Of a stretch of DNA of 64,000 nt, positions 1 to 64,000 are shown piece by piece. Source of the DNA: Bigelowiella natans CCMP2755 (taxonomy: Eukaryota; Protista; Cercozoa). Within the stretch, counting starts at the first letter, position 1, and every line of letters begins with the position of its first letter. A model generated the notes under the pieces. The model ran no database searches. It was given only the letters and a program-made list of their open reading frames with translations, and was not told the DNA's origin. The position numbers and the translations under genes are program-made. The DNA lies in contig ADNK01000855.1 of assembly GCA_000320545.1 (NCBI GenBank), positions 1 to 64,000 of the forward strand, read 5' to 3'.

Positions 1-693
1 CCCCCCCCCCCCCCCCCCCCCCCCCCCTCTCTCTCTCTCTCTCTCCCCCTGTGTATGGATGTGTGCGTGTGTGCGTGCTTTTGTGCGTATGTCTGTGAGC
101 ATGTGTGTGTGTGTATGTGTGTGTGTGTGTGTGTGCTGCATGGGCATTTTTATACAAGATGCATTACTTTTACCATAGATAGTTATAAAAGGACTATGTG
201 CTTCGCCTACACATATTTACATATATATATATATATATATATCTTTTTTTTTATTTATATATATATATATATATATATAATATGCATGTACATATATACT
301 TTTATAATATTCACGTTTGTTGTATGCTACTAAGCTGGCTTTGCTACATTCTATCGTTCACATTGCGTTTTACCACCTGTCCAGGTGATGGCCGTTCCTC
401 AGGCGATGTCGTACGCGCTGGTAGCCGGGATGCCGGGGGCCATCTATGGGTAAATTTCCTTTATTTTTCCCATCAGAATAAGAGACTTCAGCAATGCTAT
501 CACCTCTACCATCTTAATCTGGCTGTTCAGAGACCGCACTCACATTTTACCTGAACACCATTGTTGATAGGCTTTACAATGCGCTGATGGGACTCATTCC
601 GTACCCGTTTTTCGGCAGCTCCCCTCACCTAATTACTGGTTAGACGTAGTTCAAACTTCCAACACTAGCCCCCATTTTGGACACGTATACATT

Positions 694-742
<49 letters not shown>

Positions 743-1308
743 AGAGGGAGGGAGAGAGAGAGGGAGAGAGATGCCACATTGTATATGTTTACAATATTAC
801 ATAAATCCACAGGCCCCACAGCCGTCATGTCAATCCTTGTTAAGGTAAGTTGTGACAACCAGACACAAACAACGCAACTCACCCTTTTTAAGTGCCACCA
901 AAAACCAACGAAGTGTTTGGGGGGGGGGGGGGGAGGGAGGCGGACAGGGATAGGATGATGGTCACATCATTGAAAGGCTGCACCCACATCAACAGTCATC
1001 CATACCGACACACTTGGGCGCTCTCGGTGATGTTCCTCCTGCCTCAAGTGTACGTGAAACCCATCGCCTAACACAGCAGCCACATGCAACATGGCAATCC
1101 CCTCATCCGTCCTCCCAGTTTCGAATAAATAACTAGTGGTCGTTCTATGCCTCTCCCCTTTTGCCGTTGTGGGGAGATTCACGCTTCCCTCTTTCACCCC
1201 AATGCGAGTGATGCGAACGTTTGCGGTGTATGGTGTACACTAGGAATGGGTAACAGTGGCAGTGGCTCTGTCCTTCCTGGCCGGCCTACTTCAAGTCCGT
1301 ACGCATAA

Positions 1309-1352
<44 letters not shown>

Positions 1353-1457
1353 GACGCCGACGATCACGAGAAGACCCTTCCCATCTTTCCACACGCACGC
1401 ACGCAAGCGCAAATCGAAAGACACTGATATTTAATGTGATTTGTGTGTGTTGTGTGT

Positions 1458-1490
<33 letters not shown>

Positions 1491-1985
1491 TGTGTGTCCC
1501 TACCACCACCCAGGTTATGATGGGAATCTTCAAATTAGGGTAATATCATCCCTTATCCATGCATAAATTAGGACGATGGTAGGAGTTGTAGTAGTAGTAG
1601 TGGGAGGGGGGGGGGGGGTAGGGGAGGGATAGCAAAGTCCATGCTGCTTTGCTTGTCCGACGGATGTGCATGAAGCCTGGCCGAATAAAGCAAGTGCTCA
1701 GAGTACATTACAGCACGGAGAATAATAAACGCTTATGCTGACCCCAGATTGGCTGATCTCACATGTGCGTATGCGTGTACATGTGCTATTATTGAAGGTT
1801 TTTGGCCGAACTAGTCTCGGAGCCCGTCATCATTGGTTTCACGTCAGGTGCTGCTGCCGACTGTCAGTCGTGATGAATCATCGTCAGATTCTTTCCTTTG
1901 CTGTATCACACGTCGCACCAAGAATGATACGTGCCCAGCCATAAACCTTCAGAATCGAAAAAAATATTTATACACGCACACACAC

Positions 1986-2050
<65 letters not shown>

Positions 2051-2230
2051 CGTGCGTTTGCGTATCTGGAAATTCTAGGCTCAGCCTTTCTCATCGCAGC
2101 GACACAGGTGGTGGTTGTTCCGTAATGTATTTGTGTGTGAGAGAGAGAGGGGGGGGGAGGGAGGTGACGGTATCCCCTTCCCTTCTCCCACAAACGCCCT
2201 TGCACGCACGAACATAATACGAATGTAGAA

Positions 2231-2299
<69 letters not shown>

Positions 2300-3174
2300 T
2301 TGTTGACGTACTTCTCAAACGTCATGTGAATCATCATCATCGTGGCAGTTTACCAACTTCCTAGGCGTTCCCAAATGCAAATACAGGTAGAGTATCATAC
2401 TCGAGATCCTGAGCGATGATGATGATGATGACGATGACGATGACGATGACGATGATGGTCATGATGTATAGCGCATGATTTTAGATACTAGCGAGGACAG
2501 ATCAAGGTTAATGCAGGGGAAGTATTATATCAGCGAGTTCGCACTCCTTGTAAAATTTCTTCTTAATTCCTGTTTTTCTTATTCTTCTTCCAACACCCCT
2601 CCTCCTCCTCCTCCTCCTCCTCCTCCTCCTTCTCCCCCCCCTTTTTACTATAACTTTCTCCAGTCCGTGTCATTTCCAGGAATCCGTCATCAACGTCTTT
2701 CAGCATACAGGTGGTCGTTGTAGTAGTGCGGCAGGCTCCCTTCCGACGTTATAAGGGGGGGATGATGACTTCCCCCCAAAAAAATGGGGGGGGGGGGGGG
2801 GGAAGATTCTATAGCTTCGAGGCTGCACTTGAGTGGCGTTTGCACAGCAGCAGGACAAACGTTCCTTTTCAGTTCTAGTTAGAACTCAGTGCTATTGAGA
2901 TGAGATCGTGGTGAAATCAATCCTCCTCCTTTACTTTGTTCTCGCCGACAACAACAACGACAACAACAATAACAACAACACAACAACGCATCTAGCTGCC
3001 TTCCACGGCCCGACGATATTGATGGGCTCCGTCTCTCTCGCTTTCCTTCTCGTCATGAAGTTTCCGGCCAAGGTAAGAGGAAAATGGACAAGATTCTGAC
3101 GATGGCGAAGGAGAAGAAGAAGAAGAAAGAAGAAACATACGACAACGACGGAATAAGGAACGCGCGCGCGCGCG

Positions 3175-3205
<31 letters not shown>

Positions 3206-3351
3206 GTGCAAAGAGGAGAGAAGCAATGAGGCAGCTAGTCGTATGTAATCTCATGATACCCTTCGTTCAGAGATATTTCAAGAACAGCCCGCATCTACGG
3301 CTACTACCCAGCTTTGCTCCTTTAGTAAGTGTAGGAGGGAAGGGGAAAGAG

Positions 3352-3396
<45 letters not shown>

Positions 3397-3597
3397 TGAA
3401 GATGAAGAGCTAGTTGGAATAACGATGTAGAAGAAGGAGAAGCAAGAAGAGGAGTGTGGTTTTCACAGCACGTGCTGTTGTCTGTGTTGCTCCCCCTCCT
3501 GCTGCTGCGCGAAAAAGGTGCTTCTGATATCTTCGATCGCATTCCTCCACTACGCCAACCCCTCTGGCTCCTGGGGCATAAAGGTGAGATTATAACA

Positions 3598-3628
<31 letters not shown>

Positions 3629-3999
3629 CAACAACAACTAGCAAAAGCCGCCAGCAACAAAGATGCAGAAGAGAAGAACAAGAAGGAGGGCGGAGAATAT
3701 CCAAAACATAGCGTTGTTTCTGGCTGGATGCGTACGCGCACACACGCGCACACACGCGGACACCAAAAATTCACGCCTTCCTCCTCAACGTCACTGACCT
3801 TTTCAGGTGGTAGGCGAGATCTGCAGCTCGTCCCTCGGCCTGCATTGCCTGCCATCGCCAAAGAACCCCCTCGGAAACTGGTCCTCACGCCTGCTCATTC
3901 GTAGAGAGAGGGGGGGGGGAGGGATCTGTGGAAAGGGAAAAATGTCAACCCGAAATAGCAAGGGAAGGGCATCTTCCACCATACTATTTTGAGACATCA

Positions 4000-4057
<58 letters not shown>

Positions 4058-4434
4058 CCTGCGTGAGGAGCTGCCTCCCTCTCCTCGTTTACGTTTTGAA
4101 TGACCTGCTTTCTCCGCTATTGTCTCGCTCCTTTCCTCGTGCAACTACTAGTTTTTCCCCGTCACGTGCTGTGTGCTGTGTGCTGTGTGCTGTGTGCTGT
4201 GTGCTGTGTGCTGCATGTGTGGGGTCGGAAAAAAAGGTTCTTCCGTGACATCGTAAAGCTGATTCCAGCGGGCGTAGCCGTGTCGCTGATAGGGTAGTTG
4301 TTGTTGTTGTTGTTGTTGTTACTGTCGTGCGAAAGCAGACTAGAAACAGTAGTAGTAGTTGTTGTTGAGGGAAGGTATACAGACGCAGTAGCAATATGCA
4401 CAAGTCGCGGGAAGAAGCTCCGTCTTTGTCTCTA

Positions 4435-4479
<45 letters not shown>

Positions 4480-4656
4480 CTGTGGCGTGCAGAAGATAGA
4501 TGAATTACCACGTTGATGTCACAGGTACATGGAGTCCATGACAGTCGCCAAAACCTGCGAGCGACAGCAGAGGGAAAGCAGCGATAACAGCGGTGACGAT
4601 GATGGGGGGGGCGCGCACTCTGGCGGGTACAAATATGTTATTATCACACAATGTTG

Positions 4657-4704
<48 letters not shown>

Positions 4705-5863
4705 TATATATGATCGTCGTTGCTTTTCTTGTCCAGCTCGCGTCATCATCATAACCACAGTAATCGACGAAGTGTGAACAACCGAAGCGCGAAGGTGGTG
4801 CTGCTACAAGGAGGTGGTGATGACGGCGACGATGAGGAGGAGGGGGAGGAAGAGGCGGGGGAGCAGACCGTACAACGTCAACAACAGGGACATCTAGGAG
4901 ACAACAGCGGAATAGATGCAAAGGGTTCCCAGACTGGAGGAGGAGGGGGAGGGAGGCGGAGAGGAAGAGGAAGGTCATTAACGCAGCAGCGGCGGTCATT
5001 TTATCCTTAAACGAAGTGTGGTATTATCGATCATAGCCGACAAATTCAGTATATGAAAATGCTCATTTGCTGAGCGCCGGTGTAATTGTTGGGTGCTTTA
5101 GAGGGAGCTTCATGAGTATTGAGCCGAGCCAGGAGCTCGTGGCACTAGGTGGTGATTCGTCCTTGCCTTCGTTTCCCCACAAACACAAGAGTTTATTACT
5201 GACGACAACCCCCAAGCTCACCCCGAGAGAGGGCAGGGGGGGGGGGGGGGGGCACTCGTAGATAGAAGGATATCTCTCTGTGATCATAAGGAAGCATCTA
5301 TACACACACGACGCAGCACACATGTACGTGGAGAATAGAAGTATGACTTTGCACTAATGCGTTTGCTTTTCCTTTTCCTCCTCCTCCTCTTCTCCCCCCC
5401 TCGCCATCCCTCTCTCCCTCCTTCCTTCAGGCGTTTGCAATTTGTTCTGCAGCTTCTTCAGAGGGTGGGTTGTTGCTGACCAACGACAACGTCAAATGAC
5501 ACCAACACACGTCACAGCATTTTTGGGTGCTTGGCAATAGTTCCACTGTTGTTCTCAACGACGACGAGACGCCAATCATAAATGCGGCGAGCAGCAACAG
5601 CTGCGTTCTGTTGGCCGTGTACACGTGCGAACACGTGCTGCCAGTGCTGATGCTGATGCTGATGCTGGTGATCTTTCTCTCGTTGAGTGTCGTTGCTGTT
5701 GTCGGTCGTCGTTGTCGTTGTCGTCGTTAATGCTTTCGTCCGAAGATACCCCGTGACCGGTAGCTTCTCCAGGACAGCGGTAGGTGGTATATAGAATAGA
5801 CAATTCGTGCGGGCATCGATGTCGAATCGGAACTATACGCAGCAGTGAAAGCGCGCGCGCGCG

Positions 5864-5916
<53 letters not shown>

Positions 5917-6858
5917 CCAACTGTTACTGTAATACATGTGATCAGGTTAATGCTTCGGCTGGAGCCACTTCTCCGATGTCCTCACTTGTGGCCGGTCAGG
6001 ACATATGTCTGTCGTCACCCAGCAGTTTTAGAGGAGGGGGAGAGGGGGAGGGGGAGGGGGGGAACAGGACCTTTTCCAATTTCTATGGAGATGATATATG
6101 ATGTGGATTTAAATATCAACTAAGTAAATTTATTTCTGCAATCACACACACACACACACACACACACGCACCCATTACAACTCTCCTTATATCAATGTCG
6201 CCATGGACTTTGCTTGCTGATAGGTTCTATCGTCGCTACGGCACTGTTGTTGGGTACTATGATGCCTAATGGCTACGAAAGCAATGACCCTTGCTATTAT
6301 TGCACACACTCGAACAAGAAGAGGAGGAGGAGGAAGGAGAAGAAGAGGAAGAAGAAGAAGAAGACTTTCAATGCTATAAATGCTAGTGCACACTGATATC
6401 CTCAATGCCTTGATGATGATAGTAGCAGGCAGTCGCACGATTTACGAAGATGACTTACCATATTTCCCTCCATGCCCCCTCCCCTCTCCCCCCGCTTTTT
6501 TGAACGCCAATCTCTCTGATGATCATCGGTTAAACTACCAGCTACTTCTATTCTCAAATTCACGCCCAAGGTGCTAGAATGTGTACATGTACATCGCGTA
6601 TTTCAATCGCAAAATAGAAGAGATGCAAACGCTGAACATCCAGATCTACCAGCGGAGACAGTCGTTACCATGGCTGCTCTCTTCTTGAGGGTTTGGGAGA
6701 TAAAGACCAGCATGTTTGAGCGTTATGGGCCATCCAAAAGTGCCTTGCGCGTATAGATTGTTGGGACAATTGTCGTCCATGTGTGCTGCTTATTTTTGCG
6801 TCTAGAAAGAATGGAATCCGGAATAATGAATATTTATATATATGTATATATAATTGTT

Positions 6859-6911
<53 letters not shown>

Positions 6912-7487
6912 TTGCGTGTGTGCGTGTGTGTGGTGCATATTCAATGAAACACGCAGGTAACCTTGGCCGCGATTGTCCTGTCCGCAGTGACGAATCTGAT
7001 CGAGCCGAAGGAGGTCATTGCTTCTCCTTTTAACAATATAAAACTTCGTTCAGAATCTGCCATGCGATGCGATGTTTGCCTCTTTCGCAGCACACACAAA
7101 CGTTCTATGCTGTCACCAATCTTGGTTTGTTCTTCTGCTGCTGTTTCATTGTCTTTCCCCCACAGGTATTCTTGCTCTGGAAAGTGAGTCGCACGGTATA
7201 CTGATGATGATTAGGATGATGATAACATTGATAAGAGACCAAGAGAGAAACCCTTTACCTCAATTTCGTTTTCGAGAAGTATCTCGCACACCCAGTAATG
7301 TATATATGTACCAATGTACATATTTACCGTCGCTGGGCGTCTGTTTGCATCATGTGAGAAGAGCACAACTAGTATTATTTTCCCAGGATTTTTGGGCATG
7401 TGCCATTGTTTTCTTGTGCACGCTGTTCCTCGGGGTCGAAGCCGCACTCGCGCTCGGTGAGTACTACCTCTAGTCTATTCCACCAGT

Positions 7488-7536
<49 letters not shown>

Positions 7537-7949
7537 ATCTCTATCTCTCCACGTGTACGTTTGCATGCTTTCTACTTCTGGAATGATTTGCTGTCATTAT
7601 GTGGGGTCGCGCTTTTGTCATCAGCGTCATCATCATTATCTTCTCACAGTTGTATTGCTGTTGCTGCTGTTTTTGCTGTTGTTGGTGGTGATCGTGCGTA
7701 TGACCCTGTCCATCGACGCACTCTCCTCCCTCTCACATCTGCCGATAACAACATGAAAAACAATACTTATAATAATGACAGGGATTGTGTGCAATTGGGC
7801 CATCTCGCTCTCCAAGGTGGGGCATTCACTTGTACCCCATGATGATGATGATGATGAGGAGGAGGAGGAGGAGGAGGAGGAGAGGCAGATGATGAGACAT
7901 GCCAATATACACACGCACCAACAACACCACCACCACCGCCGCCACCTCC

Positions 7950-7981
<32 letters not shown>

Positions 7982-8310
7982 TTCGTTTCATTTCAAGGCG
8001 AATAGCACAACCGTGGCGATAATTGGCCGCCGCACTTGTGCGGACAAGATGACCTCCTCCAGGATTAGGCTGACGCAGCACAATAAGGATCACGCCGAGT
8101 CCAATGCCACAGCCTACAGCACTACTACTCCAAGCAGTCAACAAAATCATCATCACGGAGAAGCCAACGCTACGACACCTGGTATGTACTTACATGTATA
8201 TGTATAGATAGGGGGGGGGGGATGGAGGCGGGAACGCCTAGCTGCAAACGACGGTTATGTTTTGCTGGCATCGTAAGCTCCACCGATCTCTTTCTGTCTG
8301 AATGAGTATG

Positions 8311-8351
<41 letters not shown>

Positions 8352-8495
8352 GGAGCGTTAGTAGTTTGGTGGACCTTGGCAATGGATCTTTCACGGTAAT
8401 GTAGTCGTACCCTGCCATGCACTGATACTCCATGCGTGCGTGTATGCACACCAGCACGTCTGCATTTAAAGGTGAATCATTTGTCGATAACTTTC

Positions 8496-8537
<42 letters not shown>

Positions 8538-8707
8538 CTTTCCAGGGGGAGAGTTACGACCGAACAGTCCTCATGCGCCTCTACTCCGATCTCTCATTTT
8601 CAAGGTGTGGCTCGTTGCATGTTGTCCTTGTCCCAAGCGGGTAGAAGCAGCAGTGCCAGAGAAACCGGGGGGGGGGGGGGGAATTAAGGGATATAAACCC
8701 AGTGTGG

Positions 8708-8741
<34 letters not shown>

Positions 8742-9431
8742 GTTGCTGCTGCTGTTGTTATTGTTTCTGTTGTGTGGTGTTTAATCAGCGCTCCACGGTT
8801 CGCTAGGCAAGTTACAAATATTGCTGAGCAGTTACGTTACTGATTCTATGCCCTGTTGGCCGCATGCATTTCATACACCACCCGAAAGAAACGAGAAGGG
8901 CGAGGGGAAAGAGGAGGAGGAGGGGATGGAAGATTGGGAGAATTCCTCTGCATAAGCGTACCACGTCTTAATATGTGCAAATTATGTGTACACACACACA
9001 CACACACACATACGTGTGTGCGTGTGTTTATCATTAAATATTTTTCCTCCTCTCCTCTCCTCTCCTCTCCTCTCCTCTCCTCACTATTACTCAGGATGCA
9101 GCCCAATACGATTATAGTCGACTGCACCAAGTATGATCATACAAGCGCTTACCCCGAAGATAGAAGAGCAGCATGCTAGCCGCCAACGCACAAACGCAGC
9201 AGATGCACGTATTTGCTGGTTTTTCTTGCCATCTTTGCCATCGCTGCATCACTACCATTCATAATCTTCTTCGATTTGCGATTATAAATTGTTGGTAGCG
9301 TCAACAACATCGACGTCACCGGAGTTCGCACACTAATGGTACTCTCGCTAAACCTCAAGGTCACGAATTTCTACTACAGCTGACCGTGCTTACTAACACA
9401 CACGCGCACACACATGCAAACATGCAAACAT

Positions 9432-9468
<37 letters not shown>

Positions 9469-10042
9469 CAAACATGCACACATGCACGTACGTGTGCACA
9501 TGCAGTCTACGACAGAAGCCAGCAGAGTGATGCAGCATGAAACATCTGGTTTTCCCTGCCCTTGCTGCCATGCACACTTTCCGACGTGCGAGTCACCGAA
9601 TAATTCACAAATGACCACGAAGGCCTCGGGGAGCTTACTGTGCCTCGCGAGTATGCCTGCTGCCAGCTTAAAGGTGATATATTTCAACAATAAGAAGAAG
9701 AAGAAAATAAGGGGGGGCGGGGAAAGAACAATGGAGCGGGGAGTGAGCAGCAGGTGTAGCGATAGTTCCCTCTATGTTGGCGTGTATTGCATAACATTCC
9801 TTTGGCGCAATAATCTTCTCACCTTCCCTCCATTCTCTCCCTCCCTAAGGTGTTGAGACGAGCGCACAAACACCTTCCTGAGGTTAGTTCTGTCATCAGT
9901 AATCTATCCGCGTATTTCGACGCACGCACACACAATTCACTAAATGTACGTAAAACATGCGGCTGCGATGCTACTGCTGCTGGCGGTGGACGACGCCCTA
10001 TCCTATTTTCAACAGCTACGAGAAGGCAAGGCAAGGTATGTA

Positions 10043-10076
<34 letters not shown>

Positions 10077-10100
10077 ACGCACGCGTGTGTAAAAGACAAA
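1..10100. repeat. Dense intronic microsatellites: (AT)n, (CA)n/(GT)n, (GA)n/(CT)n, (GAT)n, (CCT)n, (GCA)n, poly-G/C
   Basis: Directly visible in nearly every SulP intron. Similar clusters occur at 23470-26900, 28370-29660, 38230-40580 and 54920-61810. Confidence 0.95.
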
Positions 10101-11505
10101 AAGAGAGATAGGAGAGATGACAAAGGAAGGGTTTTTACCAGTGATGCCTCCGTACTCCCCGGTGCGCGGGCGTCTTCTCTTCTTTCTATAGCAACACAGA
10201 TGTCGTAGTGCTAATCGACCGATGCAGCACCAACCGCCATCCTTAGTACCCTCTGTGTCACTTACCCTCCCTACAAGGTGGATTTTTCGTGCCAACTGCG
10301 ATGTTGAAGAGGAGAACGAGGAGGACCACATCGATGATATCACCGATGATGCGCTAAAAAAATCTGAAGATGATTATAAGGAACTCAAGAGTAAGGACAG
10401 CAAGCAACCATACACTTTTCGAACCCCCCCCTCCCCCCCCCTACCGCCCGCTCTCCCCACCACAGACCTGTATAAAGTTATCTATGCACCGCACAGAGTG
10501 CACACAACATGCTACGCTGTAACATATATTTTCCGTCCGAAGGCGAGATGCATAATGAGCTGGACGACTCATCGATCGGGCTCTGTGTATTCAAGTAAGC
10601 ATATTGATAAGGGAAACATGCATCCATAAGTGATATTGTTTTCGGTAGAGGGCGTTTGTGTACTAGGGTGTCGTATCCGTCGTTTATCCAGTATATGCAC
10701 CATTCCTGCTGATTTCCCCCCACCTATATATGAGATGATATCGTCTATTCGTACTACAATGAAGGTCCATGGCATCCGCTGTCTCCGCTGCAAGGTCTCT
10801 TCATTAATAAGATCACGGATGATGGCGAGGATAACTACTAAAATACTGCTATGACAAACAGCAGTAAAAACGACGACGATTTCAAGTTTCCAGTCTTCCG
10901 TTTGACCTGTCTTTGCTATATGTGTGTGAATGTGTGAATGTAGAGCTCGGCGCATGGATATGCGCAGCTCCCGGTTATTGTCTCGACAGATTCTTCAGGA
11001 TGAGTTTCAGGTTGTCTCGGCCAATTCAGGAGCGGTAGCGACGGAACTAGCAACGGCGGCAGCAGCAGCCGGGTAGTTACATACAGACATATGCAAATTG
11101 GGCCGGGCGAGACATGAATAGAACGGTTTTCGATTAAGTTTCAAAATGCTTTGTACGCATAGACACTCAAAATCTGTGGCGGAAATGGGAATCAACATGA
11201 CATGAAATCGCACGCATGCCATGATCATCTCCACGTACAATTTATTCTGCAGAGATAATTCGGCGTTACGAAGGAGAAGAATTATGACTCCGGAAGGTGT
11301 CTTAGTTGTCGCGGCCCCCAAAAGCACGCTTTTCGAAAGCAGTAGCAGGAGCGGCGGCAGCAGATCAAAGAATTGGAAAACAGGATTGAGAGTCACACGT
11401 GGTGGGACAGAAGAAGACGATAAAGAGGTAGGAAATATAGATAATAGAGAGCTGAAACTTCATGTGAATGGCAAACGAGATGATGTAACGAGCCCAGTCC
11501 TTTAA
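385..11505 (+). CDS. SulP/SLC26 family sulfate/anion transporter with STAS domain (5'-partial, about 30 or more exons)
   Basis: Hand-spliced exons give the SulP motifs in order: VMAVPQAMSYALVAGMPGAIYG (385), LYNALMGLIPYPFFGSSPHLITG, PTAVMSILVK, FLAELVSEPVIIGFTSGSAFLIAATQ, YMESMTVAK, IEPSQELVALG, VCNLFCSFFRGYPVTGSFSRTAVNASAGATSPMSSLVA, VTLAAIVLSAV, DFWACAIVFLCTLFLGVE. STAS segments follow: VLMRLYSDLSFS, IIVDCT, VNNIDVTGVRTL. The last exon is inferred to end at TAA 11505. Confidence 0.93.
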
Positions 11506-11519
11506 TAATGACTTAAGTA

Positions 11520-12660
11520 TTACTGTATGTGAAAATGCAGACGTTTATTATGATAGCATGGAAGTTACCTATACGATCTAAAAGGTACGCGCTCGTGCTG
11601 CTATGCTTGCTAGCTTGCTTACTTGTACATACATATCTAGTACATATTTGATTGTTTGGCTGACCACCATACCTGATAATGATACCGCATTGTATCGCAC
11701 GCGCACGCTAGACGCGCGCGACTATGACGACGATGCGATGTGCAGCTAGCTAGCTAGACAGCTATGGACATGCTAGCATGCGATGATCGAAAGGCTTGCT
11801 GCTCTGCAAATGACGTCGGACGTGCTAGCGTGCGCTGCTACCGTGACAGCGCGCATCCATTTCATGCGTGCTAGCGTGTATCAGGTAGCAGCCATGCCAA
11901 GTAAAGCTAGAAAGTCTGATGCCGCACCGTAGGATGCGTATGCTAGTTGCCACAATGCGTTGCGATCTATAGATACTAAGCTAGCTAGCTAGCAAAAGCT
12001 AGAAAAGCACAATGATAATAGACACAGCAATACACTATATATGTCATAATGCAAATGCTAGAATGCCGACGAGGGCTAGCTAGCTAGCTAGCTAGCTAGC
12101 TAGAGGGTGCTAGCGCAGTGCGCAGCTCGGACTATGATCGAAGCGTACGTACTACATGTATGGTGTCCCGCATCGCATGGGCTAGCTAGCTAGCTAGCGA
12201 GTACTAGAGTAGTGGAGGCCATCTAGCCATGTGCAATTTAATTCAACTCGCACTACTAGACTAGCTAGCTAGGATCGAAAGCTTTCAATGTGTAGAGACT
12301 TTTTGAATGTGTGAATGCATGCTAGCGCATGTGCGCCTGTTGTGCACATGGCAACAATGATCATGATCGAGGAATGGTAATAATTATCAACAGTTTAGCG
12401 ACCGCTAGACCGCCTAGCTATCTAGCTATGCACGTGCGCTGTCTAGCTGTGTGCTAGCTGTGGTGTGACAGTCTCAGTGACAGGCGCTTGTCCTTGCACA
12501 TGTACACATGTCTACGTCTATTACGTACCGCAGTGACGGCTGTCCGTCAGGTGTAAGCGTGTACCTGCGCGCGAGGCGAACTACGTTACGATGCGGTATC
12601 TAGATATATATGCGCTACATTGCGTACGTCCAGACGTACAATAGCACTATCTGTTGATGC
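11520..12660. other. Intergenic palindrome-rich / RY-alternating tract with (GCTA)n, between convergent 3' ends
   Basis: Runs such as gctagctagctagctagctagctagctag (about 12075-12103) and dense GCTAGC, GCATGC, TGCA, GCGC and GTAC words; no ORF of 60 aa or more in any frame. Similar tracts lie at about 18660-19480, 27300-27850, 34320-34940, 35780-36560, 42240-42830, 50180-50760, 53200-53520 and 54050-54520. Confidence 0.75.
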
Positions 12661-12908
12661 AAGGCAAGAGGATTTTTTTAACAGGGATAAAGATGCTATA
12701 ATTTGAATTAAATATTTCTTTTTCAGTTGATCTAATGTATGCTAGACATATTTTTAGAGTGTAATTACTTACAATAAGATTTCTTTCTTTTTTGTTGTCT
12801 TGCCATCCTGATCGCATCTCCCCGAATTCCTAAAAACCAACCTTCGATTACACGATGATTTACATACATCTGCAATTTCTCAATGATGTCTAGTGTTCAT
12901 GGACTCTT

Positions 12909-15801
12909 TCAACATGGATCTTTTATAAAAGGATGCTGCATGCATCCTTCCACGGTAAGTCTTCTTGAAGGGTCCATATGAAACATTTTTTTGAGTAAAT
13001 CTGCAAGTTGAACCAGCTTGTATCTTTCACGTTCCGTGGGTTTATTCAAATGCGGCTTCAGCAACTTCAAAAAGTCCTTTTTGGGTTTCAATAGGTCTTT
13101 CCTGGGTTCTTTCAACTCCTAAGAGATATAAAAGTAAGAAATGGAACTTTCAATTAGATAAACATTACGTACCAGTTTTGATAGAGGATCGACTTTGATT
13201 TGAAGGAAGACCTGGTCTTCATTAAAATGTTTTTCATGGAATTTGCCTTTCTTAATAAAACGTTTTGGAAAGTTGCCATTCAATTCCATATGGAGTTTCA
13301 ACATGCCATTATTAGTCTTTCCCGGGTACAATATGTCCCCTGTGAAAAGCTCGTAGAGTACACAACCAACAGACCATATATCGCTCTGCTCGTCGTACAA
13401 AGTTCCTAAAACTGTTACAAGAAAAAAGAGCGTATTAGTAACTCGTGGTCTAATTATTGTGGGTTAGGAAATATACTCACTGATTTCGGGCGCACGGTAG
13501 AATCTACTGCAGAGGTATGGCGTGATCTCTGCGTCCTTCTTGTATCCGGCAGATCCAAAGTCGCAGAGTTTGATATTGTTGACCTCTTCTTTAACCAAAA
13601 TATTATCCGGCTTTATATCACCATGTACAATCGAGATTTGCTTACATAGCTTCAATGCAAGAAATAATTGCCTGGCGAAGTGTTGTATTGTACTAATATG
13701 AAACCCCTTTTGCCCAAGTTTCCTCAAGTATTCTCTTAAGTTCATGTCCATAGGTTCAAATACCATGCATAAATGCCCCCTATGCTCAAAAGTTGATAGA
13801 AGCCGAACGCAATGCTTCCTGTTCTGGGGATCCTTAGCTGCGAGCAGTTTCAAGAACTCGATCTCTTTCAGTCCTGCTTTGTGCATAGTTTCGTTTCCAC
13901 GAACAATTTTGATTACCAGGCCTCGGTTGTCTACTGCAGTGTCCTGAACTCTCAACACAGAACTGAACACCCCACGTCCCTGATTTTTGGTCACTCTAAA
14001 ACGTTCATTCAGCATATCGCCTGCTCGAAATACATAGTATCCTTCGCTATCTGTGAATTGGTCTACGTCTATAATTCCCTCTAGTTTGCTTGCGGAGGCA
14101 CCCGGTTTAAGCTTTTCTACCTTATCAGAGAATAAATCAAACTCTTCCGCATTTTCCTTCACGTCCTCGCCATTGTCTTTTTTATCCTTCACCTCGACTT
14201 GGCGCTTCGCCTCCCTCACAACTTCAGCACTTTCGGAGTTGCTGGAGGTTGTCTTACTAACTTTTTTTGATGCAAATTTAGCCATAATTGCGGCCCTCTT
14301 CTTTCGACGTTCTTCTGCTAGTTGTTCTGCTGTTTTCTCTTCTTCCTCATCATCAGAAACATAATCATCTCCTGCGGCCTCAACTTGCGCGGCTACTTCC
14401 GCTTGATACCGTTTATCTTCCTCCTCCTGCTTTCGTTTCTCCTCCTCTTTTCGCTTGCGTTCTTCTTCTTCTCTCTCCTTCTTCCTCCGGGAGTCGTCCT
14501 CGTAGCGTGATCGTCTTCCTCGATCACGGTCTCGGCCTCGGTCGCGATCTCTATCCCTGTAATCTCGGTCGCGATCGCGATCCCTATCCCTATCCCTATC
14601 CCTATCTCTTCGACGTCGGGGAGGGGTCTCGCTCCTCCTCCTCCTCGAGGAGCTTGGAGATCTCCTTCTAGGACTAGGAGATCTCCTTCTAGGACTAGGG
14701 GATCTTCTTCTCCGATCCCTCGGTCTACGACGGTCACGTTCCCTTGAATCGTCACGCCTGCGTTCTTTCGAACGCTTCCTTTCCGTTGAATCGTCGCGTC
14801 GGCGACGATCCTCTCGTCGATCTCTCTTATCAGCGTCATCTGAATCATCACGTCTGCGACGATCTTCTCGTCGATCTCGCTTTTCAGTGTCATCATCTGA
14901 GAATATACATTTAGTAGTTCATCAGGATTTTACGAGTCATTGAGCATACTCAGTTCAGTGGTACACATACCACAAAATTATACGCAATGCAGGTCGGGAT
15001 TAGGAGTCAATCGGCGCTTGGATCACAGCCTCTGCGCACCCTTCCGTAGCCACAACAGAATGTTAGAGAGAGAGATTTCGGCTAACCTGCTTCGAGAGAT
15101 TTCTTGTGCGCGATTCCATTCGGAACATCTTCGTCCATCTGAAAAGGTGTTTTAATATATGAGGTGGTATGAGGCGAACTATAAATATCACTTACCTTTT
15201 TTCCAGATGCATCCTCCATTCCTGGTTTCATTTTCTTTCGTGCCTTTTCTTTGCCAACTTCAGGACTACGACTTCTCTTTGCCTTCTTCTTCCCGCTATC
15301 CTCCTTTTTTGACTTTTTCTTTTTCTTCTTCTTGGATTTTACCTGATTTATATACACATTTCAACAAGTTTATTAGATGGAAACACAAAATGATGGGGGA
15401 CTGGCGAGATCAGGGCAAGAAGGTCAGATGTGGAATGGACGAAAAAAGTGCGTAAATCACCAAGCAAGAACACCATCCCTTCAAACCCTAACGTGCGAGC
15501 AATCCTATGGACCATATCTAAACGCTCACAAAACTTATATTCACATTTGGAAGAGGACAAAGCATATAATTTTTTATCGGAATGCATGGGCCGCGGGGTT
15601 TGCTTTACTAACTTTCGCACTCCACTCTCATTTGGATTTATGCATGAAAAGAAGGCTTGCAAAAAAGCAAGGTATAACCTTCATGGTCTTTTTGGATTCA
15701 CGATCTTCACTGGGACCAATGACGCCATCCTCAATCTCTCCGTCCTCTACGGAGACATTGTTGCTGATGGAGGACATCGAGTTGGAGGAGGACCCATTCA
15801 T
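12909..15801 (-). CDS. PRP4: PRP4 kinase (DYRK/CMGC-family splicing kinase) with N-terminal K-rich and RS/RD domains
   Basis: D..GYY motif (DSEGYY), GRGVFSSV, IKIVRGNETMHKAGLKE, HLCMVFE, HGDIKPDN, DFGSA, ITPYLCSRFYRAPE, DIWSVGC.LYELFTG.ILYPGKTNN.ML, final HPFI. EDGEIED occurs near the N-terminus. The start at 15801 is inferred. Confidence 0.92.
14500..14895 (-). repeat. Coding tandem repeats of the PRP4 RS/RD region
   Basis: (tatccc)n, a 21-nt aggactaggagatctccttct repeat, and a degenerate unit of about 60 nt at 14745-14895. Confidence 0.7.
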
Positions 15802-16684
15802 CCTTACAGACTCTAAGATACAGAATGTTCCGTTATCGTATATAAACACATTCCTTTTATGTTCAGGATGTCTTCAACTGGATATATTTACTTCTTATTG
15901 GGTCCTTATTCGATCCTACTTGTAATATATTTTCTACCGAATGGTATGAAATTCGCTTACCACTATGTTTCAGAAAGGCTGGTACACGATAGAATTATAA
16001 TCTGGTCAAAAAGTATTTTTCCACAGGTTTTCGATGAAGTCGCATACAAAATATTACCTAGTATAGTAATCTAAAGTATTCTGGATATCTATTTCAAAGA
16101 TTATAAGTCTGAAAAGCTGGTGAAAAGAAAAAGCACTACCGGGAACGGCTCAGCAGAACAGTATAGCTACAAATAGATCACATGTTTATCGAAATTGTCT
16201 TGTCAATAAGTTAAATAATTGGTATGAAAGGATAAATCTGCAGTTTTATCAGCTTAAAAATATTTCTACAATTTATCATTTTTCCATATAGAAGATCTTA
16301 AAGCTGCACTGCGTGATAGAAGGGGAAAAGGAAAACCAACTGAAAGTTTTCCATAAAGGAGACAAACTATCACAGCCAAATATTTAATTCTATTTTGATC
16401 AGATTTTGAAACATGGTGGTAAAAACTTCGTTAAAGATACTATATATGGTTGTAAATACGGAAATACGCCCTTAAATTTATAACTCAAAATCTGAAAATT
16501 TCTACCAGCAAAGAGAAAGCAAAGAGATCATGAGCGAGGAAGAGTTTATTGAAAACATCGGCTTACTAATATCTACGACATCTACTATCGTTAGAAAATG
16601 CTCAAAATAAACCTCTGCAAATTTTCAAGACGTAGGTTAGAAATGGGTTTCAATTTATTACATAGCCTGCTTAAAAATTCGGGA
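15802..16684. promoter_or_regulatory. Putative bidirectional promoter region PRP4/RRP7
   Basis: AT-rich and microsatellite-free, between divergent starts. The same arrangement occurs at 21981-22572, 30400-31284 and 47174-47823. Confidence 0.5.
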
Positions 16685-17472
16685 ATGGCGGACGCGGACG
16701 ACGGCTGGGCCTCTGCCGAGGAATTCAACAATGAACCAGAACCAAGCCATCTACCAACGAAGAGGGAGAAGAAAAAGAAGAGGAAAAAAAGGAAAGGATC
16801 GAAAGGCTTTCATACTCTTCGGATGTGGATGACAGATCCGTCTGAAGGGGAGCAGAAGGCAACAAGAACTCTGTACTTCAAGAGGCATACCAGTACCCAG
16901 CATTCCGGTACTTCAACATTGCTTTCGATGCGACGTTATTGTTATCAGCTAACCAGTATTTTTTTCCGGTTCGAATCGCAGAGGAAGGAGCCAGCGATGC
17001 AGTTGTGTTCGTTCTCAACCTGCCCTGTGATTTTGATAATGCGAACGTCGAGAACGTGTTCTCCGTGTATGGATCAGTTCTCTCCGTCGTCTTCACAGAG
17101 TACCAACGTGTTCCAGGTATACAGCTAGAGATCATGTGTGGTCGACGTCACTAAACAATAACGATATGTTCCAACAGGAATAGCGAGCGACAAGCCAAGG
17201 AACGCCCATGTGACTTTTGAGGATGAGGTATGCAGATGAGAACTGGGAGACATCATGTTTCTTTTGACAATTACTCTGACTATCGGACAACATCATCGCA
17301 GGAATCTATAGACAAGCTAATTTCTGTGAGTGAGCAAGACGTAGTGGCTGCATACGAGCCTCCAAGATTGGGTTGATAGTATTTTCTTAGTCATGATAAT
17401 TTACGTCTGATCAGATTTGGCGCTTGAAAGCAATGCATATACCATATTACCCCCCCCCCCCCCCACACACAC

Positions 17473-17512
<40 letters not shown>

Positions 17513-18200
17513 CTCAGCTACGGGGATGCAGAAGTGGGTGGCGCAGTATTATCACGAGCGTCCCGATGTGAGTAAGCTCCAACAGCAGGTGGGCAGGTTC
17601 ATGGAGGCGTTTGATAGACAAGTCAAGGAGGAAAAGGCAAATTTAGGTAGACTGCATTAAAGGAAGAATGTCTACAGCTGTAAATAGCTCTTCCTCTTCC
17701 TCTCCTCCTCCTCGTAGTTGATAGATTTACTGCAGATGTTACATCACACATTGCTTTTGAGACGTTACCGCATTAATTTTAAAAAGAAACGAAGGAAATT
17801 GATGAAGACGGGTTCGAGCTCGTAAAGAGGAAATCACGGAAACTCAGGGGCTCTGTTCTGCCGATCAGCAGTAAAAACCAACAAATGCCATCGATGAAAC
17901 ATCAACAGCAACACGAAACCACCACGATGTAGAGGAAAACACACTCTATAGAACTCGAGAAGAGAAAGAACGGGGAGAACAACAAATACGAAACACTACG
18001 AGATTTTGGGGTTTGCACCTAACTTAAATCTTGGCATGCACCGATGATTACTAGATGCAAGACCTAAAAAGAAGAAAAAGGCTCCTGTTATTAACTTCTA
18101 CAAAAACCAGAAGCGTGAGCAGCAGGTGAGGGGATGTAACAGTAAGAAATGGAAGAAGAGGATATAATGTGTTCAACCGCATCAATGCTGAGCGATAGAA

Positions 18201-18273
<73 letters not shown>

Positions 18274-18456
18274 CATACAAATGGACTGACGATCGTATAG
18301 ACAAATACATGCCTACTTAGAGAACTAAACACAACGTTGTTCCCGCTGCCATTTGTTATTTAGCAAAAGAAGCTGGCACTGCTCCGGCAGAAGTTTGAGG
18401 AAGACAAGGAGCGAATCGTAGAGATGCGAAAGCAACGAAAGTTTAAGCCGTATTGA
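16685..18456 (+). CDS. RRP7: Ribosomal RNA-processing protein 7 (RRM + RRP7 C-terminal domain)
   Basis: LYFKRH; RRM segment VFVLNLPCDF...VFSVYGSV; GMQKWVAQY...LQQQVGRFMEAFD; IDEDGFELVKRK; NFYKNQKRE; and the diagnostic C-terminus LRQKFEEDKERIVEMRKQRKFKPY*. Confidence 0.92.
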
Positions 18457-19526
18457 TAGCAGCGGTGCGACCTAGAAAGATTTTGTGTAAGGTTGACAGG
18501 CAACTAGAAAGCGGGGGAATAATCCCAAATACCACAATTCGTGCTTTACCGATCGAATCCCCTCACGTGGGCCCGCACATACTTCATTCACTATGCAAAT
18601 ATATAAATACATATGTGCATCGTATATCTCAAAATGATTAACTTATATAATGATTCGATAAATCGTTCTCACTACTAGCTACTTAGATTGTGATGATACA
18701 CCTGCTTTCGGTCTTTATAACTGGCCGAGCTACTGCAGCTTGTGACACCGCTTGCGATGTGCAATTAGAAACCGTACATTCTATCACTGTCCATTTTCGC
18801 GCGAGCGGGCGCGCGCACTCACACGCACACAAGTATGCCACTAGTTACAAAGACTGGAAGAGCTATCTAAGGGTTCTTTTTGCTCACATCGTAACCATGA
18901 ATCTAGTCGCTTAGCCCAATTGCCCCCAGCTAGCTAGCTGGCAATTAGCTCGTACGTAGAAAGTGTGCTAGCTAGCTAAATCAACAAGTCCCCGGCGAAC
19001 TATGGCTATGTGCAACACGGTATGTGCCTTTGATTGCACATAAATGCGAAAAGCTGTCGTTTAGCCGCCAGCATAGCGTCATAGTAGCGCAAGTCAACAG
19101 CATACGGATGTCCTATTTGTCATTCACAGATTACAGCAGCATGATTATATCGCATCGACGCCGAGTGTCAGACGGATGCAACAATGAAATGATTGCACTT
19201 TTTCAATAATCATCCTAATATAGTAGCCATGCAATGCGGCGGCTACAGCGCTGATGTTGTGTATTTGTTAGAGTGTAGACACTGCAGTAGACGCAACCGT
19301 CCAAACCTCAAGCTATGTGCAACCTTACTACATTTCTCTTGCTTGGCGTGTAGATTCTTGCTGGCGGTACACGCAATCATCTGGGCATTGCGGGCTGTAC
19401 TTGGGGTGCAAATTTGTTTGAAGCTTTTATCATAGATATGATTAAGTATATAAATGCACACACATGAACGTGATAGGCATTCAAAGAGCGGTATCTGTGT
19501 TGTTGTACATGACCCCATAGCAGATA

Positions 19527-21980
19527 TCAAGGAAGATCGTCCGCTGTCGCGAAGCTCTCATTGCCTCCTGCTTCTCCACCAGCCTGATCCTTCTCGATAG
19601 TCTGGGGGCTTGCAATATTTTTGTTACGATTTGGAGTCTTCCTAGACGCGTTGTTGTTGTTGTTGTCGTCGTCGTCGTCGTCGTCGTCAAAGCTTCGTGC
19701 GGAGGAGGCAGTAGGGGTCCTAATTACCGGGGGAGGCACCACATCGATAACTCCCTCATCACCTTGCACGTCGTTTTTCGATTCTCCAGCGGCAGTGGCA
19801 GCTGCGGCGCCCGTAGAGCTCGTAGCTCGCGATGACTGTTGCTGGAGAGATCGGCTTCGGTCTTCCAGCTCCATGATTTTCTCACCTGTGGCCAACAGCA
19901 GAAATAGGCATACGGGTTGGGCGTGGCATGACGCGGGGGGGGGGGGGGGGAAAGCAGGGGGGGGAATTCGTGCGTGGCACTTCGACCTCGTTCCTTTAAT
20001 GAATAACTTATAGCGGCATTACGAAGAAATGGGTCGCGCTTTTGAGCTGAGCAATTACCATATCCTTCTCATTTATTTTAACCTGCGACCAATACACATG
20101 CGTTGGTATCACCAGTACTAGCTACCCCCGCACACCACCACCCCTCCTTCGATTCTGGACCATCAACTAGAGAGGTTTTTTTTGCGCTTGGCGTTCTCTT
20201 CTGGTAACAAACAACCACTGAATCAGACATGTTACCTCCGCATTCTTGAGCTGGGCCGTCAGCCTCTTCACTTCGCTCTGCAGCGTGTACAATTGGTGAT
20301 TGCCCGCTCCACCTGCGGCTACTGCTAGGTTCTCTTCGCTACTACTACCAATGCCAACTCCAACGACGCCGACACCGCCTCCCCCCCCCCTATTCCTTGT
20401 GCGGCCGCCGACGTTGTCGTGCATGAAGGTGTCCAATGCGGAAAGCGCATCCTCCAACGACTTGCTCCGCCGGTCCAGTTCCGAACGAAGCTTTTCGTTC
20501 TACGGTAATGGGGTGTGCATGAGGGGGACGCGGTTGTCAGGTCGGTCAGCACACAGGAAAACATTATGTAGAAACCCAACAGAACCATGTAGCATGCCAA
20601 TGACCTCCATTTTCAACTTTTTCACGTCCTGGCCCTGGAATTTCTTCATCATTTTCTGCAGCTCCTTTCGGAGTGTCTGTATGGTAATTCGAAGGGGTTT
20701 GAGACCCTAGCGGTGCTATAAAGAATCCCCTTACCCCTTCCCCTATGTGTATTATCATGACTACTGACACCCAAATCATCTCTTTTTGTCACCTTGCACT
20801 TCTGCATATAGCCGTTCCTCTGCCCTTCGAGGGTGTGCATCTTGCCCTCTGTGGAAGAAATTTTTTCCCCACACTTGGACTCGATTGCCTTTATCCTTCT
20901 TTCGCTGTCTGCTGCCGCCTTGTCAATCTCTGTCTCAAGGCGCTCCTGCAAGTCTTCAATGAGAGCAGCCTGCTCCGTGTGCTGTTCGCGGATGGTTGCT
21001 AATGCCTCATCCTTGGCATGGATCTCGTCCAGCTGCTCCTCAATTCGGCCGCTCAGCTTCACGTTCTCCCCCTCAGTCACACCCACATTCTCCTCTAGTG
21101 CTGCGACTCGACTCTGTGCATCACCAAGCTGTTGTTCCAGCCCCTTTGCACGCTGCTGCGCCTCGTGTAGGGAGGACCGTAGTTCCTTCACTTCCTCCTG
21201 AGTCTTTCGTGCTTCCTCAAACGCGAAACTTTCCGATATCTTCTTCACCTGGGCACCGAGAGAGCGGACCTGCTCCTCAAGCTTCGCGTTCTTACCGCTG
21301 AGAACAGAATTTTGCTGCTCCGCCTATAAACGCAATGAATCACTGCAATGGACGAGTATGCTGCTTGCTCGTGGGGGTTGCATGGCGTGGGTGCAAAGAG
21401 CACCTCGGAAAGAGGCAGGATATCAACAGAACCACGAAGGTTCGAAATACAGAATAAGCCCAAACTAGCCAATTTAATGAAACAAGTTCGATGAAAAGTT
21501 TGTCGTCGTCGTTGTCGTCGTCGGAAGAAACCCCTCCCTCTAAAAATAGATTTGACTAAATAAACTGGCACAGCTTTCACCAGATACCTACCACCACTAC
21601 CTCTTGCTTAGCCATTCTTGCATTCGCAAGGTCCTGAGATATCTTACTTAGTTGATCCATAAGAACCTCATTGTTCTTCTCCATCTCCTGGTAAGACGGA
21701 GCACTACATTAGTACTCGCACGAGCAGAGATGCTAAATGATGTGACGTGTCATGGGGGTGATGAACTGTGTAGTCTACGTAATATGTATTTTTGGCGTAC
21801 GATATTGTTATATGGTGTCATATCATAGCGTAGAGCACGTAAATAAATTCATGAAGCACTTCGTATTAGCGGACAGCAAACGTGGACAGTATTAACCTCC
21901 AAACTCATTCCACTCCCCCCACCCCCCTTGACGGGGCTGGCGACTCCCTTGGCCTCCCTTTTGGAGAAGAATTTCTTCAT
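19527..21980 (-). CDS. Uncharacterised coiled-coil protein
   Basis: Start MKKFFSKREAK, with spliceable heptad-rich exons (ORFs 20649-21248, 20167-20457, 19527-19895) and an acidic low-complexity tail. No recognisable catalytic domain. Confidence 0.75.
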
Positions 21981-22572
21981 ATCCAAGCCGAGGGTTGTAA
22001 AAGGATCAGGGCAAGGTGTTTGGTTGAATGTTCCTAGCCCAGCCACCCGCCAGGAGGACGGCAGCGAATGCTTTGCCCAAAGAACGTCCTCTTGATGTGT
22101 TCAGTCAGAGAGTGTTCGACGACTCAAAGATCCATCGATTCCAAAAATGGCCTACAATTTATCTCGAGCGGCATCCCTAAATTCACCCCCTCGATGGGGA
22201 TACAGTAATATCTCTCTGCGGTTTGAGCATCTGGGAATGCTACTGTTCTGACAAAAATTCTCGGTTCCGAATTGTGGGCTTTGAGGCGACAGCGTCATGG
22301 AACGCCGTTCATATTTCCTATCGTTTCGGTTAAGGCGGCCGAGATTTTGGCCTAATAATTTGTACGGATTGCAGCCGCAAAAATAAGTCGGAGTCTACAT
22401 GCGCAAAATTATTATCTATTTTCTCGGCTGGAAAATCGGGTTTCCCTCCTCATTTTATGATTTCAAACCATTCGAACACATTGCCGACCTACCTACCACC
22501 TCAAAAGCTTTTAGTTAGCCGGTTTCAAAAAAAGTATGGGTGGAAACGGGTCGGAGCGCAAAGCCTGAGTCC

Positions 22573-23894
22573 ATGAGGCTGCAACGCGTGTTTTTCGTGG
22601 TAGTAGCGCTGCTACTGCAAGTGCGGCAAGGCGATAGCGAATCCAGCAAAAGAGGTGAAAAGGCTCCACTATTCTCTTCTTTAATTTTACGGTAATTTCC
22701 TTTAATCTTACAATGATGCAAACTCCAGGCACTCGGAAACTGCGTCTAAGGAAGCTGAATCGCAGGTATTACTTTCTCCTTTGTCTTGTAAAATTTTTAA
22801 AGTTGGCGAGTCGATATCACTACCTAGCAACGGCGTAGAGTTTGCCTCACGCATGCATTACTGCAGAGAACCTACTCTTCATACATCGGTGCAACTCATT
22901 GACAATGATGAAAGTGTACTTCAGGAAATGAAAAGGTATGCATAAGCAAAACCATATTCCTCCCAATCTTATAGAGTATCTCAATCTTGATTTAATGTTC
23001 TCTGCCTCTCGCAGCGCGTCGTCCTCTGGGCGTTCCATGCTCATGATAAACCAGAATGAGACCATCATGAGGGGGGGAAGGGGCCACACACAAGCTGGAG
23101 ATCACCCGGCTGATCTTCATCAGGTAAAATGAATAATATATACGATAGTAAAGATGTTCTGTTCTCGTTGCAAGGCAAAGTTCCATAGCTATGATTTTAA
23201 CTCACAACAACTTGTACTTGCCCGGCAGGTCGCCATCGCTTTGAAGAATCTTCGTAATTCCCAATATGTGGGTCGGATTGGAATCGGAACACCATTGCAG
23301 TTTGTCGATGTGCGTACCGAATCATTAGGATTTAAAGAGCTCCTCTGATTGATCTCGAGTCTGATTGAACACTGTCGCTTTCTGCTGTGGTTCTTCACCT
23401 TCAGGTGATTTTCGACACAGGCTCCGCCAACCTGTGGATAGCATCTACCAACTGTCACTCACGGTAATTATCAAATGGCGATGGTGATGGTGATAATGAT
23501 GCTGACATTGACGACAATGATTCTTGCGAGATGGTGATATACTGCTATTGATATTGCACAATCAAAAGTATTATCTATAAAGCAGACATCACAGCAATCA
23601 TATGATAGTTGTTGAGCTCTTTGTTCTTGTTGCTCTTCTAGTTCCCCCCTGACATTATCTTCCATCATCTGATCACCGTCATTATGACCCTACGACAGGG
23701 GCTGTCGAATGCATCCTCGATACAATCCCTCGAAGTCGAGCTCGTATGTTCCCTCCGACACGGAGCTGGAGGTAGATTCGCAAGCTTGGCAGTAGTAGGA
23801 GGGAAGAGGAAGAGAGAGGAGGAGAGTTCTGCAAGTGACAGCAACAGCAGGAGCAAGAACAATTTGTAGAAGGGAGAATCGGAATAAGAGTAAG

Positions 23895-23927
<33 letters not shown>

Positions 23928-25368
23928 AAGAAAAGAGGGGGGTTATCATGAGTGAAGTAATCGCTTTCCTTTTCTGTAACCCATTATCATTATTACCCTC
24001 AATGCCGTCAGCATATCCGCATAATCTTGCATGACCGCCACCGTTAATCATCGTCACCATCACAAACTCTTCCCCAGGTCCGCTTCGGGACGGGCGCTGT
24101 CCGCGGAGCAATGGCGAGGGAAACAGTGGCAATCGGTGATCTCAGGCTTCGCAAGCAGGTGGGTGGGGAGGAGCGCGTGTGGAGGGAGATACGAGGGGGA
24201 AGAGGGTAGTCTCGATGCAGCAGCGCAGTGGACAATAGAAGAGCAGAGATGGTGACGATTCGTGTCGTTTCGAAAACAAAAAAGAAGCGCTGCATGCAGC
24301 ACTCGCTCTCCCCCTTATGATCAATTCCTACTGCAAGTCTCTCTTCCCTGCAAAATGGTGTGTTCCCTCGTTGAGATGACGACGCCGCTGAAATGGCTGC
24401 TTCTCTACCGCAGGCGTTCGGGGAAATCCGGGATGAAGAAGGGGGCGTATTCGAGAATATTGGGTTGTGGGTCTATCATTGAGACAGGGGTGGCGAGAGG
24501 AGGCGAATGAATGAATCAACGAGTCAACAAGAGGACGAGGGGGGCAATAGTCGGAAAAAATAAAGATCGTAAAGTTTTCCTCCATGGTTTCCAGCCTTCA
24601 TCCCCACCCCCAAAAATGATGAAAACAACATAATAATGAAGCCACCCTTATCATTCTCCCCCTCCTCGCCATCACAATGATCAGATTCTCTGGCATTCTC
24701 GGGTTGGCTTTCCCGTCGATGTCTACGTTTGGGGTAGAAGATAGCAGCGCTGCTTTTGCGCAACCGCGGCTGGTGTATGTTGATTGTTGACTCGGCGCGG
24801 TGACGGTGATGATGCTGGTGACGCTGACGATGATGGTCATCATGATGCATTCTCAGGTCAAACCGACGTTCGATCATCTCTTGGAGAAAAAGTAGTTGTA
24901 GTAGTAGCAGTTGTAGTAAAAGTAACATGCTGTGGTCCTCCTGTATGCTGGCCCTCCGTCCTCTCCCCCTCCTCCTCCTCCTCCTCCTCCTCCTCCTCCT
25001 CCTCTTCCTCTTCCTCTTCCTACACCCGCCACTGATCCCTATACCATTACAAATGTAATATGCAAGCTGGCTGGATCTGAGCGCTTTCTCCTTCTACTAC
25101 TCGGACTTCCCTCACCAGGTTCGGTTCGGTTGGTGTTGATTGGTTGATTAGCAAGGAGAGAGAAAGAACGAGGGAGAGAGAGAAAGAGAGAAAGAGAGAG
25201 AGAGCGAGAGAGGAAACAAAGGAGGAAATCAAGTTGGCAGGTCAAGGGGGGAAGAGGAAGAAAGGTTGTTGGCGATAAATGCCATCTGGATTATCATCAT
25301 CATCATCATCGTCATCATCATAGTCATCACCATCATTATCATCAATACTATATTTCATAATTTATTTT

Positions 25369-25408
<40 letters not shown>

Positions 25409-26234
25409 AAATCGTCGCATGCTTCTATGCAGGATTCTGCGATATTCTTCGGCCCCCCCGACCCCGACTACTTCCATCCGCCTTTCAAGTGAGTTTTTGG
25501 AGATGGAGAGAAGGGTGCAGAGAGGAGAGAGAGGAGACAGAAGGGGAGAGCAGACGACTTACAGTATTTCATGACCACCTCCAAATAGATATGTTGATGT
25601 CATGGAGGAGCGCTATTGGGCCGCTGCGCTGACGTCCGTGAGGCTCTCCTCGCATCCTGACGTGAATCTCTGCTTCGGCACTTGCAAAGTGGCCATCGAT
25701 ACAGGTGATGCTAACATATTAATGAAAATCATGATGATGATGATGATGATGATGACGACGACGACGACGAGGGAGACAATAGTGACGAGAATTATAAATC
25801 TATAATAACGGTACTATTAGGTACCTCGTTGATCGCTGGTCCTTCGGGGGCGATAAGGCGTCTTTTGAGCCTTTTAGAGCTCGGAGCCTCCTCCTCCTCC
25901 GCCCATCACAGTAACAGCAGCAGTCATTGCCAGGTGGGGACGGGAGAAAACATGCCCATCTTTAACTTTTATCGATCTCCAGGAGATAGGGAACAGAGTT
26001 TGCAGTGATTGACGGACCATGTTTCTTCTTCTTCCTGCTCACCACGTCGTGTGTGTGTGTGTGTGTACATGCCATGCTATGCGTGTATAATCTGTAGGGT
26101 GCAGATGAGATGCCGACGCTCACGTTCGAGCTGGGGGGGAGTGTGCAGCTGGAGTTAGAGCCCAAAGACTATCTGATAGGGCACGGGCCTGGAGGGCCAC
26201 CTACCCTTCTTAAAACACAAGCAAAGTAATGAAG

Positions 26235-26272
<38 letters not shown>

Positions 26273-27170
26273 TAGAAATAGTAGTATTGAGTAGTGAATA
26301 GTAGTAGTAGGAGGAGTGGCCGTTGTCGTCGCTACGTGATATTATCTTTGCACAATCTCATCACCATCGTCGTCATCGGCATTATCATCAGTACCATTAC
26401 TATTACAGGTGTCAACCTGGCGTCATGGCGCTGGATGTGCCCCCTCCCCGTGGGCCGCTTTGGGTAACTAGCTACTGCAACTATTGCTGTTGGTTATCAC
26501 ACGCTCCCAAATGCGCTGCATGTGTGCGGTTGTTGTTGCCGTGTGTAATTCAATCTCAAACCATACGATGAGATGTCCCTTATTAATAAATCTATGCTAC
26601 TAATGGTGTGGCACTAGGTTCTTGGAGACGTTTTCCTACGAAAGTAGCAGTTACAGCAGTAGTAGTAGTTGTTGTTGTAGTAGTTGTGGTAGTAGTGAGA
26701 TGGCGAGTTTCAAGCGCTTACTGCATCACCACGTGCATTTATAACTAATGCATAATAACTGCGTGCTGCGTTGTTGCTGTCGTTGTTGTCGTCCTCGTTG
26801 TTGTTGTTGAAGTCTATCAGTTCGTCCTATAGCGAAATAGATGCATAGGGGGAGGGAAGAGAGAAGGGGAAAAAGGCTGTTTATACACAGTACCTATGTC
26901 CATCACAGTGACTGGAATTAATGTGTGACCAAAGGGAAGCTGAGAAACGGCCTTACCCCTTGAGTCAGCACCATGAGTCGCCATCTTATTAGAACCATGT
27001 GCCGCAATCAGACGGCGTCCAGTGCGTGAGATTATTCACCTCCTTATTTTCATGCATCATTTGCCTTCCTTCCGTTGTAACTTCCCAGATACTACACGCT
27101 GTTCGACCGGGAGAAAAACCGCATTGGCTTCGCGTTGGCGAAGCATGATTCAGAAAGGCAATCATCGTAA
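22573..27170 (+). CDS. Secreted pepsin-family (A1) aspartic protease
   Basis: Signal peptide MRLQRVFFVVVALLLQVRQG; LKNLRNSQYVGRIGIGTP; first catalytic motif VIFDTGSANLW; flap VRFGTG; FSGILGLAFP; second catalytic motif [47 protein letters not shown]. Confidence 0.93.
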
Positions 27171-27905
27171 TGTATGTAGCAGCACGGAGTAGTGTTGAGT
27201 GGATACGATTGTTGTCGAGTAACTCCCTGCGTGCGTAGGTAGGTTATAAGGTCTGCTCCGCTGTGATTTTAAACAAAAATAGTGCCCATCACCTCCACGC
27301 ATTCGAAAGAAAATGATTACATGGTTTTCTGCATTTATGCGCATGTGCGCGAGCCGAGGGCGCATACGATACACACATGATTCATTATGGTTATGGACAA
27401 CGTGATATGATATATGCTAGTATGTTACACATTGCACACCGTGTCATTATAGACGACGTAATATAATATTACTATGTCTATTATTGTCTGTAGCACCAAC
27501 ATGCACACAGCTACGTACGTAGAGCCGTAGGTAGCTACGCATCCGGCCATGCATGTGTGCGTAATAATCTAAGCAAAGCAATGTTAGTGTCTGCGCTGCG
27601 CGCTGCTGAAGATTCGAGCGTGAACAATGAGAAGCGGAATGCCTCCATGCTAGCATGTGTGCAAATGCAAGTTGTGGCACAATGCATGGAGGTGCAGGAA
27701 ATAAATGTCGCGCTTGCATGCTAGTCACAATAAATCATAAAAGTTGGTCGTAAGTTTAACATCTATGAAACCGTGCTGCACACTTGTGCACGAAACGGGG
27801 CATGTGCTGTGGCTCCCGTATATACATGTGTAGCGAGAGGCCATGATCACTCAGTACCAATTGCGGGAGATCCTCGTACACCCACCATAACCAAACGATG
27901 GGCGA

Positions 27906-28380
27906 TTACTTGCCTGCGATGTACTTTGCACCGAAGCTGGCCATCTTGTTATTGATGGGAAGCTTGTAGAGTTCTCCCTCGAAGTATCCCTGAGAGAGAA
28001 GAGACAGCATGAGATGCAGTTGGAATAAGAGCGGAAAAAACAAGCACCACCATCACCACAAACAACGACGAACAGGTTTGTACGATTTCCTACCTTAAGC
28101 TCTGCTCGTCCGCGCAAAGAGGTGTAGAGCTTCGCCAGCCTATTGCAAATCGATGGACAAAAAACACGAAACGTGGATGATCATCTTAATCTTCCATTAC
28201 CGCGCCAGCAGAGGCATGCATATTAATCGAATGTCAACGGCAGCACAACAACGATGTGGTCTAGACTTATTGTCTACTACCCAGGGTAATCCTTCAGCAA
28301 GCTTTCCTTGTTGTTGGCAGATGCAAGAATTTCATGCTGGTCGATCATCTCCCACCTTTTTATGTACGCACCAACGCATT

Positions 28381-28415
<35 letters not shown>

Positions 28416-28532
28416 CATCATTGCAGTTCCTTCATCATTATTACTCATCACAACAAAACCAGCATCATCGTAGCAACATTAGCATCGCCATTTGGGTTCG
28501 GAAGGGAAGGGGAAGGGAAGGGGGAAGAAGCG

Positions 28533-28563
<31 letters not shown>

Positions 28564-29437
28564 TTACTACATGTGGAAATCTGGTACAGTAGGTTCTTCT
28601 CCAAGCAGATAGGTCGATTTCTTTAGTGTGTTATTAGTAGTAGCAACAAGAGGAAGAAGGAATGGATGCCATAGGCGCCATGGATTCACAGCTATACAAC
28701 ATATCATCTATACGGTGATGTCTTTATTTTAATCACCACGATGCTACAACATTGCGTGCTTGTTATGACATGAAAGTGTTCTTTGGGTGCTGAAAACGGC
28801 AATGATAGATTCATGCCCCCTGGCACGATTAGTGTTCGTTAGTAAGCCATCATTATCTTTTCGGCCCATCACCACCACCATCACCTTCGCAGAGATCCAT
28901 TCCTCAAACTTCTTGAAGTGTTTAGGAACGGTGCTGCCCAAGTGGGATGCGGTAGCATCCTGCGCGGTTAGAATGCGTTGTGAGCAGCGATACTCACGTG
29001 TTCTTCAAGGGTGTGTGGGTGCGACAGAGTAACAGTGTGTGTGAGAGGGAGATAGAGAGAGATAGAGAGGAACCTCATCTTTGGCTCCATAGAATAGTTT
29101 CACTGATGAATTGCGAAGGTCCATAATCTGGGTAAGTAAGAAGAACGTGCAGTAGTATATCAGGTATACGAAAAGACGAAGAATTAATTAACATGCGCCA
29201 AAACATATGCAGTATGTTTTACATCTTTATGAAAGAGCATGGTATCTGTACACAAAAATTAAAGTAGGAAGGTGTACTACTATGCAGTATGTGTAGACGC
29301 ATCATATTCCATACAAGACGACCTCGCACAGAAGCTGATTGCAGCCAGTGGTATCACCTTCCAGGAACAAGAAGAAGAAGAAGAAGAAGAGGAAGAGAAT
29401 GAGGAAGGAGGAAGGAGGAAGGAGGAAGGAAGGAGGA

Positions 29438-29470
<33 letters not shown>

Positions 29471-30399
29471 GGAGGAAAATAAGACTTAAATTACTATTGT
29501 GGAAATGCATGAATGGGAGCGTGGGTGCGCGTGGGTGCGCGTTGTTGCTGCAACACACGAGAATAATAGTGTCCTCATCATGTGTATCACCAAAAAGTAA
29601 CTTTTGTGAGAAAAATAGGGATATAAATGTATAAATATTTTATATATATATATATATGTATAATATCGTGATTTCCTACCTCCGTCAAGGCCCAGCTCTT
29701 TTGCCAAATACATGAATATGGCATTAGTCTGTCAATACGAGTGATGTGAGTGCGAACGAATGCACAGAGTTGAAGACGGTGAGTAAGGTCAAACATACCT
29801 GTGTGACCACCTTGCCCTTATGCACAACATATCTGGTAAAGGTGGAATACGACATAATAGCGTGAAGGTGGTAAAATTGCGGTGGTGGGTAGTAGCTAGC
29901 TTAACATACGGAAGGTTGATCAGGGGATTCTTCTTCTTCAATTCAGGTTTATCCTTTCCAAACCTAGGTACGAGATGCTACGTATCAGTGGTCTGGCCCA
30001 ACTCCCTTTCTAATAATTCATGCAACATACTCACCAGCTGGAGGCATCCCACCCACCGCCTTCCTTGGCGGACAGCTCGTAAGTTTTGCTGCAGCACGCA
30101 ATTAAATTTTATCAATGTGACTGGTAGTCTAAGATGTTTGAACGAGAGTATCAAGTGTTAAATTTTATCCACGCACTTCTCCCATTTGGCAGATTTGAAG
30201 CTGCACATCATGCGCAATGGCGCAGCAAGGCCGCGGATATGCCAGTAGCCCACGGTAATCGTTTCGCCCTGTCCACATGTGCGTCATAAATTCTTCACAT
30301 GTTAGCTTCATTTTCAAAATATGCGATCTCTCTCTCCCTCCCTCCCTCCCTCCCTCCCCCCCTTTCTGTACAGCTAGCACCCACCTTTGAATCTCCCAT
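27906..30399 (-). CDS. Glutathione S-transferase, Mu-class-like
   Basis: Exons spell MGDSK-GETITVGYWHIRGLAAPLRMM, WFGKDKPELKKKNPLINLPY, TQTNAIFMYLAKELGLDG, IMDLRN, YLLGEEPTVPDFHMWEMIDQH, and C-terminal LPINNKMASFGAKYIAGK*. Confidence 0.9.
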
Positions 30400-31104
30400 G
30401 GTGTGAATAATAATGGATGATGTAGTTTCGAATTCGGTTTCTGGTTTGATGATGCGCTGTGCGAATTGTACAGAACAAAATATCTTCACACAGAGAAAAA
30501 CAGCTAGCTGTGGGAAAATTACGACAACAGACAGGGGCTATTTCACAACGTACGACCAAATAATTTGCAACATAAAAGACAACATTTTGTTGTACAGATC
30601 GTGCTCATGGGAAAATAGACCTGTGTTCGCTTCACTCGTGAGACTGCATAAAATAGGTTGTCGCTATCACAAAAGTACAGGTCATGTCTGATTTCAATGG
30701 ATTTCTCGAAGCGTTCCGGAAAAAAGGAGGAGAGATAGCTGGATAGCAGGAGACCACGAAAAAGCCAAAACCCACCTGCTGGTTTTTTTGGCCGAACTCT
30801 CCGTACACCCAAAACCCCCCGAAATCGAAGAGGGGCTTTCCAGAACGAAAACTAAGGAGAAGTTGATATTGCGACATGATATTAAAGCTGTTTTTTGTCC
30901 AAAAGACTGGGCTCGGCAAAGAGAGTGCCGTGTACGCACATAGAGACCCGAACCAAGAATGTCAGAATGCGTCTTCATATATTTCCAGTCGTAGTAATAA
31001 TTTCTGCTCTATTTACGAAGATCTCGGGGATTCCGAGACTACAACTCTAAACCTTGAGTTAGTCCCCGGTCAGCATTCCGTCGGATTTCCGGATGTATAA
31101 ATAA

Positions 31105-34150
<3,046 letters not shown>

Positions 34151-35211
34151 CTCAAGTAGATCACCCTCCACATCCTCACTCTCTCCACCTCTAGATGTAG
34201 CCCTTTATTTCCCCCCTCCGCCCAACACTTAGTTCAATTCCTCTGATATTACTGTCTTCATTCTTCCACCAACCGATTTACGTTCCATCAATCTGTGCTT
34301 TGATGCAATTGGATTGATTACGCTGCATGGTTAAGAAGGCGTCGTGCATACATGAATGTGCATTAAATCTGGTTGACAATAATCAAATTACACCGTTCAT
34401 CACACACTTGTGAAATAACATGAGGTCGTACGATCTAGCGAGTGTGCATATGTGCAGTTGTCAGCAAGGCATATTGACCAATGAACGAAGGCACACTGTT
34501 GGACACGCTACGGAGAAGTACATGTGGTTCCAAAATTCTAGAATGTTTGCATTGCGTTCGGCAGTGCGCAGCCTGACATTGTGCGGTGACTGGCGATGAA
34601 AGCCCAGCGAGCACGCACACAGAGCACGCACAGCTGTGCTGCGACCGTAGCGCACAAAATGCAATTCAATCCATGAAATTGGCACGCCGCCATCTAGCTA
34701 GCTACAAGCTAGCTAGCTGCGTGCACCAATTCGTCTAGATCTGACAGATCGAATTGCGAACACACACGACACACACACACACTGTACACATGCACACATC
34801 TAGACATGCACACACAAAACGTCACACTTTTGATATGTGTGTTGTCTATTGTTAGTTGTGTTGACCAACCAATCCTCGATGCATGAGCAGCAATGCGGAG
34901 TTGTTTGCACCCGCCGCACACACAGCATCGCGAGTCGCCGCGAACAATTCTCGAGAATTTCTCACCTATTAAAAGGCATAATTAAGTCTGCGGCAACAAA
35001 GAGATCTTGTCGCAGGAAGAAATTTGAGCTGGCTAATATCTATCTATGCCGGAACAACTGGGGCCTCTATTTAGATCAAAATATGTCGAAGGAATATCGT
35101 AGAAGTCTCTTTTTTCCATAGAACAGTAAAATATCCGAAAACACAGATCAGTTGCTCGCATCCGATCCTCTCCACCCACCAGCTTGCATCAAGACTGCAT
35201 AGAATTTAACA

Positions 35212-35662
35212 ATGAATAGTGAGCAGACAGTTCAATTCGACATGACGGTCGAGATCTGTTTCGCCGATGAGAAGGACATGCCCTTTGGTCCCTACGCCGA
35301 GGCAAAAAGCGATAGCTACCAAATAATGTATCTACCAAAGGATGCTACTTTCAGGAACATCAAACTTACTGCTGAGAAAGGGGCGAAGAAGGTCATGGAT
35401 AAGATGGTGGAGACTTCTAGGCGGCAAAACGTGGAGATGACGTAAACTTACCCGAATTGACTCTGCGTGCTGATCATGACCTTAATATCTCAAATTAATT
35501 AGGTATACCTGGGTCGTGGTTAAAATCAGTTTTAAAGGTGGAGCCCTTCCGGAAGAACACTATGATCGGAAGATAACCGACCACTTGAAGAATGGTGATA
35601 CATGCATTATTACTGTTGATAGATTCACGTCCAGGCGAGTTTCATGTTGTACGATTGTATGA
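35212..35662 (+). CDS. 129-aa ubiquitin-fold-like protein with C-terminal CC-TIV CaaX box (MUB/UBL3-like)
   Basis: Exon 1 35212-35441, 61-nt GT-AG intron, exon 2 35503-35662 in frame: ...YLPKDATFRNIK...KISFKGGALPEEHYDRKITDHLKNGDTCIITVDRFTSRRVSCCTIV*. Confidence 0.7.
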
Positions 35663-36800
35663 GAGTCTGTGATTAAATCTCATCATCGATTGCGAAGATT
35701 TTTATGACTGAGGAACGTGCGACGTAACTAGATTCGACTCCACTCAGTGATTATGCATGGTGGAAAGAGTAGTACTTAAAAAAAAAAAAAAAAACATGCA
35801 ACACGCCCGTCTGCATGTGAGGAACAATGAGGTACCTAAAAGCAGATGTGGCTGCAAAGACAGTTGTCTTCTAGGTTGACTTGTGCTCATGTGGATGCTC
35901 ATGCTAGCTAGCTATTCCCAATCATATTCCTAATCATAGGCTGCAACTCAAGCTGCGATTTTTCTTGTCATATCGCGGCTTTTATTATGCCATGTGTGAT
36001 CGACGGGTGCTAAGAATTCAATGCATATACTATTACTATCGCATGGGCACCGCTGTCTAGCTGTGCTGCATGATCCACGTGAAGCAATCTGAGCACATCT
36101 AGCTAGACATCTCAGTTCACAGCATCGATCACAGCTCTAGAGCTGCTAGGCATGCAAGAAATGAGCATCAATCTGTGCAGAGCATGCGTGCATGCATCAT
36201 TCGTGTGCTACAGTGCGAGCTTCGCATTGATCGAATCTGGCTCATTTGCCATTTCAGCTGCGGCTTGCATGCACATGTAGCTTGCGCGCAGGATGATGAA
36301 TCATTGAATTTTTGGCCATCCATGCATGCATTCGCATCAACATGCGCAGCTAGCATGACTGCGTGATCGAACACTGCACACGGGTAGGTGGAACGAACGA
36401 AGGAGTTCCGCAGCCCGCCAGCCCGCTAGCCCGACACATGCGCATGCTCGTGGAGCAGAACTGATCGTGTTGTGTTTCACAGCACGCAGAAACGCCCCAG
36501 AAGACTCGCACGTTGCACGCCTCTGAACTGTGCAGTCGTTGTTGCATTGCACATTCCGGCTTCGGACAGGTTCTATGTTGGCTACCTGTCTGTGAAATCT
36601 ATCGATGTGCTCAAACATCTACCACCAACCGCACGAAGAAAACTCGAGGGAAAGGAGAGGGAGAATCGAAGAAGAGGCGCGTGGCGGGACAGGGAGGGAC
36701 GAGCCAAATGTGAGCCGAAACAACGACACAGAGGACGATGACAACAAATTGAGTTCAGATTTAGATCGTCTCTGCGTTCATTTCACACATCGGAATAACA

Positions 36801-37077
36801 GGCTCCCCTGCTAAGTGCTTTGAGGGTGACGAAATTCATACCGAGCCATTCAATGCTATTTCTGCACTCGGGCTTATCTTAGCTAGAAGTAAAATCAATC
36901 GAGGAAATACAACTTTGAAGTACGGTTATCCGTGCTTGGATTTTCAGGTTATTTACTAAAACACACATTTCCTAGGATTTCCCCTTCTTGTACTAACTTC
37001 AGTTTTTTCCTCAGTTGTCTTACCTAATAGGGACTGCCTCGGCCCTATTTCACGCGACCCTGAGCCCAGTCACAAAG
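36801..37077 (+). pseudogene. Alkaline ceramidase/CREST-like N-terminal fragment
   Basis: CFEGDEIHTEPFNAISALGLILA and a spliceable exon GTASALFHATL (SxxxH motif). No clear start and no downstream D or HxxxH motifs. Confidence 0.4.
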
Positions 37078-37410
37078 GTGAGAAGCATGGTCCGCAGTTC
37101 TATGGAGTGAACTTATCCATCGAATTATATTCAAGGCATGGGGAAAATGGCGAGAGGGGAGTGTTCACATTCACTGGGGCGGTCAGAGATTTGGGCAACG
37201 GATCGTTGAGGCATCCACTTCTTTTCGATTTCCCTCGCGAAAAAATGAAGAAGAAGGATTTCCCCCTAAAAATGTCTTGTGTTTATGCCCGGAGACAACG
37301 GAGCAACCATGTCGTTCATCACAATTAACATTCTGAACGACAACCAACAACATTTCTCGTTGCGAAGAAGCTGGTCGGGTTTGGAGGGAGGAGGGCACCA
37401 ACAGCTCTCC

Positions 37411-37929
37411 ATGGGAAAGAAACGCAGCCAGGGGTGCACGAAGACTTTCGATTATGTCGATATAAATCTAAGAACGTTTTCCTGCGATACAATTCTTAAC
37501 AGAGGCATCTGCGGATCTTTAACTTTCTCATATGGCTTGATCACTTGGATCGTGCTCGCTAACATTGCTGTCCAAGTCCTTTTCGGCATCGCTTTCTTCG
37601 GTTACTACCGCAATGGGAAAATCTCTACGTTTTCTGACCGCCAGGATAATTCTTTTGTCCAGAAGGGAGGAGGCGTCGGAGGAAACAGTATGTCACATTG
37701 CAAAGAAGAATTTTAGTTTAGTTGAGGAGAATCACGTGATCCAAACTCCCATATATTTTTTGAACAGTTTTCGCCGATGTGGGCGGGCAGGCAATCACGG
37801 TAGAGGAGAAGAAGTACCATATCAGGCAACAGATCCAGTCGCTCGTCAAACAGCTTCAAGAATTGGACAAAGCGGGAGTGGGAGAGCAGCAGCAGCAGCA
37901 GCATCAACATCATCGTCAGCAACAGCAGC

Positions 37930-37970
<41 letters not shown>

Positions 37971-38245
37971 CGAAAACACCTGTTGGATGATAAAAATGCC
38001 GTAGCTGGCAGTACACAGCAGTCATCGCGAACAATAGGAGGAGGAAGAAAAGGAGGAGGAGGAGGGGGGGAGGAGGACACTGAATTAGAAAGCGACGAGG
38101 CACTACAGAAAGAGCGTTGGAACATGTTATCCAAAGTATTTCCAGATAAGCCATATCAAGGTGCCCTACTGACCTTTTATATATAAATACAAACACATTC
38201 ATAAACAACATGCACATAGATCATAATAGATGCGCGCGTGCGGAT

Positions 38246-38287
<42 letters not shown>

Positions 38288-38851
38288 CATTAACGCATCG
38301 ACAGTGTAAAGCAAAATTTAAAGCTTTTGTGCATGATGACGAGTTTCCAGCACGCATCGATCGTCCTACCTGTGTTATTGACGTAATAATGATGATGAGG
38401 AGGAAGAGGAGGAGGCGGAGAGGAGCACCACCGCCACTTTCCTCATAGCAATTACCGTCAGGTCCTTCCTTAAACGTGGAATTGCTGTCGTTCAGTAAGT
38501 GTGAACATGAGACAATGGGATGGCGAAAGTACCAGTCGTGGATGGATCAAAGGACGGAACTCGTGTGCGACGGCTATTCCAAAATATGGTTGTCAAATCA
38601 TCTCTGCGACTGATGATGCTGCTGCTGCTGCTGCTGCTGCTGTTGATTGCTCATGGCACTTGCGTGACAGCGGCAATGCTTGCTGATCACGATGGGCATA
38701 AATTGGGCGTTGATGGTGATTACAGGTGTGTGACGTTCCCTTACCATGCTCCTGGACGTGCGTTCTTCTGCCATGCGACGAACATCCTCGAGGAAGTTGC
38801 AGGGAACGGCCACAAATTAAGATGGAACGCTTACTGTAATATGTACACACA

Positions 38852-38891
<40 letters not shown>

Positions 38892-39388
38892 CACGTACAC
38901 GCACACGCACATATTCACTTACTGTAACATCTCTCCTTTATAACTTTCCAAGGCACGCAAACGAACGTGTGGAAGCGCGGACGTTTCTGGGCAGAGATGG
39001 GCAAATCGATGAAGCTTTATAAGGGAGGGGACAGCGCACTGAACATCGTCACTGGAGATCCTCCAGGCAAGGCTCACCTCTTTAAAGAGGGGGGAGGGAG
39101 AAAGAGGAGGAAGCACATTATATGCTGCGTGAAAATCTCTCTCCCTGCCCTCTTCATTTTATCAATGTTATCGTTATTGTTGAGTACCAGGATGTGATAC
39201 GACACGCTATGCGCCTTTCGTATGTGACTGACCGTTAGCAGGGGGGGTGCGGGAATACTCCCAAAGCAAGTTGACCTACATCCAAGTCGCCGATTGTGAG
39301 TTCTTAAATCCAGCGCATTGCCAAGGCTGTCCCATGCTCGGGTAGTAGTAGCAGTCGCAGTTAGCAGCAGTAGTACGACGTAGTAGTC

Positions 39389-39419
<31 letters not shown>

Positions 39420-39897
39420 CCGTAAGGCAATGGTAGAGAAGCAGATCAAGAGCAAGAGTCACAAGTGGAATACGCTGCTGAGCCATCATCATCGGCGATA
39501 GAAGATATTAATGCAATCGATCACTAATGAATTTAAGTCCTGACCCCACTTACCTGGTGAATATGCTAAGTAGCATTGCGTGCTCGGAAGACTGAATGGT
39601 GCTGATTATCGTCTTGCGTATTACAGCTACATGTTCCGTACTCTTCTCAAGGCGAAGAAAGAGGAGGTCGAAAGCAAAACACGACAGGGGGGGAGGGAAG
39701 AGGGTGGAAAAGACAGAAAATGATCGACGATAGATAGGATCCAGCAAAGAGAGAAGAAGAAGAAGAAGAAGAACAACAACAACAACAACAACAGGAAGAA
39801 GGAAATATTTCTATGGCATAAAATTAGTAATAGCTACTCGCCCACCAACGCACATGTACATGCAAACATACAGCGAGCTGCTAATACCGTTGCTGTT

Positions 39898-39932
<35 letters not shown>

Positions 39933-40343
39933 CACACCTTACCGCTCATAATGCATAATCCATCATGATCTAGACTCGTGTAGTCGCGACGTATCAGCAC
40001 CACAAACATAACTACCCGCTCCCCGATCTAGAAGTCATGTTCGGTACTAGCTCACTCTGAACCACAACATACTAGCTTCCTCCAATGAATTGATGATGAT
40101 GATGATGATGATGATGGTGACGACGACGACGACGACGCCGCATTCTTTTGCACACACCGGCTACAAATCGTACTTCGGCCTCCCGGCTGACCCCTTCACT
40201 TCCAGGGCAACCTCGTGTCAACGAAAGCGTCGCCATCAAGTTGGATCACAAGGAGGAGGAGCAGGGGGGGGGGGGGGAAGAGGTGAAGGGCAAAAAACAG
40301 TCATTATGGTTGAAGCAAGCAGTCTTCAGCCCGGAGGTATAGC

Positions 40344-40379
<36 letters not shown>

Positions 40380-42151
40380 TTAATCAGCAGTAGTAGAAGA
40401 AAAATAAGAAGTAGAAGAAGATGCATGTGCTGTGTGTGCTGAATTTCCAACCATATTACTGATACGTTTACTGCTGCTGCTGCTGCTGCAGGAAAGTTCG
40501 TCTTTTGGCAGTGAAAAATCTCCTCCCCCCCTCCCTCCTCCTCCTCCTCCTCCTCCTCCTCCTCCTCCTTCTTCCCTCTTCCTCTCCCGTCCTTCTTCGC
40601 CGTCCAAAGACATTTTTGCGGAGCCTAATAGTGATATCTATGATTGCGAAGTGACACCTAATGTTCGTTCGTTCAGCCCTACTACGCTCCCCATTGGCAG
40701 AAGAACCGCGGGGACAAAAACTGCGAAGGCAAGTCGCACTTCTTCATGAGCTATCAGGAGGAGATGCTCCCCGAGACGGAGAAGATCCTCCGGAGGGACA
40801 TGCCTGACCTCGCCAACGATTTCTGTGGGTGGCTGCGCAATAATTTCCGGCTGAGGCTTCCGAGGGACGAGGAGGGTTTCATCAACGGCGTCGTGCTTAA
40901 CATAGACAGCTGCAGCACGTAAACGACTAAATCATACTATCCCTTCCCCAACCCCCCTCTCTCTCCATTCCTCTGTGACATCTGTGATTCTCCCCATCCA
41001 CCTTACTTTTCCACATTACTACTCTCACCAACACTACCCCCCGGTACGATGCGGCAGGTATTCAAAGAGCTACAGCGACGGGGGCGTTATTTGGATTATG
41101 AGCCGGCAAGGTAGTACTTCACCAGAAATGCTTAGTCCTTCTCACGACGAACACCAATATCTATGGGAATTGCCGCTGGCCCCCGCTTCTTATGCTGCTG
41201 CTGGAGATGATCATTGATGTGTTTGATGCTGCTGCTGGAAGTGATAACGAGGATTTTGAAATAATGATCAGGACGGCGGCGTTCGCTGTTGAATCTGGGT
41301 GAAATCGCGGCTGCACTAGCTGCCGCCATTCCTTCTCGGGCAATTGTGATTGCAGACCCTGGGCACTTCCCATACCTCGTTCAGTAAGAACAGCACCAAA
41401 AGCTGCCTCACACAAACAGCAACATCACAGCCATGATACAGCGATACAGCTCATGCTTTGTTGGGTGGCGGTGGTTCTGACTCAGGTACGCATTGCCGAC
41501 GCGATCGAAGATAGTGACGGGGATGCATTCTGGAGGTCCTTCTACTATTGCTGTTGCCGCCGCTTGTATCGAATGAGCGCTCAGGATCCTCCTCGCCGCA
41601 TGCCATCAGCCACTCTCTCATTCGTATTACTACAATCACCCTTAAACAGGAATGTGGGGCGCTGTAAGATGGATGACCGCTGGACAGGTCAGAGAGAAGA
41701 ACTCGAGGGTTTCTTTTTTTTTCCCCCTGCAGAAAGACGGCGGTGATGTTGCGAATCTCTTCTTCGGTCTCCTCTCCGCTGATTACCTTTGATCTTCTGG
41801 ATCCTTGTCTATTACTGGCCAGATCATGGCTGAGATTTTGCCCATTCTTGGCCACGGGGACTCTTGTATGAACGCGAAGATGGTCGGTGTTCGATATTTT
41901 GCGGCGGTCTGTGAGACCTGCATAAGAGATAAGGTGAGCTCGGTTTCTGTTGCCATTGATTAGTTGCAAGCCTACACGAATGCATATTTCAACTATTTGT
42001 AATCGACTCTAAAATTCGTGATCAACCTACGAAGGGAGGGAACATTGGAACTGAGAAGGTGACAGAGATGATTGCCTCTGCGATAACGGGCATCGGTAAG
42101 AACAAGGAGCTCAAAACCTGCAAAGGGATCCCCGCGATGACGAAAGGATGA
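37411..42151 (+). CDS. Type II membrane glycosyltransferase, GT61/DUF563-like
   Basis: Short basic tail MGKKRS, one TM (GLITWIVLANIAVQVLFGIAFFGYY), and a coiled/poly-Q stem. The C-terminal exons follow the GT61 pattern: VIWIMSRQGRRRSLLNLGEIAAAL...IVIADPGHFPYLVQ...KIVTGMHSGGMWGAVRWM..GQIMAEILP...AKMVGVRY. Stop TGA 42149-42151. Confidence 0.72.
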
Positions 42152-42946
42152 CCGTCAGGAAAGCATCATATCTGTACATATTCGGAACAAGGTCTAAATA
42201 TCAATGATTATCAAATAAAAGCATGTTCAAAAACACGACATTGCTAGATTGTGCTCGCGCGCGTCTAGCGCGAGTGTGGGCTAGCTGCGAATAAATGTAG
42301 CACACCATCTCTAGATCTGATCTAGCTTATGGTCTTCGGTCATGGCTGCATTTGTCGACCTTGCTCGCTAGCTGGTGCACGCTAGCTACACGTAAGCTCA
42401 CTAGCTCATCACGATGCTATTCGCTGCGCACTACACTAGTACAGACTGGCAGAGCAGACAGACATCGATGAGTCAAGACTAGCTAACACTAGAAGATGCA
42501 GCCCACTAGCTAGCTAGCCCTTCATCCGAGCCACCGCGATCGGCAATGCACAGCATGATGCCTTTAGCTAGCTATAGCGCTCTAGCTAATGTAGTGCTGC
42601 TTGCTAGCTTGGTGGTTAGGGTTGCTGCTGTTGTAGGGAAAGTGTGAGGCAGATCGGCGCTCTAGCGCTGCTAGGCAAAGCGATGTGAGCCATGCTATGT
42701 GTAGCCAAAGCAAGGAGGGTGATGTCGTTGTGAAGATTGAAGTTTGAAGGTTACTCATGCGCGCACATGCACATGCCAACGTACACCAGAGTGTGGCCAC
42801 AATAATAGTATATATGATATTACATGTCTATAATCACATCTAGACATATTCAACATTCATTTACGAGCATTGGAGGTATTGTCCCAATGTGCATATGCAT
42901 ATTCGTTATTTCACTTGTGTTTCGCTATGCTAGAATGGTCAAAATA

Positions 42947-43448
42947 TCATGGACTACGAATGAAGTCTTCAGACTCAGGATCGTATCCCACTTGCTCTTG
43001 GGCGATACCAAGCGTTCTTAGCAGCTCTCCCATGCCACCCTGCTGACAGTGTCCCCTCTCCTGGCTCTTGGCAAGAAGATTCTCCATAATATCTTGCACA
43101 GCCTATTTTTATCGATAGTGCATTTACACCAAAAGTTTTTGAATTGTGGTGAGTGTGGAGCTGAGATGTCGGAATGGTGATTAACATGATGCAGTGACAG
43201 CGTGCATATACTAACTAGCCGGGTGTTGTGTAGTACCGATTTCCATTTTCGGGCTAACCGTTCGATTTCCTCCGTCTATTTGTTTTGGTCGAAGCCATTG
43301 TGTGCGCACAGGGGTTAGTGGGAGGAGGTAAGATTGTCTTATCGTTGTTACAACTACTCGATATTCTTGGAAGGAAAGTAGAGCAGGGATGGAATAATAA
43401 TAGTGCAGCGCGAGTTACAGTAATAGGCACCGCCAACAAACACGCACA

Positions 43449-43530
<82 letters not shown>

Positions 43531-45442
43531 GAGAAAGGGAACATAAATGCACATTCGTAGCAGCAGATTCGCTGCAACATGCTCGACCTCTTCCAAGGGA
43601 GGCAGTTTGGCATCTCCGAGGGAATCTTTAAGACGAGCAAGTTTGAAATCGATGATGTTTGCCATTCTTGAGAAGGGCGTCAGTGGCGTGACGTCCTCCT
43701 CCCCCCCTGCCTCCATCACCCTTCTCCGTTGACTACTTCGTCGTAGGCTACGCCGTGCTCTCGCTCCCCGTAGAATCGTCTGACTCTTCTTCTTCTTCTT
43801 TTCCTTTGAACAGTAGCTGCTGCTCCTTGGTCTCCTCCTGTGGTTTTCCCGGTTCATCCTCGCAGCCCGGATAGCGAGCGCTCTCTCTTTGTTGCGCCGG
43901 GTCCTGTCCGTTTGGGAGCACGACATCTGCGACGATTTAGAATTCTCCACTGCCAAACTGCTACTACCCTCAGCTTCGTTGTCATCTTGAGGAGCGTTTT
44001 CAAGCTGGTTACAGCTTCCTCCTCTTCCTCCTACTTCCCTCTTCGTCGCTACCACCGTCCACAGTATGGAAATTGGCCTGCGCGTGTCGTGGTTAAACAC
44101 AGTTGCATTGATCTGTCCCTCACGCTCCAGGCACTCCAACGCTTCTAGCACCTGAGGAGGAAGCAGAGGGGAGACGCGGGGAATAAGTATTCAATTTATA
44201 GATGAAAGCAATGATTGATTTTTAGTCATGCCTGCTCCTGAGAGGCTCCAACAGTAGCCTGTGAGCACGAGGAGACAGCAGACCGAGCGGTGACGATGCT
44301 GTGCACCATGGAAGCAGCATGGTCACCGTTCTGATCTGTACAAGCACTTGCACCGGCGCGCTCCTCCTTCTTCTTCACTAACAGTTTGAGATAGGTATTG
44401 AGGGACATGCGAGGGGGGGGGACTGTATGCGGATCCTCGTTGCCGTTGCTGTTGCCGCTCGACGTTGCTCCTGATTCTACGGGTTTATTCTCGTCAGATA
44501 TTTCCCGCTGGTTCTTTGGTCGCCCTTTCTTCTTCTTTTCCTCACCTGCTGCGTCATCAGTATCATCACCATCAGCATCACCAGCAGCAGTGTCGTCATT
44601 CTGTCTGAGCCACTTTCGGATTTTTCTCAGTAAAGCGGCGATCGCCTTGCCGCTGACGACCGGAGACATGACAAAGTGTGTCCTGTCTTCGACAAAGCTG
44701 TGAGAGAAAAATCAGCAGAAGATGCATAGAGTTGGAGGATGGGGAGGAGGAGGAAGAGGAGTAGGAGCATGGAAAAAGATGTACACAAAGTCAGATCTCA
44801 TTGGCACTCGCCTCCATATATCCACAACAACCTCCCTCCCCTCCCAACCCACCCTATGCTGAGGAGCAGATCCAGAGCGCCAGCTATCCCTTCAAATTTT
44901 TTCATTACATACGGTACCCTTAACTTCCGGTACCTGTTAACAAAGGGTAGGAAAGAAATGGGGTGATGCAATACTTCCCGAGAAGGATGACCATTGAGTT
45001 TAAAACATAGAGTACGACGGGCAGGATATCAACTTCATCACCATTGCTATTCTTATCATCATTCATCAATCATTTCAAGTGCTTCGGCATAGTTATCTCC
45101 GAAACCGACTCCGGTCGGTTTTGCCCCCCCACTAGGTACCTTCTGGTCCGGGGATGTTTGACGATGTTAACCATGACAGTCTGGATGAACTTCATTGCTC
45201 TCCGCTTTTGCAAGATGGAACAGCCTCCATCCCCACGTTCTTCACCCTTCAAACCATCGCTGCTCTCGCTATTCTTCCAAATTATTAGAGAGCGGACAAC
45301 GTCCGGGTCGGGCGAGTCGTCTTGCGTTCCGTCGTCGCTTGAAGCCTTGGGTGCTTTCGTTGGCATCGTCGTTTTTCTCCCTTGTTTATCCTCTTCACCG
45401 GGTGCTACTCTCTTCGGCCGAGAAGATAATGATAATGATGAT

Positions 45443-45473
<31 letters not shown>

Positions 45474-47173
45474 TGGTGGTGGTTTTCTCCCCTCTCCTTC
45501 GAGAAGTTGAACCAGCAGAGGGACAGCTTGATTTAAGATTTGCTACCTTGGAAAGCATCAGCGGGGAGGAGGAGGAGGAGGAAGCTCCCCCACCGACACC
45601 AGCAGCTACAGCTCTCTTCGACTTCTTTCCCATCTTACGGCGATTCTGATTCACAGCAGGTGACATAGTCGTGGTGGTGATGCCTTCTCCATTTGTGAAT
45701 GCTGTCGCTCCCTTACACCGTTTGCCGCAACGTCTGCTCGACGCTTGTTTTTTGGTACCATTGCGTATGCCCCTAGGTTTCTTAAAGACTTTACCTTCCG
45801 GAGGAGACATCACGATTGTTTCACTGAGAGCTTGCGTGTTCTGTTCTGAGGCAGTCGTCAGCACAGAGAGCAGAGGTGATCGTGATGTGTCAACTTTTCC
45901 ATCTTGTCTTAGCAACTTTGAGGAATGCTGTGGATTTTCATCATGAGATGACGTGGGTTTCTGGGACTGGGCGACGTTCTTCAGGGCTAACCCCAAAGGA
46001 TTCGTATTCTCAGCATTTTCACCGTTACCCTTCTTACTGGTTACGCCCGTAGAAAACCAGTGTTTGCGAGCTGATGACGATGTCGTAGCTGATTTTCTAG
46101 TCTTTTTCCGCTTCGGCGTGCTCTTTTTTGCCGACCGCGATTTTACGGAAAGTTTTTGTGAGTATTCTGCGTTACAAAGTAGGACGGGAAAGAAAATAAG
46201 AACATAGAGATTCTCTAGATCGGTAGTAATGGGCCTAGTATGCACAACCTTCAGGATTTTGTAGTCTCTTGAAGTCGCGGAGAATGATTCTAAGACACAG
46301 TTTATTAACAAATTTTAGCGCAGCACAAGCATCGTTTGAAATTTACGACGTTACGTTTTCACAGGTTGCAGTGGTCGCTCTGTTTGAGCCGGTAGCAGTG
46401 TGATATCAAATTCAGTGCTAATATAAAAATCAGAACGCAAATAGAAATACATCAGTTGGAATATAATATCATATTTCTGTTCGTCACCCATCGAGGTCTA
46501 TTGTTTGTTCCTTGCCCTTGTAGCTTCCCTTATAGCTGAGAAAAAGGCGACGCAAAAGTAAGTTGATGTTCAAAAAAATGCCGTTTAAAGTTGTCAACCT
46601 AACAGTGATTATTCGGCCATCCACTACTTTGACATCAGCGTCACATCCTTTTCTCTCGTCTCGAAGATTCCATTCAACCCTGATCTGCATTCCTGGGTGG
46701 ACCCCGACCCCGTTAAGAACGCTCTTTTTCAAAATTTCTTCATGTGCCTCTCGATCACTTTCTGAAAAAAAAAAAAAATCACTCGGGAGAGTCCTAGAAT
46801 TGTAAATTAGAATTCATTACCTTCAAGAATACAGCCAGCTTCGTTATCCTCTTCTTTCGCCTGAACAAACGCAAGGATCAGAAAAGTAGCAATGTAGAAC
46901 CATCTGTAAAATGCTTCGTACGGTATAGTAGAGCTGAATGGCGTCGATATAATCGTTGCTCGCTTTTGCAAGGAAGTAGCGAAGGAGCGACAAGTCAGCT
47001 TTTTCTGATAGGAGATACCACTCAGCACTCGTTCAAGAAAACTTTCTAACCTTTTTCAAAATAAAATCCGGCAAATCGAAATTGCCACCTCCCACAAAGC
47101 CTTTCATTTTCTGCAACAAGCCCTCTTCCTTCCGTGAAGTTTTCCTCCGTTTGGATCGATGATGCGCCTCCAT
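42947..47173 (-). CDS. Multidomain protein: UBA-like + PUB-like + RPA32C-binding-like motif + Sfr1/Mei5 C-terminal domain
   Basis: UBA-like: LLQKMKGFVGEKADLSLLRYFLAKASNDYIDAIQLYY. PUB-like: FIQTVMVNIVKHPRTRRYRKLRV...IAGALDLLLSIGF. RPA-type motif: SQTDRTRRNKERALAIRAAR. Terminal exons: TEEIERLARKWKSAVQDIMENL...MGELLRTLGIAQEQVGYDPESEDFIRSP*. Confidence 0.7.
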
Positions 47174-47823
47174 CGGAATGAAGCCGAAGTTGGAGGGAAG
47201 CTATTCCCCTCGCATTTAGAAATTGCAGATTTTGTTGGACATTTCATAGTTGCGACATCATAATAAGCTCAGATTTAGATTCCGTACAAAACAAAGGGAA
47301 TATTTCCCATTCTGGACCCACTCGGACGTCGGATGCATAAAATCAGCTCCTGCCAGTTTCACGCTTGAATTGTCTTATGCGACAATATAACATGAGTGAC
47401 TCACAGGCAGATTCACGAAGGTTTTAAGCGTTTCTAAGGGTTGATGCGATTTCAACACCTGACAATTGTATAGTTTCAAAGTACGACAGACGAGTTCCAT
47501 TGTCGTAGTTCAGGAATTAAATGGTTTTCACTTCTGCGGAAACTTCCCAAAATAGACCCTCCTCTGCGCTTCCCTGAACGAACATTCTCGGACGGTGGTA
47601 AGTGAACCAAGGGGAGAAGAAGGGAAATAGAGATAATGGGATCATGGCATCGGCAGCAATCTGATATGTGTGTTCAAACTTATGAGGCAGAAAAAAGTAT
47701 TTTTTCGAGCGATTAAACTAATGGATTGATGCGATGTAGGTGATTGGGAGATATTTGAGGTCAAAGACGAAACTGCTTCTCCAACTTTATTCGGAAAAAT
47801 AAGCTTTAACGTAACGAGGTAGT

Positions 47824-49424
47824 ATGGACGATCAGCTAAGACGCGCTATTGAAGCAAGTAAACAAACTGCACAGCAGGAAAAGCAGTCAAGGCAAAGAGA
47901 TACTCTCTTGCAGCAGGCACTTGCTGCCTCAAAGGCTGAGGAGGAGAGGCGGAAAGCCGAAATCGCCCGGCAAGCACAAGCACGCGAAAGAAAGGTCACC
48001 GGTAACGCGCAAATGAGCGAGGAAGAGCAGATGCGGCTCGCCATTGAGGCTTCGAAGAAGGAAGAAGAACGCCGGAAGGCTTTGTCCAATAACGATGAGG
48101 CACTCAAGCTTGCAATTGAGAATTCCAAAAAGACAGCCAAGGAAGAAGAAGATCGACGCCGACAGGAGGAACAAGAACTTAACTTCGCTCTGCAGCTCTC
48201 GGCGGCATTGTATCGAGCTAGCAACGTTAGCCGTCAGCTCCACGACCAAAAGGGGCCAGTTCAAGGACATATTCAGAAGGAATACGCTGTCCCTGTTGTT
48301 CCTGGGACGCTCGACGTCAATCTTATTGAGGCACAGGGGCTGCCCAACATGAAGACAGGAATGAACCGCATGAAACCCTACGTAGTGCTCCGTGTCATGT
48401 CCATCGCGCCAGTGGGTATTCTCAATCTTACGATCCATAAGGCCGAGGGATTGCGAAAAATACAGATGATCGGCCAGCAAGATCCCTACGCCATCGTCAC
48501 GCTCGATGGGCGGCGGAAAGCCACTACTAAGGTCCACTATGATTCGGGTCGCACACCGGTATGGGAGGAGAAGAAAACTGTGACGCTCACGGGCAAGGAG
48601 AAGTCGGGCTCCATCGAGATCCAGATCTGGAACAAGAACATGATGTCAGACGAGCGCATTGGGTATTAGTACATCATCAAATTTGAGTAGGCTATGTAGT
48701 ATAAAGCTGGAGTTGTATTGAGTTACTTTGTAGCGATTCGGCTGGTTGGTCGTTCGTTGTATGAATGCCCCAGTCTCTCATCTTTCCTTCTTGATTAATG
48801 GCTATGCAGATACGCGTACCTCGACGTGGCCGATGTCTTGTCCCCCAGTAAGAAGAAGTGGCTAAGGGTAAATCGGAAGAAGGGAAAGCATCACAGCAGC
48901 AGCCTCGATGGCAAAGTTTGCGTGTCCTGGGATTTCCAGGCGCACTGTGCACCCTCCTTCAAACCCCTGAAGGTTGTAAACGAATTCACGTGCGAAGAGA
49001 GAGGAGGGAGGAACAGGCAGCACCGTGAATATTTTTAACTACTGCACTGAATGAAAAAAGGGAATGCCAGAACATTTGGTCCTACCTTCTACCACTATTG
49101 AATTATATCAACCCGTACCAAAATGCACATAATAATAATAGGTGCTCGAATCTAAGACAGGATACGTCGGGGGCCCAGATCCCAAGTGGGAGAATACCCT
49201 GACGGTCAAGGACATGGTGTCCAATTGCTACGTGCAGGCGACCCTCCGCAACAAGAAGACGTTCGGTACCGACACGATTCTGGCCATCTCCAACGTTATC
49301 TCCGTGCAGGGCGCTATTCACCAGAACTTCTTCACAAAGGGAAAGAACACTTGGTATTTAGCAGTAGTAGCAGCAGTAGTAGTCATGGAATATCTTACAC
49401 AGTAGAAGTAGTAGTAGTAGTAGT

Positions 49425-49455
<31 letters not shown>

Positions 49456-49961
49456 GCGGTAGTAGTAGATCTTGAAAGGTGTAGTCGGGGTGGAGATAGG
49501 TAGCGGAGAGTATTAGGGCGGAAGCAGTGTCGTCTTTTCATTCAAAACGACACACCATCTATCCGATCATCCTTTTCAATTTCCTTTCTAACCGAGCCAC
49601 CTTCGAGACATGTCAAAAGCTCGTACGCATCTTCTACCTTTTTGCCCTGAGTCAAAACCCGAAACTACGCGGCCCAATTGTCGTCCATCCACGTAGGTAC
49701 CCGCTGACACCCTCCAACGCCACCCGCTCCAAGTGCACCAACAACAACGCAGGCAAGATTAAGCTCGAAATCAAATTCCGAGACGAAGACCACCCTGATG
49801 GCATTGTGCCTGAGGAAATTGAGCCACAGATTCCAGACGTTGATGTCATCGAAGGCGCCCAGGTGGTAAGCTCTGGTCCAGTTGTGGAAGCAACGGTCGT
49901 CAATGCCCACGCTCAAGTAGGATCAGGCGATGTCTTGGCTGCAGAAGTCCAACCGTTTTAG
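47824..49961 (+). CDS. UIM-repeat (x5) and double C2-domain protein
   Basis: UIMs: DDQLRRAIEASK, TLLQQALAASK, EEEQMRLAIEASK, DEALKLAIENSK, EQELNFALQLSA. C2 strands: GTLDVNLIEAQGL and GILNLTIHKAEGL..QDPY..PVWEE..IWNKNMMSDERIG. Three introns. Confidence 0.85.
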
Positions 49962-50900
49962 AGGAAGCAAGAAGCACAATGAATAAGGAGAGAAGCCATG
50001 TGAACAAGAACACAATACAAGAACAAAACAAAGCGGAATCTCATCATTGTTTTCCTAGGAGAGATTTTATTGCATGCCAGCACAACTTTCAACCGTGAAT
50101 AGCTTATGGGACAAGTTTACGTTTAGACTGCCTCTCTCTTATTTAATAGTAAGCTAATATCGATCATGACGGCATTTCTTGCATGTGCAATATACCAACA
50201 AGCAGGCACGATATGCCATAGACACAGGGCCATGTGGCGGTGTCGCATGTACGATGCAGCTTCATCTCCATTATCTCGTTTGCTTGCCCGTCTAACACAC
50301 TACTCATCCACAAGCAAATAATGTTATGTGCTACCTATCATAGTTCATAGTAGCATTGCTTGGGACCCACATGTATGACATTAGACAGCATAGCAGCCGA
50401 AAGAATAGCCTACGCATGCACACATGTTACGCGCGGACTGCACATATACGCATTGTACTGTCGTCTCAGACTACACGCTCCAGTTGCGTAAGTTATTTAT
50501 CGCATTGCTCTGTTCCATGCGTACTTCGCTTTTATTTCTCTGTTCTGCGAAGTATCCTGCTCTGCTTGTGCAATTATCTTATGCTGATGTTTTAAATTGC
50601 ATGATCGTTTTCCAGCATACACCAGTCAGGCCTCATTATTGGGAGAGAGCGAGCTGTAGCGAATTTCAGTTAGAGTCATTCAATATCAGCATGTTTGTAA
50701 GGGCTGTGCGTCTCGAATGTCCCCTCTTCGAAACAAGCACTGTATGACAGACATCATAATGCTGATTGTAGTGGTACTACATTATAGCTACATTAGGATG
50801 ACCATTGAAAAGACTTAATCACTTCATTACATCTGTCTCACATTAATGTACGCATTTATGCATTTTTAATATATTCTGCCCAGTAATGGTAACATTATTG

Positions 50901-53900
50901 TCATCGGTTATCGGTCGAACTATCTTGAAATTTCGGTATTTGTGGTAGCGAAGAGAAGAGGTCGCTTTTGCTGCTTAGGTTGTTGCGGTCTTGCGATTTC
51001 TTCTCAACGGGCTCAATGGGCTCGCAGAAGATACTTTGGCTGTTACACTTCCTGCTCTCGATAAGTTCCCATCTAATGAAAAAGGACAAAACAGACAATG
51101 ATGAAGGACAAATGAAGGACAAGAGTTATTAAGACGGTTCACGCACATTCGTATGTAGCTTTGATGAATTTTTGAAGTACTATAATTTGTATGATATTTG
51201 ATTCATCTGTGTGCGTGATCTGGAAGAGAAGGGGAGAACAGAAGAAAGGATGCGCACGAAATAATTTAGTACATAATCTGCGAAAGTGGAAGGTGGGTGC
51301 TGCAGCAGCAATAGCGAGTCAGGGAGAATGCTACACTTGCCTTTTTGGAAATTTTTTCTTATCCTTCTTCATACAGTCAACACCCTCTTTTGACAGCATG
51401 TGCTGGATGATGACCTGAAGGAAAATAACGAGCAGTAATGTGAACAAAAATCCCGATGGATATAATGATAATGATGTTGTTTGGTCTCAGGATTAGAAGA
51501 GTATTGGTTCCATTCTATAAAATGTTGGCCTAGTATTTATCAAATACCTCGCAGAGCTTTAGTTTTGTGGATGCTGTCATATCGAGCCCACAATGTGCAC
51601 AATTTCCGATGATAGCTTTCTACGTACATGAAAGAAGAGGATAGATGAGAGATGAAGCAGGAGAAGAAAATGATAAGAATGGTGCTAATCTACAATGATC
51701 ATAAATGATCTTGTGTGGTTGCGTTCCAGTGTGGCAAAGCTAATGACAAACCCTGTTACAACCCATTTTATTGATTATTACCTTCTCAGTGTTCGAGGGA
51801 CAACTGCCAACCTCCTGTAGTGCGGCAAAGAGAGAATATAGGCGTTTTCTCGCTTACGTATTGATGTGCATTACTTAATTTTTCCTTTCGTTCATTCACA
51901 TGTATTCTCAATGAAAAGTAAAAGAAAGAGGTAGGAATAGCGAATATTTCACACATGTGTGGAAAATCCAGCTTTTAACACTTGTTTTGACATCCTTTCG
52001 CAGGTCATCAGGGTTTAATTTTGGCTTTTACAGGCTCACGAATATCTTCACTACTTTAAGTACCCATCCTTCACATCGATCCTCTATAGCGACGTCTTTC
52101 AGCGCACTAGTGATGTGCAGGCCGCATCCTAACTCAATGATAAGGCGGTCCACAGATAATATAAATATAAAACATCATCTTGATGGATTGATTAAGTGGA
52201 TTTTGGTCGCGTTTGATTCCCATATTATTTATTCGTGTTCAATATTCATCTCGCCATTATCCTGAAACTAAGACAGAAATGGATATCGGACGTAGACGTC
52301 GAAAGTGGTAGGCGCAAGATACAGTTGATGGCACCTGCCCATGTTATTTTCCCACACCTAAGTTGTTATAGATGGCCATGTCTTCAAGAACGTTAATTAC
52401 TTTATTGATAATGTTATCGTTGGACAACGTCAGAGAACAGGGAAAATAATTAGGAATTTTGAACCGACCACAAGCACTTGTCTTTCCAACACATTTCCTC
52501 CTCGCCTCCACAGAGAGCTTTCCCAGCCAAGGCAACCAAGCCTGACGCCCAACATTACAGAATTGCGTATCAACCCTTACCTTCTTCCAATGCTTCATAA
52601 CCCCCCCCATTGGCTCATCGTTTCATATAGCCTCTCACAGGTAGTTGCTGCTGTTACCTTTTCAAATGAGAGTTGAGGAGGAGGGAAGTACTGTTCACCG
52701 CAACGTGGATGTGGATGTCCTGTTACCACTGCTGTTCCGGGGACTGTCTAGCCGTTTCGAAATTATTTTCTCTATTTTGCTTGTCGCAGTATGTAAAACG
52801 ACCACATTTTACCCATGAAACTTCGTCTCAGTGGCTGCTGTGACTCGGAGTCAGATCTACTTGTGGTGGATTTGTCCAAGCCTCAAGCCTGTCTCTCCCC
52901 AAGGGGGGTTCACTCCCACGGGTTTTGGTCCGTGTCATGCTCGGCGGTTTTGCCCCGGCGTCAGCCGGGAAAATTTTTCGATTTCACCCAAAAAAATGCA
53001 AATTTTGTTCAAATTCCTCAATGTTTTCTTCAAAAACCATCCACAAAGTGTCCAGTGAAATTGCCCAAGATGCACATTGGCGGAACTCTTGGCATCGTGT
53101 CACTGGGATGTCTCAGATGTGCCCAACCCACTTCCCTGGCGCATGCAGATTTGATCAATGCTTTGTTCATCATTCATTGTTCATCATTCCCGCCCTTTCC
53201 ATCGATCTAGCGATGTGTGCACCAGCGTGTGTGACTGATCACGTGCGCAGCGTCGATCATCCAGTCGTGCGCGACGTCGCGACGTGTCTAGCTTCAATTT
53301 GATGATGAAGTGACAAGTGTGCATCAGAGTGGGAAGCTGTGAGTGCTTGCGTGCGCGCGCGCTGGGCACGCACAAAGTGTGCCAGTGTGCGCCATCGCGC
53401 CCACACGTCTTGCTCGTGCGTCCAATCCCAAGCAGCTCTGGAGCTGCGCGTCGCGCATCACATCCAGCTTCATTGATTGCCGCATCGGCACCGTGCAGGC
53501 CGCTAGGAGCCACACATCGAAAACTCACCAAAGTCAAAACCACCAAAAAAAAGCACTTTTTTGGCGCAGAAACGTTCAATTTTGCGAATTTTGGAGTGGA
53601 ACTTCTGGAGGTGACGGAGTTGCTCTTGACACGGCCTCTGAGCATGTTTTTTTGAGCCAACGCGCAAAGGGGACCCTTTCCGCGGCACCCAAAGTTTTTG
53701 CCCTCGATTTTTTTCCTTGAAAATCCACTTTTTTGCACCCCTTTCTGGACAATTCTGGACCTTCTCACACGTCCAGAAGTCTTCTGTGGTGCTTCGGAAG
53801 AAGTTTGGATTGGATTCCGAGCATGACACGGACCAAAACCCGTGGGAGTGAACCCCCCTTGTCTCTCCCGGGCGTTCAGGAGCAGATGTGAGATGGGGGT

Positions 53901-54030
53901 CACAATGTGGAAGGGGAGTTTACGAGGAGAGCGGGCGATGGATGAGGCCGATGAAGATGTGTGCGATGATGCACTCACAAGCGCATCTCAAATTTGCTGC
54001 TGGCTTGTGAAGATGAAGCATGCCCCGGCC
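50901..54030 (-). pseudogene. Probable decayed intron-containing gene (PH-like and CxxC segments) interrupted by a MITE
   Basis: Exon-like segments with splice sites but in-frame stops or frameshifts: RERQA*GLDKSTT, TSTLR*TVLPSSSTLI*K, GYMKR*ANG/GVMKHWKK, IFVSL*KPKLNP; also KAIIGNCAHCGLDM. Identity is weak. Confidence 0.4.
52900..53861. mobile_element. Non-autonomous DNA transposon (MITE), 962 bp, hAT/P-like ends
   Basis: Perfect 45-bp TIRs (52900-52944 caaggggggttcactcccacgggttttggtccgtgtcatgctcgg, and its reverse complement at 53817-53861) flanked by the direct repeat tctctccc (52892-52899 and 53862-53869). No transposase ORF. Confidence 0.92.
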
Positions 54031-54639
54031 CCATGTCTACTAGGTCTAGCCATGTGTGCAGCACGACGCAACTTTCCCCCCACGAAAAAATTTGTGCAAA
54101 CTTAGATCCTGCGCCATTTCCTCGCATCGCAGAAATGACAATGCAAGCTGTTTGTGACCTGCGATCCCCAACATGCATTGTCTTTGGAACAATGCATTGG
54201 CCCCCTCATCGCATGTCGCATGCTCGCGGAGCCACAGGCGACGGTGGTGCGGTCGCCATGATCACTAGACGCTAGCAACAAAATGCATTGCATTGTGATT
54301 GTTACTGCAATAAATGATTCATTGCATAGCATGCGCTAGGGATGCACTTGTACGATGCCTTGCATGAGCTGTTGTGCGGCTGGCAAACATCCGCTTGGCG
54401 AACGTTACGTTAACGTGCCGCATGTTCCATGTGCTCATCGCTCTACTCTGCGCTTATTATTTCAATCAATGCGCGACGTAGCTTGCTAACTGATACGTGT
54501 ACAACATGTAATATGGCTGCCGGTAACATCATTAAAAAAGAATTGAAGATCTTGGAGAATCCGTTCCTTTCAAAAGTGGGAAACCTTCAAATTCGTTCAA
54601 TACCATCTCTTCAAGAAAATTCTCTTTAGAGTTAGGAGA

Positions 54640-55156
54640 TTAGAAGTTCTCTTTGTGAAGGATGAACCTGAAGATATATACAATATATCACAGAGGAACA
54701 TTCGACTCGAAACAAGATGACTAGTTTGAGGAGGAAACAAAGGGAAGGGCAAGGGAATTGATGACGCCTACTTGGTTCCTTTTGCTTCCTGACTACTGTG
54801 CTTGGCGCACATCTTTTTCAAATCAGCAGCAATGTATGGATTCCCGCAGAACATCACTCCGACCTGTGGCGGCGGATTATATCAGATAAGACGAGGTGAA
54901 ATTCATAGTTACCCTTTCGTGTGTGTGTGTGTGTGTGTCATCTGTTCTTTCATAATTTGATACGTTCTCATTCCGATACATCTTTAACATCTCCTCGAAA
55001 CGTATGTCCCAATTGGGCCGGCCATGATGAACATGTATGTCGCCCAATGTCTTCGACTCCTTGCTGGGGAACAGCAGCGCCTGAAGTGCAACGACTGAAC
55101 ACTCAGCAAAAATATGAAAATACTCGTACACATTTTACACACACACACACACACGT

Positions 55157-55235
<79 letters not shown>

Positions 55236-56088
55236 TTATTATGTATATTTCAAATGCTTGTGTACATGCTTGTAATCCCCATCACGAGCGAGTCATCATT
55301 CACCTTGTAGAGGTCTGCTTTGGAGAAGTTTGCCCGTTCCATATCTACTTGCGACTCAGGTGCTGGAATTCTGCCGTAAGCAAAAAAAATAATAACGATA
55401 GAGAGTATTATGAAGGAAGAACAAAAACGACTATTGAAGGAAGGATCAATGTGAGAAGGGCTTTAAAGGGTGATACTGACTGACCCCCAAAATGTGTCAT
55501 CTTTTTCTTCCTCAGTAAGCGACTTGTACGCCTTCTCCTCTGTCAGGTCCTTTGGCACCTGTTAAGGCAATTTTAGTTTGCATTGAATATCGTCGACGTA
55601 TGTTAACATCCACATACACACACACTCACACACACGCGCGCGCGCACACACACGCACACGCACAGAGACTTACCGACGTCACGTATATGTGGAAGTTGAA
55701 GCTTTTCCCTCTCATTGCTTCCTTCGATTTCACCTATGCGAAATGTAGCGAAGTTATCATCAGTACGATCAGTCTTCTCCGTTCTTGGCCTCTTCGTAAT
55801 ACACTACCTTCATGTTGATGACACAGTCCTGCACTTCCTTGAGTCGCGATACGAACCAGCGGTACGCCTCTACGTCCCGATGTGAGACGACCCACGCAAA
55901 GTTAGCGTGCGAAGGATAGCTTTTGCCTACGGTGAACTTCCATCTGCAGAGGAAAGAAAAATCTTTATTTTAGACGTTTATCTTTTACATATTCCCAATA
56001 TCTCCGATTGAGTGTACGAAGCGCATATTTTTTTTGTATCACAAAAATACTTAATGTCCCAAATACAACAAATGCAACAAATCACTAT

Positions 56089-56145
<57 letters not shown>

Positions 56146-56444
56146 GGGGTGGGGGGGGGGGGGGGGAAGGGAAAAGGGGGGAAAGCAACACAACTCTCTT
56201 CTCCATTTATTATGTTAGGCCTGGTTGTGGACCTACCTGTGGAACACAACACTCTGCACGCATGCGGCCACTGGCGTCAGTCCAATTCCTGCACCCGCAA
56301 CCTGAGGAAAAGCACAAAGCGAAAAAGAGGAGGGAAGCGGAAGGGAGGTAGAGAATGTAAGTGTGAGAATAGGCAACTGAGAAGGCAGAAAAGAAAGAAA
56401 AAGAGAAACCAACAAAGGCGAAGGTAGGGCACTCCAACAATACA

Positions 56445-56484
<40 letters not shown>

Positions 56485-58997
56485 CATGTTGAGTACCAAG
56501 ACGTGTTCATATTCGGTCATGTGCTGAGTGGGTGCAGAATGAGGCCCGTCCACCAAAAATAGCTGCTTGCCATCCGGTCCTTGTGTACGTCCTTTATGTA
56601 CATTTGCGAAGAAAAGGAGGAATACAAGGTCAATGAAAGTACGATGACAGAGGCGCTACACAGATAACATAATATCCTCAGCGAGAGGGGTAGCTGTGTA
56701 TTTCAGCCGATGTCAGCATTAGTACCTGGACTAATTTGACCGTCACTTCCTCTTGATGTCAACGAAAAGGATTTCACGCCAGGGGGGGCAATGGAGAGGC
56801 AGTAATCAGCCACAGACTACAGAGAAGAGGAGGAACGGGAAGGGGGGCATGGGAAGAATAAGATATGAATATGCACGCGCACACTGTGTCGCATACGCAT
56901 TTCACCCTTGGCCCCGTGTACTCATGGAGAACACAACGGATATCTCCGCAGCCTCCATGTACTGGTCTCTTTCACGTTTTATATAACTATTTCTTAGTCC
57001 ACTTTTTCTCGCTCCCTCACGCTACAGGTGGCTGCATGCATCAGCGCAATATCGCCCAATCAAAACTATTCTTGCTTCCGTTCATACCTGAGTCCAGCTT
57101 CCCTCTCCCTGCGTTTGAATATGAACCTAGAAATTCAATCATGGAGGGGAGGGGGCCAGAGAGAAGAAAGCGAAGGAACAACACCTCAGATTTTACATGG
57201 ACAAGATGCAATGCAGCTTCTGTGGTCTCGTTGCCGACGTTTCTCTCCCAAACGAAGTTCTATCTATGTGAGGATCGACTGATTGGAAATCCTGCTTCAT
57301 TGCTTCTCCCACTGTTACTGCTACAACTAGTAGTAATGGTGATAGCACTACTACCCCCGACACCACGACCACTGCACTGAACCTCTCCCATTCACGTACG
57401 CACACATAAAAAAATACAGGAGCTCTTTTAGCCGAATCGATTGCTATGCTACTCGCTGACCGTCCACGTCGGCTTGTGCGGCGGCGAGGATATGGTGAAG
57501 GGGTGCCACTCGTACTTTTTCACAGAAGGACAGCAAAGGAACACGTATTGTCCTTCCCGGTAGCCTGGCAATGGACGATTTTACAACAAGGCAGCGAGGG
57601 CATTGAATAAGGAGCAGAGATGATGACAGCTCTTAGATATGCACAGAGGTGATTATGAACGCGGCGTGACATCTTCATTGGACTCCTAGAGGTGTACATT
57701 CTGCTTCCATCGATATCGCTCTTTCTTCCCTTAAACTGTTTAACCTTTTCCTCCCACCCTCATTTCCTCTTCCGACCGCATACATCCATTCAAGTTGACG
57801 GGGGGGGAGAAGAGAAAGAGGACAAGAAAATAAGGCATTGGTGAGGAACGCACCAGCGGCTCCAAATGCGCTGTCCTTGTCGAATTCAAAGGAGATGAGC
57901 CGTGGCTTCATTGCCATCATTGACATCACACGGACTTCATTCTGAGACCTACGAAACCACAGAGGGGTGCGTATAGCTCAGTTACTTGATATGGTACAAC
58001 ACGTAATCTAGTGCCCCCACGTATGTGTACGTTCATGTGTGTGTGTGTGTGTGTGTGTGTGTGGAGGTGTATCGCTGCGGTGTTAGTGCGCTCTTGCAAC
58101 AAGGTTCGAAGAACCTCAGAATCCTATAAATGCGCTCCATTATGTACATAGATCCCGGTAGTAACAAGTACTTCCAAAAGTTAGGGTTCCAACCTGGGTA
58201 AACAATTATTAAATTGCTACTATCCAATCTGGATGAACAACTATTAAAATGCTACTTACTATCCATCCACCTCCTCTCCCTCCCCCCACACACGCACATA
58301 CACATACACACATATGAATAACCGAAGATAAGATAAAATATCATGTATCATGTAGAGGTTCTTTTGGAACAATTTACGAGAGTGCCGGTGTATTTGCAGG
58401 CTGCATCTAGCATCCAGAAAACGAGCCATTTTTATTTGAAAGCTCACAGTGCATTGGCGAAGAGAAATGGATACCTCCTTTTCCGTGTAGAAGACAAATG
58501 GCGAAATAGGCTATGAAGAGATGGTGGCTGTACCTAATGAGTTCAAGGGAGGGGCGGCTGAGTGAGCAACGTTAAAGGGGTTGTTGACAAGGAGGGGGGG
58601 GGGGAGAGAGGGATAGGGCAATAGTTTGGAAAGGCAGGAAGGACCAGAACACTTCGAAGTTGCTGCGTTTCACCATGTCAGAGCCCCCAGAGTAGATAAA
58701 GACCTGTCACCCCGCGCAGTAGTAACGGTAGCAGGGGAAACAACATCTTTCATAATTTCGATCCAAAATTATGGAAATGTCACAACAGAAACACACGTGT
58801 CATGCAGGACTAGTTGGCTATGCTTTTTAGTAATGCCGCAAGAGATCGAAATCATCGATGGTGAAAAGCAACCATGATGATTAACAGCATCATTCCAGAG
58901 ACGAATGGCCAGTGCCCGAACCTGCAACATACCAAAGTGATTCGCAGCACGAAAAACTACAATAGCGCCGCTACGCCTATGAGCACACTCGATTCAA

Positions 58998-59029
<32 letters not shown>

Positions 59030-59036
59030 CCTAAAC

Positions 59037-59077
<41 letters not shown>

Positions 59078-59539
59078 TTACTATTATATGGGTGTGTGCG
59101 TGTGTATGTTTGTACTTGTCAACTGTTTGTTCTGGCTTCGCTGAGTAGTTGATAAAGTGCATAAGCGTGTGGCCGATAACAGCGAAAAACGACAGCCTGA
59201 AAATGGGGAAACGCAGACAAGAGCAAAATCAATATAGAACACACACAGAACACACACTGCAAACAAATGAAGATAAAATACATATTCATCATGTCAGTGG
59301 AAAGATAATGCCATAGTATAGTTTTCGATACATATGACCATACTTTGCCAGTTGCTTGTGCAGCATGTGGTTCTTGTCGATAGGAATAAAACTGAAGATC
59401 GTGCCTTATCGATTCGCCAGCAAGGTCACAGGTAAAAAACAGAATGCATGCAGAACATCAACACAATGAAAACTACATCCGCACACGCATCATATGAACA
59501 AGTTTTACATTTGGAGTATGTACGCGTCTATCATGCGTT

Positions 59540-59573
<34 letters not shown>

Positions 59574-59743
59574 CGCGCATGTGAGAACGTGAGAACACTT
59601 GCTTACGGAGGGGATTTGGCGAGACAGCTTTGGTCCAGTGTTGCAAGATTGTACAAATAGCGGAGTAATGTGCGGCATACCTAATGTGTGTGGTAAAGCA
59701 CCTCCCAATCACAAACTATTTCTCAGATACAAAAGGACGAACA

Positions 59744-59779
<36 letters not shown>

Positions 59780-60797
59780 TATTTGTGTGTACTATTGTGC
59801 ATAGCACTTGTGTAACTTGTTTCAACATTTGGTAGATGGTTGGGAAGTGTCGACGAGGTTTCAACATGATGACTGCTGCCTCTCAGTGTCGGGCTGCCAC
59901 AAGGTCATAGCCTTGTTGACTTCAAATCGGTCAGTGCTATTTCCTCCCTCAATTCTCAAATCTTCCTCTATGTGTGGAGAGAGTACCGGCAGCAGGATCA
60001 AGGAGCTGTTTATGTCTATCATGCACCTATGTGCATACATAACCTCAACGACGTGAACGGGAGAAGAACAGCATGTGGAAGACAATCACTCAAAATGGCG
60101 GAACGGATCAGAGCGAAGGCGCAGTCGATTTTCTTCGTCAATAATGACAAAAGGACATGATCGCTCGATTGTTGCTGCGTATGAGTTCAACCCGAATCCT
60201 TTGGCATAGGGTGCCCATCCGCTCAGCTTCTTGTCATCGTCCATCTCATCCACAGCCTGAAAATATCGTTTGCATCATTTTGTGCGTGCGTGCGTGCGCG
60301 TGTGTGAGTGTGTGTCTGTGTGTGTTCATATAGCACAGGCTGCAAATTCCATGCAGACCTTGGTCCAGATGACAACAGTGACAATGAAAGCGATGAGATT
60401 TGCAAGGAGGTAAACGCAGAAAAAGACGAAGACGCGCCCTTTTGCCACTTGTTTCTTGAAGTAAATTTTCCACTGCTCAACGAATGAAGGTGGATCTGAT
60501 ATTTCGCGAAAAAGTATGATCAGACTACAGGCTCCGCCACACACATATACAAGGAGAGAGAGAAAGAGAGAGAGAGGAGAGGAGAACACACACACACACA
60601 CACACAAATACACACACAGTAACTAAGTGAGCGGAAACACTATCCTCTTCTAACCCCCTTCCCCTTTCGCTCCTTATACTGATCGTCGTATTGATTGATT
60701 GAATGATTAATGCACCTCCTTTCCTTGCCCTGGGCTTCTTGAATTTCTCCCCGAGATAGAAGCTGCACACATTGCATGCACATATACTTAAGATTAT

Positions 60798-60839
<42 letters not shown>

Positions 60840-61179
60840 ATGTGTGCGCGCGCGCGCGTGTGTGTGTGGGTGCGTGTAGGTGCATAGTTAAGTGTATATT
60901 AAGGAGAAGCACTTCTAAACATAATTCATCATCACCCCAGAGCGTCGAAGAATCCAGCGAAAAGGAGCGAAAATGCAACTGTGATCGTAGCGAAAGAAGG
61001 GAGGAAGAAGATCCCGCTGGCAAACTGAATAGCGAAAGCAATGCAGATGTAGCGACCAGGATTAAAGCTTAGATATTGACAAATCAGGTCAGGTCATATT
61101 CGTGTGAAGACAGAAAGGAAGCCAAATGTTCGCGGCCACGCCCTTATGTGAGTGAATTTGCAAGGGGAATGGCCATTCA

Positions 61180-61232
<53 letters not shown>

Positions 61233-61772
61233 GGAAGTAGCTCGAACCCATATAGCGCCCCGCGCCGGGAAGGACTCCAGGAGCGGTGCACCTGACACAC
61301 GCAGTATGCATCCGTAAGCCTGCTGACATCCCAAAACCTTCCTTCTTCCCAACAAATTAAGCATGCCCACCTTTCCTCGAGGTTTCGACGTAGTATAGAC
61401 CCGGGCCATAAAGGAATGCGAAAACCTAAAACGGAGAGACTTGCTGTAACAAATGTAGATATATACAACTATCATGCCCTTTTAGGCGCTACGCATTCAT
61501 ACATGCGACATCCGCGATTTCGTATAAATGTGCGAGGCACAGATATTAGCTCGCTTATTATTGTATTTTGGGAAATCAATGGAGGATCGAGTGACGTCAG
61601 TTCTAAAAATAAAGCTCAAACAAGCCGCTAAAATGTTTACGTTGTTTTATAATCCTACCCCAGCTGTGATTTCATTTTCAGGGCTGATAAGTCCTCTTCC
61701 CTCTCCCCCGTACACCATGGCTGATGTTGGTTGTTCATGAATTGGCAAGTATATATTGGAGTGAGAGTGTGC

Positions 61773-61814
<42 letters not shown>

Positions 61815-63366
61815 TGATGTGTCATTTTAGATGATGTATTTGTGAAATATTGTAAATGTGACTACCTGACAATCCCAGAACAACGAGGAATATTGATATG
61901 TAGTATGTAATCTGCGCAAAGATGGGGGGATGTGGGGGAAAGATTGTTGCATCAGGAATAAGGAACTTTTTGTTTAGATTTAATTAAAATTTGATAATTA
62001 AAAAATTGATATTAATGTCAAAAAAATGTTAAAATGTGTTTTTGTAATATCATAGTTTTTATCAAGTTTTTCCAAACTTGAAAAAAAATTGGACATTTCT
62101 CCTCGTTAGATAGATTAGTATATTTATGACAGAATGATGATTATCTTTTCCTTTCATTCCCCTCTTCTCCTCCTCTCACCATAACGTGTGCCCACATGCG
62201 GAACGAGGTTTGCTCCTTCTTCTTCTTCTGAGTAGCCTCAGGCTTGAATTCTCTTCTTTCAGACTTCGGCATCGACAGCTTCACGTCCTTCAACTTCGTT
62301 TCATCGCTCGGTGCTATAGTACGACACGACGATACCAGGATGGACGTAAAAAAGTGGATTTACATCATAGGGGTGGGGGGGGGGAGAGGGTCTTTCGAGA
62401 CGACAACATAAATGATTGATTTCCATTGTGCCTATGTATATATTATACGTGCGTGCGTGTTTGCGTGGTTATATGTGTGTTGTATGACCGCCTCCCCTAG
62501 TGCTGCTCGTCAACAGGTTCGTATTTGAGGAAGCAACCAATGATGCCCTTGACTGGTCTGTGAGAGGACATGATTTTTTATTATATCCCAAATCCCCTCA
62601 ACATTTTCATGAATGAAATAAACAAGATTTTTATTGCCCAAGCCATTTATTTGTGATTACAACATCGACGGCACACGCGCGTAGAAGCAGAGGATAGCAG
62701 GCAAACAACACGTACCACCCAACGCGTCAGTATCGAAAATTGCTGCCGATTTAGGCGAGGATGCCCTCTTCGTCTCCTCTTCATTCTTGTTCTCGTTCAT
62801 AAGAGGCGCTGAACTGCCGATGTCCTTGGGCTTCGAAATCTCGGAGGTTGGTGGCGAGCTCGATGATCCAGGAGTCTCGATTTCTTTCACGTAATTGTAT
62901 GGGAAAAGCCTGCATTTTCGTGTTTGAGAACACGACACGAAACAGAATTAGATAGGCTTCTTTTCTAAAGAGTTAGGGAGTTCGATCGTTGCTCGTTCAC
63001 AGGAAAAAGGATCGTACCCGTCTTTCGAAGGATCGTTTTGGAGCCGGCCCTGCCACCAGCCGCTGATTAATATATCACGTGATGGTTCAATCAATAAACA
63101 GAGGGGGGATAGTCGCTAAGATATAACCTGTCATCCTTTTGAATTATCTCTATGATGTCACCGACCATTAAGGATAAGTGGCCTGAAAAATACCATTCAA
63201 AACGGAATTTTTATCGGCGGGGGGGCGAACAATAAAAACATTTCCGACAGCAACGATTGATGCCCCGATGGAAAAATAGCAAAAATCGATACCATATTGG
63301 CTGCTTACCTTCATCGACCGCCTCATATTTAAATTGGGCCTTGCAGAGGCCGACATGTTCCGACAT
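54640..63366 (-). CDS. NADPH oxidase (NOX) with N-terminal SH3 and p22phox-like domains
   Basis: NOX core: [99 protein letters not shown]3: [36 protein letters not shown]...[12 protein letters not shown] p22phox-like 4-TM block lies at about 60715-62215. Confidence 0.88.
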
Positions 63367-64000
63367 GGCGACTTCCTGTTCAGGACACAGAGCCGGTGAC
63401 GGTGGAGTTCAAGTTGTTTGCTGCCCTAAAAAAACCTGGCAAACACCACCACAGCAATCAAAATTCACCATCTCTCCCCTCCCTCACATATGTTCTCGAA
63501 TGAGCCTGTGGGGGGGCTCACACACACGCGCAACGAACCCACCCAAACGCGAATCAGCTGATGAGTTGACAGTGGCGAGGCGATGCGGATACCTGGGATA
63601 CGTGTGGCGTCGACTCTAAATGCAGTTTGTTTTGGGATGACGCAAAGAGGAAAAGGACTCTGTTTTCACTGTCGCCAATAAATAAAACGTCTTAGCTTGC
63701 CGTTTCTGTTGATAATTTGTTGGTGAACACGTCGCACCCCAACTATGCTCTACTGTCTTCATGGACTTCCAGATTCGACCATGGAAGAGAGGGACCAGCG
63801 TAGTCGAAGCTCTACGTCATGGGCCATCGCACGCATCATCCTTCCCCTCGAGGCCAAGGAATGCAGTGGTGTAGTCGTTTAGGCTCTTCGCCCTTGGAGA
63901 ATTTTTCTTCGGAAGGGAGGTGATTCGTCGTTGTGATTGAAACCTGGCCAAAAAGCTCATTGTTGTTGTGTTGTGGATTTGACAGACGTCCTCGACGATT

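Follow-up and report, generated by a model that had tools for sequence, protein, structure and literature searches.

We asked whether the locus at 42947..47173, on the minus strand of the analysed window (a 64,000-nucleotide stretch of Bigelowiella natans DNA), encodes one protein in which an Sfr1/Mei5-like recombination mediator is joined to UBA-like, PUB and RPA-binding modules, as a first-pass annotation had proposed. RNA joints, the open frame and two proteins, P0001 (transcript-derived) and P0002 (allelic, cDNA-derived), gave a coding span of 13 exons and 951 aa. On the minus strand, exons 1–7 lie at 47173-47089, 47004-46922, 46860-46821, 46761-46599, 46535-46488, 46417-46355 and 46289-46249, and exons 8–13 at 46166-45140, 44933-44853, 44697-44232, 44151-43588, 43275-43237 and 43102-42947. 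The joined frame contained no internal stops. All 12 introns were joined in each of three RNA contig runs (X1, X3 and X6), and the five introns of the 3′ half were also joined in X9 and X16, with four of the five in X15. The 80-nt GC-AG intron (44152..44231, minus strand; ends GCATGA..CCTCAG), which had been singled out for confirmation in the transcript, was joined in 6/6 contig runs. None of the source runs is recorded as RNA, yet the contigs were spliced.

P0001 showed no differences from residues 442–951 of the model, and P0002 corresponded to residues 1–887 with five substitutions and two one-residue gaps. The P0002 contig (3253 nt) is too short for an unspliced copy. The RNA contigs ended at a (TCC)n repeat (45419-45488) within the open 1027-nt exon, a gap that P0002 bridged, and three single RNA contigs each extended from the exon encoding the PUB domain as far as the tail; no single record among the RNA contigs and transcript-derived proteins was fully spliced from start codon to tail. 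RNA coverage extended upstream to 47315, and a poly(A) loose end was detected at 42813 (four reads, X22). Two separate transcripts were thus ruled out by the RNA joints and by P0001 and P0002, and the single-gene proposal held. The RNA joints contradicted an alternative intron 1 donor at 47050, as in P0003.

Intron 11 (43276..43587, minus strand) is 312 nt long, contains (CT)n and (GT)n repeats and was often retained. Pieces of it were present in contigs of four of the six runs (X1, X3, X6 and X15; none were listed for X9 and X16), and P0002 extends into it. When the intron is retained, the product is 964 aa long and lacks the Sfr1-like tail. The frequency of this retention (43587-43276) had been overlooked in the first-pass annotation.

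One distant relative, P0006 (678 aa), emerged when 1.84 billion proteins were searched; no named Sfr1 was among the three matches of this search at E ≤ 0.001. Compared by sequence, the module order of the B. natans protein (UBA, small beta module, PUB, helix, tail) is kept in P0006. The architecture is common to P0006–P0009, with an identity of ~30% overall and 30–42% in the domains, and with unalignable linkers. We then used profiles, each of which rests on just two independent sequences. The whole-length profile (A1) matched seven of 177,635 PDB sequences at E ≤ 10, namely four PNGase PUB domains, the UBXD1 PUB domain, Sfr1 and a SMARCAL1 peptide; all seven belong to families that had already been named. 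P0006 alone as the query matched no PDB sequence. Three word-index searches returned only alleles of the same gene (2/2200, 2/482 and 1/73 candidates); since all three missed P0006, they say little about range. The locus was in none of the pattern matches in metagenome contigs (0/266 and 0/183), prokaryote genomes (0/51) or viral contigs (0/8). Single-exon Pfam scans of nine frames of the gene yielded nothing relevant, and NCBIfam matched no families. With the low-confidence P0001 model, one fold search gave nothing at E ≤ 0.001 and a second gave a best Z of 5.3 to unrelated helices, without listing Sfr1. Motif patterns (0.2–0.9% and 0/20,000 shuffles) were discounted because they had been written after the sequence was seen.

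The Sfr1/Mei5-like C-terminal region comprises residues ~861–948 (42959..43668, minus strand), with a KWK motif at 897–899 (43248-43240). The tail is identical to that of P0006 at 31/77 positions (pairwise E 3e-15). KWK is present in both proteins and fits the KWR/K motif conserved in the Sfr1/Mei5 C-terminal helix (bioRxiv 2024.04.25.591189); the 39-nt exon that encodes it is omitted from the public B. natans gene model. Two-sequence profiles matched S. pombe Sfr1 (3VIQ_A; E 0.31 and 0.30) at both the KWK helix and the tail, and the end of the tail coincides with that of Sfr1. The top Atlas hits of the tail were SFR1/PF10376 (0.83 and 0.81; 7/10 agreeing), scores below 0.9 being in the range reached by a third of shuffled proteins. 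Pfam, whose filters drop weak matches, did not list PF10376 (Mei5) for P0001, the isolated tail or P0006; P0006 had a weak match to Mei5_like (PF17021; E 0.19, 12.2 vs 32 bits). The single-sequence tail model (pLDDT 45–66) contained helices at P0001 residues 417–437, 448–474 and 482–496. A SAP-domain likeness at residues 864–897 (2KVU, E 0.85) was dropped because it was weak and overlapped the helix leading to KWK. An Sfr1/Mei5-like tail was supported, at weak E-values, by KWK, 3VIQ_A and the Atlas hits; with PF10376 unmatched, the profile match on which the first-pass annotation had made its proposal depend was only half obtained.

As predicted for the B. natans protein, Sfr1 (S. pombe and mammals) and Mei5 (S. 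cerevisiae) have a C-terminal KWR/K helix followed by a short helical tail that ends the protein, and a long basic disordered region upstream. They are about 220–300 aa in size, whereas the B. natans protein and P0006 comprise 951 and 678 aa and do not reach the Pfam cut-offs (PF10376 and PF17021). The C-terminal half of Sfr1 binds Swi5 (PMC5573924), and Sfr1 N-termini are described as disordered, basic and variable and bind the recombinase (PMC7093153, PMC2954829); in contrast, folded modules (UBA-like, beta and PUB) are present in the B. natans protein, along with an RPA32C-type helix.

This basic amphipathic helix (residues 779–800; 43849..43914, minus strand) is predicted to be an RPA32C-binding motif of the SMARCAL1/TIPIN type. 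The two-sequence helix profile (A4) matched only two of 177,635 PDB sequences, the SMARCAL1 peptide 4MQV_B (E 0.0037) and TIPIN 192–217 (E 0.28), in support of the RPA32C-type helix that had been proposed. The SMARCAL1 peptide was also matched from A1 (E 0.94) and was not listed by profile A3, and the B. natans helix alone as the query matched no PDB sequence. The spacing of its basic residues did not exceed chance, being reached by 56% of shuffles; it resembled the P0006 helix only marginally (20/500 and 48/2000 shuffles) and was modelled as a helix at pLDDT ~65. A Thr takes the place of the Ile found in the P0006, SMARCAL1 and TIPIN helices. RPA32C-binding helices (SMARCAL1, TIPIN, XPA, UNG2, RAD52 and NEIL1) are likewise basic, amphipathic and in disordered regions; the B. 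natans copy differs by its location in an Sfr1-like protein. RAD52 is among the proteins with the RPA32C signature (PMC9407234). At the level of sequence likeness, the protein thus has a helix like that of SMARCAL1/TIPIN and a tail like that of Sfr1. The last exons, the basic helix, the PUB domain and the UBA-like domain were all on the minus strand where the first-pass annotation had placed them.

The 951-aa protein is, in our view, likely to belong to a recombinase helper of the Swi5-Sfr1 kind, as its Sfr1/Mei5-type subunit, and to bring an RPA tether of its own. The tail would pair with a Swi5/Sae3 partner and stabilise Rad51 or Dmc1 filaments, and the helix would dock on the C-terminal domain of RPA32, placing the complex on RPA-coated ssDNA at breaks or stalled forks, which is the role of Rad52 in yeast. 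The basic disordered parts may bind the recombinase or DNA, like the N-terminus of Sfr1.

The PUB domain comprises residues ~497–572 (44613..45201, minus strand) and has an altered p97-tail pocket. Its Pfam PUB (PF09409) score was 30.5 bits (E 3.5e-7), below the cut-off of 34.3, and that of P0006 (34.8 bits) was above it; the match to the PNGase PUB had an E of 0.0013. The domain itself was thereby supported. The first-pass annotation had further proposed that ubiquitin recognition and p97 extraction are coupled to recombinase loading; as such a true p97/Cdc48 adaptor, the protein would bind ubiquitylated RPA or recombinase through its UBA and the p97 tail through its PUB. UBA and PUB together are a p97-cofactor pairing (PMC5389986), and the PUB is the best-conserved domain (33/78 identical to P0006) and keeps the equivalents of Asn41, Tyr51 and Arg55, positions 50 and 55 both being basic. 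Asn41, Tyr51 and the GF motif are features that the B. natans PUB has in common with the p97 cofactors PNGase, UBXD1 and HOIP. However, in the PNGase alignment, Val505 replaces Tyr38 and Tyr525 replaces Asn58, and P0006 has Val at both positions. The p97-tail pocket motifs of PUB domains are YxxN(x)9Y and K/RxxN (PMC6995525); here they read VxxN(x)9Y and RxxY, and in P0006 VxxN(x)9Y and KxxV. Both motifs are thus broken, unlike in these cofactors, and no UBX or catalytic domain is present. These positions matter most in UBXD1, in which the largest affinity losses were with Y181A (14 to 111 uM) and N201A (5-fold), and SPATA2-PUB, a non-canonical PUB in which, as in B. natans and P0006, Val takes the place of this Tyr, shows no PIM binding (PMC6995525). 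The basic helix nearly fits the p97-binding VIM consensus Rx2h3AAx2Rh, but its last position is Asn799, the pivotal Arg being one residue further. As neither homologue has a counterpart of Tyr38 or Asn58, p97 extraction was not supported and the proposed p97 binding is doubtful; the PUB domain is under selection, but it more likely has a different partner from the p97 tail. We therefore regard the adaptor as rather unlikely. About equally low is our estimate for an algal all-in-one recombination mediator, in which Sfr1, an RPA32C tether, ubiquitin and chromatin readers and a PUB recruiting p97 or a deubiquitinase would find RPA-coated DNA, clear or edit ubiquitylated RPA and stabilise the recombinase filament, with intron 11 retention turning the tail off.

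The UBA-like three-helix domain (residues 14–61; 46846..47134, minus strand) was predicted at pLDDT 66–76. Foldseek matched the EDD UBA (prob 0.96, rmsd 1.1 over 42 columns, E 1.4), and VIA gave Z 7.1 to the Dcn1 UBA (rmsd 1.4, 45 aligned) and to the EF-Ts N-domain, and 6.7 to the TDP2 UBA. A Z of ~7 is modest, and true UBAs scored no better than the N-domains of EF-Ts and Sec14. P0006 exceeded the Pfam UBA_4 cut-off (29.4 vs 21.8 bits), and its pair score with the B. natans domain was reached by 0/500 shuffles. The model helices, fold matches and Pfam match agree with the UBA-like fold proposed earlier.

A small beta-strand module (residues ~90–147; 46396..46702, minus strand) had not been noticed in the first-pass annotation. 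It is conserved in P0006 (16/46 identical; 0/500 shuffles). Its model has three strands at pLDDT ~28. Foldseek gave weak chromo-barrel, Tudor and MBT rows mixed with PH domains, all at E > 0.5; the best Atlas hit was KIF2A-like_1st (0.77; 1/10 agreeing), and profile A2 matched no Tudor in the PDB. A Tudor/chromo-barrel-like module is thus a lead only, the modelled strands being of low confidence and the fold not established. The best reading of the UBA and beta modules is that of ubiquitin/chromatin-type readers, which may read ubiquitin or chromatin marks near damage.

Such modules could also steer the Sfr1-type tail to particular loci rather than to general repair. S. pombe Swi2 has its C-terminus in common with Sfr1 and works exclusively at heterochromatic mating-type loci (PMC5573924, PMC2954829); it is reported from fission yeast only (PMC2954829). 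In Swi2, too, the Sfr1-type C-terminus follows a long N-terminal part, which may have a role in targeting chromatin. The weak chromo-barrel/Tudor rows agree with a specialist of this kind, but the beta module has no established fold and an RPA tether suits general ssDNA better. No UBA, PUB or RPA helix is known in Swi2. Moreover, no second Sfr1-like paralogue was found in 1.84 billion proteins, very distant ones being invisible to the search, and transcripts of the gene were present in runs from seven studies, so a rare stage is not suggested; we consider this specialist improbable. A similarly improbable alternative is an RPA-bound fork/damage-response scaffold with a tail that is only Sfr1-like or has lost its pairing with Swi5. 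The unmatched Pfam Mei5, an RPA helix of the SMARCAL1/TIPIN fork-protein type and the common tail-less isoform speak for it; against it, distant homologues share 40% identity in the tail, with KWK and the Sfr1-like end point kept and both parts aligned to 3VIQ_A, four independent weak tests indicate the same family, and noisy splicing has been reported for B. natans (PMC6142364).

Studies of Swi5-Sfr1 have dealt with fungi and vertebrates, whose Sfr1 is short with a disordered N-terminus. According to a 2017 review, Swi5-Sfr1 sequences were known from these two groups (PMC5573924). With a multi-domain form conserved between a rhizarian alga and a distant relative, the Sfr1 family would become wider, and the 39-nt exon and the Pfam filters illustrate how Sfr1-type members can escape notice. 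The fusion architecture hints at cooperation of Swi5-Sfr1 with RPA32C and ubiquitin signals, and it enables a direct test of whether an RPA tether makes Swi5-Sfr1 a Rad52-like loader. The B. natans PUB would be a second natural Tyr-to-Val PUB domain, besides that of SPATA2.

Residues 641–733 (44050..44408, minus strand) form a helix-helix-helix-hairpin stretch with low-confidence helices and no PDB match. A winged helix, suggested by eye, failed the shuffles against P0006 (79/500; anchored 706/2000). Residues 176–445 (45355..46164, minus strand), which contain the (TCC)n repeat, are a basic, Ser-rich low-complexity region with 53 K+R, 14 D+E and 53 Ser in 270 aa, and their alignment to P0006 was not above shuffles (407/500). 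The F-x-x-P pattern is said to be very common (bioRxiv 10.64898/2026.07.24.740592), and a shared 5-mer arose by chance in 487/3000 shuffles, so that FKKPR (residues 302–306; 45772..45786, minus strand) is not above chance. As a lead only, it is a candidate F-x-x-P recombinase-binding motif: it is the longest word in common with the matching P0006 region and the only F..P in both.

The gene comprises 13 exons on the minus strand (47173 to 42947), and all 12 introns were joined in each of three contig sets from three studies (X1, X3 and X6). The comparison covered 7 of 24 listed runs; these indexed runs are presumed to be RNA, and the spliced joints in the contigs show cDNA. Joining the exons at the RNA sites gave 2856 nt encoding 951 aa with zero internal stops. 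Eleven introns had GT-AG ends; only that at 44231-44152 had GC-AG ends, and its joining in RNA contigs confirmed the earlier call of a GC-AG intron at 44152-44231. Single contigs were spliced all the way from the PUB exon to the end of the gene in X6 (1776 nt), X9 (1574 nt) and X16 (1727 nt). Records of 1281 and 1280 nt in X3 and X6 extended from exon 1 to 45489. All of these contigs broke at a (TCC)n repeat (45419-45488), which was skipped when contigs were aligned to the window; the repeat is part of an open exon. The transcript-derived protein P0002, from a 3253-nt contig, spans Met1 across this repeat to residue 887, and P0001 is identical to residues 442-951. Another record, P0005, holds the last 50 residues; its contig is likewise 3253 nt and is likely the same one. 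Among the contig runs and transcript-derived proteins compared, none represented the transcript spliced in full from one end to the other. In the thin raw-read run X22 (127 reads), one read spanned the exon 11-12 joint, and 42813 was marked by a poly(A) end. The single transcript proposed by the first-pass annotation is thus well supported. Within 43861-44646, X15 differed by four substitutions and by the loss of 3 nt at 43989, marking another allele or strain; P0002 and P0004 are likewise one residue short at this position.

The P0001 cluster contains the public model Bigna1/87038 (P0003), which, contrary to the RNA joints, mis-splices exons 1-3, so that the UBA helices are lost, lacks a portion of the Ser-rich exon, and omits the 39-nt exon carrying KWK (residues 897-899), which would hide the Sfr1 likeness. 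Intron 11 (43276-43587) was frequently retained: pieces of it were assembled in at least four of the six contig runs, with none among the matches listed for X9 and X16. By contig depth, a poor measure of isoform abundance, the retained and spliced forms stood close to each other at 51 vs 55.6 in X1, 12.4 vs 11.9 in X3 and 11.1 vs 12.2 in X15, and the retained form at approximately half in X6 (5 vs 9.8); intron 8 retention was lower (14.1 in X1, 2.4 in X9). Translation of the joined frame with intron 11 retained gave a 964-aa product without KWK or the tail, and P0002 is this form. Its stop lies approximately 117 nt ahead of the last junction; therefore, decay of the retained transcript is plausible. 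Noisy splicing has been discussed in B. natans (PMC6142364).

We searched 1.84 billion representative proteins (HMMER) with the last 102 residues and obtained three matches at E <= 0.001: P0001, a P0001 fragment and a distant homologue of 678 aa, P0006 (E 7.7e-8, 40%). Three closely similar variants of P0006 lie on contigs as long as 53 kb. P0006 exceeded the Pfam thresholds for both UBA_4 (residues 7-46) and PUB (272-331), and its residues 617-642 matched Mei5_like weakly (E 0.19). Pairwise E values against the B. natans protein were 3e-9 for the UBA and beta module, 2e-17 for PUB and 3e-15 for the tail. The score was reached by 0 of 500 shuffles for each of these modules, and the linkers did not align above chance in the shuffle test. 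Module order was identical. By these alignments, the fusion is old enough that its linkers have lost any recognizable likeness, and selection acts on every module.

Residues 14-61 were modeled as three helices (pLDDT 66-76) and matched UBA-type domains in fold searches, in keeping with the UBA-like motif recognized earlier. EF-Ts and Sec14 N-domains tied with the Dcn1 and TDP2 UBAs; therefore, ubiquitin binding does not follow from the fold. The conserved beta module (residues 90-147) was absent from the first-pass annotation; weak rows suggest that it may be Tudor/chromo-barrel-like, and the two-family profile A2 gave no Tudor/chromo-barrel support. FKKPR (302-306), common to P0006, conforms to F-x-x-P, a pattern of recombinase binding (bioRxiv 10.64898/2026.07.24.740592, 10.1101/2023.10.05.561053, PMC11436757), but human motifs are F-x-P-P. 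A 5-mer was shared with P0006 in 487 of 3000 shuffles of this region.

The C-terminal tail had been read as Sfr1/Mei5-like. Pfam Mei5 (PF10376) was absent from the matches listed for P0001 and P0006 and for the tail on its own, the tail as sole query found no Sfr1 in the PDB, and fold searches with a poor predicted model were uninformative. Meanwhile, KWK fits the KWR/K motif conserved in this otherwise poorly conserved family (bioRxiv 2024.04.25.591189). In the Atlas, which we treat as a lead only, the best two rows listed were SFR1/PF10376 clusters (0.83 and 0.81), and 7 of the 10 best matches came from one family. Profile A1, built from the whole B. natans protein and P0006, matched 7 of 177,635 PDB sequences at E <= 10, none unrelated, including S. 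pombe Sfr1 (3VIQ_A, E 0.31), which aligned at the KWK helix and the terminal Met-x-x-x-Leu..Gly..Asp..Phe stretch; the two-family profile A3 also matched 3VIQ_A (E 0.30). Although the tests are individually weak, the family had been proposed in advance and A1 had no unrelated match; we judge the tail very probably homologous to Sfr1/Mei5.

For the proposed RPA32C-type helix (residues 779-800), residues 770-805 alone matched nothing in the PDB, and the XPA-type basic spacing (PMC9407234), present at 5 of 6 places, occurred equally in 56% of shuffles. Profile A4 (34 columns, from the B. natans and P0006 helices) matched 2 of 177,635 PDB sequences, namely the SMARCAL1 peptide (E 0.0037) from 4MQV, its complex with RPA32C (PMC11387677), and TIPIN 192-217 (E 0.28). 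The P0006 helix is closer to these, whereas the B. natans copy has Thr in place of the conserved Ile. The helix is predicted to bind RPA32C; it may also represent a basic site for recombinase or DNA like those carried by the Sfr1 N-terminus (PMC7093153). Against the VIM consensus (PMC5389986), the helix is off by one residue. A by-eye winged-helix likeness directly before it (44050-44408; P0006 455-535) was not above shuffles.

Pfam, the PNGase alignment and profiles agree that the PUB domain, as first annotated, is real by sequence. In the PNGase alignment, its pocket keeps the Asn41 and Tyr51 equivalents, and positions 50 and 55 remain basic; the Tyr38 equivalent is Val in both homologues, and that of Asn58 is Tyr or Val. 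YxxN(x)9Y is called essential, the largest losses in UBXD1 were reported at residues matching the altered positions, and SPATA2-PUB, likewise with Val at the Tyr position, binds CYLD and not PIM (PMC6995525). Therefore, p97 extraction was the weakest step proposed, and a true p97 adaptor is unlikely, although a divergent pocket may contain compensating changes.

Swi5-Sfr1 binds Swi5 via the Sfr1 C-terminal half and stabilizes Rad51/Dmc1 filaments (PMC5573924), and Mei5-Sae3 aids Dmc1 loading on RPA-coated ssDNA, there via Dmc1 contacts (PMC11514449). We consider it probable, by analogy, that the tail would pair with a Swi5-type partner and stabilize Rad51/Dmc1 filaments, a built-in RPA32C tether would accompany this job, and the UBA and beta module would add recruitment through ubiquitin or chromatin marks. 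A Swi2-like locus specialist, or a scaffold whose tail no longer pairs with Swi5, is in each case very improbable. In the literature searched, which included few subscription papers, Sfr1 with a PUB domain retrieved only a scattering-methods paper; none of the matches listed for meiosis, DMC1 or Mei5 named Bigelowiella, and none of the papers listed for protist Mei5/Sae3 and meiotic gene inventories dealt with its group. The modules are all known singly; within that literature, a conserved arrangement that joins them on one Sfr1-like chain is undescribed.

Head-to-head with the gene lies a plus-strand neighbor (47545-48669) with UIM repeats (Pfam E 9e-9) and a C2 domain (E 3.7e-18); it has an intron near its 5' end, at about 47597-47738. 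Approximately 250 nt separate the 5' ends of the two genes; therefore, a shared promoter is likely at ~47350-47535. Downstream lies a GCTAGC/GCAT-rich patch (42200-42850), where X16 and X22 have loose ends at 42846 that point to a short repeat common to other loci. Plus-strand exons at ~32190-34150, recognized by eye from translated frames, are presumably of Hsp70 type.
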